Shown here: one piece after another, positions 1 to 64,000 of the stretch
How positions within the stretch are numbered: the stretch's first letter is position 1
How the letters are laid out: every line of letters begins with the position of its first letter
DNA from: a phage
Sequence record: PX915676.1
Length of the DNA: 64,000 bases
Reading direction: 5' to 3' (one strand)
Notes under the pieces: generated by a model
What the model was told of the DNA's origin: nothing
The model's database searches: none
What the model saw: only the letters and a program-made list of their open reading frames with translations
Made by a program: the position numbers and the translations under genes

Positions 1-740
1 TCATCTCCTTCACCTTTCATAAATTTATCTACCAGTTCAGTTAAACCGTTCTCTGGTGTAGCTGTAATTGTAACTAGACCTTTAGTTGTGAGTGTACGTG
101 TGACGCACTGTGCGAATATAGCCATAGACTCGTATGGATCTTCTTCGTCTAACCAAATATAGTCAACTGTTGCACCCATCAATGTGTGTTCACCCTGTTG
201 GGTTGAACGGAATTCTAATGTACTTAAACCGTCAAACTCTCCTCTTTCATTTTGATGTTTGATTTGTACGATTTGAAGTTTGTTACCATCTCGTTCTATC
301 GTGTCAATGACGATAGCATCACGAGGAATGACACCTGTCCCCAATAAGTTTGTATCCTTTCCGATAGGTGTACCAAACAATTCCTTTTGCAATACTTTCC
401 TTGTGGAATCCCCTGTAATACCAACTGCCCATGCTAAGATAGGTCTTTTAAATTTATATCCTGTCCACCAAGTTGGGTAGCGACCTGTGACATGACAAGC
501 AAACTCGTATGCCTCGCTGTAAGATTTACCAACACGGTTCGCTGCACACAAGAATCTAAAGCGATGCTTCAATCCTGCTGCATAAAATTTCTTTTGGAAG
601 TCATACGCCTTGAAAGACAAAATCCTATTATACTTCCTCCATTGGTCACGCTCTTTCAACATATTCAATAGTGCTTTCTTTTCGTCTACACTAAGGTTGT
701 TACCAGTTAGAGCTTCATAAATTTGTTTATCTAATGACAT
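1..740 (-). CDS. terminase large subunit, N-terminal ATPase part (3' end of gene lies beyond window start)
   Basis: Reverse-strand ORF with ATG at 740-738 and GGAGGAAG SD; translation MSLDKQIYEALTGNN... has Walker A-like CAANRVGKS and Walker B-like VDYIWLDEED as in phage TerL; absent from ORF track because truncated by window edge. Confidence 0.7.
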   Translation of the reverse strand, partial: MSLDKQIYEALTGNNLSVDEKKALLNMLKERDQWRKYNRILSFKAYDFQKKFYAAGLKHRFRFLCAANRVGKSYSEAYEFACHVTGRYPTWWTGYKFKRPILAWAVGITGDSTRKVLQKELFGTPIGKDTNLLGTGVIPRDAIVIDTIERDGNKLQIVQIKHQNERGEFDGLSTLEFRSTQQGEHTLMGATVDYIWLDEEDPYESMAIFAQCVTRTLTTKGLVTITATPENGLTELVDKFMKGEGD

Positions 741-901
741 ACTTCCTCCAGTTTAAAAATAGAAAAGGGAAAGTCCCTTCGTCAAAGAACCTCCCCTCTC
801 CACTACAAGGGTACACTGCAAAAGAACATCGTGGCAATGAAACTATAACAATCCTTAGATTATTAATCAGATGATCTTCGACAGCTCCCTGTTTCCTTTA
901 C

Positions 902-1375
902 TTAACTCTCGTCCGCTTCCTCCCCCTTTTCAGCGTCCTCAGAGTTGTCTTCTTCTGGAGGCATAACGTCGATACCAAGTGCTCCAGTCAAGAAGTCCTT
1001 GATTTGTGCATTCAATGATTCTTCGTTGATTACATTCTCTTCCTCAATCTTAACTTCAACAGAGGCCGCCTTAGGATATACCAGATCTGCAACTTTTGAT
1101 GCAGCCTTGAATCTAAGATCAGGTGGAATATTAGGATCTTCGTAAATTTGAATTAACACTTCATCAGGAGACAAATGACTTGCAGCAACACGGTCCAACA
1201 TTAATTGTGTCAGTTTACCTCTACTACCTTTGGGTCGTCCGAATTTATTTCCCTTTTGAAACTTCCCATTGCTTGGGTTCATACCACGGCCTTCAAGTTC
1301 TTCCGTTACTCCGGGTAATCTTCCTGTAATCTCAGCTACCTGTGCAGGCGTGAGTTCTCCGTTTTCTCCAAACAT
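902..1375 (-). CDS. hypothetical protein; position directly upstream of TerL suggests terminase small subunit
   Basis: Track ORF 157 aa; AAGGAG SD before ATG; basic GRPKGSRGK segment plus acidic C-terminus; function is positional inference only. Confidence 0.5.
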   Translation of the reverse strand: MFGENGELTPAQVAEITGRLPGVTEELEGRGMNPSNGKFQKGNKFGRPKGSRGKLTQLMLDRVAASHLSPDEVLIQIYEDPNIPPDLRFKAASKVADLVYPKAASVEVKIEEENVINEESLNAQIKDFLTGALGIDVMPPEEDNSEDAEKGEEADES

Positions 1376-1403
1376 TTTATACTCCTTCTACATTATCAAC
1401 AAC

Positions 1404-1426
1404 ACAAAAAGCCTCCCAATGGAGGC
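1404..1426 (-). terminator. intrinsic terminator (minus-strand transcript)
   Basis: GCCTCC-CAAT-GGAGGC hairpin with A-run on plus strand (U-run on minus) between two minus-strand genes. Confidence 0.6.
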
Positions 1427-1431
1427 AAATA

Positions 1432-2064
1432 TTACTTACAATCACCAACGGACAGGTTAAACATCTTACCTAGAGCAATCGTCTCACCTTCCCACGGAAG
1501 TTCTGCACCCTTTTCTTCCTCTAAAAGAATAGAGCCGTCGACCAAAAATTTTTCGTAGTCTCGCAGTGCGTCGTCTACTAACTCACTCTTGTGAATCCAC
1601 GTAATTGTTTCTGTACCATCCTCTTCGATTCTAACATCACGATGCCATTCATCTTTGGAGGTAATATAATCATGGAGCATTTCGTATTCAGCTTCTTCAA
1701 TCATCTCAATCATTGCACGAGCATAGTCAGGGAGGTGATCATGTTTAGTAGATTCGTATTCAACTACTTCCAGAGTAGAAGGCTTAGCCCGTGCAACTTC
1801 TTCAAGTACTTTTGAGCGATCTTTGTAGTAGTTCTCATATTTATCACCAATAGTACCGACTTGAAGTCCACGGTATTGTTCTACTAAACTCATCATATCT
1901 TTCTTCTCCGTAATAGTTGGTTTAAGAATACTTCCACTATATAAATCTTGTACAGCCAATCCTGAAACATTTCCCATAGTTTCTAAATGCTGTAAGCTAC
2001 AACCAGAGCGACATAGCTGTGAATTGTAATCGTTAAGGTCCATCGCTTGGATTAAATTATTCAT
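1432..2064 (-). CDS. hypothetical protein
   Basis: Track ORF trimmed to ATG at 2064-2062 (MNNLIQAMDL...) with AGGGAGA SD; late-operon orientation. Confidence 0.55.
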   Translation of the reverse strand: MNNLIQAMDLNDYNSQLCRSGCSLQHLETMGNVSGLAVQDLYSGSILKPTITEKKDMMSLVEQYRGLQVGTIGDKYENYYKDRSKVLEEVARAKPSTLEVVEYESTKHDHLPDYARAMIEMIEEAEYEMLHDYITSKDEWHRDVRIEEDGTETITWIHKSELVDDALRDYEKFLVDGSILLEEEKGAELPWEGETIALGKMFNLSVGDCK

Positions 2065-2311
2065 TTGTATCTCCCTTGCTGTAATCTTTGTATGTTTCTT
2101 TTCTGTAAGTGCGGAATGCTCTGAAGAAGAGCCAACCAAAACTACTTACATCAATTGTAATATCGAAATCTGTTTCATCATCTAAATCAACAAGACGGCC
2201 TAAGCATGTAGCTTCCATCCCTTCTTCAGAGTCACTGTTGATTACGAAAGCGTATGTCTCAGTTCTGAACCGAGGCACCATCTCTGATAAAAAGTCTAAT
2301 ACTAAATTCAT
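2057..2311 (-). CDS. hypothetical protein
   Basis: Track ORF 84 aa, first gene of the minus-strand block, overlaps next gene start by 8 nt. Confidence 0.45.
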   Translation of the reverse strand: MNLVLDFLSEMVPRFRTETYAFVINSDSEEGMEATCLGRLVDLDDETDFDITIDVSSFGWLFFRAFRTYRKETYKDYSKGDTNE

Positions 2312-2362
2312 AATTCTTCTCCTCTGAATAAGAGTATAAAGGGCACATCATAAGACCTACCC

Positions 2363-2619
2363 GTAAAGGCCACGTCATCTCTGATGACTACCTCACATTA
2401 ACACCCGTGAGAATACCTGTATTCATTTTCGTAGTCTTCTTCAGAGAAGCTACCGTATTCATCTTCTGTCATACATCCCTCTGATAAAGTTAAGACATAA
2501 AGGGGACTTCACGTTAAGGCACCCCCATAAAGGCCATGTCACGTTAAGGTCTGTCCATCCATGTGCTGTGTTTAAGCTTACCACATTTACTACATCTCCA
2601 AGTGGACTTATAAAGGGTG
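2363..2619. repeat. iterated short direct repeats (ATAAAGG boxes; 23-nt unit ATAAAGGnnnnnTCACGTTAAGG at 2497-2519 and 2527-2549)
   Basis: Read directly in the divergent non-coding region between late (minus) and early (plus) blocks. Confidence 0.5.
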
Positions 2620-2861
2620 TGAACTCTTTCATCCCCGTAAGCTTTGCGTATCCGATAGTACTCATGATCACATTTGAATTGCTTAATGATTAACTTAATT
2701 TTCCACATAAGTTCTCTTTCAACCTTATATATAAGAGTTTAAAATTCTGATTTGACCGAATGGGGCTAGCCGCTCGCCGCGCGTTTCCTAAAAGGGGGGA
2801 GTCCTCATTTAAAAAAGGGTTATTGGCAATGCCTTTACCTTCCCTTTCGACGTTCCACCTT

Positions 2862-3279
2862 TCCCCGTGCCTACTCCCCGTTATTCTTTCCCCGTGTATA
2901 CCATCCTATTCATTAGCTACCCGTTTATTTAGTTCCCCTTTAAAGAGTGAGAGAAAGGCTATACTCTGATAATGATTAGATTAAGGCACTATGAATAGGC
3001 TAATAATACCCATAAGCAATAGCCCACATCCCCCATAGTTTGATTGTAAATAGTTTCAATAGTAATGATTATGAGTGCAATAATGATGTATGTATTAATT
3101 AAGTGGAAAGATTATGTTTGATGTTTATTGTTTCTTTTATTACTTTCTTTTTTCAGCGTACATGAGCGTAGCGAATGGTCTTTGATGTTTGAGTTAACTA
3201 ATTATTTAAGTGGTATATTATTACCGCACTATCTTGCTATGTTTCCCCGTGGTCTGTTCTGCGGTTGTGTGTTCCCCGT
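2862..3279. repeat. five copies of TCCCCGT (2862, 2875, 2889, 3244, 3273)
   Basis: Direct inspection; three copies spaced 13-14 nt apart, two more 350 nt downstream. Confidence 0.45.
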
Positions 3280-3445
3280 TTGCCCTGGTCTGTTGGTCTG
3301 CTACCCGTAGCGTCAGCGTAACACCTGTAGGATTAGTGTTATAAAGTAACAATATCCAGTAAGCTGATGCTCTGAGTATGGAAAGTTTAGTAAATTAAAT
3401 TTCTTTAGTTTTCAGTAGGATGCAAGAAAGTTAGAAAATAAATGG

Positions 3446-3474
3446 TTGACAGCCTTTTCCTTTATTATATAGTT
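3446..3474 (+). promoter_or_regulatory. sigma70-type early promoter (TTGACA-N16-TATAGT)
   Basis: Consensus -35 TTGACA at 3446-3451 and TATAGT at 3468-3473, about 45 nt upstream of first plus-strand gene. Confidence 0.55.
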
Positions 3475-3518
3475 GTCAGCGTAGTTTGCAGTTTTCATCA
3501 ACCAAAAGGATTAACAAA

Positions 3519-4391
3519 ATGTCAAAAGTAGCGATTAACCACTTGAACAAAGCAAACGAAAGTCTTTCCTCTTTAGGCTTAACTGTTGGTAGTCCTGATG
3601 CGTGGATGGAAAACGAAAGTGCACGTAAAGGATTCAAAAACTCTGTAATGCTGGCTTGCTTAATCATTAACTCTACTGCGAACGCCTTACAGTGTGAAGA
3701 TGAAAGCACGTTCAAAGAAAACGGTTTTACCGATATGCAGGACGCTATTAATTGCTACATTCAAGCAAATTTAGATAGCTGGAATCAGAAGGATTGGCCT
3801 GAGTCATGCCGTGATGTTAAGGCTGAATTATCCCGCTTGTCTGTCATGGTTGAAGCATGGAACAAGAAAAACAAGAAACAGCCAATCAAGCCTACTGTTG
3901 CAAGTAAGATAATGAAGTCTGTCAATCTGGCAAGTTATGCACTGGTTGCAGCTATTGGTGTTAGTGCACTGGTCACATCTCTTTCTGATAAGGCTATCGC
4001 TAGTCCTACTCCTGCAACTGATGCCGCTAGTGTCTTCTCTAGTTCCATCAATAAGGGTTGGATGATTTGCAACGGTGCAGATAGTGACGGTGCTACCATC
4101 GTGCTAAAGATGAAATTTAGCAACGCTACTAATGATGGCGTTCTCTTTCAATCTAAAACGTTAGATAATCAGCCTAACAGTGATCTAGTTCTCAAGCGTA
4201 CTGATAACGATGCGGATATGGTGACATTTGGCACTGTACAACGTTATGAAGACGTTAAAGCTGTAACCAACCTAGTGAGCTATGGCCCGATCAATGAGTC
4301 GATGATTGCTACAACTGTTTATAATAACGCTAATAACGCTGTTTATACCGTTCACGTTAGTTTAGCCAACTGTATTAAGGCTAGTAAGTAA
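3519..4391 (+). CDS. hypothetical early protein
   Basis: Track ORF trimmed to ATG 3519 (MSKVAINHLNK...) with AAAGGA SD; first gene after promoter. Confidence 0.6.
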   Translation: MSKVAINHLNKANESLSSLGLTVGSPDAWMENESARKGFKNSVMLACLIINSTANALQCEDESTFKENGFTDMQDAINCYIQANLDSWNQKDWPESCRDVKAELSRLSVMVEAWNKKNKKQPIKPTVASKIMKSVNLASYALVAAIGVSALVTSLSDKAIASPTPATDAASVFSSSINKGWMICNGADSDGATIVLKMKFSNATNDGVLFQSKTLDNQPNSDLVLKRTDNDADMVTFGTVQRYEDVKAVTNLVSYGPINESMIATTVYNNANNAVYTVHVSLANCIKASK

Positions 4392-4417
4392 ATAACCTAT
4401 TTTCAGGAGTGTAAAAA

Positions 4418-4669
4418 ATGGCTATCAAAGAAGTTAAGTTATCAAACGGCTTTTCTTGTTTTGTTGGTGGGCAATCTATCGAGTTTAATACACTTGATGG
4501 TCAGATAATCTTGCCTGTTATCACTTTTTGCAGGATGGAATATCAGCCTCTTAAAGATTGGCTAGCCTTTGCTGATTTCGAAATTACCCGCGATGATTTC
4601 AAGTCGATCTATATTGACGGTGATTTGTCACTGGCTAACCTGTTAAGTGAGGGATTGATACATGGTTAA
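4418..4669 (+). CDS. hypothetical protein
   Basis: Track ORF 83 aa; CAGGAG SD. Confidence 0.6.
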   Translation: MAIKEVKLSNGFSCFVGGQSIEFNTLDGQIILPVITFCRMEYQPLKDWLAFADFEITRDDFKSIYIDGDLSLANLLSEGLIHG

Positions 4670-4916
4670 AGAGCATAGCTTTACTATTCCGACTCATAAT
4701 TACGGTGAGATTGATTTCTCGTATACGGATGACTCTGACAAGTGTTTAATCTTGTTTATTGTCGGCGATAATATTAAAACGGTGAGTTTTCCCGCTGTTG
4801 CTTTAATCATGGATACCCTCCTAGCTGGTCAGTATTTGGCGCAACGTCGGATTCTTCTTTCACTGGAAGAGATCGAACTGCTTAGAGTAGCACTTTTTAA
4901 AGGTAAAGGCAACTAA
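4662..4916 (+). CDS. hypothetical protein
   Basis: Track ORF 84 aa; start overlaps upstream stop (ATGGTTAA), translational coupling. Confidence 0.55.
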   Translation: MVKEHSFTIPTHNYGEIDFSYTDDSDKCLILFIVGDNIKTVSFPAVALIMDTLLAGQYLAQRRILLSLEEIELLRVALFKGKGN

Positions 4917-5018
4917 TGATTCATGATTATTTTTGGCGTTGCTTGTTCGTTGCTGCGGTGGCGTTATTCGTCGCTGATATGCTGTATTCTTACATTCTCT
5001 AACTAAAGGTTGATTGTC

Positions 5019-5384
5019 ATGGGTATTATTAAATTCGTAGTGAAAGTATTTGTAGGCTTCTTCCTTGTCGTTCTCCTGTTAGGTGTCCTGCTGTCGGCTA
5101 TGGGTAGCGTTAAGGCTGCAACGTTCTCCCCTGCTACGGTTGACGGTTTACAGTGCACCTATTTGATCGAAAACTATGAAACTGGTAAAAAGTCACCTAA
5201 AGTTATTATTTTGCATGTAAATGATTTCGATCATGTGCAATCATATGATAAAACTATTCAACTGGTAAATGAAACCACTGGTAAGCAAATTACGGTCGAT
5301 CACTTGATGCGCTCATCGTTGACACTCTTTGATGAGTCCATGAATGAAATGGCATCCGGTAACGGTCAATGTGTAAATCCATAG
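5019..5384 (+). CDS. hypothetical membrane/secreted protein
   Basis: Track ORF trimmed to ATG 5019; N-terminal hydrophobic stretch FVVKVFVGFFLVVLLLGVLLSAMG; AAAGG SD. Confidence 0.55.
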   Translation: MGIIKFVVKVFVGFFLVVLLLGVLLSAMGSVKAATFSPATVDGLQCTYLIENYETGKKSPKVIILHVNDFDHVQSYDKTIQLVNETTGKQITVDHLMRSSLTLFDESMNEMASGNGQCVNP

Positions 5385-5460
5385 GCTTAATCTTTCTCCT
5401 GTATTGTGCCGTAGTCATGCCTATGGTCATAATTTATCTGATGCTTTAAATCCTTCCTAT

Positions 5461-5489
5461 AAGCCTCGCTATGAGGCTTTTTTCTTTTA
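5461..5489 (+). terminator. intrinsic terminator
   Basis: AAGCCTC-GCTAT-GAGGCTT hairpin followed by TTTTTTCTTTT. Confidence 0.8.
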
Positions 5490-5767
5490 TAAGGTGATTG
5501 TATACCTTACTCCCTTTTAGCTCGTTGTGATGCGTTACAGGACGTTAAATACTGCTTTACAAGCCGTTTCCTATGATGTATCACTCGCGCCCGTTCTTTT
5601 ATCTATCCCACTATAAAAAGTTTAAAATAATTTGCTTTACCCTATTGCAACCTCATCTGATTAGCGTATACTTCATTTCATCGGGTACGATGTAAAACAT
5701 ACAAGGCAAGAAATTGCCCCGCTCTTTAAAAATCAGGCTAGAAAGTGAAAATATTCTTAAAAAGAGT

Positions 5768-5796
5768 ATTGACACCGAAAACAGCCTGATATATAG
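5768..5796 (+). promoter_or_regulatory. sigma70-type promoter (TTGACA-N17-TATAGT)
   Basis: Perfect -35 at 5768-5773, 17-nt spacer, TATAGT at 5791-5796; A/T-rich upstream. Confidence 0.65.
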
Positions 5797-5900
5797 TGAG
5801 CATAGTCAGCGATGACTTAAAAAATCCCGCTCTTTAAAAACTTATCATCTTGCCCTTTCGCATAGATTCACGCGAGATAAGGGAAAGGAATTAAAAGAAG

Positions 5901-6035
5901 ATGATAAAAAGAGTTGCAAACGTGGTTAAAGTAGTCCATACTAACCACAAGTTAGCAGATACACCGCTAACAAGTTCCCAAATCAACGTATCGCGGGAAA
6001 GGTGGCACATAGTGCAGCGAGTAGTTCAGGGTTAG
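5901..6035 (+). CDS. small ORF (44 aa) in promoter-proximal leader
   Basis: ATG with AAGGA SD 11 nt upstream; MIKRVANVVKVVHTNHKLADTPLTSSQINVSRERWHIVQRVVQG; below track size cut-off; weak support. Confidence 0.25.
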   Translation: MIKRVANVVKVVHTNHKLADTPLTSSQINVSRERWHIVQRVVQG

Positions 6036-6217
6036 GCGTCCTGTTAATGAATCAGTAAGCCTTCAATGTGACAGTGATTAGCAGACACTTTAAAAGGCTA
6101 AACGCTCTTTAACAATATGAATCATTAGTTAAGCCTCACCGCTTAATCTTCAATCAAATAAAGCTGATTGATATATCCTCCCAATAGCGGGAACGACGAA
6201 AAAAGATTAAAAAGCGG

Positions 6218-6246
6218 TTGACAGCGAAAACAACATGATTCATAAT
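6218..6246 (+). promoter_or_regulatory. sigma70-type promoter (TTGACA-N17-CATAAT)
   Basis: -35 TTGACA 6218-6223, 17-nt spacer, CATAAT 6241-6246; shares TTGACAsCGAAAACA with promoter at 5768. Confidence 0.65.
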
Positions 6247-7169
6247 GAGAACTCACTAAGCAAATCATCGCTTCAGTGAAAAGCGTAACAACGGCTAACA
6301 GTTGCATAGTGTGAGAAAGCACACTGATAGATTTACCGCTCTTTAATAATTTAAACATTCTCCTATATCGGTTGAATATGTTAGATGATAATAACCATCG
6401 GATAACATACCAGATAAAACGGCGTAAAACTCCCTAAATTATCAGGGTAAACAGTTTTACACTCCCTTACTGGAAACGTCACCACTGATAAACGGATTCA
6501 TCGAGTACACGCAAAGACTTAAGCTAATCGCCCACGGTTAAGGGTAGCGGCGGTCATCGCTAACATGGTGCTACGGTGAAAGAAGTTAATCAGGGTAGGC
6601 AATCCCGACGAATTAACGCTCAATTGAGAGCGGCGGGGAGTGGTTAAAAAGTGGCAAATTGCTATTTAACAATAAGGTTTAGTGTGAACGTTTACGATGT
6701 GAACGGCTTGAGATTCATCTTATGATGAAAGTACATAGTCGGTTTATGTAGTAAACTTGCCGAAAGATATAAAACGTCGGAACATTAGACGGTCAATGAC
6801 TCTTTCGCAATAGTATCCCGTAGTGGGCGATGACTAGCGATTGAGAGTTGATATAAAAGGATAGGCGAGAGCGAAAGCAAAGTAAACGATATTGCCGACG
6901 GTTACAATAACGTAACTAATTAGAGTCGGACGCACTGCCTTATTGTGATGATTGATCATCGCTATCAGGTCGGCTTCGTTTATAGCGACTAATTAAAGAT
7001 ACCAGATGAAACATCACGGATAAGGAGGCGGCAAGGTTAAGTCCTGATAAGACCGCCTCACTTACCTATAACTACTTAATAGTGAGTGGTTAGAGTTAAG
7101 TTAATAGTGACTTAAACAAGCTCATAGAGAGCGGGGCAATAGCGCCCTTACAATTGAAAGGTGAATATC

Positions 7170-8069
7170 ATGGCTAAAATCTTTACTCTGGTTAACGAAT
7201 CCGGTTTTAATGCTCTGGCTAACAACATTCGTAGTAATAACGCGGCGATCAAACAAGATGTTTCTAACTTCCTGTTAGGGCACTTACAGCACTTCCGCAG
7301 CAATGGTAAGAAGTTAGATGTATTGCAGGCGGCGGTTGACTTCCTGTTAACCGAACGTTTCCGCGATATGGATGTTATTGCCACCGCGATTACTTTCTTA
7401 ACTCCTATCAAGTTTAACACCGACGCGGCTAATGGTCGTAAAAAGTGGATTAATCTGGAAGGTGAAGCGAAAGCTAAAGAAGATGCGAAAGAAGCGCAAA
7501 TTAAAACCAAAATGGAGCAAAACCGTGCCCGCTGGTCAAACGCTTTCGAAAACTTCGCGTTAGGCCGTGAAATTGAAGTCGATAACCCTAACTTTTACAA
7601 GGGTTGTAATGACAACGTGGCGGCACACCTGCAAATACCGGCGAAAAACAAGGAAGATTTTAATCAGGATATTTACGCTTTAGTTGAACGCTTGAATGCA
7701 ATCCGTATTGAAGCCAAATTACTGGCTGATGAGCGCAACGGCGCTACTAGTGATAACACTATCGCCCTGAGTGAAGAAGTAGGGAAGGTTAAAAAATCCT
7801 TTGATTCACTCATCAAGAAAGTCACGGCCTCAACGGTAGCGATCTCAGATGATTATCTGATGAACGCATCAAGCAAAGAACTGGAATCTCTGGACTCTTA
7901 CGCTGATGAAATGGAAAAGACTATTGCATCTATGCAGGAGAAGTTAGAAAGTCTGCGTGGTCGTATCTCTTCAACGGTTGCTACCCGTACCGAACAAGCG
8001 GCGAAAGCAGAAGAGGAAGAAGTATTGCGTAAAGCGGCTGAAATTATGGCGGCACGTCAGGCGGCATAA
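7170..8069 (+). CDS. hypothetical protein (299 aa)
   Basis: Track ORF trimmed to ATG 7170 (MAKIFTLVNESG...) with AAAGGTG SD; followed by strong terminator. Confidence 0.65.
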   Translation: MAKIFTLVNESGFNALANNIRSNNAAIKQDVSNFLLGHLQHFRSNGKKLDVLQAAVDFLLTERFRDMDVIATAITFLTPIKFNTDAANGRKKWINLEGEAKAKEDAKEAQIKTKMEQNRARWSNAFENFALGREIEVDNPNFYKGCNDNVAAHLQIPAKNKEDFNQDIYALVERLNAIRIEAKLLADERNGATSDNTIALSEEVGKVKKSFDSLIKKVTASTVAISDDYLMNASSKELESLDSYADEMEKTIASMQEKLESLRGRISSTVATRTEQAAKAEEEEVLRKAAEIMAARQAA

Positions 8070-8092
8070 GTAAGACAATTTGAATAAACATA

Positions 8093-8126
8093 AGGCGCTA
8101 CCTTAACGGGTAGTGCCTTTTCTTTT
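8093..8126 (+). terminator. intrinsic terminator
   Basis: GGCGCTACC-TTAAC-GGGTAGTGCC hairpin (one G-U pair) plus TTTTCTTTT. Confidence 0.8.
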
Positions 8127-8180
8127 ATCAGTGCATTGATTCAGTGCATTAATCAAAGAATCTAATCAAAGGTGACGATC

Positions 8181-8399
8181 ATGTTAATTACACATACCAC
8201 GATTTATCGGAATCTTGTCAACGGTCAACATTACCGACTATCTAAAAAGTATGGCGTTGAATGTAAATGTGTGCTTACCGGTGAATGGTATCCGTCGCCA
8301 ATGAAGATTGAAACGTTGGAACGTGAAGCGATCAGCTATATCATAACGCAAGAAACAACATTAGGTCGTGTCTTAAGAAAGATGGGATTGAGAAAGTGA
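8181..8399 (+). CDS. hypothetical protein
   Basis: Track ORF trimmed to ATG 8181 with AAAGGTG SD. Confidence 0.5.
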   Translation: MLITHTTIYRNLVNGQHYRLSKKYGVECKCVLTGEWYPSPMKIETLEREAISYIITQETTLGRVLRKMGLRK

Positions 8400-8614
8400 T
8401 ATTCAGTAATAATTTTGGTAAGTGTCCTATTTGTGAGAAACATCGCAGTACGGGAAACCATCGCAAATGTAGTAAGATATTACAGCTCCAACGCGATAAC
8501 AATCATTGGGATACTGTACACACCAATCAACGTAAAGAAGAAGTTAGAAAAATGGCTGTTGAGTCTTCTTATCATCATTCACGTCGAATCAATCACGTTA
8601 AGGTATACGGATAA
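8396..8614 (+). CDS. hypothetical small Cys/His-containing protein
   Basis: Track ORF; GTG start overlapping upstream stop; CPICEKH...C motif. Confidence 0.45.
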   Translation: MIFSNNFGKCPICEKHRSTGNHRKCSKILQLQRDNNHWDTVHTNQRKEEVRKMAVESSYHHSRRINHVKVYG

Positions 8615-8823
8615 TGATCACTAATATCTCAGAGTTTAAGAAAGCTCCCTCTCGTCTGTTAGGCCGTCGTGTTGTATATCTTTATAGCAATAAAGGTAAA
8701 AGTACAACCGGACGAATTACAACGGTGAGTAGTTGCAACAAAAAACTATTGCAATTAAGTGTAGTTATGGATGATGGTACAATCCTGCTACGCAGTTGGA
8801 AGTCATTTAGTTTACTTGATTAA
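8614..8823 (+). CDS. hypothetical protein
   Basis: Track ORF 69 aa; ATG overlaps upstream stop (TAATG). Confidence 0.5.
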   Translation: MITNISEFKKAPSRLLGRRVVYLYSNKGKSTTGRITTVSSCNKKLLQLSVVMDDGTILLRSWKSFSLLD

Positions 8824-8892
8824 GTTATTTGTTCAAGCCTATCGACTTGATGGGCTTGCCCGATATAACTTATCACTGAAAGGAATAAGATT

Positions 8893-9336
8893 GTGGCTAA
8901 ATCAAAAATCAGCATGAAGGGCGGGCGTTGTTTTTCTATCTCTGAACTGGAGAAAGAGAAACCGAAGGCAACTAATCACGTTAGTAAGCGTAGTTTAAAA
9001 CGTCGTGCTGCAAAGGCTGAGGCTGAATCCCACGTTCCTTCCAGTGTGGCAAAACGTGTAGGCCATCGTGTCCATCGTGCTGATGCGTTGTTGTTAGCTG
9101 ATCATAGACGTTCTTTGTTAAAGAGCGGGGGAGCTAAAACCGAAGAAGAGAAGAAGCTAGAAATCTTCTGTAATGGTCGCACTCGTGGTAAACAGAAGTT
9201 TAAGGGTAGCACGAAAGACCCGCAGGCATTCCCTAAGACAAGCCAGTGTGCACCTGATGTTTTCTACGCAGATAGTAAACACAAGTGGGGCGTTGAAAAA
9301 TACATCGACCCCATCAAAGAGGCAAGGGTTAAGTAG
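8893..9336 (+). CDS. hypothetical basic protein
   Basis: Track ORF 147 aa, Lys/Arg-rich; GTG start with AAAGGAA SD. Confidence 0.5.
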   Translation: MAKSKISMKGGRCFSISELEKEKPKATNHVSKRSLKRRAAKAEAESHVPSSVAKRVGHRVHRADALLLADHRRSLLKSGGAKTEEEKKLEIFCNGRTRGKQKFKGSTKDPQAFPKTSQCAPDVFYADSKHKWGVEKYIDPIKEARVK

Positions 9337-9416
9337 TAGGAATATAGCCCCCTCTTTTAGTACTGTGACGCTCTTTCTGTAGCGTCGTGCCCTCTCCCCA
9401 TTTGAAGCTTCCGCAT

Positions 9417-9439
9417 AGCCGCCTTTGAGCGGCTTTTTG
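9417..9439 (+). terminator. intrinsic terminator
   Basis: AGCCGC-CTTTGA-GCGGCT hairpin + TTTTT. Confidence 0.7.
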
Positions 9440-9501
9440 CGTTGCTGTAAGTGCATTTGCGAGTGTATTTATAGCAACGGTTATGTGTTGCTTTCAGGTT
9501 T

Positions 9502-9527
9502 GCCCCGGCTACGGCTGGGGCTTTTTT
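9502..9527 (+). terminator. intrinsic terminator
   Basis: GCCCCGGC-TACG-GCTGGGGC hairpin + TTTTTT. Confidence 0.85.
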
Positions 9528-9577
9528 ATGCCCGTAAAAACAGGAGGTATCAAGTTCTGATAACAACGGCCCAGCTA

Positions 9578-9967
9578 ATGTTGACATTGACTATTTATTA
9601 TGAGGCAGGGAATCAGCCAACCGCATGTAAGGCTTTAGTTGCGGATACCGTAATAAATAGAATGGCACAACGAAAACTGACCGCTGAACAGGTGATAAGA
9701 CAAAAGAACCAGTTTGAGTGGATTCCGGTACTATTAAAACAGGAGAAACCTTATAAACGTTATGTAAAGCTGATTCGTGATAAAAATCCGATGACTAAGC
9801 AAGCCATTGGAGAAAGCGAGCGGCTAGCTAAACGTGCCCTTAAGAAGAATTATGTTCCGCTGTACAGTGGGACTTACTTTCAGAGTAAGAGCGAAGGGGT
9901 GCCAAAATGGTATGCCAATCCTATGTATTGTGGTGATTTAGTGTTCGATAACAGCTCTAGGGAGTAA
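9578..9967 (+). CDS. SleB-like cell wall hydrolase domain protein (putative)
   Basis: Track ORF 9425-9967 trimmed because its 5' part spans two terminators; from ATG 9578: ...TACKALVADTVINRMAQRKL...QKNQFEW...YSGTYFQ...VPKWYANP resembles the SleB/Hydrolase_2 pattern; start codon uncertain (AGGAGG at 9542 has no canonical start at ideal spacing). Confidence 0.45.
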   Translation: MLTLTIYYEAGNQPTACKALVADTVINRMAQRKLTAEQVIRQKNQFEWIPVLLKQEKPYKRYVKLIRDKNPMTKQAIGESERLAKRALKKNYVPLYSGTYFQSKSEGVPKWYANPMYCGDLVFDNSSRE

Positions 9968-10166
9968 TCACTAGTGCCAGATTTGACAAACTAAATTCCT
10001 TTATAAACCAACCACTTAGTAAATTTATTGAAAAAGATGGTAGTATTCTGGGACTATAGGTAATGCTCTGTATATAGACCCTTTGAAAATTTCTTAGAAA
10101 ATAAGTTTACTAAATATAACTTACTTAAATAATATTACTTTTAATCTCTGATAAAGGGTAAATAAT

Positions 10167-10463
10167 ATGACTTTAGAAGTATATAAATTCCTTTTTGTAA
10201 GCTGTTTAACTATCAGCGTTCTAGGATTTATTGTTCTCAGAAACAAAGCAGCAAGCTGGGAGAGAATGTATAAATCCCTAGTCCGAGTGGATGAGATGTA
10301 TAATGAGAAAGTTAAAGTAACACTCAACGATCTTATTATGCAAGTTGAAGACAGAAACAAACGTCTTCAGAACCTCAATCATGAAGTGTTGCGCCTTGCT
10401 CGTGCTAATGAAGACTTGCGAGTGGCTATTGCTAAACAGCAGGAGATTAACAATGAAGCATGA
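10167..10463 (+). CDS. membrane-anchored coiled-coil protein
   Basis: Track ORF 98 aa; N-terminal TM (FLFVSCLTISVLGFIVL) then charged helical region. Confidence 0.55.
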   Translation: MTLEVYKFLFVSCLTISVLGFIVLRNKAASWERMYKSLVRVDEMYNEKVKVTLNDLIMQVEDRNKRLQNLNHEVLRLARANEDLRVAIAKQQEINNEA

Positions 10464-10710
10464 TATTAATACAGCCCCTGTAGTCAAGCAACTGAAAGAC
10501 CTGAAGGTGGGGAGTGTTTTTGAAACTGTTCCACCTAAAAATAAAATATATCTTACAGTAAAGCTAGATTCCTCAACCGTTTATTCAGCTAGTTGGAAGC
10601 CTGACGAAAGAGTAGTAGTAGATCTCACTTCGGATAGAATAACAATGTTGAGAAAAGATACTGTTGTTCAGGTAGTTGATAATGCTCGACTTACCAATAA
10701 GGTGGATTAA
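10453..10710 (+). CDS. small paralog family protein (G[DSE]VF motif family), member 1
   Basis: ATG 10453 with AGGAG SD; LKVGSVF...KIYLTV motif shared with 9 other small ORFs. Confidence 0.6.
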   Translation: MKHDINTAPVVKQLKDLKVGSVFETVPPKNKIYLTVKLDSSTVYSASWKPDERVVVDLTSDRITMLRKDTVVQVVDNARLTNKVD

Positions 10711-10712
10711 AG

Positions 10713-10949
10713 ATGAAAGTTAATATTAAATCCGATCGTACAATGCTTCGCTTAAATAACATGAAGCCGGGGGTTCTGTTTGAGCGTAAAGAATCCCTTT
10801 ACATTAGAACTGACACATTATACGCAGATAACTATGTCAACTGTGTTGATGTGGTAACTGGAAAGCTCATGCCTTTTAAACGGGATGAAGTTTGCCAAGT
10901 TCGCAGTGATCTCCACATAACCAATATAGAGACTAAAGATGAAGATTAA
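10713..10949 (+). CDS. small paralog family protein, member 2
   Basis: Track ORF; MKPGVLF...LYIRTD motif. Confidence 0.6.
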   Translation: MKVNIKSDRTMLRLNNMKPGVLFERKESLYIRTDTLYADNYVNCVDVVTGKLMPFKRDEVCQVRSDLHITNIETKDED

Positions 10950-11196
10950 TCTTGAAGTAAATGAACCGTCTTTGTGTGTTGGTGATCTCAAACTTGGAGA
11001 TGTATTCCAAATCAGGGAAACACGAGCAGATTTCTACATGGTTGTTCAGCTATTTACCCCACAGATTGAAGAGACCAAGCCTTCTGATGGTGGTTGTGTC
11101 GTCCTTAGTCTAACAAATAAGCAAGTCCTTAAGCTTAGCTCGAAAAGCAAGGTTGTTCTTCTTCATGATGTTGTTATTACCAACAAGGGTAAGTGA
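10939..11196 (+). CDS. small paralog family protein, member 3
   Basis: Track ORF; LKLGDVF...FYMVVQ motif. Confidence 0.6.
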   Translation: MKINLEVNEPSLCVGDLKLGDVFQIRETRADFYMVVQLFTPQIEETKPSDGGCVVLSLTNKQVLKLSSKSKVVLLHDVVITNKGK

Positions 11197-11415
11197 ATGG
11201 AAATTAAAGTAGTTGATTATCCTAAATATGCAAATGCAGAAGACGTTAAAAGTGGTGATGTTTTCTCTTACGATAGACGTTTCTGGCTGATGTTGGAAGA
11301 TAAAACTCCTGATGGTTTGTGTAAGGCCGCCGATCTGAACAGTGGTTCTGTTGAAGTCTTCGGTTTATCAACCACTGTTATGCCACGTCCTGATCTGTGT
11401 TTATCCCAAAAGTAA
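11197..11415 (+). CDS. small paralog family protein, member 4
   Basis: Track ORF; VKSGDVF...FWLMLE motif. Confidence 0.6.
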   Translation: MEIKVVDYPKYANAEDVKSGDVFSYDRRFWLMLEDKTPDGLCKAADLNSGSVEVFGLSTTVMPRPDLCLSQK

Positions 11416-11424
11416 CATCGACTT

Positions 11425-11529
11425 ATAGCCCTTGTGTTTATCAGAGGGCTATGTGAGGGTGTTCCTCATTAACTTATTAATTCAGGCATATGCCACACCG
11501 CTAGGGAGAGCTTGCTCGAACATCCGGTG
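11425..11529 (+). promoter_or_regulatory. conserved intergenic element, copy A (hairpin ATAGCCC/GGGCTAT + core CTAGGGAGAG-hairpin-CTCGAACATCCG)
   Basis: Near-identical core and compensatory stem changes relative to copy B at 16791-16904. Confidence 0.5.
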
Positions 11530-11773
11530 CTAGACTAAAACCTGTTAATTTTCGAAAGACTTTCTGATATGTAGGGGTACGTATTAGTTTGGGATTCAGG
11601 AGACTTCCTAGGGGTAGGGAGTCTTCACCAGTTGGAATAAGAGATAGCTCTAGAACCTGAACTCTTAGGCAGAGAAGGTCGGCAATGAGTACGCGGTCAG
11701 GATTAGTCTACTGACTAGGGCTATCCCTTATATCAACTGGCAATAATGCTTCCACTAACAAAGAGAGATAGGT

Positions 11774-11914
11774 ATGAAAGTATCAACCAAACGTATGAAC
11801 CGCCCTGAACGTATGGATGCAGTAGCTAATGGTGCTCTGAAACTGGAAGGCTTTTGGATTCATGCAATGTCAGCCATCCGTAACAAGCAAGGTGGTTGGA
11901 CGTATAACAGTTAA
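11774..11914 (+). CDS. small ORF (46 aa)
   Basis: ATG with GAGAGATAGG SD-like sequence; MKVSTKRMNRPERMDAVANGALKLEGFWIHAMSAIRNKQGGWTYNS; followed by terminator. Confidence 0.35.
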   Translation: MKVSTKRMNRPERMDAVANGALKLEGFWIHAMSAIRNKQGGWTYNS

Positions 11915-11924
11915 TAAATAAAAA

Positions 11925-11953
11925 GGCTGCCTTCGGGTGGCCTTTGTTGTTTT
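11925..11953 (+). terminator. intrinsic terminator
   Basis: GGCTGCC-TTCG-GGTGGCC hairpin + TTTGTTGTTTT. Confidence 0.7.
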
Positions 11954-11996
11954 AATTAAGGGACAACTCTTACTTAAACTAACAAGAGGTGCTTAT

Positions 11997-12350
11997 ATGA
12001 GGCGCATGGTTAAAGATTGGGTAACTAAATCAGGTCTTCGTGCTGTGATTATGCACATGAACGACTCCCATTTTTGTGGATATGTAGAGCTACCAGACAG
12101 CTTAAAACATAAAAACTTCACCGGATATAACGGAAAGGAAGAGGTTTGTTATGTAAATGTTCATGGTGGTGTCACATGGCAAGACACCCTTGAAGAGATG
12201 AGTGGTTTAAATACAATCGGATTTGATTGTGCCCATGCAGGTGATAAGACACGGTTCAACCCTAACGGGGTTACAAGAACAGAAGCGTTCTGCATCAACG
12301 AATGCGAACAAATGGCTGAACAACTGAGAGATCTCGAATCAAATGTCTAA
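11997..12350 (+). CDS. hypothetical protein
   Basis: Track ORF trimmed to ATG 11997 (MRRMVKDW...) with AGAGGTG SD. Confidence 0.6.
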   Translation: MRRMVKDWVTKSGLRAVIMHMNDSHFCGYVELPDSLKHKNFTGYNGKEEVCYVNVHGGVTWQDTLEEMSGLNTIGFDCAHAGDKTRFNPNGVTRTEAFCINECEQMAEQLRDLESNV

Positions 12351-12519
12351 GCAAACAATCAAGAATACACAAGCTGGTTACTCTTATGTTAACTCTCCTT
12401 GCTGCGGTGCTCGTATTAATCTGGTTAAGGAAGAGGTTCGTATCGTTCAGCGTGGCGCTACTGTTGTTCGTTCATGCTGTGTCTGTGGTAATGATATTTT
12501 CATTAAAGGTAAAGTATGA
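12343..12519 (+). CDS. small Cys-rich protein (58 aa)
   Basis: ATG overlapping upstream gene end; SPCCGAR...SCCVCGND pattern; below track cut-off. Confidence 0.4.
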   Translation: MSKQTIKNTQAGYSYVNSPCCGARINLVKEEVRIVQRGATVVRSCCVCGNDIFIKGKV

Positions 12520-12740
12520 TTATCGTTCGCTCTGAGCCTAAAGATAACACTTTTGGTAGTCTCCGTAATGGTGATGTGTTCTCCCTAGAGATAGATGGGG
12601 ATACAAAACCTCCTTTATATATGAAGGTTATGCACAGACATGCTATCTGTATAAACAACCCTGAAACAAGATTTACGTTTGACAGGGGTTGTCCTGTCAA
12701 ATTTTATCAAGCTACCCTAAACGTCAGGAGAGTAGGATGA
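12516..12740 (+). CDS. small paralog family protein, member 5
   Basis: Track ORF; LRNGDVF...LYMKVM motif; ATGA overlap with upstream stop. Confidence 0.6.
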   Translation: MIIVRSEPKDNTFGSLRNGDVFSLEIDGDTKPPLYMKVMHRHAICINNPETRFTFDRGCPVKFYQATLNVRRVG

Positions 12741-12988
12741 AAAACTTCCAAGCTGCACCGATAACTAAAGTGATCGAAGTTGACGATGTAATGATGACTG
12801 TTCCTCTGAACACTCGTTACATTGCAATTGACAAGATGGGTTATGTATGGGCTTGGAAGATTAAGCCTAGCTATAACGCACTGTTTGATGAGTTTGTTTG
12901 TACTGGTACGTATAGTCCTACATTCTTAGGCTTATTTGGAGAGTTTGAAGGTCAGTATAAAATCATAACTCTCCCTGCTTGTGCTTGA
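12737..12988 (+). CDS. hypothetical protein
   Basis: Track ORF trimmed to ATG 12737 with AGGAG SD. Confidence 0.55.
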   Translation: MKNFQAAPITKVIEVDDVMMTVPLNTRYIAIDKMGYVWAWKIKPSYNALFDEFVCTGTYSPTFLGLFGEFEGQYKIITLPACA

Positions 12989-12995
12989 GGTTATT

Positions 12996-13160
12996 ATGTT
13001 CAAGTGGTTTAAATATCTCTTCCATCTCCATGAATGGGAAACTGTAAAAGAGATTCGTTTAAATGTGTATGATGAGTTCGGTAAACTAGAAGACACAGGG
13101 ACTCGTTATATACTTCGATGTAAAACATGTGGTCATATCACCAAACGAGATATGATCTAA
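12996..13160 (+). CDS. small zinc-ribbon-like protein (54 aa)
   Basis: ATG with GAGG SD; ...RCKTCGH... ; below track cut-off. Confidence 0.4.
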   Translation: MFKWFKYLFHLHEWETVKEIRLNVYDEFGKLEDTGTRYILRCKTCGHITKRDMI

Positions 13161-13168
13161 ATAATTCT

Positions 13169-13244
13169 GCGCTCTTAGCTCAATGGATAGAGCAGTAGCC
13201 TTCTAAGCTATTGGTTACAGGTTCGAGTCCTGTAGGGCGCACCA
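13169..13244 (+). tRNA. tRNA-Arg (anticodon TCT)
   Basis: Hand-folded cloverleaf: acceptor GCGCTCT/AGGGCGC, D-stem GCTC/GAGC, anticodon stem GTAGC/GCTAT with loop CTTCTAA, T-arm ACAGG-TTCGAGT-CCTGT, discriminator A and encoded CCA. Confidence 0.85.
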
Positions 13245-13249
13245 CATTT

Positions 13250-13365
13250 AGGGCTAGTATGGGTGCGGCACCAGAGTTAGTGTATCCCTGTTGAGGCAAG
13301 TGCTTTTATAACAGTGGGAATTGCTTTCTTAGTGAGCTTCTGGTTCGATTCCAGATAGTCCACCA
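13250..13365 (+). other. tRNA-like remnant or atypical tRNA (canonical T-arm and acceptor-like helix, body does not fold)
   Basis: TCTGG-TTCGATT-CCAGA T-arm at 13339-13355; 6-bp helix GGGCTA (13251-56)/TAGTCC (13356-61) then CCA; about 80 nt between cannot be folded into D and anticodon arms by eye. Confidence 0.25.
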
Positions 13366-13384
13366 AATCAAATAGGAGGTAGTT

Positions 13385-13666
13385 ATGAGTTGGGGTGGTG
13401 TAATATCCTTAATCTGTATCTTCCTTGTCTGCATAGCCCTTACAGGCTGCGTACAGAGCCGTCCTGATGGATGGTGTGCAGTAGCAGTGGAAGGTGTTTG
13501 TGTTTCTCGCTGGCATAAAGGTGAGAAGGTTCCTTCTGGTGAAATTGATATGCGTTACAGTGGTATCTCATGTCTGAATGGTGCAGCAGTAGATGAGGAG
13601 ACTAAAACCTTATCCGATGCGCAGTGGTGTGGTGGCTCTACAGTTACCACTGGTAAGGAGTGGTAA
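13385..13666 (+). CDS. lipoprotein (signal peptide with lipobox LTGC)
   Basis: Track ORF; AGGAGG SD; MSWGGVISLICIFLVCIALTGC... Confidence 0.65.
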   Translation: MSWGGVISLICIFLVCIALTGCVQSRPDGWCAVAVEGVCVSRWHKGEKVPSGEIDMRYSGISCLNGAAVDEETKTLSDAQWCGGSTVTTGKEW

Positions 13667-13667
13667 T

Positions 13668-13829
13668 GTGACTATTGAAGAACTCATTAGAACTCTTGAA
13701 AACTTATCTGTTACTTGTGGTCCAGATGCTATCGTCTACATCGAAGAACCTTCAGGGAATGAATACCCTGTGAAAGAGGTTCTTGAGTACTCAGTAGGAG
13801 ATCTTTCATCAGTAACCCTAAGACATTGA
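13668..13829 (+). CDS. hypothetical protein
   Basis: Track ORF trimmed to GTG 13668 with AAGGAG SD 8 nt upstream. Confidence 0.45.
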   Translation: MTIEELIRTLENLSVTCGPDAIVYIEEPSGNEYPVKEVLEYSVGDLSSVTLRH

Positions 13830-13836
13830 GGTGTAT

Positions 13837-14085
13837 ATGACAGCTCATTATTGGAATACAAAGAAGCTTCTTGAAGAGATGGCTGGGGGTAGTAGGTTCC
13901 AGTTAAACTCCATGCTTCGAATGGATGCCCGCTCTTTACGTTTCCAAGTAAAGATTGGTAACTTCAGTGATGGCCTTTATTATACCTTGAAAGAAAGGAT
14001 TAAGAAGACTCACTTCATCATATATGGACTCAAACCGAGAACATATGTTAACTACATGTATTGGGATACATGCTACGATAATTGA
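13837..14085 (+). CDS. hypothetical protein
   Basis: Track ORF trimmed to ATG 13837 with GAGGTG SD. Confidence 0.55.
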   Translation: MTAHYWNTKKLLEEMAGGSRFQLNSMLRMDARSLRFQVKIGNFSDGLYYTLKERIKKTHFIIYGLKPRTYVNYMYWDTCYDN

Positions 14086-14092
14086 GGTTATT

Positions 14093-14314
14093 ATGTTATT
14101 TGAAGCTAAGCAAACATTACCAGTAGTTCCTTTGTCTACACTTCTTAGTGGGAGTGCTTTTAGACATGATAATGGTTTTTGGATTAAGGGCGACCAAGAG
14201 GTTGGAGGGTATATTACCTGCATCAACATCTGCAACGGCGTTGTTGACGGATTTCGTCCAGCCGCTGAAGTCACCCCTCAATCCAACGCAAAGGTTGTAG
14301 GTTTAGTTTACTAA
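14093..14314 (+). CDS. small paralog family protein (divergent member, LSGSAF...FWIKGD)
   Basis: Track ORF trimmed to ATG 14093; initiation region TTGAGGTTATTATGTT identical to that of ORF 12996. Confidence 0.5.
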   Translation: MLFEAKQTLPVVPLSTLLSGSAFRHDNGFWIKGDQEVGGYITCINICNGVVDGFRPAAEVTPQSNAKVVGLVY

Positions 14315-14365
14315 GGAGCCTGTATTAGTTGTTTTGGTGGCGGTGAAGTAGATGACGATGATGAC

Positions 14366-14497
14366 ATGGAATCCAACGGTACATGTCCTGATTGTGGATG
14401 TGAGACATGGGATGGGGTGTCTGTATACCCTGCCTGTAGTTACTCACCAGTGATCTGTAAAACATGTGGAGATCAACCTTGTGATCAGTCCTGTTAG
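14366..14497 (+). CDS. small Cys-rich protein (43 aa from ATG; 57 aa if initiated at in-frame ATT 14324)
   Basis: CPDCGCETW...CSYSPVICKTCGDQPCDQSC; AAGGAG at 14313-14318 sits 5 nt before in-frame ATT rather than before the ATG. Confidence 0.3.
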   Translation: MESNGTCPDCGCETWDGVSVYPACSYSPVICKTCGDQPCDQSC

Positions 14498-14714
14498 TAT
14501 CTTGATTGTCTACTTGACAGGTATGGTGATAGTTTCAGCTCTGATAAAATTCCTTGACGTAAAAGGTAGTGTGGAGTTCAGAGGGTGGAACAACGAACCA
14601 AACCTATCAAAGATAGCAATTATAGTTTTTCTATGGCCTATCGTTGCTGTGGTTTTTATATCCCTTGTCTTGTGGGCTGCCCTGTGGGATTTTATACTCC
14701 CTAACAAGAACTAA
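14466..14714 (+). CDS. hypothetical membrane protein (two predicted TM segments)
   Basis: Track ORF; start uncertain (GTG 14466 or ATG 14523). Confidence 0.45.
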   Translation: MEINLVISPVSILIVYLTGMVIVSALIKFLDVKGSVEFRGWNNEPNLSKIAIIVFLWPIVAVVFISLVLWAALWDFILPNKN

Positions 14715-15009
14715 GAACTTATCGTGAAGGATTCTTACGAGAGTCCTTTGAGATAGGACTTCAGATCTCCTATCAAACTAACATTCACGTAACTAGCCCA
14801 TAAGGGCGTTACCCTTTAATAACCCAGCCCACTAAGGGGGCGGGAGTTTAGTGCTGGATTGGCTTTACGCTTATTCCTACAAAGGCAACCGATTGTTAGA
14901 TCTTACATGCAATATTAATTAATAGGATAAGGGAGGATTCGTCCCCTCCCCCTATTTTATTGAATCTTTATCTAAGCAAGTCTTATATAAACGTTTAATT
15001 GGAGGATGT

Positions 15010-15321
15010 ATGAAAGCACGAAGAACTATATGGACTCCGATGCAGATTGAAAATCTTCGGAGACTAATCAAAGAGTACTCAGTTCAAGAAGTTGCTCAGA
15101 TTATGAATGTAACGGAGAATGCTGTTAACACAGCTTGCACTAAATTCGGAATATCAAGAGCTTCAATCCGAGTTAAATGGTCTGAAGAAGAAGACCAGTT
15201 CCTTATCCGTAACGCTGGGTTCATGTCTATTCAGAGAATGGCTGACATGCTCGGTAGAAGTTATGCTGCTGTACAGAACAGGGCATGTATGCACCTTAAT
15301 ATTAGCCTCAAACTTAAATAG
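15010..15321 (+). CDS. putative DNA-binding regulator with two tandem HTH-like repeats (GcrA/Myb-like pattern)
   Basis: Track ORF; GGAGG SD; WTPMQIENLRRL...VQEVAQIMNVTENAV and WSEEEDQFL...MSIQRMADMLGRSYAAVQNR repeats. Confidence 0.55.
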   Translation: MKARRTIWTPMQIENLRRLIKEYSVQEVAQIMNVTENAVNTACTKFGISRASIRVKWSEEEDQFLIRNAGFMSIQRMADMLGRSYAAVQNRACMHLNISLKLK

Positions 15322-15329
15322 GAATCAAT

Positions 15330-15578
15330 ATGAAAATCACATATAAGAAAGAGGAAGTAGAAGCAGTAGAGCTAAGCTCTCTAGCTAATGGTTCTGTGTT
15401 TAAATTCCCACACAATAAAGATCTTTATGTGAAAGGGGTTGTTACCTTAAGTCCTAACATCAAAATCCCAGATAACCGGATACCTACTCTCCGGCTAGGT
15501 GATGGGGTTGTTTCAGCCCCTCTTGGTCGTTGTCAGGTTATCCCTGTGTCAGCTGAACTTTTAGTGAGTGGTTGCTAA
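15330..15578 (+). CDS. small paralog family protein, member 6
   Basis: Track ORF; LANGSVF...LYVKGV motif. Confidence 0.6.
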   Translation: MKITYKKEEVEAVELSSLANGSVFKFPHNKDLYVKGVVTLSPNIKIPDNRIPTLRLGDGVVSAPLGRCQVIPVSAELLVSGC

Positions 15579-15823
15579 TGAAAATCATCCCAAAGAAAAA
15601 GGATAATACGGTACGATTGGAAACAATCATTCCCGGAAACCCCTTCGTGGTTCAGCACGGAAGTGCCTCTCCTCAGTATTATATGAGGGTTGAAAATGCT
15701 TCTTGTAACATCCGTATAGCCAGTGGCTGGGTTCCTGTAGTGAATCTATCCACAGGTGTACTATCTGTTAAAGGTCTTGATGATCAGGTAGAAATGATTC
15801 GTATGTCTGTGGTTCAGGAGTGA
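15578..15823 (+). CDS. small paralog family protein, member 7
   Basis: Track ORF trimmed to ATG 15578; IIPGNPF...YYMRVE motif. Confidence 0.55.
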   Translation: MKIIPKKKDNTVRLETIIPGNPFVVQHGSASPQYYMRVENASCNIRIASGWVPVVNLSTGVLSVKGLDDQVEMIRMSVVQE

Positions 15824-15825
15824 GA

Positions 15826-16071
15826 ATGAGCACGATACATATTAAGGTTCACAACAAAAAAGAAAAGAAACTCTTTGTTAAAGATCTGTCAACCGCTGAC
15901 ATCTTTACTTTAAAAGATGATGACAGTCAGGTCATTTATTTGATGATGCCTCTATCTGGTGGATATCGCAGAGCAGTTAATTTAGGTACAGGCGAACCTC
16001 GTCCTGTTTCTGACACTCTTGAAGTTGGCGAGAAGTTTGCCAAAGCAGAGATCATCTTAACTCCGATGTAA
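15826..16071 (+). CDS. small paralog family protein, member 8
   Basis: Track ORF trimmed to ATG 15826 with AGGAG SD; LSTADIF...IYLMMP motif. Confidence 0.55.
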   Translation: MSTIHIKVHNKKEKKLFVKDLSTADIFTLKDDDSQVIYLMMPLSGGYRRAVNLGTGEPRPVSDTLEVGEKFAKAEIILTPM

Positions 16072-16304
16072 GGGTAAGTAAGTGAAAACAAAAGCATATT
16101 CTTATGATGATATGATTAACCAGAAAGGCTTCGGTCAACGACAGCCTGACGGTTCGATTATCTGGTTTGTAAACGGACAGAAAAAGGTAGCTAAATAAGC
16201 CCTCTTCTCTCCTCCTTTTAGTACTATGACGCCTCTCTGTGGGCGGCCCAATTTGCGTAGGGAATTCCCTCTACGCAGCCATGACTTTTTAAGGAATTTC
16301 CCCT

Positions 16305-16538
16305 ATGTCTAAAGTAAGCGCAATCGATGCAATCCGTCAACCGTTCCAGTTCCAATCCAAATCAACCCAAACCTTCAGCGAACCTAAGCAAATTCGCTTG
16401 GGTGGCACGGAGAAAACTGTGTTTGATCTGGCTAAAAACAAGAGCGTTACCGTAGTTGATGGCGGTACTCTGGTTAACGTTTCACACCGCATTCGCACTG
16501 GCAAAACTGCCAAAGATCGTGCTAAGAAAGGTGAGTAA
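16305..16538 (+). CDS. hypothetical protein
   Basis: Track ORF 77 aa. Confidence 0.55.
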   Translation: MSKVSAIDAIRQPFQFQSKSTQTFSEPKQIRLGGTEKTVFDLAKNKSVTVVDGGTLVNVSHRIRTGKTAKDRAKKGE

Positions 16539-16780
16539 TGAAAATAGGGCAACCAGCTAAGGATGTTCTAGCGAAGATTAGTGATATCTCTATTGGGGAA
16601 GTTTTCTCAGCAGAGCACTTTTCAAGTTACTACATGAAAATCCCTGACACTAAAGTAGAGGGTTGCATCATCCCTGCCAACGCAGTTAACCTGAACACAG
16701 GACATCTATCTGCATTCAAACCTGATTCACAGGTTACTGAGATCAAGGATGCTTATCTCGCATTTGGTGGGAATAAATAG
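16538..16780 (+). CDS. small paralog family protein, member 9
   Basis: Track ORF; ISIGEVF...YYMKIP motif. Confidence 0.6.
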   Translation: MKIGQPAKDVLAKISDISIGEVFSAEHFSSYYMKIPDTKVEGCIIPANAVNLNTGHLSAFKPDSQVTEIKDAYLAFGGNK

Positions 16781-16790
16781 AGTAACATCT

Positions 16791-16904
16791 ATAGCCTTCT
16801 TCGGAGGGCTATATGAGTTATTCTGACTCAACTAACCTAATCTTAATATATTTCCCGTATGGGGCCGATGCTAGGGAGAGGAACATTCCTCGAACATCCG
16901 TCGG
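16791..16904 (+). promoter_or_regulatory. conserved intergenic element, copy B
   Basis: Hairpin ATAGCC/GGCTAT, core CTAGGGAGAG...CTCGAACATCCG, closing stem CCGA/TCGG; matches copy A with compensatory stem changes. Confidence 0.5.
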
Positions 16905-17012
16905 ATAGATATTTTAAGAGCAGGTTATCCACAGATATTGGGTAATATCTTTTTTGGATTTAAAGCTTGGCTCTTTTCGGAGAGTCCTTTTTTAAATTCA
17001 ACGAGAGGAAAT

Positions 17013-17165
17013 ATGTCTAAATTAGATTTAAAACTGCTAGCAGCAGCGGTAGTGATTTGTGCACTAGCACTGGTAACGCAGAGAACATCTGGATTTATTC
17101 AGTGTTTCTTTTCTGGACAATCCACTTATCAGTGGGTTATTGACGAGTGTAAACAACAGGAGTAA
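17013..17165 (+). CDS. small hydrophobic protein (50 aa)
   Basis: Track ORF trimmed to ATG 17013 with GAGAGGAA SD; LLAAAVVICALALV segment. Confidence 0.4.
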   Translation: MSKLDLKLLAAAVVICALALVTQRTSGFIQCFFSGQSTYQWVIDECKQQE

Positions 17166-17167
17166 GT

Positions 17168-17530
17168 ATGAATACACGTCCCATCAAGGGCAACGTTAAT
17201 ATTGAAACTCTGAACAAGGTTGCATCAAACCTCGGTGGAATGTCCAACGATGAGCTTGAGCAAGAACTTGCTTGGATTGCAAATGGTATCAAAGTTGCTA
17301 AAGGTAAGATTGCTCGTGAGCAAAGTAATATGAAAGCTCACAAGTATATCATCCGTCGTGCAAATATGTTACCGGAGCGGGTTGTACATCTTGCCCGTAA
17401 GAACTACGAAAGTGCTAAAGAAGCCCTGCTTGAAGCAGAATTTCAGAAGCATCAATTTATGAACAACTATCGAAACTTCCGAGATATTCTCTATATCCGT
17501 AAATCGATTGAGTTGATTAAAAACCAATAG
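17168..17530 (+). CDS. hypothetical protein
   Basis: Track ORF 120 aa. Confidence 0.6.
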   Translation: MNTRPIKGNVNIETLNKVASNLGGMSNDELEQELAWIANGIKVAKGKIAREQSNMKAHKYIIRRANMLPERVVHLARKNYESAKEALLEAEFQKHQFMNNYRNFRDILYIRKSIELIKNQ

Positions 17531-17541
17531 AGGTTGGTATA

Positions 17542-27115: not shown

Positions 27116-27141
27116 GCTCAAGGATTCCAAGGAGGAAGAGC

Positions 27142-28932
27142 ATGTCAAAGATCATTTTGGGAGACACAGGTTGTAAGGAATGTATCTCTCATGGTCGTGA
27201 TAAAACCCACAACCACATGATTCTCTTCCGTAACGAAGAGACTGGTGAGGAGTGGGGGAGTTGTAACCGTTGTGGGAATTACGAAGTGTTCGAAAAGGGC
27301 ACTACACCTACTCCAAACGAGAAGAAAGAGTTATCCCCTGAAGAGTTGAGAGAAGTCTTAGATGATTGCTTAGAGCTTCCTCAGGGTGAACTTACTCGCC
27401 GTTTAATCCCTAAAGCTGTATCAGAGCGGTTTGAGTGTCGTATTGGCCTCAGTCAAACTGATGGTCAGACACCAGACAGTTACTTCTTTCCTCGTGAACG
27501 TGATGGAAACATTGTCGGATACGAGGTTAAGCTGCTAGATAGTAAGAAGTTCTATTACGTCGGCAGTGTGAAAGAAGCAGATTTGTTCGGTATGGCACAA
27601 GCTCAACGTGGAGATGTGTACAACAAGAAGCTGTTCATTTTTGAAGACCCGCTATCCTGTATGTCAGGTTTCCATGTCCTTACAGCTTTTACAAATGCAA
27701 CAAATATTAAACCAGCATGTGTTTCTTTACCGTTCGGTGCAGGTTCAATCTCTTCTGTGTTGTCTCGTAACCGAGACTTCGTAAATGGTTTTGAGGAGGT
27801 TGTGCTCTGCATGGACAACGATGATGCAGGTGAGATAGCTTTAACAAAAGGTCGTTCTTTATTCCCTCATGTTAAATTTGCTCGTATTCCTAAAGGAACT
27901 TTCCCATACAACGGTGTGGAGAAAGAGATTAAGGATGCGAATGACATGCTTCTGTCTGGTCGTGGTCAAGAGTTATTCAACATTCTCAAGTATTCAGCAA
28001 AGCGGGAATCTCCTGCTGGTGCTGTAACAATCTTTGATTGTCTTGATGATGCTCTGAAGAAAGCGGAGTGGGGTATCCCGTATCCGTGGAAGACTCTGAA
28101 TGAGATGACCTTCGGTATTCGATGGGGAGAGGTGGTAGCAATTGGTGGTGGAGTAGGGAGTGGTAAAACGCTCATTGCTCACGAGCTGGTTGCTCATCTG
28201 TGCTTAGAGCATGGTTTTAATGGAGGTGGCTTCTTCTTGGAAGAGAAGGTAGGCATGTCTGTTAAGAACATTGCTGGTAAGTCAGCATCAATTCCTTTCC
28301 ACCGACCTGATGTTGAATATGACGAGGAAGATTTGCGTAATGAAGCACTTCGTTATGCAGACAAATTCTTCTTGTATGACAACTTCGGACAGAATGAATG
28401 GGAAGACATTAAACAGTGTATCCGTTTCTGGGTAGTTGAAAACCAGTGTAAGTTCATCATCCTTGATAATATTACCGCTCTGGTATCTCATTTAACACCT
28501 TCAGAGATTAACACTGAAATCAGTAAGATTGCTTCCGAGCTTGCTGGTATGTGTAAAGAATTAGACTTTACCGCTTTCGTGCTATCTCACCTTAATGCTC
28601 CGGCAGGTGGTGCTCCTCATGAAGAAGGTGGGCAGGTACGTGAAGTACAGTTCACTGGCTCTCGTTCTCTTATGCGTTGGTGTCAGTGTATCATTGGCTT
28701 TGAGCGTGATAAGCAAGCTGACGGCTTAGCTAAGAACCTCTCAGTCATTCGATTACTGAAAGAACGTAACTACGGTCAGACAGGTGTCTGTTATACTAAG
28801 TATATCAGCGAAACCGGTAGACTTGTAGAAAGGGAAGACTTTGAAGTTGATGAAGATAATCCATTCGTTTTAACTAACGGAGAGGATGCAGCTTCTCTCG
28901 TCAACCAAGCAGATGGAGCTTCACCGTGGTAA
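27142..28932 (+). CDS. DNA primase/helicase (T7 gp4-like)
   Basis: N-terminal zinc-binding CKEC...CNRCG, TOPRIM-like middle, Walker [10 protein letters not shown] and DnaB-like helicase C-terminus. Confidence 0.9.
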
Positions 28933-29483
28933 AGAAAAAGAAGAAAGTGTTTGCATTCGATATCGAGAGTAATGCACTGTACGATGACATAACTAAAGTA
29001 TGGTGTATTTATATCTTTGATGTTGAAACTGGTGAAAGGTGGGGCTATCGGCCTCACCAAATTGAAGATGGGATTCGTAAACTTACAGAAGCAGATGTAC
29101 TAGTGGGTCATAATATTATTGACTTCGACTTACCTGCTCTGAAAAAGATGTATCCCTCTTTGATTAAATATAATTTTAACGTCTTTGACACTTTATGTCT
29201 TAGTCGATATCTTAAACCTGACCGTATTGGTGACAGTCCTGAGTATCCGAAAGGCGACCCTAGACGTGGCCCAAGAGGTCATGGTTTGAAGCAATGGGGT
29301 GAGTTCTTAGAGGAACTTAAAGGTGACTACGGTGAGCAAGAGGAAGCATGGGATGCTTTCACTGAAGATATGTTTACTTATTGTGAACAGGACGTTAACT
29401 TAACTGTTAAGGTTTATCTTTTCTTGTGTGAACTCACGGGATTTGACCCTTACGACCCACCTTCATTATATTGGAAAATGTAA
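28926..29483 (+). CDS. DNA polymerase I family 3'-5' exonuclease subunit (T7 DNAP N-terminal homolog)
   Basis: Exo I FDIESNAL, Exo [15 protein letters not shown], Exo [11 protein letters not shown] collinear with T7 gene 5 residues 1-185; GTG start with GGAG SD overlapping primase stop. Confidence 0.85.
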
Positions 29484-29484
29484 A

Positions 29485-30798
29485 ATGATTGTTATCCCGA
29501 TTAACCAAATTGAAGATAAGGTTGCTCAACAACCTGATATCACTGTTGGTCGTCACTTCATTGAACAGTTGATTAACAACAACTTGATTCCAGATGGTAT
29601 CTGTCCCATCATTACTGGTGGGGCTGTTCGTGATGCTGTCCTTAATAACATAGCTCCACATGACATTGATATCTTTATTGTCAGAGGACAAACACCAAGA
29701 ACTCAAAACACTTTCATCCCAACTGATCGTTGGCAAGAGCTTGGACGGGAGATTGAAAGTAATGTGAAGGAATGGCTAGAGTCACAAGATATTGAATATG
29801 CATCACTTCTTGCTGAAGCTACAAACGAATCCTATGCTGGGGGTTCTCAATTAACATTCACTGATATTATTGAGTTTCAGTGGAATGGGGTTCGTATCCA
29901 ATTCATGTTTAATTATCCTACTTCTATTGAAGAGGTATTGGATAATTTTCCTATGATGTGCCGTGGTGCGATGACTCTTGACAACTTATTCATGACTTCT
30001 CACGGATATTTGGCTATGACTTCCCCTTGTCCAGTGGTTGTCTCTAGTCGTGAAATCAGGTATGTTCACAAGAAGTGGCCTAACTCACAAGTGTTGAGAT
30101 TTTCCTCTCCAGCAGTTGCGCATCAATACATGGCCCAAACTCGATATCTTCCCACACCTCAGCCAGTTAGTCATCTAGTCAATGGATTAGGTCAGGTTTC
30201 TCTTATTGAAGATACAACAAGTGCTCTATATTGTGTTAACCGAGACATGAGTCGATTCTTTGGAATCCCTTATGAAGAGATTCAGATTATGTCTAGTCTT
30301 CACGGTTCTGGTCAGATTCATGCGTATTGGTCTGAGGGGTTGACAAATTTAACGACTAACACGGGTGGTGATCTGCTTGGTCGAGAAGAGGAACCTAACC
30401 GACACAATGCAATTGAAGGGGTGTTTGTAGCCCCTGCAATGCGTCGAGCACAAGAGTCACGAAGAGAAAGCCCTACTCGTAGAACATCTTTTGAAGAAGC
30501 TCTTGGTATTACAAGTGATTCTATGGAGCGATGGATGGCTAGACCCTCTCGTGGTCGACCAAACGGCTTAACTGTTAGCGCACGTCAGTTCTCTGGTCAG
30601 GGTTTCGCTGTTGGTGATATCAACGCCCCTTCTCGTGTTATCTGGACTGATGAAGGTATGGAACAAGATTTGGGAGATAGTCTCGCTGATCGCTTTATTG
30701 CTAACAACCCTGAAGTATTAGAACCTCAAACCCGTACAGTTCGGTTTGCCGATGAAGCGGGTCGTGGAATCTCTTTTGACATGGAAACAAATAACTAA
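29485..30798 (+). CDS. polymerase beta-superfamily nucleotidyltransferase (CCA-adding/poly(A) polymerase-like head domain)
   Basis: ITGGAVRDAVL...HDIDIF matches GGxVRD and DxD motifs of class II tRNA nucleotidyltransferases; remaining 350 aa unrecognised. Confidence 0.55.
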   Translation: MIVIPINQIEDKVAQQPDITVGRHFIEQLINNNLIPDGICPIITGGAVRDAVLNNIAPHDIDIFIVRGQTPRTQNTFIPTDRWQELGREIESNVKEWLESQDIEYASLLAEATNESYAGGSQLTFTDIIEFQWNGVRIQFMFNYPTSIEEVLDNFPMMCRGAMTLDNLFMTSHGYLAMTSPCPVVVSSREIRYVHKKWPNSQVLRFSSPAVAHQYMAQTRYLPTPQPVSHLVNGLGQVSLIEDTTSALYCVNRDMSRFFGIPYEEIQIMSSLHGSGQIHAYWSEGLTNLTTNTGGDLLGREEEPNRHNAIEGVFVAPAMRRAQESRRESPTRRTSFEEALGITSDSMERWMARPSRGRPNGLTVSARQFSGQGFAVGDINAPSRVIWTDEGMEQDLGDSLADRFIANNPEVLEPQTRTVRFADEAGRGISFDMETNN

Positions 30799-30807
30799 GG
30801 AATAAGA

Positions 30808-31341
30808 ATGAGTTTACTAGGAAGTATTGAACTGCATGATGTAATTGACAATGGCTATCTGGATGCGGAGCATAAGTATGTTAACGCTGCTAGTGTGGAT
30901 ATCCGTATTGGTGATACTATCCTTGTTGAAGAACAGGCTGATGGCATCGTTGATATTGATGCGAAAGAGAATCTTCAGTGGAAGGAAGTAAAGATTCCTG
31001 AAGAGGGTTTGGTTATCACTCCGGGTCAGTTCTTCTTGGCTCACTCTATGGAGGAGTTTAACCTTCCAGATAACATCTCAAGTCTGTTTGTTCTGCGTTC
31101 GTCTATGGCTCGTTGTGGTTTGAACCACCTTCACGCCGGTTGGGCAGATGCAGGATTTAATAGCAGTAAGCTGACATTTGAATTCCATAACGTAACCAAG
31201 CACCACAGCTTACGAGTTCGTGCTGGTATGCGTGTTGGTCAGATGGTTATGTTTGAGCACTCTCATGCAGGGGAACACTCCTATGCAGTGAAGGGTCGTT
31301 ATAATAACTCTGAAGGTGTGGTTGCATCTAAAGGTGTGTAA
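30808..31341 (+). CDS. dCTP deaminase family protein
   Basis: ASVDIRIGD and AGWADAGFNSSKLTFEFHN resemble dCTP deaminase/dUTPase motifs. Confidence 0.75.
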   Translation: MSLLGSIELHDVIDNGYLDAEHKYVNAASVDIRIGDTILVEEQADGIVDIDAKENLQWKEVKIPEEGLVITPGQFFLAHSMEEFNLPDNISSLFVLRSSMARCGLNHLHAGWADAGFNSSKLTFEFHNVTKHHSLRVRAGMRVGQMVMFEHSHAGEHSYAVKGRYNNSEGVVASKGV

Positions 31342-31539
31342 ATGAAAAAGTGGATTGTTCGTGTACATGATAACACGACTGGAGAGTTAGTAGCTGTAGA
31401 TTTTGTTAAGACTCGAGAACACGCACGTAGGGTCAAAAATCAATACAAGTCTACTTTTAGACTTAACAAGGTTACAATTGGAAAAGCTATTGTGAATAGC
31501 GAAGGTGCTTTTATTGCCAACAGTAAGGTTTATTATTAA
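31342..31539 (+). CDS. small protein, tandem paralog 1 of 3 (C-terminal KVYY)
   Basis: Track ORF; shares W-rich N-terminus, TRE(H/E)AR motif and SKV.YY end with next two ORFs. Confidence 0.55.
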   Translation: MKKWIVRVHDNTTGELVAVDFVKTREHARRVKNQYKSTFRLNKVTIGKAIVNSEGAFIANSKVYY

Positions 31540-31748
31540 TGAGACCGATCACTATGAGACAATTTTGGTTAGCAAAGATTAAGTGGGTATCAGGTGGCAT
31601 GACTATGACTGCACTACCCACTCGCCAACAAGCTCGAGATTTTAAAAAGACTATGCTTACTGGTGACGTGGTCAATAGTATCAGTATCCATAAGGCCAAG
31701 GAATATTCCTCTGGTCGTGTTTATATCAGCGGAAAGGTACACTACTAA
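31539..31748 (+). CDS. small protein, tandem paralog 2 of 3
   Basis: Track ORF; same pattern (ends KVHY). Confidence 0.55.
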   Translation: MRPITMRQFWLAKIKWVSGGMTMTALPTRQQARDFKKTMLTGDVVNSISIHKAKEYSSGRVYISGKVHY

Positions 31749-31957
31749 TGAAAAAGATGTGGGCTATTAGAATTGTTTGGGAACGTGAGCAACACCTAGG
31801 CAAAGATAATATCAAACTGTTTGAAACTCGTGAAGAGGCTCGTATTGCTAAGAAGGAGTTGAAGACTCTGATCGGAACTATTAAAAGTGTTGACATTCAT
31901 CGCTGGTACGAAGACCCTAGCTCGGGTTCTTTTATGTCTAAAGTAATTTATTACTGA
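31748..31957 (+). CDS. small protein, tandem paralog 3 of 3
   Basis: Track ORF; same pattern (ends KVIYY). Confidence 0.55.
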   Translation: MKKMWAIRIVWEREQHLGKDNIKLFETREEARIAKKELKTLIGTIKSVDIHRWYEDPSSGSFMSKVIYY

Positions 31958-32029
31958 TTGGTAGTAGATATGGTAACTCTCAAATGTATATAGAGTACAA
32001 TAAGAATTTGTATTTTACAGGAGAGAGTT

Positions 32030-32359
32030 ATGTTAGATTTGAGTAAAGTGGCCCCGCCCACTGAAGAGATTACAAAATCCAAGGTGATGCAACAGTTTTA
32101 TCATCGTGATATGCTTGGTCGCTTTATCAAGAATCGTGATGTTGTTGCTTGGTCTATTGGTAATCAGGGATATCTGTTGAAGGTTCTTCAGGTTACAGGT
32201 TCAACTGCTAAGCGAGTTAAGGTGTATGACCCTGAAATGGGGCGTTCTAAGTCAGTAGACCCACAGAACTGCATCGTAATTACCCAGCAGGTAATGGATA
32301 ATATTGCACGTAATGTTGCTAACTCAGTTGAACTTGATGGAGAAAACCCAAATGCATAA
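32030..32359 (+). CDS. hypothetical protein
   Basis: Track ORF 109 aa. Confidence 0.55.
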   Translation: MLDLSKVAPPTEEITKSKVMQQFYHRDMLGRFIKNRDVVAWSIGNQGYLLKVLQVTGSTAKRVKVYDPEMGRSKSVDPQNCIVITQQVMDNIARNVANSVELDGENPNA

Positions 32360-32915
32360 GAATGTCTTTGATTTACCTGAGATTGGTCGTGACAGTTATA
32401 GTATGTTAGACCGGTCCGACCTATCAATCTCTCGCCTTGAAACGATGCAAGGTATGATTAGTGGAAACAGCCTAGAACACATCCTGAGCTGCTTACAAGC
32501 TAACATGGAACTCTTGCATATCAAAGCTAAAAACTACCACTGGAACGTCTCTGGTGCAGGATTTCAGGGTGTTCATGGTATGTTTGATGAGCTGGAAGAT
32601 TACGCACGACAGGTAGGAGATCGTATTGCTGAACGTATGCGTTACCACTGTGTTAAAGTGGATGCTACAGCAGCTAACTACCTCTCTCATTCTTGGTTCT
32701 CAGAGGGTAATGCTGATCTAGACATGGACGGTATGCTCTCTGATATGTGCATGACCTTGATGTGTATTATTGAGAAGATGGATGAGTTTGATGGTGATTT
32801 AGCCACCTACCCTGTCGATCAGAGTATGCTTCAAGAAATTAATGAAGGTCTTGGCAAGTATTGCTACTTCGTCAAGAGCAACATGTCCCATTCAAGTGGT
32901 GACGTGTCTTACTAA
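32352..32915 (+). CDS. Dps-like ferritin-fold protein
   Basis: Track ORF trimmed to ATG 32352 with GGAG SD; LHIKAKNYHWNVSGAGFQGVHGMFDELEDYARQVGDRIAER matches the Dps ferroxidase-site helix pattern. Confidence 0.65.
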   Translation: MHKNVFDLPEIGRDSYSMLDRSDLSISRLETMQGMISGNSLEHILSCLQANMELLHIKAKNYHWNVSGAGFQGVHGMFDELEDYARQVGDRIAERMRYHCVKVDATAANYLSHSWFSEGNADLDMDGMLSDMCMTLMCIIEKMDEFDGDLATYPVDQSMLQEINEGLGKYCYFVKSNMSHSSGDVSY

Positions 32916-32976
32916 AAACCTCCGCCCTGTCTCCTAACCCGAGGTGGGGCGAACTTATTTATAAGGATATAGATAT

Positions 32977-33156
32977 ATGTTATCAGCAATCGTATGGGGT
33001 ATTTGGGCTATCTTTATTGGTGGTGGTATTTATTGGGCTTCTGGTAAGCTTATTGAAGAAACTCCTGATAAGAAAGGTGAGATTCAAACAGCATCAACCA
33101 TCATGGTTATCGTAGCTGTTGTTATCCCATTCCTGCTTCACCTCCTGACTGCATAA
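32977..33156 (+). CDS. small membrane protein (59 aa, two hydrophobic segments)
   Basis: ATG with AAGGA SD; below track cut-off. Confidence 0.4.
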   Translation: MLSAIVWGIWAIFIGGGIYWASGKLIEETPDKKGEIQTASTIMVIVAVVIPFLLHLLTA

Positions 33157-33164
33157 GGATTTAC

Positions 33165-33440
33165 ATGTCTAAAGTAATTAAGTTTTATAGTGATCAGTGT
33201 GCTCCATGTAAAGCAATGGCTCCTACCTTTGAGAAGGTTGTTAAGGAGTTTGATGTAGAAGTGGAAGAGATTAACATCCTTGAAGGTGATGGTCGTGAAC
33301 AAGCTGTTAAGTATGGTATACGAAGCATCCCTGCTTTTGTTGTGCCTGACCGTAACAGTGGTGCACACTACAGCCTCTCCGGTATGCAGACTGAAGCAAA
33401 CCTGAAAGCATTTTTGGACACAGCCCTGAGAAATAAGTAA
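33165..33440 (+). CDS. thioredoxin/glutaredoxin-fold protein (CxxC)
   Basis: Track ORF; active-site-like CAPC near N-terminus, about 90 aa. Confidence 0.7.
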   Translation: MSKVIKFYSDQCAPCKAMAPTFEKVVKEFDVEVEEINILEGDGREQAVKYGIRSIPAFVVPDRNSGAHYSLSGMQTEANLKAFLDTALRNK

Positions 33441-33455
33441 TAAGGATATTCACGG

Positions 33456-34112
33456 ATGAATGAACAACTACAAGCAACATTAATCGAAGCTATGGGAAGT
33501 GATCGTAGCGTAGTAAACGCAGCTCGAGTTTCCTTTGGCGTAACCCGTGAAGGTGATTTAAATGAACGTGATGAACGTCTCATCAACTTCCTCGCACGGG
33601 AAAAACACTGTACCCCATTCCGACACCCGCAAGTCAGCTTCCGATGCAAAGCACCTATTGCAATTGCGAGACAGCTGGGCAAGCATCAGGTTGGATTCTC
33701 GTGGAACGAAATGTCCCGGCGGTATAAAGATGGAGCAGTTGAAGTCTTCATCCCTAAAGAGATTTTTGCGAGACCTTCGGACCTCCATGCAGGTTCAGGG
33801 ATTCAACTCATCGACGGAGAGCGAGCTGAAGCATTAATGCTGATTAACGATGCATATGAAGCTTCTCTAGCAGCATATGACAAGTTGATTGAATTTATTG
33901 CACCAGAGCAAGCTCGATTTGTTCTTCCTCAGGGGATGATCACTGAGTGGGTGTGGACCGGTTCTTTGTATGGCTGGTTTGAGTTGTGTCGTCAGCGACT
34001 CTCCTCTCACGCTCAATATGAAGTTCGAGTGTTTGCTAAATCTGTAGACGAAGAGATGGCTAAGATCTACCCAATCTCGTGGGCAGCCCTGAAGAAAACT
34101 TTGGAGAGTTAA
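33456..34112 (+). CDS. thyX: flavin-dependent thymidylate synthase ThyX (variant motif)
   Basis: AARVSF, TPFRHPQVSFRCKAPIAIARQ, SWNEMSRRY and SHAQYEV match ThyX blocks; canonical RHR triad reads KHQ here. Confidence 0.8.
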   Translation: MNEQLQATLIEAMGSDRSVVNAARVSFGVTREGDLNERDERLINFLAREKHCTPFRHPQVSFRCKAPIAIARQLGKHQVGFSWNEMSRRYKDGAVEVFIPKEIFARPSDLHAGSGIQLIDGERAEALMLINDAYEASLAAYDKLIEFIAPEQARFVLPQGMITEWVWTGSLYGWFELCRQRLSSHAQYEVRVFAKSVDEEMAKIYPISWAALKKTLES

Positions 34113-34261
34113 TATTGGAAGAAGATGATGATGATGTGTTCTGCACCAAGTGCGGAATGACAGTGGATGATGCATATGACCCAAGTGTAGAAATTTGTCC
34201 ATGTTGCGGGGTATGTGAGTATTGCTGTTCTCATAATCCAGAGGATTAGCAGGAATTTCTG

Positions 34262-34495
34262 ATGAAAATCAAACATATTACAGATATTCAGGAGGCATTT
34301 AGGATGCTTCCTCGAAGAGAGAAGGATAAGATTAAAAAGCTTATTCAAGTTTATGGTCATACATCTAAAGATGATGTAGACTATATGCCTTCTACTTTCG
34401 TAGAGTGTGGGATTGCTCGCGGTTTCACATTCGACCATAAAGTGTTTCAGCAATTCGTTGACCACTGGAGAAAAGATGGAAAAGAAAGTCTGTAG
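34262..34495 (+). CDS. hypothetical protein
   Basis: Track ORF 77 aa; ends with TAG. Confidence 0.5.
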   Translation: MKIKHITDIQEAFRMLPRREKDKIKKLIQVYGHTSKDDVDYMPSTFVECGIARGFTFDHKVFQQFVDHWRKDGKESL

Positions 34496-34661
34496 CTTCT
34501 GTAAGAAAGAGAAACCTATCGCCAACTTCAAACCTAACCCTGTAACTGGTCTGACCCATGTCATGTGCCACTCTTGCAGGATATATCTTGAAACAAAGCA
34601 CACTATCAATAGGTTGCACTATTATCACCCAACAACATTCAAATTTAAGGTTGTGAAATGA
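34476..34661 (+). CDS. small zinc-ribbon protein
   Basis: Track ORF trimmed to ATG 34476; CSFC...CHSC. Confidence 0.45.
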   Translation: MEKKVCSFCKKEKPIANFKPNPVTGLTHVMCHSCRIYLETKHTINRLHYYHPTTFKFKVVK

Positions 34662-34981
34662 TTGACAGTAATACATTTAGGACTTCAAATGGAAGTGAAA
34701 TAAGTCCCGCTGAAGTAATCAATCGGCATAGAAGGCAATTGATCATCCATTCCTACTTGTATTACTGGTTGGATGACCCTATCTGGTCTGATGATAAATG
34801 GCAACAAGTTGCTAATGATCTAGCGGAGCTGCAAGCTCTGTATCCAGAACCTACTGGAGTCTTTGACAACGAGTTTAAAGATTGGGATGGTTCTACAGGT
34901 ATGCATCTCCCACATAACGAAGCTGTTGCTTGTATGGCGACAGCTGTTTACAGACTTCATAAAGAGGTTAACGTCGCATGA
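34658..34981 (+). CDS. hypothetical protein
   Basis: Track ORF 107 aa. Confidence 0.55.
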   Translation: MIDSNTFRTSNGSEISPAEVINRHRRQLIIHSYLYYWLDDPIWSDDKWQQVANDLAELQALYPEPTGVFDNEFKDWDGSTGMHLPHNEAVACMATAVYRLHKEVNVA

Positions 34982-35178
34982 GCGTAGTTTATGTTCTAGA
35001 AAGATACGCTGAAGATCACAGCAGTATTGTTGCCATATTTAAATATGCCCCGGATGTTGAGGATATTTTGAATGTGACTCACTTAACTGATGTTGATAAA
35101 ATCAAAGACCTCATCAGGAATGACAATGCCCACATAGGTGACTCTCTGTGGTCTCTTACTGAATGGACATTGTGGTGA
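34978..35178 (+). CDS. hypothetical protein
   Basis: Track ORF 66 aa. Confidence 0.5.
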   Translation: MSVVYVLERYAEDHSSIVAIFKYAPDVEDILNVTHLTDVDKIKDLIRNDNAHIGDSLWSLTEWTLW

Positions 35179-35360
35179 AGTGCTCTAAATGTGAAGGAAC
35201 AAACCTTCATTTAAGTAACAAGGTTATCAGAGAGCTTGCTAAAGGCTCTCCAACCAAAGGGAAGAACAAACGATTTACTAACGTCAGGGTTTATACAGCA
35301 ATCTGTAAAGACTGCTTAACTACTGAGTGTCATTACGAAGAAATTGGAGAGCGTAAATGA
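35163..35360 (+). CDS. small zinc-ribbon protein
   Basis: Track ORF; CSKC...CKDC. Confidence 0.5.
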   Translation: MDIVVKCSKCEGTNLHLSNKVIRELAKGSPTKGKNKRFTNVRVYTAICKDCLTTECHYEEIGERK

Positions 35361-36094
35361 GTCGTCGTCAATCACGGAAAGAATCACGGAAAGACCTTCG
35401 TCGGGAAGCACTTGTTACTCGTAAAGGTAAGCGAGAGTATGAAGAGGTTATTTTAGCAAAGCCTGTAGTCCCTCAGAACCAGTTTCAGTCTGAGCTACTC
35501 AATGCTATTAAGACTAAACAAGTTGTGTTCACAGACGCTCCTGCGGGCTGTGGTAAGACCTTTGTAATCACTTCCACGGTTATCGATGCACTGAAGAGTG
35601 GTAAGATTCAGAAGATCATTCTGAGTCGCCCTTCGGTTGGCATGGGAAACTCTCTTGGGTTACTTCCGGGAGGAATGCGTGAGAAGTTTGAACCTTACCT
35701 GATGCCTATCATTGATGTTATTACTCAGCGATATGGTAAGGGATTCTATGAATGCCAAATCGGAAATGGTAACATTGAATTTGTACCTCTGGAATATCTC
35801 CGTGGTCGTTCTTTCAATGATGCTATTGTTATTGTTGATGAGTTCCAGAACACCACTAAAGATGAAGCCTTCTCGATCATGACTCGATTGGGAGAAACCT
35901 CTCAGCTGTTCTGCATGGGCGATACTAACCAGCATGATATGCGTGGTCGTGAGAGTGGTCTTACTTGGGCTACTAACTTTATTGATGAACATGATCTGTA
36001 TGAGTTTGCTGAGATTGTAGATGGTGAATCAGATGATATTGTTCGTTCTGGTTTCTGTAAGGCGATTGTTAAAGCAATGGAAAAGAAAGCTTAA
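35357..36094 (+). CDS. phoH: PhoH-like ATPase
   Basis: Walker A DAPAGCGKTF and Walker B VIVDEFQN as in PhoH family. Confidence 0.85.
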   Translation: MSRRQSRKESRKDLRREALVTRKGKREYEEVILAKPVVPQNQFQSELLNAIKTKQVVFTDAPAGCGKTFVITSTVIDALKSGKIQKIILSRPSVGMGNSLGLLPGGMREKFEPYLMPIIDVITQRYGKGFYECQIGNGNIEFVPLEYLRGRSFNDAIVIVDEFQNTTKDEAFSIMTRLGETSQLFCMGDTNQHDMRGRESGLTWATNFIDEHDLYEFAEIVDGESDDIVRSGFCKAIVKAMEKKA

Positions 36095-36105
36095 ACAGTA
36101 ACTTA

Positions 36106-36114
36106 TAATGTATA
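36106..36114 (+). promoter_or_regulatory. TAATGTATA motif (candidate phage sigma-dependent promoter element)
   Basis: Exact 9-mer about 37 nt upstream of ATG 36151; same 9-mer at 43133 (+) and 52851-52859 (-), each upstream of a gene start. Confidence 0.45.
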
Positions 36115-36150
36115 CTCCTTAGTGTACACTGATATATTAAGGAGTTTTAA

Positions 36151-36465
36151 ATGGCAGATCATGTAGGAAAGAGAGATTATGCACAAGAAAGACGTACCGC
36201 AATTGCCCGTGGTGAGACAGGCGTTGGGAGCAAGAGCGGAGATGCTCAGCGCCACCGTGCACGTCGCATCGTTGAAAAGCGCGATGGAAAAGCTGCTGTC
36301 AGAGGTAAAGATGTTGGACACAAACGAGCTGTCAAGTCTGGAGGCTCTAATGCGTCAAGCAACTTACGTGTTGAATCAGTCAGCTCAAACCGTTCAAACG
36401 GCGGCAAAAGTGGTGATCGAGCTGGAAAAGCAGCTGGAGCACGCAAAGGAGCTTTAAGCTCATAA
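36151..36465 (+). CDS. highly basic Gly/Ser/Lys/Arg-rich protein
   Basis: Track ORF; AAGGAG SD; G-first/T-third codon periodicity favours this frame over overlapping ORF 36179-36457. Confidence 0.5.
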   Translation: MADHVGKRDYAQERRTAIARGETGVGSKSGDAQRHRARRIVEKRDGKAAVRGKDVGHKRAVKSGGSNASSNLRVESVSSNRSNGGKSGDRAGKAAGARKGALSS

Positions 36466-36475
36466 AGAGGTTATA

Positions 36476-36769
36476 GTGTCAGCAGAAACAAAAAGATGTA
36501 CAATTCACACTTATTGTAAATTCTGTAAAGCAGAGGGTGTAAAAAGAGTTGCAACTTTAATGACCAAGTATTCTCCAAGTAGAGGATATAGGGACCACTA
36601 TAAGCACTACTCTTGTAGTGATCACTCCCATCTATTAGAAGATACAGACCCGAATAGAACAAGGAGAGAGCATAACATCGACCTGAGAGCCACTCTCAAG
36701 GAAATGAAAAACAACTCTCGAAACAATCATTACACTGAAGCTGACTATCAAACTTGGCTTCGTCTATAG
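36476..36769 (+). CDS. hypothetical Cys/His-rich protein
   Basis: Track ORF; GTG start with AGAGG SD. Confidence 0.5.
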   Translation: MSAETKRCTIHTYCKFCKAEGVKRVATLMTKYSPSRGYRDHYKHYSCSDHSHLLEDTDPNRTRREHNIDLRATLKEMKNNSRNNHYTEADYQTWLRL

Positions 36770-36775
36770 AACAAA

Positions 36776-36804
36776 GGCTGCCTAATCGGGTGGCCTTTTC
36801 TTTT
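36776..36804 (+). terminator. intrinsic terminator
   Basis: GGCTGCC-TAATCG-GGTGGCC hairpin + TTTTCTTTT. Confidence 0.7.
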
Positions 36805-36839
36805 ATATAAACCAAATTAAAACTTCTTAGGTAATAAAT

Positions 36840-37094
36840 ATGTCTATTGTAAAAATCGTAAATATTTTTGATGTAACCAGAGATGGCAAGATTGTTAAGT
36901 GGACTTTCACTAACCACCACAACAAATCAAACAAGATCATCGAACGGATGATTGAGATTAACCCAAAAACAGCTCGCACTAATGTAATCCTTCGTGGTGC
37001 TGATGGTAAATTCATTTCTTATAAAAACAAAGACGTAGAAAAATCTTTCCGTGTTGCAGTAGAAAATCTCATCCCATTCCCTAAAGGAGTTTAA
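36840..37094 (+). CDS. hypothetical protein, paralog pair member 1
   Basis: Track ORF; C-terminal KTARTNVILRGADGKFISY...PFPKG shared with next ORF. Confidence 0.55.
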   Translation: MSIVKIVNIFDVTRDGKIVKWTFTNHHNKSNKIIERMIEINPKTARTNVILRGADGKFISYKNKDVEKSFRVAVENLIPFPKGV

Positions 37095-37095
37095 T

Positions 37096-37380
37096 ATGAA
37101 TAAGTTAGCTATGGTTCAAATTCGGGACACATACCCTAACCGCCCGGAGCAGAAACCGCGTACTTGGTCTTATCTGTTGGCTGAAAGTAAGACTATTGAC
37201 AAATACGCTGTAGGGGTTGATGCTATTCCAACTAGTATCACATTGCTCCCTCACAAAACAGCCAGAACCCATGTGATGTTACGTGATAGCAAAGGTAAGT
37301 TTATCTCTTATCGTGATTCACGAATCAATAATGAGATTAAATCTGCTATGGAATTTTTGATGCCATTCCCAAAAGGTTGA
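37096..37380 (+). CDS. hypothetical protein, paralog pair member 2
   Basis: Track ORF; KTARTHVMLRDSKGKFISY...PFPKG. Confidence 0.55.
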   Translation: MNKLAMVQIRDTYPNRPEQKPRTWSYLLAESKTIDKYAVGVDAIPTSITLLPHKTARTHVMLRDSKGKFISYRDSRINNEIKSAMEFLMPFPKG

Positions 37381-37383
37381 GTA

Positions 37384-37542
37384 ATGAAAGAATATATTTA
37401 CGTAGGACAGCGCTGGTTCGGTGATGAATGGGAAGGTGGTTACAGCGTTGTGAAAGCTTTTAAGTCTGAAGAAGATGCCAAGTCATGGGTCTTAAAAGAT
37501 GACGTCGGTGAGAGAACTTACATTGAAGTAGAGGTGGAGTAG
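37384..37542 (+). CDS. small ORF (52 aa)
   Basis: ATG with AAAGG SD; below track cut-off. Confidence 0.4.
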   Translation: MKEYIYVGQRWFGDEWEGGYSVVKAFKSEEDAKSWVLKDDVGERTYIEVEVE

Positions 37543-37543
37543 G

Positions 37544-37966
37544 ATGCCATTACCAGCTAGACACCAAAACCGTTTCTTAGTTCTCAAGTGGGATGATATC
37601 GAAATGAATCTCACTGAACATGAACTAGATTTGTTCCATGAATTATTATCAGAGATTCGCTCTGGTATTCCTGAACGTCAGTATGTGGTTATCAGTGATA
37701 AACACCCTCAAGAGTTTGAAGAAGCTTGGGGTATGAAGCTGGCCTACATTCAGAGAGCTATTAGAGAAAGAGAAGAAGTTGCTAATCAGAGGGTTGTGGC
37801 TCATCTGGTACGAGAACAGCCTCGTGAAGCCAGAGCTACACATACACCACCTCCGCCCCCTCCTTGGACAGTTGTCAACGGGACAGTTAGGGCTTATAGT
37901 GATGAAGCAACCATGCTGAATGTAGTAGAAGATAACCAAGCATTTACAGATTTACTTTACCAATAA
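37544..37966 (+). CDS. hypothetical protein (contains PPPPPPW)
   Basis: Track ORF; GAGGTGGAG SD. Confidence 0.6.
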   Translation: MPLPARHQNRFLVLKWDDIEMNLTEHELDLFHELLSEIRSGIPERQYVVISDKHPQEFEEAWGMKLAYIQRAIREREEVANQRVVAHLVREQPREARATHTPPPPPPWTVVNGTVRAYSDEATMLNVVEDNQAFTDLLYQ

Positions 37967-37982
37967 TTTAAAGGAGTATAAA

Positions 37983-39827
37983 GTGAGCAACCCGGACGCT
38001 CTTCCATTTTTGACAGAGATGACTGTCGCTGATATAATCTCTAAGCAAGCAAAGCACGGAGTGAGTTTCAACCGAAGAAATGCTCGGTGGTATGTTCACC
38101 TCCTTAAAGAGATTATTGTTAATATTGACAGAGAGTTGATTCCTCTCTTACCTAAGATGAGATTAGACGGCTCTACTTATATGAAGCCGTTTAAGAAGTC
38201 TGGAGCTTTGCAGAAATGGCCTCAAGCTTATTGTGATAGGGTTGGGCTGAAGAGAGAAGACATTGGCGGAGCTTTCACCTGTGTCGAATACGTAGACTTT
38301 GACCCATCGAAAGATGCACGAGTTAAAGAAGCTCTTATGGATGAGGGCTTTCTTCCTCCAGAGTTTAACGTATCTAAGAAGCCTTGGAATACTTTCGAAA
38401 TTAAGAAAGATATGAGAAAGTATGGAACATACCAAGCATGGTATACTGCTTGGATGCGAGGCAATGCTAAGCAAAAGCAGACAGCCGAGATGGTTGACGC
38501 TGATATTAAGAAGTTCTTAGAAAAGCATTTCAGGTTTAAGACTAAGAATTACATGAAGGCTTACGTATTTGGTTTGGGGTTGAACCCTAATCGCCGTAAT
38601 CCTGTAACGTTTGATGAGATTAAGAAAGCGCTAGCCACATCAAACAAGTGGCCTACAGCTCCTACAAATCTCGAGGAGACTCTCGAAGAAGGGTTAGGAG
38701 GTGAGCTAGGGAGTGTCGGAAGTTTGCTTAAGAGACGCGTTGTAGCAGCTCACAGGCTAGGTCTTATCAATGGACTCATAGCAAAGGAACGCGAAGATGG
38801 TAAACTTTCGGCAGAAGCTAACAGCTGCGCTACGCCGACTTTTCGATTCAAACATCGTATCGTGGTTAATATTCCCTCCCGTGGTTTGTTTGGTCACGAG
38901 TGTCGCAGTTTGTTTGAGTCTGACTATAACTCAGACAGTGATCATTCTCGTCCTTTCATTATTACTAACGTTGTTCCTGATGGTTGTTATATACGAAAAG
39001 GTACTAACGTAATTTACGAGAAGGGTAAGCCGGGGAAGAAAGACAAACCTGTAGGTGCTTACAAATATTACATACCCGCTGGTAAAGAAGTATTCTTAGG
39101 GTATGATGGTTCTGGGCTTGAACTTCGCATGCTCGCTCACTACCTCATTAAAGAGTGTAGGGACATGCTTGCTGAAGCAATAGAAGAGAATAATCCAGCT
39201 AAGAAAGCTCTGGCAGAACGTGGTTTAGCTTCTGCTATTATGTATCGTGACATCCTCCTTGAAGGGGATATCCACTCCCACAACCAGAAACTTGCTGGTC
39301 TTCCTACTCGTGACAACGCTAAGACCTTTATCTACGCATTCAACTATGGTGCTGGTGATGCTAAGCTCGGTTCAATTGTAGGTGGTGGGGCTGACGAAGG
39401 TTCAGTGATGCGAGCACGTTTCTTAGCAGAGAACCCATGTATTGCAATCCTCATTGATCGTATGACAGAGAAAGCTGCTCAAGGATACTTGATTGGTGTC
39501 GATGGTCGTAAGATTACAATGAGACGGGATGCCACTGGTAAGGTTATGGTTCATAAAGCCCTTAACACACTCCTGCAATGTGCTGGTGCTGTTGTTATGA
39601 AATATGCTATGATGTTCCTTAACAAGTGGATTGAGAAAGATAAGGTTCGTTGTGCTAAGGTAATTGATATGCACGATGAAGGTCAATTCTCAGTAAACCG
39701 TAATGATGTACAGAAACTCAAAGAGCACACTGAGCTTTGTGTTAAGAAAGCTGGCGAGTATCTGAACATGGAATGTCCTCTGGCATCTGATTGTCAGATT
39801 GGACTTAACTGGATGCATACACACTAA
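37983..39827 (+). CDS. DNA polymerase I family polymerase subunit (T7 DNAP C-terminal homolog)
   Basis: GYDGSGLELRMLAHY, PTRDNAKTFIYAFNYGAGDAKLG (motif B), MHDEGQF (motif C), collinear with T7 gene 5 from about residue 190; GTG start with AAAGGAG SD. Confidence 0.9.
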   Translation: MSNPDALPFLTEMTVADIISKQAKHGVSFNRRNARWYVHLLKEIIVNIDRELIPLLPKMRLDGSTYMKPFKKSGALQKWPQAYCDRVGLKREDIGGAFTCVEYVDFDPSKDARVKEALMDEGFLPPEFNVSKKPWNTFEIKKDMRKYGTYQAWYTAWMRGNAKQKQTAEMVDADIKKFLEKHFRFKTKNYMKAYVFGLGLNPNRRNPVTFDEIKKALATSNKWPTAPTNLEETLEEGLGGELGSVGSLLKRRVVAAHRLGLINGLIAKEREDGKLSAEANSCATPTFRFKHRIVVNIPSRGLFGHECRSLFESDYNSDSDHSRPFIITNVVPDGCYIRKGTNVIYEKGKPGKKDKPVGAYKYYIPAGKEVFLGYDGSGLELRMLAHYLIKECRDMLAEAIEENNPAKKALAERGLASAIMYRDILLEGDIHSHNQKLAGLPTRDNAKTFIYAFNYGAGDAKLGSIVGGGADEGSVMRARFLAENPCIAILIDRMTEKAAQGYLIGVDGRKITMRRDATGKVMVHKALNTLLQCAGAVVMKYAMMFLNKWIEKDKVRCAKVIDMHDEGQFSVNRNDVQKLKEHTELCVKKAGEYLNMECPLASDCQIGLNWMHTH

Positions 39828-39835
39828 GGTGAGTG

Positions 39836-40201
39836 ATGAAAGAAACCAATATCATCTACAGAACATTGAGATGTTTAGCTAAAGAGAGGGGGATGGAGGA
39901 TTTCCTCCTCCAATATTATGAAATAGCTAAGACTGGAATTTATCCAAAATGGTTTAGTGAAGATCACGGATTATGCTTCAACTTTCGCTGTTATAAGAGG
40001 TATTACTATTTCACAAAGCATTTAGATATTGACGACATGAAGGATATGTTTAATCAAGAAAAGTTTTTGGACCCAACATACCCATTCGGATGTGATCAAT
40101 ATTTTAGAGATAGGGAAAACGGGGCACATCATAAGAATCCAAAACGACGGGCTTGGATTAAAGATACACTGAAAACTCTATATAGTATTGAGGTTGAGTG
40201 A
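39836..40201 (+). CDS. hypothetical protein
   Basis: Track ORF trimmed to ATG 39836 with AAGGTGAG SD. Confidence 0.6.
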   Translation: MKETNIIYRTLRCLAKERGMEDFLLQYYEIAKTGIYPKWFSEDHGLCFNFRCYKRYYYFTKHLDIDDMKDMFNQEKFLDPTYPFGCDQYFRDRENGAHHKNPKRRAWIKDTLKTLYSIEVE

Positions 40202-40392
40202 TGAGTGTTCGTGGTTATTATGAATCTTGGGCCGTCTTTAGTGGTGGCTCCACTCTCGTAGCATTAAATGGTCAACTGTGTATCTTTGAGACAGAGAACT
40301 TAGCAATAACCAAAGCAGCAGAGCTAGTTCGAAAGTTTCCAAACAAGACATTCACAGTTAAAAGGATAGAAGTACCTGCATTGGTAGAGTGA
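40201..40392 (+). CDS. hypothetical protein
   Basis: Track ORF trimmed to ATG 40201. Confidence 0.5.
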   Translation: MSVRGYYESWAVFSGGSTLVALNGQLCIFETENLAITKAAELVRKFPNKTFTVKRIEVPALVE

Positions 40393-40447
40393 ATAAATAA
40401 GACGAATGAACTATTCTTATTGATTGGTTCGTAACAAGGAGATTGAA

Positions 40448-40576
40448 GTGGAAGAGATGCCATCGGATTGGTGTTATCGTCAGAGCGCCATCTGTAATGA
40501 ACAAGGTCGTCCTGATGAGGCTGAGTTCTATCTAGAGCTAGCCGAACTGTGGAAAGAACGAGAGGAGAAAGAGTGA
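40448..40576 (+). CDS. small ORF (42 aa)
   Basis: GTG with AAGGAG SD; stop overlaps next ATG. Confidence 0.3.
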   Translation: MEEMPSDWCYRQSAICNEQGRPDEAEFYLELAELWKEREEKE

Positions 40577-40743
40577 TGGAAGGTATTTACCGTAAACCGC
40601 CTCCAAAATATAACATCCTTTATACTGATGCAACAGGCGAGTTTAGGAGTGTGTTAGTTTACACGGATGAAGAACGAAACCAAATGGTTGCTGCTATTGA
40701 AGCCAATGGTGGTACAATCATGCGAATTTATAACATAACATAA
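40576..40743 (+). CDS. small ORF (55 aa)
   Basis: Track ORF trimmed to ATG 40576 with GAGAGGAG SD. Confidence 0.4.
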   Translation: MEGIYRKPPPKYNILYTDATGEFRSVLVYTDEERNQMVAAIEANGGTIMRIYNIT

Positions 40744-40752
40744 GGAATATCA

Positions 40753-40929
40753 ATGACTGCTTCTGAATTAAAAGAAACCCTATCCACTGAAGAAGGTAAA
40801 GCTTTCTTCTTATCTCAAGTACACTCTATGGGTAAAGATGCCCTTCGCCAAGCAGTCGTTGAGCTTACTGGTGTAGTGATTGACTTGAGTATTGAAAACG
40901 AAACACTTGAAGCTAAAGTGAACAGTTAA
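40753..40929 (+). CDS. small ORF (58 aa)
   Basis: ATG with AAGGAA SD; followed by terminator. Confidence 0.4.
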   Translation: MTASELKETLSTEEGKAFFLSQVHSMGKDALRQAVVELTGVVIDLSIENETLEAKVNS

Positions 40930-40934
40930 ATAAG

Positions 40935-40958
40935 AAGCTGCCTTCGGGCGGCTTTTCT
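40935..40958 (+). terminator. intrinsic terminator
   Basis: AAGCTGCC-TTCG-GGCGGCTT hairpin + TTTTCTT. Confidence 0.7.
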
Positions 40959-40975
40959 TGTCTAAAGGATTTGAC

Positions 40976-41368
40976 ATGAATATTGGTTTAGATTATGATG
41001 ACACTTACACAGCAGACAGACGACTGTGGAGAGATGTGATAGGCTTGATGAAAGAATACGGACATGATGTAAGATTCGTGACTTTCCGTTTCTCAGAGCC
41101 TAACGGTTATGATAACGTGGATATCCTCTACGATGCAGAGACCTTGCAGATTCCTATCATCTTTTGTAATGGTGTCCAGAAGGATGAGGTGTGTCGACAG
41201 TTAGGTTTCTTCGTAGATATCTGGATTGATGACTTCCCTGTTGGAATCCCCAAAAAGGACCACCTAGACGGTATGCTGAAGGGCGTAAGACTTAATGACC
41301 TTAGGGCAGCACCTCCTGTAGAAATAGCCGCTCCTGTGTACTCTGAAGAGCCTTTGGTGATTCGATGA
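40976..41368 (+). CDS. HAD-superfamily phosphatase-like protein (putative nucleotidase)
   Basis: Track ORF trimmed to ATG 40976; N-terminal LDYDDT (DxDxT-like) and later WIDDFP (DD motif). Confidence 0.4.
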   Translation: MNIGLDYDDTYTADRRLWRDVIGLMKEYGHDVRFVTFRFSEPNGYDNVDILYDAETLQIPIIFCNGVQKDEVCRQLGFFVDIWIDDFPVGIPKKDHLDGMLKGVRLNDLRAAPPVEIAAPVYSEEPLVIR

Positions 41369-41541
41369 AAAAGATAATTCTTTGGGCTTTAGGTATAGCT
41401 CTATTCCTATATCTTATCGATATCGGAGGGGATGCCAGTAGAGAAGACTGTGAAGTGAGGTTGTCTCAAGAGTTTAAGTCAGAGACAAAGTGGGTTAATG
41501 GTCGATGCTATGTAAAAGATTGGGGAAGAACTTCTCGATGA
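41365..41541 (+). CDS. small secreted/membrane protein (58 aa)
   Basis: ATGA overlap with upstream stop; N-terminal KKIILWALGIALFLYLI. Confidence 0.4.
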   Translation: MKKIILWALGIALFLYLIDIGGDASREDCEVRLSQEFKSETKWVNGRCYVKDWGRTSR

Positions 41542-41699
41542 AAAAGTATAGTGTATGGTTTAACGAGGTAGAAGAGGGTTTTGATGAAGTCGGAGGATGG
41601 GTAAATATCCTAAACACTGACGATATAGAAGAGGCCGAGAAGTGCGCCCTAAACTACAACTCTGGGTATTATGAAAGAAATTGGGAATATGAGGAATAA
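41538..41699 (+). CDS. small ORF (53 aa)
   Basis: Track ORF trimmed to ATG 41538 overlapping upstream stop. Confidence 0.45.
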   Translation: MKKYSVWFNEVEEGFDEVGGWVNILNTDDIEEAEKCALNYNSGYYERNWEYEE

Positions 41700-41701
41700 G
41701 A

Positions 41702-41923
41702 ATGATTTGGGTTCACACTTATAGAATTGGGAAGAAAGGGCTTACTACTATTCACACATCTGAAGATAGTGCTAAAGCATCTCAGGCTGTACTGAAAGGA
41801 AAGATCACACCTTATGTAGTTGCTGAAGAAAAGAAGAGTCCTCCAGTTCTGGAATACTTAGGAACAGGTAAAGCTTATACAGCACTGGATGTTATTAACA
41901 ACAAACAAGGAGATATGGCATAA
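41702..41923 (+). CDS. hypothetical protein
   Basis: Track ORF 73 aa. Confidence 0.5.
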   Translation: MIWVHTYRIGKKGLTTIHTSEDSAKASQAVLKGKITPYVVAEEKKSPPVLEYLGTGKAYTALDVINNKQGDMA

Positions 41924-41925
41924 AA

Positions 41926-42141
41926 ATGGAATACATTGATAAATACTCAAGTGAAGATTCAACAGACGCTGAAGTTTTATTTATACTAAAAACAGACTGT
42001 CTTGAACATGGTCAACTTATCAATTTCATTGAGTTGGCAAAACTTAAAGAAGAGATTGATCAACTATATAGTGATGAGCAATCCAGATTACTTTCTCTAT
42101 CCCTTCTAGGTGATTTAACTTGCGATGGGTGCACTATCTAA
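41926..42141 (+). CDS. hypothetical protein
   Basis: Track ORF 71 aa. Confidence 0.5.
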   Translation: MEYIDKYSSEDSTDAEVLFILKTDCLEHGQLINFIELAKLKEEIDQLYSDEQSRLLSLSLLGDLTCDGCTI

Positions 42142-42150
42142 GAGGTCTTT

Positions 42151-42654
42151 ATGGCTGAAGTTTATTTTGCAGGGGATGGTCACTTAGGTCATCGCAACAT
42201 CTGTAGTTTTCGTAAGCAATTTAAAACCATCGAAGAACATGACAAAGCAATTCTAGCTGCATTTGATCATGTAACTAAGCGAGATAAGATCTTCTTTACT
42301 GGTGATTGGGTGTTTGAAAAATATGCCCTTGATATCATCGCTGAAGTAAAAGGAGAGAAACATCTGGTCTTGGGGAATCATGACAAATTAGAACTTCTCC
42401 CTGATATGATGAAAGTCTTCCGTAGAATCTCTGGTGATTATAAATATAAAGAGTTTTGGGTAACTCATATTCCTATTCACGCTGATGAAATGAGAGGGAA
42501 GTTTAATATTTATGCTCATACCCATAATCATGTAATTGATGATTGGAGATATTTCTGTACATCAATGGAGCAAATTAACTATAAAGCTGTTTCTCTGCAA
42601 GAGATTAGGAAGGTCTTTGATGAAAGAAGAAAAGAACAAGATCTCATTATTTAA
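42151..42654 (+). CDS. calcineurin-like metallophosphoesterase
   Basis: AGDGHLGH, TGDWVF, LGNHD and HTH motifs in canonical order. Confidence 0.7.
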   Translation: MAEVYFAGDGHLGHRNICSFRKQFKTIEEHDKAILAAFDHVTKRDKIFFTGDWVFEKYALDIIAEVKGEKHLVLGNHDKLELLPDMMKVFRRISGDYKYKEFWVTHIPIHADEMRGKFNIYAHTHNHVIDDWRYFCTSMEQINYKAVSLQEIRKVFDERRKEQDLII

Positions 42655-43132
42655 AGAACCTGTAGTTTATAAAGACTCTATCAGAGATCAATATAATGAG
42701 ATGTTAAAGAAACAAGCTGATTCTAATCTTCGTTATCAGAGGATAGTAGAAAAATCTAATTTTAAAGGTTTACTTGAATGGTAACTTATATTCTTTACTT
42801 TTTAGCTTTCTTAGGAATAATCTTTTTATCTATTATTCTTGAATTTGGTTTAAGTAAGTTAGTTAATTATTTAGGTAATAAGTAATTAATATTCTTTTAA
42901 ATAGAGAATCAAAGTCCCTAGGAGTCCCTACAACCTAAATCAAGGATTCCTTAATTCTCTATTTTTATCTCGCAGGTGGCTCCTGCCCTTCGGTACTTGC
43001 AAGGGATTCTGTGAATTGCCCAATATACAAGCCTGCAATAACTTTATCAGCTATACAATATATACATTACTAGTGTGTTATATCTACTACCAAAGATACT
43101 TATATTATATAGTACTCTTATCGGTATAAGCG

Positions 43133-43141
43133 TAATGTATA
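43133..43141 (+). promoter_or_regulatory. TAATGTATA motif (candidate phage sigma-dependent promoter element)
   Basis: Exact 9-mer in AT-rich region about 60 nt upstream of ATG 43201. Confidence 0.45.
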
Positions 43142-43200
43142 CTATACATAACCGCTCAAAGAGAGCAACAATCTTTCAAATTAAATAAGGAAATTAAAAT

Positions 43201-43947
43201 ATGTCTATGATTCCAACTATCGCAACTGCTTCTCGTAAATCCAACTACGATGTAATCCCTGATGGTGAATACGAAGCACGTATCGTTCGTGTAGTAGGTT
43301 TAGGTGTTCACAATCGTGACCCTTGGATTGACCCGAAGACCAAAGCAGTAACCCCTAAGAATCCGGCTTTCCGTATGGATTTAGCTTTCGAGCTGATTGG
43401 TGTTGATGCTACTGGTAAAGATTCCGATGGTAAGGCATTAGAACCACGTCCGGCTTGCCAGTTCAAGAGCTATGATGTAAACCCACGAGCTAAGAACTCT
43501 GGTATTCTTGATCTTTGCAAGATGATTGACCCAAGTATTCAAGCACTGAAAGGTGATCTGTCTTGGTTCAAGGATGTTCTGTTAGGTCAGCCTGTTAACA
43601 TTCTAGTTAACTCTTACACTAACAAAGCTGGTGAAATTAAAAACTCCATCAAGACCATTTCTCCAATCCCAACCAAATATCGTGCAGCAGTTGGTGAAGC
43701 TCGTAGTCCTCTGGTATTCTTCGAACCGTATGCTGAAACCGATGAGAACGTAGCATCCTATCAACTGATGTTTCCGTTCCAGCGCAACCTGCTTACTCAA
43801 GCTAATGACGCTAAGAACATGCCTCTGGCTGGTCGTGAAATTACTCGTGCTTCTGAAACAGAGCAGAAAGAAGCTACTCCTTCAATCCCTACGATTGATA
43901 AAGAGCCTGCTTCTACTTACGAAGACGACAACGATAGCCCATTCTAA
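43201..43947 (+). CDS. putative single-stranded DNA-binding protein (acidic C-terminal tail ending DDNDSPF)
   Basis: Track ORF; C-terminus resembles the SSB acidic tip (E. coli SSB ends DDDIPF); strong terminator follows; fold not verified. Confidence 0.5.
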   Translation: MSMIPTIATASRKSNYDVIPDGEYEARIVRVVGLGVHNRDPWIDPKTKAVTPKNPAFRMDLAFELIGVDATGKDSDGKALEPRPACQFKSYDVNPRAKNSGILDLCKMIDPSIQALKGDLSWFKDVLLGQPVNILVNSYTNKAGEIKNSIKTISPIPTKYRAAVGEARSPLVFFEPYAETDENVASYQLMFPFQRNLLTQANDAKNMPLAGREITRASETEQKEATPSIPTIDKEPASTYEDDNDSPF

Positions 43948-43968
43948 TAACTCTCCTTGTTATAGCTT

Positions 43969-43992
43969 AGCCACCTCCGGGTGGCTTTTTTC
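43969..43992 (+). terminator. intrinsic terminator
   Basis: AGCCACC-TCCG-GGTGGCT hairpin + TTTTTT. Confidence 0.85.
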
Positions 43993-44239
43993 GTTGGAGA
44001 CAACATGCAAAACACATTAAGTGATAACTTAGGGTTTATCGTTTTCTCAGCTCTTGTATTCTTTGGTGGTATGAAGTTTAACGAGTACCAAACAGACAGT
44101 AGTAATCTGGATAAAGAGAAACATCAACAAGAGTTAGAGATTGAAAGAAATAGAGCAGCTGATGAAGTTGCTCAGAGGGTTCTTGCCGGTTTATCTAACT
44201 GGAAGAAGAACACGGAAACCGTTTATAAAGAGATGCATT

Positions 44240-45529
<1,290 letters not shown>

Positions 45530-45533
<4 letters not shown>

Positions 45534-46423
45534 GTGAAGAGGTAAAAGCTTTAAAGAAAGCTCTTGCAATTAAAATCAAACATTTAAATTTCGTCAGAGA
45601 TGAGTTGGAGGAGCTATCCAACTTATCAGGGTATGAATTACAGAATGAACTTGTAGAGTTTCAAATCAATGTTGATGGCGGTAGATACGTAGAAACAACT
45701 AGAGCGATTTTACCTAAAGTTACTGGTAACAAAACTTCTCCAGTAGATTACTCACATGACCACACGGAGCAATTAGAAATGGAATCTCAAGGCAATCCAG
45801 CACTGACCAATATGGTGGGAGATTCCCACTATAAGCCTTTAGTAGTAATTCTTAATGGGCCTCCGGGTTGTGGTAAAGATACGATAGCCAATGCTTGGGT
45901 CAATGCCCATTCATACCACCACGGATATTCAACCAAATCCTTCAAGGAGCCAATGTACAGAGTAGCTGCTGCTGCACTAGGAATACCTCTAGAAAATTTT
46001 CTAGCACGCTATGAAGATCGTGAATGGAAAGAAAAACCTAGACCAGAATGGGGAGGGAAGTCTGTAAGAGATTTGATGATTTCTACAAGTGAAGACTTCT
46101 TAAAACCTATGTTTGGCAACAATCATATGGGGAATCTTGCTGTAAAAAGTATCAAACAAGAAGGGCTAGGTCAGGATGATATTGTCGTGTTTACTGACGG
46201 AGGTTTTGATGCAGAGGTACGAGAACTAGAAAAGAATTTCCATGTCCAAGTTGTCCAAGTTCTTAGAGATGGTTGCTCTTTTGATGGAGACTCTCGTTCA
46301 TATATTGAAGGCGAACAGAGAAAAACATATCTACTGTTTAATGACTCAACCATCGAATCAGCAGTCTCAGATCTAGATTGGATTATTGCTCAAGCTCAGG
46401 ATGATATTTATGGAAGAAGTTAA
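45530..46423 (+). CDS. P-loop kinase, deoxynucleoside monophosphate kinase-like
   Basis: Track ORF trimmed to ATG 45530; P-loop LNGPPGCGKDT as in T4 gp1-type dNMP kinases, with N-terminal extension. Confidence 0.5.
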
Positions 46424-47228
46424 GCTCCCTGAAGTTGCTATAGTGGATGCTGACGTTCTTCGATATGAAGTGGGTGCTCTTACTCAGGAGCATCCCTTTC
46501 TTGACACAGGACGTGTTCCAGTTGATTACAATTTCATGATTGAACGACTTCAGTACAAGATTGATACTATCATTGCTCGCTCAGGTTGTAATAAGGTTGT
46601 ATTCTACTTCAGCGAAGGTGGTAACTTCCGTTTCGATGTTGCCAAGCAACAAGGTTACAAAGCAAACAGACCTCCAGGAGAAAGACCTTTTCACTGGCAA
46701 AACGTTGGCGATTACATTAAAGGTAAGTACGAATATATTGATGTATTTGGAAGAGAGGCTGATGACGCTCTAGCTGAGAGACAGCGTAGAGATAAGAACA
46801 CTATCATCTGTACCAGAGACAAAGATTTATTAATAACCCCCGGATGGCACTATCGTTGGGCCTGTGGAGAGAAACAAAGAGAAGTACCTCCTCATTATGT
46901 ATCTGACTTGGTATCATGGCAAAACTTCTTCTATCAAATGTTGATTGGGGATGGGACAGATAACATTCCCGGATGCGGTGAACGTAAAGAAGTTATGTGG
47001 GGCGGTAAGCTCCAGCTACGACGTCAAGGTGTCGGGAAGAAAGCAGCAGCTAGTCTGTTGGCTGGTGTTACAGATAAGTGGACCATGTATCATATAGTAC
47101 GAATGGAGTATTATAAGAAGTTCGATACTGAAGATGAAGAGAAGATGCTCGAGAATGCTCGGCTTCTTTTTGTTGGTCAGACTCCGGAAGACCTGTTCGA
47201 CTGGACATGGTTAGATAAATCTTGGTAA
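46410..47228 (+). CDS. 5'-3' exonuclease / flap endonuclease (FEN family)
   Basis: Acidic clusters DADVLRY, EADD, TRDKDLL and H3TH motif IGDGTDNIPG; start could also be ATG 46401. Confidence 0.8.
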   Translation: MEEVKLPEVAIVDADVLRYEVGALTQEHPFLDTGRVPVDYNFMIERLQYKIDTIIARSGCNKVVFYFSEGGNFRFDVAKQQGYKANRPPGERPFHWQNVGDYIKGKYEYIDVFGREADDALAERQRRDKNTIICTRDKDLLITPGWHYRWACGEKQREVPPHYVSDLVSWQNFFYQMLIGDGTDNIPGCGERKEVMWGGKLQLRRQGVGKKAAASLLAGVTDKWTMYHIVRMEYYKKFDTEDEEKMLENARLLFVGQTPEDLFDWTWLDKSW

Positions 47229-47241
47229 TAAGGATATTATA

Positions 47242-47421
47242 ATGGGTAAATTTGATTATCGTTCATATGATGAAAACTCCTCCAACCGTGAATCTCGTAA
47301 AGACCAAAAGATTAAACATCAGCTGTTTGATCAGAGAACTGGTCGTATTCCTCGTGAGGGTAAGGTGAGTCATCGTGTAAACAAACGAGTTTGGGAAGAA
47401 GCTGATTATGGCGAAGTCTGA
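47242..47421 (+). CDS. small ORF (59 aa)
   Basis: ATG with AAGGA SD; below track cut-off. Confidence 0.4.
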   Translation: MGKFDYRSYDENSSNRESRKDQKIKHQLFDQRTGRIPREGKVSHRVNKRVWEEADYGEV

Positions 47422-47809
47422 GAAGACTCGCTGTAGTGGAATGTGGACTGAAGCTCGTTACAACTCTTTCATCAAGTCAGGGATTCGTTCTCTGACTAGA
47501 AAGTGGAAGCCCATGTTCGATGCACTAGCAGACGCCAAGACAGAGAAGAAGATTAATCCAAAGACAGGAAGACTGGCAATGCACTTTAAGTGTGCCATGT
47601 GTGGTTCTGACCACCCTGTAAAAGATATGGCTATTGACCACATAGAGCCTATAGTTCCCTTAGATCATGAAGCAACTTGGGATGAAATCATCTCTCGTGC
47701 TCTGTGTGAGAAAGAAGGTTTTCAGGTTCTATGTAAAGACCCTTGTCATAAGATTAAAACAAAAGAAGAGAATGATGCAAGAAAACAATTCAAAAAAGGA
47801 AATGAGTGA
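47408..47809 (+). CDS. HNH endonuclease
   Basis: CAMCGSDH...AIDHIEP...LCEKEG...CHKIK matches the HNH zinc-finger nuclease pattern. Confidence 0.75.
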   Translation: MAKSEKTRCSGMWTEARYNSFIKSGIRSLTRKWKPMFDALADAKTEKKINPKTGRLAMHFKCAMCGSDHPVKDMAIDHIEPIVPLDHEATWDEIISRALCEKEGFQVLCKDPCHKIKTKEENDARKQFKKGNE

Positions 47810-48029
47810 TGATCAAAAATCTACGCAACAAGTGCTTCGCTTTCGCTATCGCAATTGGAGAGGCGAGGTTGCTGACCGGTCCGTTATTCCACTCCGAACC
47901 TCCGTTGCTAGCTCCCGTTTTCATAACGGTGGCAAACCTTGTTGGATTATGACAGCGATAGATGTAGAGAAAGATGAGATTCGAGAGTTCAAACTCTCTG
48001 ACATTATTCAGTATTACGATTTAATCTAG
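47802..48029 (+). CDS. hypothetical protein
   Basis: Track ORF trimmed to ATG 47802 overlapping HNH stop. Confidence 0.45.
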   Translation: MSDDQKSTQQVLRFRYRNWRGEVADRSVIPLRTSVASSRFHNGGKPCWIMTAIDVEKDEIREFKLSDIIQYYDLI

Positions 48030-48037
48030 GAACTGAC

Positions 48038-48199
48038 ATGATCACACAAGCAGATAAAAATAAACTCTTCGACTTAATCCACGACCTATTAGAAGCTCAG
48101 AGCTTTATTGACAATGCCCATACTTGGGAGATGGAAGCAGCTGGAAAAGCTTTTGATGAAAGCGAAGAGAAGCTTATTAATTTTATAAACACAATCTAA
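48038..48199 (+). CDS. small ORF (53 aa)
   Basis: ATG with AGGAA SD; below track cut-off. Confidence 0.4.
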   Translation: MITQADKNKLFDLIHDLLEAQSFIDNAHTWEMEAAGKAFDESEEKLINFINTI

Positions 48200-48355
48200 G
48201 GGGGTTATATGAGTGAAGAAGTTGTAATTCTTGGTAGTAAAGCAGATTGGTTCACTGGTGGTATCTCAGGGTGCTTTGAAGATGAACGCCCAGACCCCTG
48301 AAGAAAATTGGGATGTATGACGAATTTGATGGTTTTTAAAACTTAGAAATAATAA

Positions 48356-48389
48356 AGCCCCCTTCCTTTCGGTTGGGGGCTTTTCTTTT
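48356..48389. terminator. bidirectional intrinsic terminator between convergent plus and minus gene blocks
   Basis: AGCCCCC...GGGGGCT hairpin flanked by A-run upstream and T-run downstream. Confidence 0.7.
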
Positions 48390-48390
48390 A

Positions 48391-51300
48391 TCACTCCTTA
48401 GGTCGAACTCTTACACGGAGTCTCGATTGACGCTTACTGCGTTCAAGCTTCTCTGACAATGAGCCACGTTTAATCTTCGGCTTCCCTTCGTCATTAAACT
48501 TCTCCAAGAACTGCAAGTACTCAGTACGATTCGTTGTCTTGTAAGAAGGAATCTTGATATCAGGGTTCTCTTCAATCACACGTCTCATCTTCGCTACATC
48601 ATCCCTACCAAGCAACTTACTCTTAGCCTGTTCAGCTGTAGAACCAAAGATCTTCTCCAGTGCTCTAGATTTGTTACCGCCTGCGGAAGAAGCACCAAGT
48701 TTAGCAATAGCAGAGTAATCATCAGCACTAAACCAAGCTACTGGATTATCACCATACTTCTTCTTGTTTTCAGCAGCGGTCTGCAATGCACGCACAAAGC
48801 GACGGTTGTTACCAGCCTTATCTGCACCATGAACCCTGTCTAAAACTTCAGCCACACTAGCCAACTCATCCAAGCTCTTCCCACTCAAGAAAGCTTTCTC
48901 TACTTTATCAGCAAAGACCTCTTCCTGTTGTTTAATGCTTTCCAAGATATCAGAATTTGCTTGAGATCTTTCATCATCAGGCAGAGCAGAACGAATCTTC
49001 TCCATCTCCAACTCTTCCTCTTGCAGTTTCTTAATATCAGAGTCAACCTTCTGAGCCTCCTCAATAGCCTTCCTAGTATCCGCATCCAAGTTATCAAGCT
49101 TACCTTCAGTATCTCCAGTAACCTTAACAATCTCTTTCTCGATAGGAGTCATTGATTCGTACTTCTTAGCAAACTTCTCAACATCAGCTTCGATACGAGA
49201 ACGAGCATTCTGATGTTCAGTAGGAGTCATAGGTTTCTCAAGAAGTGCATAACGGTTGTCCATATAGGAACCAGCAAACGCTTCAGCATCCTCTCTAGAT
49301 ATGCCCTTATCTTCCATAGTACGCATCAGGCGGCGATGAATGTCATCACGTTGACGTTGTACTGCCATAAGGTCATTCTCACGCTCTTGGGCCGCTTTAA
49401 GTTCTTCACTGCGCTTAACTCTCTTGTCCACATCAAACTTACGGTTCATCTCTTCCGCTTGCTCATACATCTTGTTCCACTTGGCCTGACGAGCATCTTC
49501 CTCTGCATCAGTTAAACGACGCTGACGATCAAGGTAATCTGACTCGGCGTTATGGATACGTTCGATATAACTACGGAACTTCTCTGGAGGAACTGGAGAG
49601 TTCTTGTCATGGTGAGCAGCCAACTGTTTCAATGTACGAGATTCCTGAGCCTCACGAACGGGTTTAGGTAAACCTTCCATCATCTTCTCAATCTCGCTCT
49701 TCTGAGCTGCAATAGCCTCTAGAGTTTTACGTTCATTCTCAACAACAGCCTTAGCATCCGAACGAGCCTGAGCCTTTTTCCTGAGTGTAGCAAGACGTTC
49801 TTCACGAGCCTGTAAATGCTTAGCAGCAGCTTCGTACTGAGAGTTCTTGTTAGCTTTGTTGAAGGCATTCACTTCTCTGTTATAGGTGTTAATAAACCCA
49901 TCCCAAATATCCTTCATCTGACCAACTTCCAAAGCCTCTTCCCTACCAGCCTTCTCTGAAGATTTAAACTTCCCATCTACAAAGTCATTCATCAGCTTAC
50001 GCATAGCATCTTTCTGAGCAGGACGTAAAGGTTCTGAATCAATCAAAGCATCAATCTCAGACTGAAGCTCTTTCTTCTGGTCAACCAGCTTAGGAGCATT
50101 CTTGTTATCGAAAGCTTTATTCTCTTCTAGAGCTTGTTGGTACAGTCTATCAAACTCATCTTCACGCTGCTTCTGATACAACCTTTCAGCACGACGTTTC
50201 AGACTATCCAAGTTAGTTACGTTCCCACCTAAACCTTTCTCTTCAGCACGTAATGCCTTAGTAGCAATGTCTTCTGGCAGACCACGTTCCTTAACCCATT
50301 CAGCAAAATTAGTTCGTACAGTGTTGTTCTTAGCAGTAGCAATACCTTGCTGAGAAGCCAGCTGGTTACGAGCCATTTCTTCATGACGTTCAGTGTTGAT
50401 AGCATTGTCTTCCTGACGAATACGACGCATCAATTCCTTAGGATCACCTTTATAAGCCAAGAAGTTTTCAGCAGTAGCTTTAGCCTTAGCAGCCTTAGAG
50501 TACAGAGAACGAGCAAAACGTTCTGCACGATCTTTAGTAGCCTGACGAGCAGCACTTGACATAGCAGCTAAACGCTCTACACCACTTGCCGGTTTAACGT
50601 CCTGTACAGCTTCCTTAGGAGCTTTAGGAGCACGAGCAGGTAATGGCTCAGCTTTGACTGTTGGTTCCTCTACGGTTGGTTCTGGAGCCTGTGCGGCCTC
50701 TTCTTGAGCACGTTGCTGTTCCATTGCACGACGCTCCTCTAGAGGGTTACGAGCAGGGAGAGGTTCAGCCTGTGGAGCTTGTTCGACTGGAGCTTCTTGA
50801 GCAGCAGCTGCCTCTTCTTCAGCGCGACGCTGTTCAGCCTGACGGATAGCACGTCTTTGCGCAACTAAATCACGAGCTGTAAGAGGGGTTTCTTGAGGAG
50901 CAGAAGAAGGAAGATTTTCTTCCGTCATAGTACTAGAAGAAGGCTCCCGAACCGGTTCGGTTTCCACGTCATTTTGCGTCTTAAATTTAATGTCATCAAC
51001 AACTGGTTCTTCTTCCATTTTAGCACGAGCTTCATCAGCAGTAGATTTAGCACGAGCAACTTCCAAATCACCACGAGCCAGAGAGCGGATAGCTTCACTG
51101 TTAGATTCTTGTTGCTTAACACGTTGAGAACGGGCACGCTGAGAAGAGAAGCGATTCAGAGCATATTTAGCAGCACCGAGAGTGTTCATTACCAGACTGG
51201 GTGAAGAAGCCTCACGGAATCCATCATCAGTCAGGGAAGTCCAACCACGATCTTGGTTGCTCATGAATTTAGCTGTATTGTTCAGAGTATAAGCATCTTG

Positions 51301-52812
51301 AATAGGATTAAAACCTTCAGGCATACCTTTCAGTTTCTTCAACCCACCAATAGCTTTCTTCATCTCTGGAGAAACATTATCAGCCATCTTCTGTAGTTCA
51401 GCAGCTTTCTCTACAAAGTTATTAAAGTCTTCACCATCACGAGCTTTGAATCGATTTGCTTCATTGTAGAAAGTCTTGTAAGCATCAATGAAATCACGGT
51501 CAGCTTGTGTACGGTTCTTAATATCAATCGGACTACCAGTAAAATCACCAGAAGCTCGGAGAGAGGTTAATTCACGGTCTAGATTATCTAGAACATCTGT
51601 AAGAGCTTTCGTGTTGTCTTTGGTGTAGTCAGCCATTGCGTCCTTCATAGCAACAGCCTGCTTCTGGTTGTGCTCGTTATCAGCGAATGCTTTACCACGA
51701 GTCTTAGCAGGAGAAGCTAAAGGGTTGAGGCCCGGAATGTTGGAATGTTCTTTCTGAACGGAAGCAGCTTTCTCAGCACGAGCTTGGTCAGTATTAAGAA
51801 TACGCTGAGCGGCAGGAGAATCTACAGCAACAGCATCTGTAATACGGAATCCATTCTCATCCAGAAGGTTCAGAGCAGAAGCAGCGTTAGCAGTTTCAGC
51901 TTTAGAGTAAGCTTCTTTCAATTCATCAACATTCTTAGCACTACGAATCAGTTCATCATCAGCAGCAATATCGGTCTTCGCATACTCTGGAGTATTCTTG
52001 AAGACAGCAGAATCCGGACGGCTAATCAAACCATGAACCCCACCAACTGCACCACCGAATGCAGCACCCATAGCACCTTCTTCGATAGCACCTTCTAATA
52101 CATTAGCAAAGGTTGTATCATCTCCATGCTTGTTCTGAGCTTCAGCAGCACCTACAAGAGCACCACCTTTAGCACCAGCCACTGCGTTAGTAGCAACGTT
52201 CTGACCAATACGTCCAAGTGTGGATTCAGCTGTACCGACAGCACCCGGAAGGATTCTCTGAGCCGCATAGTTAGCACCACCAACTAAGGCTGCATCTAGA
52301 ATAGACTTATCTTCTCCCTCTTCAGGGGTTTGGTCTGCATATGCACGACCTGTCTCACGACCTGCGATGATAGCAGCAGCAGCCAATGGGTTAGCAACTG
52401 TCAAACCGATATCACCAGCAACACCAGCATACTGACCGACAGTTTTACCAATCCCATCCTCAATCTTATCCATACGTTCTTTCAGAAGGTTCTGAGAGTT
52501 CTCTTGGATACGCTTACCATAACTAGTTTGTGCTCCAGCTAGATTCTCACCAATCTCAACTAAACCACCAATACCTTTAGCAGCACTAGCTGCAATATTT
52601 GCACCACCAGATTGAAGAGCATTTGACACACCTTGAGCAAACTCACCTATAGCACCACGTTCTTCTTGTTGTGGTTGTGCTATTGGTTGTTCCTCAGGAA
52701 TAGAGCCACCTGCTGCCTTATATTGTTCTCTCATTTGAGCTTGTTGCTCCGGAGAGGCATTCAGATACGCAGGAGCTTTGGAAGCTTCTTCCCACGGTTT
52801 AATGTTAGCCAT
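48391..52812 (-). CDS. large virion protein (1473 aa; internal/ejection or tape-measure-like, coiled-coil rich)
   Basis: Track ORF trimmed to ATG at 52812-52810 (MANIKPWEEASK...) with AAAGGAGA SD; Ala/Glu/Lys/Arg/Gln-rich, low-complexity repeats. Confidence 0.7.
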   Translation of the reverse strand: MANIKPWEEASKAPAYLNASPEQQAQMREQYKAAGGSIPEEQPIAQPQQEERGAIGEFAQGVSNALQSGGANIAASAAKGIGGLVEIGENLAGAQTSYGKRIQENSQNLLKERMDKIEDGIGKTVGQYAGVAGDIGLTVANPLAAAAIIAGRETGRAYADQTPEEGEDKSILDAALVGGANYAAQRILPGAVGTAESTLGRIGQNVATNAVAGAKGGALVGAAEAQNKHGDDTTFANVLEGAIEEGAMGAAFGGAVGGVHGLISRPDSAVFKNTPEYAKTDIAADDELIRSAKNVDELKEAYSKAETANAASALNLLDENGFRITDAVAVDSPAAQRILNTDQARAEKAASVQKEHSNIPGLNPLASPAKTRGKAFADNEHNQKQAVAMKDAMADYTKDNTKALTDVLDNLDRELTSLRASGDFTGSPIDIKNRTQADRDFIDAYKTFYNEANRFKARDGEDFNNFVEKAAELQKMADNVSPEMKKAIGGLKKLKGMPEGFNPIQDAYTLNNTAKFMSNQDRGWTSLTDDGFREASSPSLVMNTLGAAKYALNRFSSQRARSQRVKQQESNSEAIRSLARGDLEVARAKSTADEARAKMEEEPVVDDIKFKTQNDVETEPVREPSSSTMTEENLPSSAPQETPLTARDLVAQRRAIRQAEQRRAEEEAAAAQEAPVEQAPQAEPLPARNPLEERRAMEQQRAQEEAAQAPEPTVEEPTVKAEPLPARAPKAPKEAVQDVKPASGVERLAAMSSAARQATKDRAERFARSLYSKAAKAKATAENFLAYKGDPKELMRRIRQEDNAINTERHEEMARNQLASQQGIATAKNNTVRTNFAEWVKERGLPEDIATKALRAEEKGLGGNVTNLDSLKRRAERLYQKQREDEFDRLYQQALEENKAFDNKNAPKLVDQKKELQSEIDALIDSEPLRPAQKDAMRKLMNDFVDGKFKSSEKAGREEALEVGQMKDIWDGFINTYNREVNAFNKANKNSQYEAAAKHLQAREERLATLRKKAQARSDAKAVVENERKTLEAIAAQKSEIEKMMEGLPKPVREAQESRTLKQLAAHHDKNSPVPPEKFRSYIERIHNAESDYLDRQRRLTDAEEDARQAKWNKMYEQAEEMNRKFDVDKRVKRSEELKAAQERENDLMAVQRQRDDIHRRLMRTMEDKGISREDAEAFAGSYMDNRYALLEKPMTPTEHQNARSRIEADVEKFAKKYESMTPIEKEIVKVTGDTEGKLDNLDADTRKAIEEAQKVDSDIKKLQEEELEMEKIRSALPDDERSQANSDILESIKQQEEVFADKVEKAFLSGKSLDELASVAEVLDRVHGADKAGNNRRFVRALQTAAENKKKYGDNPVAWFSADDYSAIAKLGASSAGGNKSRALEKIFGSTAEQAKSKLLGRDDVAKMRRVIEENPDIKIPSYKTTNRTEYLQFLEKFNDEGKPKIKRGSLSEKLERSKRQSRLRVRVRPKE

Positions 52813-52850
52813 AACGTCTCCTTTTATAAATAAAAATGTCCTACCCCCTA

Positions 52851-52859
52851 TATACATTA
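52851..52859 (-). promoter_or_regulatory. TAATGTATA motif (minus strand)
   Basis: Reverse complement of TATACATTA, about 40 nt upstream of the 1473 aa gene start. Confidence 0.45.
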
Positions 52860-52879
52860 TAGAAGGCAGGACTTAGGTC

Positions 52880-54535
52880 TTATTGAGTAAACCAGCTAGT
52901 GTCTTCGACAGCTGATAAAGCACCATTAAGCTTAGGATTGGTTGCTGCACCACCAACTGCTTCTTCTGCTTGTTCAGAGAAAACACCTAGAGGGTCATAG
53001 AAACCACCAGAAGGGATTGCACGGTTAACCAATGCAGTAGCTCTCTTCTTATCCATACCAGAACCGATGTAAGCTTCAATCGTAGCTCTCTTAGCATCAG
53101 CAACACCTTTCATTGCAGAGGTGTGACCAACATTAGCTTGCTTACGAGCATAAGCAAGAGCAGAATCAGTAGGACGCCATCCAGATTTCAGCGCAAACTT
53201 GTTGCCAACACGAACGAAGATTGATGGGTCTTCTGCAAAGTGCCCCAAGTCTTCTTCGGTAAGAGAACGAGTAGCACCGATTTCAGCCCTTGCGGAGTTC
53301 ATGATAGCCTGCATGTAAGCAGAACGAGCTGTCTGATAGTCTTTATCCTTAACAGCCTTATCAGCCAAATCCAAGTCTTTGTTAGACTGGTTAAACAGGC
53401 CACCTTTCTCTGCCCACTGCTTAGCAACCGTACCTTCAGCTGTATTCTGAGCAAGACGAACTTCTTTCGGGTTAAAGTTAAAACTCTGAGCAGCTTGTTC
53501 AGCACGTTCAGCCTTAACTTTATCACGATAACCAATCAACTCTTTCTGACGTTCAAAGTTCATGTTAGCCCTTTCTTCAGCGGCACGACGAGTTTCATCA
53601 GCACGCTCACGCATAGTTTGCTCTTGAATCTGTTGACGTCTATCCCATTCAGCATTTTGTCGTTCTTCACGAGCAGCATACAACGCTTCTTTCTGAGCAG
53701 GGTCTACAGCTCTCATCTTCAGTAGAGACGGGTCTCCGTTAGCAATAGCAGCTGCGATCGAGTCTTGAGAGAAGCCTTGTTCAATCAGAGCATCACGGTT
53801 AGCTTCCAGTTGCTTCTTAGTCTCATCTTGATTAGCCATTCCCTGACCAATCTGGAAAGCTTCGATAGGAGACTTACCTGACATGATTGAAAGACCTACA
53901 CCCATCAAACCTGTGTAGAAACTAGAGTTCTGATAGAATGGTTCTTTCTGTAATTTGTTCCAAGCTTCTGAAGGGTCTTTAGCTTTCGCAACTTGCAAGA
54001 TATCGTTGTTAACACGTTCCTGATCTTTAGCACGAGTAGCAGCAGCCATTCCATCACCAGTGTCTTGTCCTTGAGCAAGAGTGTTAATCACACCCTGTGC
54101 CTGTTCCACCTGAGAAGGAGTAAACTCCATAGGACCAGCTTCTAGTGGTTTAGGAGGAGGTGTTACCGGAAGAGGGTCACTAGGCATAAGCCCAGCATCC
54201 TGTAAACCTTGATCAGTGGATAGGTTAGGATTAGCTGCTACAGGGGCCGGTGCTCCAATATCAATACCCTGAAGACTAGTAGGAGTTCCTTGATTCTGCT
54301 GTTCCATAAGACGTTGCTGGAATCCCGGATTAACCATAGCATTCTGATCTTCTTCTGCCTGAGAGACAAGACCTGCAAGAGATGAAGGTACAGCAGGACG
54401 TTGATACATAGAAATATCTGCTGTCTGAGTAGGTCTAGCCATATAAGGAGAGGCCGAAGCCGCTCCCGGATTAACACCATAGAAAGTATTTCTCGGGTCA
54501 CGACTTCTGACCTGAGCGTAAGTTGTCTGTTGCAT
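52880..54535 (-). CDS. virion structural protein (551 aa)
   Basis: Track ORF in late operon. Confidence 0.65.
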   Translation of the reverse strand: MQQTTYAQVRSRDPRNTFYGVNPGAASASPYMARPTQTADISMYQRPAVPSSLAGLVSQAEEDQNAMVNPGFQQRLMEQQNQGTPTSLQGIDIGAPAPVAANPNLSTDQGLQDAGLMPSDPLPVTPPPKPLEAGPMEFTPSQVEQAQGVINTLAQGQDTGDGMAAATRAKDQERVNNDILQVAKAKDPSEAWNKLQKEPFYQNSSFYTGLMGVGLSIMSGKSPIEAFQIGQGMANQDETKKQLEANRDALIEQGFSQDSIAAAIANGDPSLLKMRAVDPAQKEALYAAREERQNAEWDRRQQIQEQTMRERADETRRAAEERANMNFERQKELIGYRDKVKAERAEQAAQSFNFNPKEVRLAQNTAEGTVAKQWAEKGGLFNQSNKDLDLADKAVKDKDYQTARSAYMQAIMNSARAEIGATRSLTEEDLGHFAEDPSIFVRVGNKFALKSGWRPTDSALAYARKQANVGHTSAMKGVADAKRATIEAYIGSGMDKKRATALVNRAIPSGGFYDPLGVFSEQAEEAVGGAATNPKLNGALSAVEDTSWFTQ

Positions 54536-54548
54536 ATTTATCTCCTAA

Positions 54549-55517
54549 TTAAGTACTAGCCAACCCACCGATTACACCCCCAGCTAATGCACCCCAAGGT
54601 CCAAAGGAAGAGCCAGCTGCTGCACCACTCATAGCTCCACCAAGGAAACCACCTTTGCCACCAGATGTTTTAGTAGTTGTAGTTTGTCCGAGAGCACCAT
54701 TAAGTACACCTGCTGCACCGAGTTGGTTATTGATATCTTGCCATCCCCAATTAGCTGCGTTCTGAGCATTCTGGTAGGCATTATCATATTCATTCTGTTG
54801 TTGCTGTTGTTGCTGCAACCCTGCATTCCATTGATTCATTATTTGCTGTTGAGACAAATTAGCACCCTGCTGACCTAGGTTAGAAAGGTTAGAACCAATA
54901 TTAGAAAGACCAGAGAGAGCAGCTGCCTGATTCTGTCTATTACCAGAGAGGATGCTTTCAGCTTGGCTGATAGCCGAGTTATAGGCACTGTTGGTAATAT
55001 CTGTTGCTTGACCTTGCATCTGATTCAGAGCATCACCTTGGGCAAAAGATTTAGCCATACGAGCACCTGAACCTTGCTGACCCGCATATTGTTGAGCTAA
55101 CTGAGGAAGAGCATTACGTGCTAGATTCTGTTGAACCTGTTCATTGTTAGCTGTAATGGCTGCTTGCACAGCGTCATCATCATACAGTTGACCAGCGAGA
55201 GCACCAATCTGTTCTCCAGTAATCCCACCTTGTCCAGAAAGGCTCTGATAGCCTTTATAGGCATTATCCAGATACCCTAACCCTTGACCTGCTGCATCCA
55301 TGTATTGCTGTGAGAGAGTGCCCAAAGCGCCAGATTGTGCTAGGTTATTAAGTGCCTCTGTCTGATTATTATTAAACCCTACATTGTCACGATAGACATA
55401 ATCCCCTGAACTAGTATTACCAATCTGTTGGTTAAGCTGGTCAATATACTGTTGAATGTATTCAGGGCGAATCATTTGGGAAGTAGTTTTACTACCCCCG
55501 CCTCCGAAAAGTCCCAT
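54549..55517 (-). CDS. Q/N/G-rich virion protein, paralog A
   Basis: Track ORF; MGLFGGGGSKTT..., shares N-terminal and internal motifs with next ORF. Confidence 0.65.
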   Translation of the reverse strand: MGLFGGGGSKTTSQMIRPEYIQQYIDQLNQQIGNTSSGDYVYRDNVGFNNNQTEALNNLAQSGALGTLSQQYMDAAGQGLGYLDNAYKGYQSLSGQGGITGEQIGALAGQLYDDDAVQAAITANNEQVQQNLARNALPQLAQQYAGQQGSGARMAKSFAQGDALNQMQGQATDITNSAYNSAISQAESILSGNRQNQAAALSGLSNIGSNLSNLGQQGANLSQQQIMNQWNAGLQQQQQQQNEYDNAYQNAQNAANWGWQDINNQLGAAGVLNGALGQTTTTKTSGGKGGFLGGAMSGAAAGSSFGPWGALAGGVIGGLAST

Positions 55518-55529
55518 ATCAAATCTCCT

Positions 55530-56582
55530 TTAGTTTGCTCCAAATGCCCCTAAGACACCACCTAAGATATTACTACCTGCTGTGGATAACCAGTTAGACT
55601 GACCTTTCTGTTGAGAAAGATTAGAACCTCCAATCATAGGACCAGCCATTCCAGATTGCCCACCTGAGTTGTTATAGGAACTCCAAGCATTCTGAGTCTG
55701 TTGGTTAGGAGAGAAAGCACCCATACGACCTGCAATACCTAAACCAGTGATACCAGCACCTAGGAGCTGTTGTCCAGTATTAACCCCCGGAGCAGCATTC
55801 TTAATTGTATACCCAGCCATTGGGCTTACACTATTTAATACATTAAGTTGGTTGTTAAGCTGATTCCACCCATACTGCTGAGAGCCAATAGCGTTCTGCC
55901 AATTAATATCAGCTTGAGCTTGAGCTTGTTGCTGTTGCAGATTACCAGCCATCAGCTGATTCTGAATAGCTTGTTGAGTTGCCTGAACGCCTTGAGCACC
56001 AAGATTGAGGTTCTGTCCAGCTAAACCAGACTGAGCACCAAGCAACCCTCTCTGGAAGTTCTGATCTTGTTGCAGAGCACTTACACCCATATTCTTACCA
56101 CTGATAGTACGAGACAGGTTAGTGTTAGCGTCATTCAAAGCAGCCCCTTGAGCCGCAGCCCTACGGAGAGAGCCAGAGTCAGAGCCATTGCCAAGAGAGA
56201 CATTAGAAGCTGCTTTGCTAGTAGCTTGTGCAAGGGCTGAGTTATTCAAACCTTTACTAAAGTTATTAACCCCTTCAGCTGTTACTCCACCACCATTAAC
56301 AATATTCTGATACTGCTGGGCAAGAGCGTTTAATTGGTCCAACCCTTGCTGTGTACGTGGTGTATACATATCAGCTAGTTTCTTCTGAGTAGTAGAAGCT
56401 GCTAAGTTGTTCAGAGCACCTTGTTGGTTGCCATTAAACCCAGCCAGCTGTTGGGAGATGAATCCCGGATCGTTGTTCTGCATATTCTGAGCATTAGCAA
56501 CAATCTGCTTCAGCAGGGCATCAACCTGAGAGGAAGGGGCCACTGTGGTTTTGCTAGAAGCTGATTTTCCAAATAAAGACAT
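55530..56582 (-). CDS. Q/N/G-rich virion protein, paralog B
   Basis: Track ORF; MSLFGKSASSKTT..., G.NGNQQGALNNLA shared. Confidence 0.65.
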   Translation of the reverse strand: MSLFGKSASSKTTVAPSSQVDALLKQIVANAQNMQNNDPGFISQQLAGFNGNQQGALNNLAASTTQKKLADMYTPRTQQGLDQLNALAQQYQNIVNGGGVTAEGVNNFSKGLNNSALAQATSKAASNVSLGNGSDSGSLRRAAAQGAALNDANTNLSRTISGKNMGVSALQQDQNFQRGLLGAQSGLAGQNLNLGAQGVQATQQAIQNQLMAGNLQQQQAQAQADINWQNAIGSQQYGWNQLNNQLNVLNSVSPMAGYTIKNAAPGVNTGQQLLGAGITGLGIAGRMGAFSPNQQTQNAWSSYNNSGGQSGMAGPMIGGSNLSQQKGQSNWLSTAGSNILGGVLGAFGAN

Positions 56583-56601
56583 AAGTCCTCCTTAAAGATT
56601 A

Positions 56602-57384
56602 TTACTTTACACCAATGCTAGCCAAACGTCTGAGCACTGCTTGTGTTTGTGGACTGTACTGAGAACCTGCTGCATGTGGTGCACTTGCCCTCTGAACTGT
56701 TTGAGAAGTCGGAGGTTTACCAGCAAGCATAGCAGCTACACCTAATACTGCATTACCAAAGTTCTGTTGAGGCTTCTGATCTTCCCCTTCTTGTGCTTCA
56801 TCAGAGTAAAACTCTACTGGATTTCCGCCTAAAGCACCTGTCTTAGAAGCAGTAATGTCTGCCTGAGTTGGAGCTTGTGCGGCCTTCTCTCTATCTAACA
56901 AGTCAGGACTAAACTGATTGACTGGTTGAACAGCTTGTAAAGCTCCAACAGGGTTAGCAATCTGAGAAGCTGCATCACCATAGAAAGGAAGAAAGTGTTT
57001 GTTGTTCATTGAGTCAAGGGCTTGAGGTGTAAATCCCTTTTTACCAGCGAACATTTGCTTAGCACCACCAATGCCTTCTGAGTAACCAACCATCGCCTTC
57101 TTAACATCACCATTAAAAGCTTTTAAATTATCTCTAATATAACGAGCACCCATATCAATGTTCTTTGCTGGGTCAAGTCTGTCTTCTAGTTTGTAACCGT
57201 AGTCTTTAGCCAATCCTTTACTGATCTGCATTAAACCTACAGGACCAGTTCCAGAAGCCACTGTAGGACGACCACTAGACTCCCTTTGGATTACAGCATG
57301 AATCAAAGCAGCAGGAATCCCATACTTCTTTGAAGCCTGTTGAACCATTGGGTCTAGTTCTTCAATACCCATTTTAATTGCCAT
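56602..57384 (-). CDS. lytic transglycosylase (SLT domain), virion-associated
   Basis: AVIQRESSGRP...GPVGLMQI matches the SLT catalytic motif. Confidence 0.85.
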   Translation of the reverse strand: MAIKMGIEELDPMVQQASKKYGIPAALIHAVIQRESSGRPTVASGTGPVGLMQISKGLAKDYGYKLEDRLDPAKNIDMGARYIRDNLKAFNGDVKKAMVGYSEGIGGAKQMFAGKKGFTPQALDSMNNKHFLPFYGDAASQIANPVGALQAVQPVNQFSPDLLDREKAAQAPTQADITASKTGALGGNPVEFYSDEAQEGEDQKPQQNFGNAVLGVAAMLAGKPPTSQTVQRASAPHAAGSQYSPQTQAVLRRLASIGVK

Positions 57385-57396
57385 AATATCTCCTTG

Positions 57397-58428
57397 TTAT
57401 AGTCCAGCAAAAACCTTAGCTGCATTTATTACAGGAACTGACAAATTAACTACAGTATCAGCCCCTAGGTCGTAATTTTGATCCCACTGAAATAGATACC
57501 TTCCATAGCCAGTTCCTATGCTAGAGCCACTCATTGTGTGAGATCTCATTTGCTGATATCTCCATCCACTGCCTTGGCCTTTTATCGCACCTATTCCAGA
57601 GGTAAGAGGTATCATAGGGTATGCCATTCCTGTGTTACCACCTCCTGAGCCTATAAAAGTATCAACAGTGAAAGGTGTTCTGTTAGTAGAGAAGACACAT
57701 TGCGTGGTACCCGGAGAATAAATATTCAAACCTCCATTATGTTCCGGAACTCCTGCTCCATTGCAGAATACTGCAACTCTAGCAAACACAGAACCACCCT
57801 CATTAGTGTTGCCGTTTATGTAAGGTCTGTTCTGATAAACACGAATAACCCTGTCATCAGAGGTATAAGATAGTCCTATCCCTCCATCAGACCAATTAGC
57901 AAACACAACAGCATTGGTCATATTGAACCCACCGATATTTGGTATCTGGAGTGCATTGTTTATGGTCCCCTGCCAAGCCCAAATACATTGACCGACGACC
58001 CCACTATCAGATATCGAGAAGTAGTCTGCTGTATTAGAAAAGGTAATTCCGTAATTCCTATCCGCTCTAGGCCATATTTGATATACGTTGAACCCACAGT
58101 CAAATAAGGGGTTACTGCCGGGGTTCTGATTCAGAGTAACTCTAAAAGAGGAACTGTTTTCTACGTAGATGTTATTCACACAATAAACATCAGGAACTAG
58201 GTTAGGAGGGACTTCCCATTGCCAGCATAAAGAACCGGTAGGAACAATAACTATCTGACCGCTGCCATCCCATCCACTAATAGGGAAAGATCTCCCAGCC
58301 CCATTAAAGTTAAAACTCCCTCTTATACTATTCTTGAACTGAGGGAAAGTGCTTCCGCTATCAATAAATAAGGGAGCGGGGGTTGCTGGCCCCGGCCCTA
58401 CTGGTTGTGTCCATATTCCATATGCCAT
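57397..58428 (-). CDS. tail protein (343 aa)
   Basis: Track ORF, Gly/Asn/Ser-rich, between transglycosylase and tail fibre genes. Confidence 0.6.
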   Translation of the reverse strand: MAYGIWTQPVGPGPATPAPLFIDSGSTFPQFKNSIRGSFNFNGAGRSFPISGWDGSGQIVIVPTGSLCWQWEVPPNLVPDVYCVNNIYVENSSSFRVTLNQNPGSNPLFDCGFNVYQIWPRADRNYGITFSNTADYFSISDSGVVGQCIWAWQGTINNALQIPNIGGFNMTNAVVFANWSDGGIGLSYTSDDRVIRVYQNRPYINGNTNEGGSVFARVAVFCNGAGVPEHNGGLNIYSPGTTQCVFSTNRTPFTVDTFIGSGGGNTGMAYPMIPLTSGIGAIKGQGSGWRYQQMRSHTMSGSSIGTGYGRYLFQWDQNYDLGADTVVNLSVPVINAAKVFAGL

Positions 58429-58429
58429 A

Positions 58430-59398
58430 TTACCAACTCCCTATCCTGATTCTCAGAGCACCGCTTCCATCGTAGAAGTCTATTCTGTTACCATTCATCC
58501 ACAATTGTGCCCCACCTGTGCCACCCATAACAAAGTCCCCACCAACAGTAAGTCTCCAGTTAGAACCCCACATAGAGCCAGCAGTAATCTTATCCGCTGA
58601 CAAGTTCTGAATCTGAGCATTGGAGATAGATACGTTATCAATCTGTGCCCATTGGATCCTAGCGTTGGCAATCTGAGCTGTTGTGATGTTGACGTTCTTT
58701 ATGTCAGCGAACTCCATCCTAGCCCTACCACCCTCAAACACAAAAGGTGTGTTACCAGAGCTGCCATCACCAACAATAAACTTGTTAGCTGTTACTTGGA
58801 ATTGACTGTTTGTTCCGTTGTTAGTTAACTTGACCCCAGCATATCTTCCGTTTACTGTAGAGTTAATACCCCACGTAGCTTCATATTCAGAGAGCTTCAT
58901 ATACTGAGATAGGCTTCCATTAATATTTTGAATCTCTGTCTGAACCAAAGCAATCTCTTGACCTTGGTCGTTGACGATACCTTCTACAGTTTGAATCTTG
59001 GTTGTGTTACCTTCAATACTTGTTTTAAAGCCAGATACAGTGCTTTCTAATTTTACAGGAGGTTGAACAGAATTATCCCAAATATCTTCAGTGGAGAGGT
59101 TCCCCATCTGTGTTTGGATATCGGCAATAGCTGTCTCTATCTCTGTAGTAATTCTATTCTCAAGCTCATCGAATTGTAGATTCATTGCATTAAGAGCTTT
59201 AATACGAACATCAATCTCTTCGTGAATTTCATCTATAGCTTGGAACATTTGGTTAGTAGCTGTGCTAACTTTTTGTAATTCATCATACACGGCTACGTTA
59301 TATGTTTCTGTGTCCTGTACATTATTGAGAAACCCAACGTTGTACGGGAGTGTGGTGTTATTGCGACCAGTGTTCTTACGAAAACCACCTGCACCCAT
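58430..59398 (-). CDS. tail fibre protein
   Basis: Track ORF trimmed to ATG at 59398-59396 (MGAGGFRKN...) with GGAGGAA SD downstream of a minus-strand terminator hairpin; N-terminal coiled coil, C-terminal beta-rich repeats. Confidence 0.6.
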   Translation of the reverse strand: MGAGGFRKNTGRNNTTLPYNVGFLNNVQDTETYNVAVYDELQKVSTATNQMFQAIDEIHEEIDVRIKALNAMNLQFDELENRITTEIETAIADIQTQMGNLSTEDIWDNSVQPPVKLESTVSGFKTSIEGNTTKIQTVEGIVNDQGQEIALVQTEIQNINGSLSQYMKLSEYEATWGINSTVNGRYAGVKLTNNGTNSQFQVTANKFIVGDGSSGNTPFVFEGGRARMEFADIKNVNITTAQIANARIQWAQIDNVSISNAQIQNLSADKITAGSMWGSNWRLTVGGDFVMGGTGGAQLWMNGNRIDFYDGSGALRIRIGSW

Positions 59399-59410
59399 AA
59401 GTTCCTCCAA

Positions 59411-59435
59411 AACAATAAAAGGGGCACGAAGCCCC
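59411..59435 (-). terminator. intrinsic terminator (minus-strand transcript)
   Basis: GGGGC-TTCGT-GCCCC hairpin followed by U-run on the minus strand. Confidence 0.7.
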
Positions 59436-59441
59436 TTGTTG

Positions 59442-62400
59442 TTATCTCCGCCCGCCAACAGCAAACTCTATCGTTAAACCATTGATAGCAGCATTACTGT
59501 TAACATCATTATCTATAACATTATAGAAAAGGTATGGATGGTTCAGTCTCACAGAGACATGCCTGTCAACACCGATCGTGTATGTCTTAGATGTGTGTGG
59601 GTGTCCATATTCATTTGAGAATTGACTACCACCAGCTTCAAATATGTAAGTACCTGAACCAGTTGTCTGAGGTCGGAACCTGTTAATATGCTTCTGATTC
59701 CACTCATTTGTCACATTATCAAAATCTATACCAGTCCTCTCTAACCTCATTTCCAGAGGCTTCTCTATAATAACATCGTTTAGCCTGTCATAGAAATAGT
59801 CAAGAGCACCTACATCCACCTGATAGAATCCCCTCAAGAACGAACCTACTATAGTAACCCTCTGTCTGAAGTTTGTTGCATCCTTTCTCCAAACAAGTTC
59901 TTTAATAGATGGGTCATCCCAAGTGATTTCTTGGAAGTCAGACCAGATTGGACCTCTTTCTAAAACAGGAGGATCAACAAGACCAATACACTGAGCATAT
60001 GGTATAGTACGGAAAGACCAAGTATCAAACTCGTAGTTCCATACAGCAGCTTTAGTACAAGCGAAGCTTTCTTTTGGTTCTCCCGGACCTACGTACAGAA
60101 CCCAAACTTCTTTCTTATCCTGATGCAAGTGTACTCGAGTTGCTAGAGGGTTAACCAGACACACCTCGTTAATCAACATGTTCTTGACACGGTTAGATGC
60201 AATTGACTTCTTGGTTGCACCATTGTGTAAGATTACATCGTTCTGAGTAACTACGAAGTGACTACCTTCTACTTCAACCACACACTCAGGAGCAAGGATA
60301 CCAGAGTCATTAAAGAGCTTCTTGAACATTAGAGGTTGGTACGTGTTATTAGTCGGAGAACCAATATACGTTTCAAACTCTGTGTAAACGAACAAGTAAT
60401 CTTTAAGAGGTAGGATATCAATCAAGCTACCATTAGAGTCAGCTAAATCAATGTAACCAGCATATCCATTCTCTAGAGCCTGAGTCTGCCCTACAATGTT
60501 AGAAGCTAAGTCCGAAGACACAACTCGATCATAGGCAAAGTCATCCCACAGCGTAGGAGCCTTGTTCTCATTGGCAAAGTTAGACCAACGAAGACGAAGC
60601 GGATAGTTAGTGGTAACACCAGAAGCATTAGCTTCTCTCATATTCAGAGCAAAAAGACGGTTGTTAAAAGATCTTACTCTTTCACATTTCCAGTTAAACT
60701 TCTTGACTGAAGGGTTTCCATCGTTATCAACAACTGTTTGCTCACCCCACCCCGGAAGGTCTACAAAGTATTCTGATTCGAATTCTTTTACCTGAGGAGT
60801 TTCATAGTGAGTTGTAGCAACTGCACAGTTAGAGATAACAGCGTGATACCAAGGATAGTCATCAAAAGCATCGTAGTCCTTCTGAGTCATCTGACTGACA
60901 GTACATGTTACGTTAATCTCTCCTTTACGAAGAGCAACCAGTTTGATAGATTTACCAGTAACTGAGGTTGTAGAAACATAACCAGTTTTATCAACAGACC
61001 ACTGATAAGAGTACTCACCTTCTGGAGAAGCTGTGGCTGTAATGACAATCTCTTCACCAACATCAAGAGAAGCACTGACAATATCTAAGGTTACAGACGA
61101 CAAAGGGGTTGCCAGTAAAGAAGCTCTTGCAAAACCTTCAATATCATTCACGTTAGAGTAGTCGTAGAAGTTGTTACCTTCATACATCCCTGACGTATCA
61201 ATACCGGATGTAGGCTCAGCAAAATAAATTGTCTCTTCACTTTCAGGAGGAGTTACTACTTCTTCCTCTTGAGTTTCTACTGACGCTGACACAGGAGCGG
61301 CAAATGCCATAGCACTTGTCATCATTGTCCTTCCAGCTAAATCCACACGTACAGTACAGACAGCAACTCTGTTACCTTCTTCAGTGGTAGCTGTAATCTC
61401 AGTAAAACCAGCAAGTAGAGCGTTGATCGTCCCTTGTGTGCTAGTCCCTGATACTGTTGCAATATTTGGATTAGAAGAGGTCCAAGTAATATTTTGATTA
61501 GGGGCGTTAGCAGGAGAAAGGGTAGCAGTTAAGATATACTGAGAACCTCTACTCACAGTAACATCTGACTGGCTTAAAGAGATACTATCAATCTGAGGGA
61601 TAGAAACAATCTCACAAGAAGCAGTCTTAGTCCCGTTATCAGCAGTGATTGTTACATTACCTTCTCCATTCGCTGTAATGACAGCAGTTAAAGAGTTGGC
61701 GTTAGGGGTTACGGATACAATAGAAGCATTATTGCTTGACCAAGTTACAGGGGTCTTGCCAGTAACAGCCGTGAGAGTAGTAGTCCCCCCTTTACGAATT
61801 GTAACAGTGTCTTGACTCAAGAAGATGCCTGAATCACCGTCGATAATATTAACAGCAATCTGAGCCACCACGGATTCATTGGCAGTAGAGATAGTTACTA
61901 CAAGATTACCCTCTTTCTCAAAAGATGTTAGAGTAGCAAGTTTAGAGTCACTAGGGTCTACCGTAATACTTCCATAGGATGAGTTACTAACCTCCCAAAT
62001 AAGATCAGTATTGTTAGCATCAGCAGGGAGAAGAGAAACCTCTAGATTCTTGGTCTGATTGAAGTTCATTGAGATAGTTGATTCTTTAGGAACGATCTGA
62101 GAAACAACTGGATAAATCTTAATTGAGGCAGAAGCCTTCTTAGTGACTGTAGCAACCTTACGGCTAATATCAGTCAAGCTTTCATCTGTCAGTTTGTATA
62201 ACTTCTTATCCGTACCTACAACAAGAAAGCTATTACCTGCGCTATAATAATCGAAAGGCATAGAAACGAAAGACAGAGGGGTTAAATCCTTATCTTCATC
62301 TACATAAGAAAGAGGGGCATTGCCCCCCGTCTTAAATACTCTCTGCTCAACAAATCGAGCATTTATAGCATTAGTGAAAGCATTAGGAGCTAAGTCTGTC

Positions 62401-62459
62401 GGAGCCTGATCAGCGATAACGCCTACAGCACCTAATGACTTTATTGGATACAGCGCCAT
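59442..62459 (-). CDS. large tail protein with bacterial Ig-like (BIG2-type) repeats
   Basis: Track ORF 1005 aa; repeated TVTIRKGGTTTLTAV / NVTITADNGTKTA-type segments typical of Ig-like domains. Confidence 0.65.
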   Translation of the reverse strand: MALYPIKSLGAVGVIADQAPTDLAPNAFTNAINARFVEQRVFKTGGNAPLSYVDEDKDLTPLSFVSMPFDYYSAGNSFLVVGTDKKLYKLTDESLTDISRKVATVTKKASASIKIYPVVSQIVPKESTISMNFNQTKNLEVSLLPADANNTDLIWEVSNSSYGSITVDPSDSKLATLTSFEKEGNLVVTISTANESVVAQIAVNIIDGDSGIFLSQDTVTIRKGGTTTLTAVTGKTPVTWSSNNASIVSVTPNANSLTAVITANGEGNVTITADNGTKTASCEIVSIPQIDSISLSQSDVTVSRGSQYILTATLSPANAPNQNITWTSSNPNIATVSGTSTQGTINALLAGFTEITATTEEGNRVAVCTVRVDLAGRTMMTSAMAFAAPVSASVETQEEEVVTPPESEETIYFAEPTSGIDTSGMYEGNNFYDYSNVNDIEGFARASLLATPLSSVTLDIVSASLDVGEEIVITATASPEGEYSYQWSVDKTGYVSTTSVTGKSIKLVALRKGEINVTCTVSQMTQKDYDAFDDYPWYHAVISNCAVATTHYETPQVKEFESEYFVDLPGWGEQTVVDNDGNPSVKKFNWKCERVRSFNNRLFALNMREANASGVTTNYPLRLRWSNFANENKAPTLWDDFAYDRVVSSDLASNIVGQTQALENGYAGYIDLADSNGSLIDILPLKDYLFVYTEFETYIGSPTNNTYQPLMFKKLFNDSGILAPECVVEVEGSHFVVTQNDVILHNGATKKSIASNRVKNMLINEVCLVNPLATRVHLHQDKKEVWVLYVGPGEPKESFACTKAAVWNYEFDTWSFRTIPYAQCIGLVDPPVLERGPIWSDFQEITWDDPSIKELVWRKDATNFRQRVTIVGSFLRGFYQVDVGALDYFYDRLNDVIIEKPLEMRLERTGIDFDNVTNEWNQKHINRFRPQTTGSGTYIFEAGGSQFSNEYGHPHTSKTYTIGVDRHVSVRLNHPYLFYNVIDNDVNSNAAINGLTIEFAVGGRR

Positions 62460-62468
62460 AATTCCTCC

Positions 62469-63272
62469 TTAGCTAATACGTCTCCAAATGTGAGCTGCTC
62501 TGAATGGTGGCAAAGTGTTAATAGGTTGACGAGAAATATCATCACGACCAAGACTTACACTACCAGAGATTGTATGAGTATGTGTGTCATTATCAGTTCT
62601 CTGGCTGTAACCACCACCCGGACTATACCAGTTTGGCGAGCTGTTATGACCACTAGCATCTCCACGACCAAATACCATGTTGTGACTGTGAGTATTACTG
62701 GATAGAGAGAAGCTGGAGCCATTAACTGTCATCAAAGGTACGTTCTCAGTTCGAATAGTATTGAAGACACGACCACCAGTACCACCTGCTTGGAACTCAA
62801 CTCTTTGAGCGTTAGGAACAGAACCATCAGGGTTTACTACACCAGTACCCATGATAACACCAGTCACTTTAGCCCAAGAGCCAAACCCTAAGGAGATTGA
62901 ATCACCGGGGTTAATATCTTCTTCAGTGATGTAGTAAGAACCAATTCGATAGAGCTTATTCTCCATCCAGTTCTTCATGAACGCTTCCATCTGACCTTTA
63001 GTAACAACATCCTTGTCACCAGTTCCCGGAGTAACGTTCTTGATCATAAGACCACCAACATCCATTGCATCACCAGTAAACTTGAGCTTCTCTGACATAA
63101 TCTTAAAGGTGTCAGAATCTATATCAACTGGCTCTGTAACATTGGGGAATGTGTTCTGTAACGTTTGTTTAATGAGGCGGATTTGAGCCGCCCCTTCGTA
63201 GATATAATCCCTGTCTCTAGGATAGAGTGGGTTTAAGTCGGTAATAACTACCGCATTAGTTTCGATAGCCAA
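62469..63272 (-). CDS. tail fibre-like protein with HxH motifs
   Basis: Track ORF; NTHSHN and THTHTISG His-X-His motifs as in metal-binding tail fibre tips. Confidence 0.5.
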   Translation of the reverse strand: MAIETNAVVITDLNPLYPRDRDYIYEGAAQIRLIKQTLQNTFPNVTEPVDIDSDTFKIMSEKLKFTGDAMDVGGLMIKNVTPGTGDKDVVTKGQMEAFMKNWMENKLYRIGSYYITEEDINPGDSISLGFGSWAKVTGVIMGTGVVNPDGSVPNAQRVEFQAGGTGGRVFNTIRTENVPLMTVNGSSFSLSSNTHSHNMVFGRGDASGHNSSPNWYSPGGGYSQRTDNDTHTHTISGSVSLGRDDISRQPINTLPPFRAAHIWRRIS

Positions 63273-63284
63273 AAGGCACCTCCA

Positions 63285-63776
63285 TTAATATTTACCTTCG
63301 GTGTAAAGATCAGCTTCTGCAACCCTTCTGTTATGAAGACCCTGACTTCTCTGCTTCTCTCCCCTTACCGTTATTTTATCCCAACGAAGAAATTCGGAAT
63401 AAACATCCCCTTTAACCTCTCCATTGATAACCTTCCTTAACTTAGATGTGCTCAAAGCCCCACTGCCAACATTGAAGTTGAAAGAAGTGAGTGCATCAAA
63501 CTCATGAACTAGTAAAGGAACCTTTATATTCTTCTGAGTAGCACGAACAGAGTCTTGTGTGTCTCTATCTAGCAGAGCTAGACAATCCTCTATAGAATAC
63601 GTTAATCCTTGTCTAACCGGATAACCATTCATATCGCGCGTAGCCCCTACACATATCGTCCAGATACCTGCGGAATCTTTATAAGCCTTTGTTCTCATAC
63701 CCTCATGCTTCATGATGAATTCCATTCCAGCTGGGCTTAAGTTTAGTTGTACAGGTGGCAATGCGACGTTATCCAT
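63285..63776 (-). CDS. endolysin, lysozyme (GH24, T4 lysozyme-like)
   Basis: HEGMRTKAYKDSAGIWTICVGAT matches the GH24 catalytic-region signature; AAAGGAGG SD. Confidence 0.85.
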   Translation of the reverse strand: MDNVALPPVQLNLSPAGMEFIMKHEGMRTKAYKDSAGIWTICVGATRDMNGYPVRQGLTYSIEDCLALLDRDTQDSVRATQKNIKVPLLVHEFDALTSFNFNVGSGALSTSKLRKVINGEVKGDVYSEFLRWDKITVRGEKQRSQGLHNRRVAEADLYTEGKY

Positions 63777-63806
63777 TTCTAACCTCCTTTTGTAGTCCCT
63801 TTAAAT

Positions 63807-64000
63807 TAAGGTAGTATCTTTCTCAGAGCGTTAGATTCAGCATCAGGACAAATAACAACTAGGTTATTTTGAATTGTTCTCTGCTTACATTGAGAGCTAA
63901 GTTTCTCTACTGGAGCAGGGACAGTTACTAATGGATGAACTGCGCTTACAGGAACTGCGGTTGATACCACAACGCCCGCACCTAAACAGATTAAACCATA
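63807..64000 (-). CDS. hypothetical membrane protein (C-terminal part; start beyond window end), holin candidate by position
   Basis: Reverse-strand frame open to window edge; YGLICLGAGVVVSTAV hydrophobic segment; immediately upstream of endolysin. Confidence 0.3.

What the first reader, a model, noticed from the sequence alone, without database searches (positions are those of the whole stretch)
36151..36465. Two overlapping ORFs in different frames, both with good SD sequences
ORF 36151-36465 (very basic, G/S/K/R-rich) and ORF 36179-36457 (helical-looking) overlap almost completely, each with its own SD-like sequence. Codon periodicity favours the first, but dual coding cannot be excluded.
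Basis: seen in the sequence. Interest (0 to 1): 0.35.

Follow-up and report, generated by a model that had tools for sequence, protein, structure and literature searches.

The report
Hidden second gene inside phage gene
A small phage gene for a basic HNH-motif protein carries, almost end to end in its +1 reading frame, a second 92-codon gene for a helical protein; evolution has kept this second gene open and conserved in many distantly related phages, yet no Escherichia or Shigella phage record inspected here annotates it.

Summary
The window is a Kuravirus (phiEco32-like coliphage). ORF1 (36151-36465) is real: it is the phiEco32 gp58 homologue (phrog_4590), a basic HNH-motif protein found in many phage families.

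ORF2 (36179-36457, +1 frame) is not remarkable in this one sequence. Synonymous resampling leaves the frame open in 7% of trials, and the window holds other nested ORFs of similar length.

Comparison with relatives changes the verdict. Clade A is Gordonclarkvirinae plus about 9 metagenomic lineages whose neutral sites are near saturation. There, ORF2 keeps the same ATG, has no stop for 92 codons (88 in L049), and keeps the same TAA.
- +1 stops over 13 lineages: 31.3 expected, 4 observed, all in one lineage that lost ORF2.
- Flanking control genes: 2790 observed against 2753.5 expected.
- Sister clade C: 67 against 72.3.
- NTA codons in clade A: 0/98 where they would create a +1 stop, 11/25 where harmless.
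- ORF1 wobble bases are conserved in a position-specific way. ORF2 identity is 0.46 against 0.30 under the null, replacements are conservative, and amphipathicity is in excess.
- No conserved RNA structure explains this.

Verdict: ORF2 is very probably a genuine overprinted gene. The evidence is computational only; there are no expression data.

The parts
36106..36114 (+). TAATGTATA motif, a probable phage-sigma (gp36-type) middle promoter that would drive the ORF1/ORF2 transcript
   Evidence: Sequence read. The SU10 paper (PMC4281155) reports the motif tAATGTATAtA 6-8 nt upstream of the starts of phiEco32 gp36-dependent middle and late transcripts. It also places a promoter between SU10 CDS56 (the ORF1 homologue) and CDS57 (PhoH). 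Assigning that promoter to this site is my inference.
36139..36144 (+). Shine-Dalgarno AAGGAG of ORF1, 6 nt before its ATG
   Evidence: The motif is conserved upstream of ORF1 in most relatives ('ORF1up' column).
36151..36465 (+). ORF1: 104-aa basic protein with an HNH-like motif; phiEco32 gp58 / SU10 gp56 homologue; phrog_4590
   Evidence: It is annotated as a CDS in the GenBank relatives inspected. Invariant H57, N71 and N80. Weak Pfam HNH hits in 21/38 relatives. Predicted beta-beta-alpha core, with HNH nucleases as the top (non-significant) fold hits.
36166..36175 (+). Purine-rich tract GGAAAGAGAG, a weak SD-like element upstream of the ORF2 ATG
   Evidence: A GGA/AAGG element at about -12 to -16 and/or AGAGA at -8..-4 recurs in many clade-A lineages but not all. 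Its function is inferred, not shown.
36179..36457 (+). ORF2: 92-codon gene nested in the +1 frame of ORF1, predicted to encode a helical-hairpin protein
   Evidence: It is open with the same ATG and TAA in every Gordonclarkvirinae sequence examined and in 9 deeper lineages. AF2 single-sequence model: pLDDT 83.9, helices 9-44 and 51-91.
36178..36181 (+). Start junction: Tyr10 codon TAT of ORF1 plus the G of the next codon creates the ORF2 ATG (36179-36181)
   Evidence: TAT followed by a G-starting codon occurs in all 12 clade-A lineage representatives with an intact ORF2. The product of local P(TAT|Tyr) is 2.8e-3. The residue after Tyr is A/E/D in this clade and mostly K elsewhere.
36232..36275 (+). 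44-nt stretch invariant in 20 distinct Gordonclarkvirinae sequences; both frames are most constrained here (ORF1 KSGDAQRHRARRIVE, ORF2 EMLSATVHVASLK)
   Evidence: pS for ORF1 codons 26-50 is 0.06, against 0.58 in the adjacent PhoH gene and 0.66-0.72 in ORF1 codons 1-25.
36455..36457 (+). ORF2 stop TAA, formed by Leu102 codon TTA of ORF1 plus the A of the next codon
   Evidence: The Leu codon is TTA or CTA followed by A in all 11 representatives that share this C-terminus. The product of local P(NTA|Leu) is 6.5e-6.

Best explanation
One DNA segment encodes two proteins. ORF1 is the ancestral gene, a small, very basic protein with a degenerate HNH (beta-beta-alpha-metal) motif, and it is widespread in phage replication modules. 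In the ancestor of Gordonclarkvirinae and some related uncultured phages, the +1 frame of ORF1 was overprinted with a second gene, ORF2. ORF2 encodes a 92-aa, roughly neutral protein predicted to form an antiparallel two-helix hairpin.

Inferred steps, not shown: both proteins come from the same middle-phase transcript, driven by the TAATGTATA promoter just upstream. Ribosomes start ORF1 at ATG 36151 using a strong AAGGAG. Ribosomes start ORF2 independently at ATG 36179 using a weak purine-rich SD, and stop at TAA 36455-36457, 8 nt before ORF1's stop.

Shown computationally: selection acts on both frames. ORF1's wobble positions, which are ORF2's second codon positions, are constrained position by position, most strongly across ORF1 codons 26-50. 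ORF2's biochemical role is unknown. My guess is a protein-protein interaction module, possibly a partner or modulator of the basic ORF1 protein it is co-expressed with.
For: 1. Conserved ORF2 boundaries. In every clade-A lineage except L043, the ORF2 ATG lies at the Tyr10(TAT)|G junction. No +1 stop follows for 92 codons (88 in L049, 94-95 where ORF1 has an insertion). ORF2 then ends at TAA at codon +92.
2. Stop depletion against a calibrated null.
- An exact dynamic-programming calculation with local codon usage expects 31.3 +1 stops over 13 lineage representatives; 4 are observed, all in L043 (P 1e-9).
- A conservative set of 7 representatives gives 17.0 expected against 4 observed (P 2e-4).
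- The null is calibrated on flanking genes (2790 observed, 2753.5 expected) and on sister clade C of the same family (67 against 72.3).
3. Context-specific codon avoidance, which is independent of gene-specific codon usage. NTA codons occur 0/98 times where they would make a +1 stop and 11/25 times where harmless (P 3e-9). Clade C shows 0.41 against 0.37.
4. The lineages are close to saturation at neutral sites.
- In the same genome pairs, DNA polymerase wobble identity is 0.494, against 0.645 in ORF1, at equal amino-acid identity.
- ORF1 wobble identity is 1.00 at H35, I40, V41, R73, S76, S87, A91 and K99, but 0.2-0.3 at A17, G21, G24, G46 and G88.
5. Protein-level signal in ORF2.
- Pairwise identity is 0.457 against a null of 0.297 +/- 0.008. 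BLOSUM score per site is 1.70 against 0.55.
- Wobble-only differences are more conservative than random (-0.88 against -1.21, z 5.2), with an unchanged transition fraction.
- Clade C shows no such effect (z -1.6).
6. Helical character. The helical hydrophobic moment exceeds the null in 11/11 lineages (mean z 2.2), and Pro+Gly are depleted. AF2 without an alignment gives a confident helical hairpin (pLDDT 83.9).
7. Negative control. A 91-codon nested +1 ORF in the window's ThyX gene is broken by 5-7 stops already in Kuravirus relatives.
8. No conserved RNA structure. RNAalifold gives -4.35 kcal/mol with covariation term +0.27, and the single-sequence z-score is -0.84.
Against: - There is no expression evidence of any kind: no Ribo-seq, no proteomics, no genetics.
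- ORF2's SD is weak and not well conserved.
- ORF2's first ~16 codons show no synonymous constraint (pS 0.66-0.72).
- ORF2 evolves faster than ORF1: 67-73% identity where ORF1 is 85-90%. Within Gordonclarkvirinae the most variable nucleotide class is ORF2's second codon position.
- In the single window sequence the open frame is not significant (P 0.07).
- One lineage inside the clade (L043) has lost ORF2 while keeping ORF1, so ORF2 is dispensable at least there.
- The P-values treat lineages as independent. Neutral sites are near, not at, saturation (0.49 against about 0.43 expected), and three representatives are Gordonclarkvirinae.
- ORF2 has no detectable homologue of known function.
- AF2 readily assigns high confidence to any amphipathic helix.
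Confidence: 0.78

Rival explanations
1. ORF2 is a non-functional by-product of ORF1's composition. A protein poor in V/I/L/M gives few chances for +1 stops, and G/K/R/A/S codons read in +1 look like an A/E/K/L-rich helix.
For: Only about 2.8 +1 stops are expected in ORF1, and an equally long open run arises in 7% of synonymous resamples. Other nested ORFs of 80-114 codons exist in the window. ORF2 diverges faster than ORF1. More distant homologues carry 2-7 stops in the +1 frame. Annotators of the Escherichia and Shigella phage records inspected call only ORF1.
Against: - The reading does not explain an open frame with identical start and stop in about 10 lineages whose neutral sites are near saturation (31.3 stops expected, 4 observed).
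- It does not explain NTA codons at 0/98 in risky contexts against 11/25 in safe ones.
- It does not explain wobble conservation that is absent from sister clades of the same family and from the neighbouring polymerase gene.
- It does not explain the conservative replacement pattern or the excess amphipathicity over composition-matched null peptides.
- A genuine chance nested ORF, the one in ThyX, decays at once in relatives.
Confidence: 0.08
2. The synonymous constraint in ORF1 reflects a nucleic-acid element specific to this clade rather than a second protein. Candidates are an RNA structure, a regulatory or replication site, or a recombination or homing-endonuclease target.
For: A 44-nt stretch is invariant, and pS is 0.06 across ORF1 codons 26-50 in Gordonclarkvirinae. 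HNH or Endonuclease VII homing-type genes are inserted immediately next to ORF1 in several relatives: Bas86, Bas89, EC.W2-6, SGF2, L038 and L043. The locus lies in the replication module.
Against: - No conserved or covarying RNA structure is found, and folding energy is unexceptional.
- A nucleic-acid element would not forbid stop codons over 92 codons, nor conserve an ATG and a TAA at the ends.
- It would not bias wobble changes toward conservative ORF2 replacements (z 5.2) or create amphipathic periodicity.
- The constrained wobble sites are scattered along the whole ORF2, not confined to one block.
Confidence: 0.06
3. The +1 frame is translated, but through programmed ribosomal frameshifting out of ORF1, giving an ORF1(N-terminus)-ORF2(C-terminus) fusion. 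The internal ATG is not used for independent initiation.
For: ORF2's SD is weak. ORF2's first ~16 codons are unconstrained. In the Pseudomonas-phage clade B the +1 frame is also stop-depleted (24.1 expected, 1 observed), yet it has no conserved start codon. That combination is what a frameshift product would look like. The SU10 paper reports one ribosomal slippage elsewhere in these genomes.
Against: In clade A the ATG is conserved in every lineage (P about 3e-3). The residue after Tyr10 has changed from K to A/E/D, which is exactly what creates the ATG. No stop occurs between the ATG and codon 25, although that stretch would be untranslated under a downstream shift. I did not see an obvious slippery heptamer, but I made no systematic search.
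Confidence: 0.06

Closest known systems
Rz/Rz1 embedded spanin genes of phage lambda and many other phages (my own knowledge of the family)
   Same: A short gene lies entirely nested in the +1 reading frame of another phage gene on the same strand. Both come from the same transcript, and both frames are under selection. This is the textbook precedent for a fully embedded gene pair in a dsDNA phage.
   Different: This is not a lysis cassette. The pair sits between PhoH and DNA polymerase in the replication and nucleotide-metabolism module. ORF1 has no transmembrane segment (GRAVY -1.08). ORF2 has no signal peptide, no lipobox and no Cys at all. ORF2 covers 88% of its host gene, far more than Rz1 covers of Rz.
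Overprinted genes of small phages and RNA viruses (phiX174 B within A, E within D, K; MS2 L), and the overprinting model of de novo gene birth (my own knowledge; E. coli examples in PMC4683798 and PMC5810103, listed)
   Same: There is an old, widely distributed frame and a young, phylogenetically restricted, faster-evolving frame. The constraint is visible as reduced synonymous variation in the old frame.
   Different: The host is a 77-kb dsDNA podovirus with no obvious pressure on genome size. The overprinted host gene is an HNH-motif gene. No expression data exist yet.
HNH (beta-beta-alpha-metal) endonucleases, Pfam PF01844 / PF13392 (applies to ORF1 only)
   Same: The motif (D/G)H...N...N is present with invariant H57, N71 and N80. 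21/38 relatives give weak PF01844 hits (best E 5e-4) and 7/38 give PF13392 hits. The predicted beta-hairpin plus helix superposes on McrA, pyocin S2, colicin E7 and Cas8-HNH cores at 0.7-2.3 A over 25-45 residues.
   Different: The window protein itself hits no Pfam HNH model. The fold matches have E > 1. There are no zinc-binding cysteines. In Gordonclarkvirinae the Asp before the catalytic His is Gly (DVGH). The conserved N-terminal half (RxYxxERxxAxxRGETGxGSxSGDAxRHRARR) has no known counterpart. Nuclease activity is untested.
Nuclease toxin / immunity-protein pairs (colicin E7-Im7, pyocin S2-ImS2, Rhs-CT/RhsI; my own knowledge)
   Same: A basic HNH-type protein is co-encoded and co-expressed with a small helical, non-basic protein of about 90 aa.
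   Different: This is purely an analogy. ORF2 has no sequence or specific fold similarity to immunity proteins. The ORF1 homologues in clade C and in L043 exist without ORF2, so ORF1 does not generally need it.

Membership tests
Functional overlapping (overprinted) protein-coding gene | The alternative-frame ORF is kept open across diverged relatives beyond what composition predicts | tested here: met
   Over 13 clade-A lineages, 31.3 +1 stops are expected and 4 observed (P 1e-9). Control genes show 2790 against 2753.5, and clade C 67 against 72.3. NTA codons occur 0/98 times in risky contexts against 11/25 in safe ones.
Functional overlapping (overprinted) protein-coding gene | Purifying selection on the alternative-frame amino-acid sequence | tested here: met
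   ORF2 identity is 0.457 against a null of 0.297 (z 19). Wobble-only replacements are conservative (z 5.2), with no effect in clade C. Wobble identity is 0.645 in ORF1 against 0.494 in the neighbouring polymerase gene. This rests on resampling nulls, not a formal phylogenetic codon model.
Functional overlapping (overprinted) protein-coding gene | Conserved start codon and ribosome-binding site | tested here: inconclusive
   The ATG is conserved in all 12 representatives with an intact ORF2 (P about 3e-3). The SD-like purine tract is weak and only partly conserved.
Functional overlapping (overprinted) protein-coding gene | Direct evidence of translation or a phenotype | not testable with these tools
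   No Ribo-seq or proteomic data are accessible. The SU10 proteomics searched predicted CDSs only.
Rz/Rz1-type embedded spanin pair | The outer gene encodes a membrane-anchored i-spanin, the inner gene encodes a lipoprotein o-spanin (signal peptide plus lipobox Cys), and the pair sits in a lysis cassette | tested here: not met
   ORF1 is hydrophilic (GRAVY -1.08) and ORF2 contains no Cys. The neighbours are PhoH, small ORFs and DNA polymerase.
PHROG phrog_4590 (ORF1) | Significant profile match over the full length | tested here: met
   E 7.4e-41, residues 4-101 against profile positions 2-99 of 100.
HNH endonuclease, Pfam PF01844 (ORF1) | Score above the Pfam gathering threshold | tested here: not met
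   The window protein has no hit at E <= 1. 21/38 relatives have weak hits, best E 5e-4.
HNH endonuclease, Pfam PF01844 (ORF1) | Catalytic His, structural Asn and metal-ligand Asn/His on a beta-beta-alpha fold | tested here: inconclusive
   H57, N71 and N80 are invariant in 38 homologues. AF2 predicts strands 53-57 and 72-76 and helix 77-81 at pLDDT about 77. The top 17 PDB fold hits are all HNH-type nucleases, as are 20 of the 23 listed, but all have E 1.9-9. A profile search of PDB sequences finds nothing.
Programmed ribosomal frameshift product | A slippery site plus stimulatory element, and no independent start | not tested
   No systematic slippery-site search was made. The conserved ATG argues against this reading for clade A.

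The most novel reading that the evidence does not exclude
ORF2 arose de novo by overprinting an HNH-motif gene, and it acts on its own host-gene product, for example as a stoichiometric helical partner or inhibitor of the basic ORF1 protein. The pair would then be a nuclease-like protein and its modulator written in the same nucleotides. The same ORF1 family has also been overprinted, or its +1 frame otherwise recruited, in the Pseudomonas-phage clade (Bruynoghevirus and relatives). There the +1 frame ends in a hydrophobic, transmembrane-like segment and has no conserved start codon. That would make this small gene family a recurrent platform for the birth of overlapping genes.
Probability: 0.15. 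Interest if true: 0.85.

Novelty: new member of a known kind. Interest (0 to 1): 0.62.

Why it matters
Fully nested, same-strand overlapping genes are textbook material for tiny phages and for spanins. They are rarely demonstrated elsewhere in large dsDNA phages, and annotation pipelines discard them by design.

- ORF2 is missing from the annotation of every Escherichia or Shigella phage record inspected. About 100 deposited Kuravirus-type genomes, several of them phage-therapy candidates, carry this stretch of DNA. Only 3 clusters in a 5.8-billion-protein database correspond to ORF2.
- The case is unusually clean for studying overprinting. The old frame has a wide distribution. The new frame has a defined clade, a clear loss (L043), sister clades that serve as internal negative controls, and precise ORF1-silent mutations available for testing.
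- Practically, anyone recoding, 'codon-optimising' or deleting gp58-like genes in these phages would unknowingly alter a second protein.

Tried and rejected
1. First working hypothesis: a compositional artefact. It rested on the P 0.07 resampling result, the 27/16/60 substitution pattern, the faster decay of ORF2 identity, and the stops in Grimontviridae homologues. I abandoned it when intermediate-divergence metagenomic relatives still showed an intact ORF2 and the calibrated tests followed.
2. tblastn coverage as a proxy for an open frame. One search showed 99/99 records with at least 80% coverage. I rejected the proxy because two control nested ORFs also give near-full coverage, although one of them is demonstrably broken by stops in relatives.
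3. RNA structure as the cause of the invariant 44-mer. It has no support.
4. Sigma-70 promoter or terminator inside ORF1. The scan found none.
5. Function of ORF2 by homology.
- Pfam and PHROG give only sub-threshold helical-repeat noise.
- The word-indexed search and the full HMMER search find only ORF2 itself in three clusters.
- They also find a 2817-aa tandem-repeat protein (P0123). Its E-value is inflated by 7 repeated weak stretches, so I treat it as spurious.
- Foldseek against viral models gives only generic helical hairpins (E > 0.1).
6. ORF1 against PDB sequences by profile: nothing.
7. An AF2 run of ORF2 with a real alignment was not possible. ORF2 peptides translated from fetched loci are not accepted by the tool, so only a single-sequence model exists.
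8. I did not implement a formal OLGenie or MLOGD-type estimate. The resampling tests with clade and gene controls stand in its place.
Full report
THE WINDOW AND THE OBSERVATION

The window is a Kuravirus (phiEco32-like, Gordonclarkvirinae) coliphage. It is about 99% identical to vB_EcoP_DE5 and Ec3-ASingh over 35300-37400.

The ORF listing confirms both ORFs exactly as described. ORF1 is 36151-36465 (104 aa). ORF2 is 36179-36457 (92 aa), 28 nt downstream, so it is in the +1 frame and covers 88% of ORF1.

ORF1 has a canonical AAGGAG 6 nt before its ATG. ORF2 has only a purine-rich GGAAAGAGAG.

Upstream, at 36106-36114, lies TAATGTATA. This is the motif the SU10 paper gives for phiEco32 gp36-dependent middle and late promoters. 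That paper also places a promoter between the SU10 homologues of PhoH and ORF1 (PMC4281155).

ORF1 IS A REAL, OLD GENE

- It matches phrog_4590 at E 7e-41.
- It is the phiEco32 gp58 / SU10 gp56 homologue. The SU10 paper lists it among the few CDSs shared by all five C3-morphotype phages.
- tblastn finds it in 262 phage records: Pseudomonas (Bruynoghevirus), Aeromonas, Vibrio, Proteus, Salmonella 7-11 and Cronobacter GAP52. A protein search finds at least 200 clusters.
- In 20 distinct Gordonclarkvirinae sequences the variable columns fall 27/16/60 on ORF1 codon positions 1/2/3. dN/dS is about 0.2.
- An alignment of 38 homologues shows a conserved N-terminal RxYxxERxxAxxRGETGxGSxSGDAxRHRARR and an HNH-like (D/G)H...N...N with invariant H57, N71 and N80.
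- Pfam HNH models hit 21/38 relatives weakly but not the window protein.
- AF2 (pLDDT 67) predicts a beta-beta-alpha unit. Its best PDB fold neighbours are nearly all HNH nucleases, but with E > 1.
- I therefore call ORF1 'HNH-motif protein, activity untested'.

ORF2 IN THE SINGLE SEQUENCE IS UNREMARKABLE

ORF1 is poor in V/I/L/M, so few +1 stops are possible. Synonymous resampling gives 2.76 stops on average (2 observed), and an open run of at least 96 codons in 7.2% of trials.

The window holds other nested +1 ORFs of 114, 91, 85 and 80 codons.

ORF2 identity falls faster than ORF1 identity (67-73% against 85-90%). Grimontviridae-type homologues carry 2-7 stops in the +1 frame. At this stage I took ORF2 for an artefact.

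WHAT CHANGED THE VERDICT

I fetched intermediate relatives (ORF1 62-88% identical) from metagenome assemblies and then 123 more loci. This gave 135 distinct ORF1 genes.

In one phylogenetic cluster ORF2 has the same anatomy everywhere. I call this cluster clade A. It holds all Gordonclarkvirinae plus lineages L039, L040, L042, L044, L045, L049, L092, L102 and L103.
- The ATG is made from the Tyr10 codon TAT plus a following G.
- No +1 stop follows for 92 codons (88 in L049; 94-95 where ORF1 has an insertion).
- The stop is a TAA made from Leu102 TTA/CTA plus A.
- One member, L043, has 4-6 stops and has evidently lost ORF2.
- L046 and L107, which fall outside this cluster, and the many other family lineages (clade C) have stops at about the expected rate.

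CALIBRATED STATISTICS

An exact dynamic-programming null was used. It fixes the ORF1 protein and draws codons from the usage of the genes flanking ORF1 in the same locus.

+1 stops in the 84-codon core:

| Set | Expected | Observed | P |
|---|---|---|---|
| Clade A, 13 lineage representatives | 31.3 | 4 | 1e-9 |
| Clade A, conservative 7 representatives | 17.0 | 4 | 2e-4 |
| Flanking genes, all loci (control) | 2753.5 | 2790 | - |
| Clade C (control) | 72.3 | 67 | - |

A test that does not depend on codon usage gives the same answer. In clade A, NTA codons are never used where the next codon starts with A or G (0/98), but they are used in 11/25 harmless contexts (P 3e-9). Clade C shows no difference (0.41 against 0.37).

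The start (TAT in 12/12 representatives; product of local frequencies 2.8e-3) and the stop (NTA Leu in 11/11; 6.5e-6) are both conserved.

A genuine chance ORF serves as a negative control. The 91-codon nested ORF in ThyX (33562-33837) is broken by 5-7 stops already in Kuravirus relatives.

INDEPENDENCE OF THE LINEAGES

Within Gordonclarkvirinae the adjacent PhoH gene already has pS 0.58.

For the deeper pairs, the N-terminal part of DNA polymerase has wobble identity 0.494, close to the ~0.43 expected from codon usage. In the same genome pairs ORF1 has 0.645, at the same amino-acid identity (0.76 and 0.74).

Within ORF1 the wobble identity is strongly position-specific:
- 1.00 at H35, I40, V41, R73, S76, S87, A91, K99 and L102;
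- 0.20-0.35 at T16, A17, G21, G24, G46, G88 and R90.

Neutral sites are therefore essentially randomised, and particular wobble sites are held. In clade C the same columns are unconstrained (for example H35 0.49, V41 0.37, R73 0.43).

PROTEIN-LEVEL SELECTION ON ORF2

The null resamples synonymous codons independently for each lineage. In one search it is conditioned on an open frame; any +1 codon that reads as a stop is skipped. Both nulls give similar values. The results below are, with the deep-pair identity.
- Mean pairwise ORF2 identity is 0.457 against 0.297 +/- 0.008. For deep pairs only it is 0.426 against 0.291.
- BLOSUM62 score per site is 1.70 against 0.55.
- Where only the wobble base differs, the resulting ORF2 replacements are more conservative than random (-0.88 against -1.21, z 5.2). 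The transition fraction is unchanged (0.487 against 0.493).
- Clade C shows no such bias (z -1.6).

The helical hydrophobic moment exceeds that of composition-matched null peptides in 11/11 lineages (mean z 2.2; 6 lineages at P <= 0.01). Pro+Gly are depleted, for example 2 against 6.2 +/- 2.1 in the window.

AF2 without any alignment folds ORF2 as a two-helix hairpin (helices 9-44 and 51-91; pLDDT 83.9; pTM 0.65).

RNAalifold finds no conserved structure (-4.35 kcal/mol, covariation term +0.27). The transcript's folding energy is ordinary (z -0.84).

WHAT THIS EXPLAINS WITHIN GORDONCLARKVIRINAE

pS along ORF1, compared with 0.58 in PhoH:

| ORF1 codons | pS |
|---|---|
| 1-25 | 0.66-0.72 |
| 26-50 | 0.06 |
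| 51-75 | about 0.3 |
| 76-end | 0.4-0.5 |

There is also a 44-nt invariant run at 36232-36275. This is the stretch where the most conserved part of ORF1 (KSGDAQRHRARRIVE) overlaps the most conserved part of ORF2 (EMLSATVHVASLK). ORF2's first ~16 residues are free to vary and are predicted to be largely disordered.

INTERPRETATION AND LIMITS

The best reading is a lineage-restricted overprinted gene: an old frame (ORF1) and a younger, faster-evolving but selected frame (ORF2).

Translation by independent initiation at 36179 is inferred from the conserved ATG. The weak SD, and the situation in clade B, keep a frameshift mechanism alive as a minor rival.

ORF2's function is unknown. Searches of 5.8 and 1.8 billion proteins find only three called copies of ORF2 itself (P0121, P0122, P0124) and one spurious repeat protein. 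Fold matches are generic hairpins.

ORF2 is not a spanin pair member. It has no Cys, there is no transmembrane segment, and the pair lies in the replication module.

A partner or modulator role toward the basic ORF1 protein is speculation. ORF1 homologues exist without ORF2, so any such role is not obligatory.

No paper in the searchable library mentions an overlapping gene here. The feature tables of all 14 annotated Escherichia-phage records I inspected list ORF1 only.

All evidence is comparative and computational. The P-values assume roughly independent lineages.

Noticed in passing
Loci L007-L013, L037, L067, L069, L131, L150, L154 (Pseudomonas-phage clade B of the ORF1 family); e.g. L037:1514-1783: The +1 frame of the ORF1 homologue is also significantly free of stops in Bruynoghevirus-like phages: 24.1 expected and 1 observed over 9 lineages, and NTG codons 0/17 before A against 38/111 elsewhere. 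However, wobble bases are barely conserved (0.436 against 0.382), and there is no conserved start codon. The peptide ends in a hydrophobic, transmembrane-like stretch. The annotators of phage Ka1 called it 'putative membrane protein' (Ka1_36). It could be a second overprinted gene or a frameshift product; this is unresolved.
   Followed up: partly
window 36106-36114: TAATGTATA sits 37 nt upstream of the ORF1 ATG. It matches the tAATGTATAtA motif reported for phiEco32 gp36-dependent middle and late promoters (PMC4281155), so ORF1 and ORF2 are probably middle genes with their own promoter.
   Followed up: partly
window 36476-36769 (and the terminator-like hairpin at 36773-36798): The 97-aa Cys/His-rich ORF directly downstream (phrog_9585, E 5.5e-46) is present in only a subset of the Kuravirus relatives fetched (SU10, ES17, myPSH1131). 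It is followed by a strong terminator-like stem-loop. It looks like an accessory insertion between ORF1 and the next conserved gene.
   Followed up: no
Relatives: L029:216-596 (Bas86), L027:958-1452 (Bas89), L043:1830-2321, L038:1841-2248; also EC.W2-6 and SGF2: Free-standing HNH or Endonuclease VII homing-type genes are inserted immediately upstream or downstream of the ORF1 homologue in several lineages, sometimes overlapping its ends. The ORF1 locus appears to be a hotspot for homing-endonuclease insertion.
   Followed up: no
window 36316-36321 (ORF1 residues 56-57): In Gordonclarkvirinae the residue before the putative catalytic His of the HNH motif is Gly (DVGH). Nearly all other family members have Asp (VDH). 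The G/D change also alters ORF2 (Asp47 against Thr). Whether ORF1 is still a nuclease in this subfamily is open.
   Followed up: no
window 18134-18478 and 33562-33837: Other long nested +1 ATG-ORFs (114 and 91 codons) lie inside a 399-aa gene and inside ThyX. The ThyX one is broken by 5-7 stops in Kuravirus relatives, so it is a chance ORF. The 114-codon one was not tested for openness.
   Followed up: partly
L076 and L078 (IMG/VR contigs of about 90 kb): The ORF1 homologue reads MPSSPGYV and then a stop, so it is truncated at codon 9. It is either a pseudogene or frameshifted copy, or an assembly error. It was excluded from the analyses.
   Followed up: no
GenBank annotations of relatives: The ORF1 homologue, or the ORF next to it, carries various labels in deposited genomes: 'PhoH-like' for the ORF1 homologue in XT18, 'Cas8 protein' for the CDS under the ORF2 match in Ptacy1532, 'CRISPR-associated endonuclease Cas9/Csn1 family' in Pag-Yong1 and 'NHN endonuclease Cas9-like' in Ka1. 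'Autotransporter adhesin' is attached to the gene about 0.4 kb downstream in DE5. The Cas8 and Cas9 names probably stem from the shared HNH motif; that is my guess.
   Followed up: no
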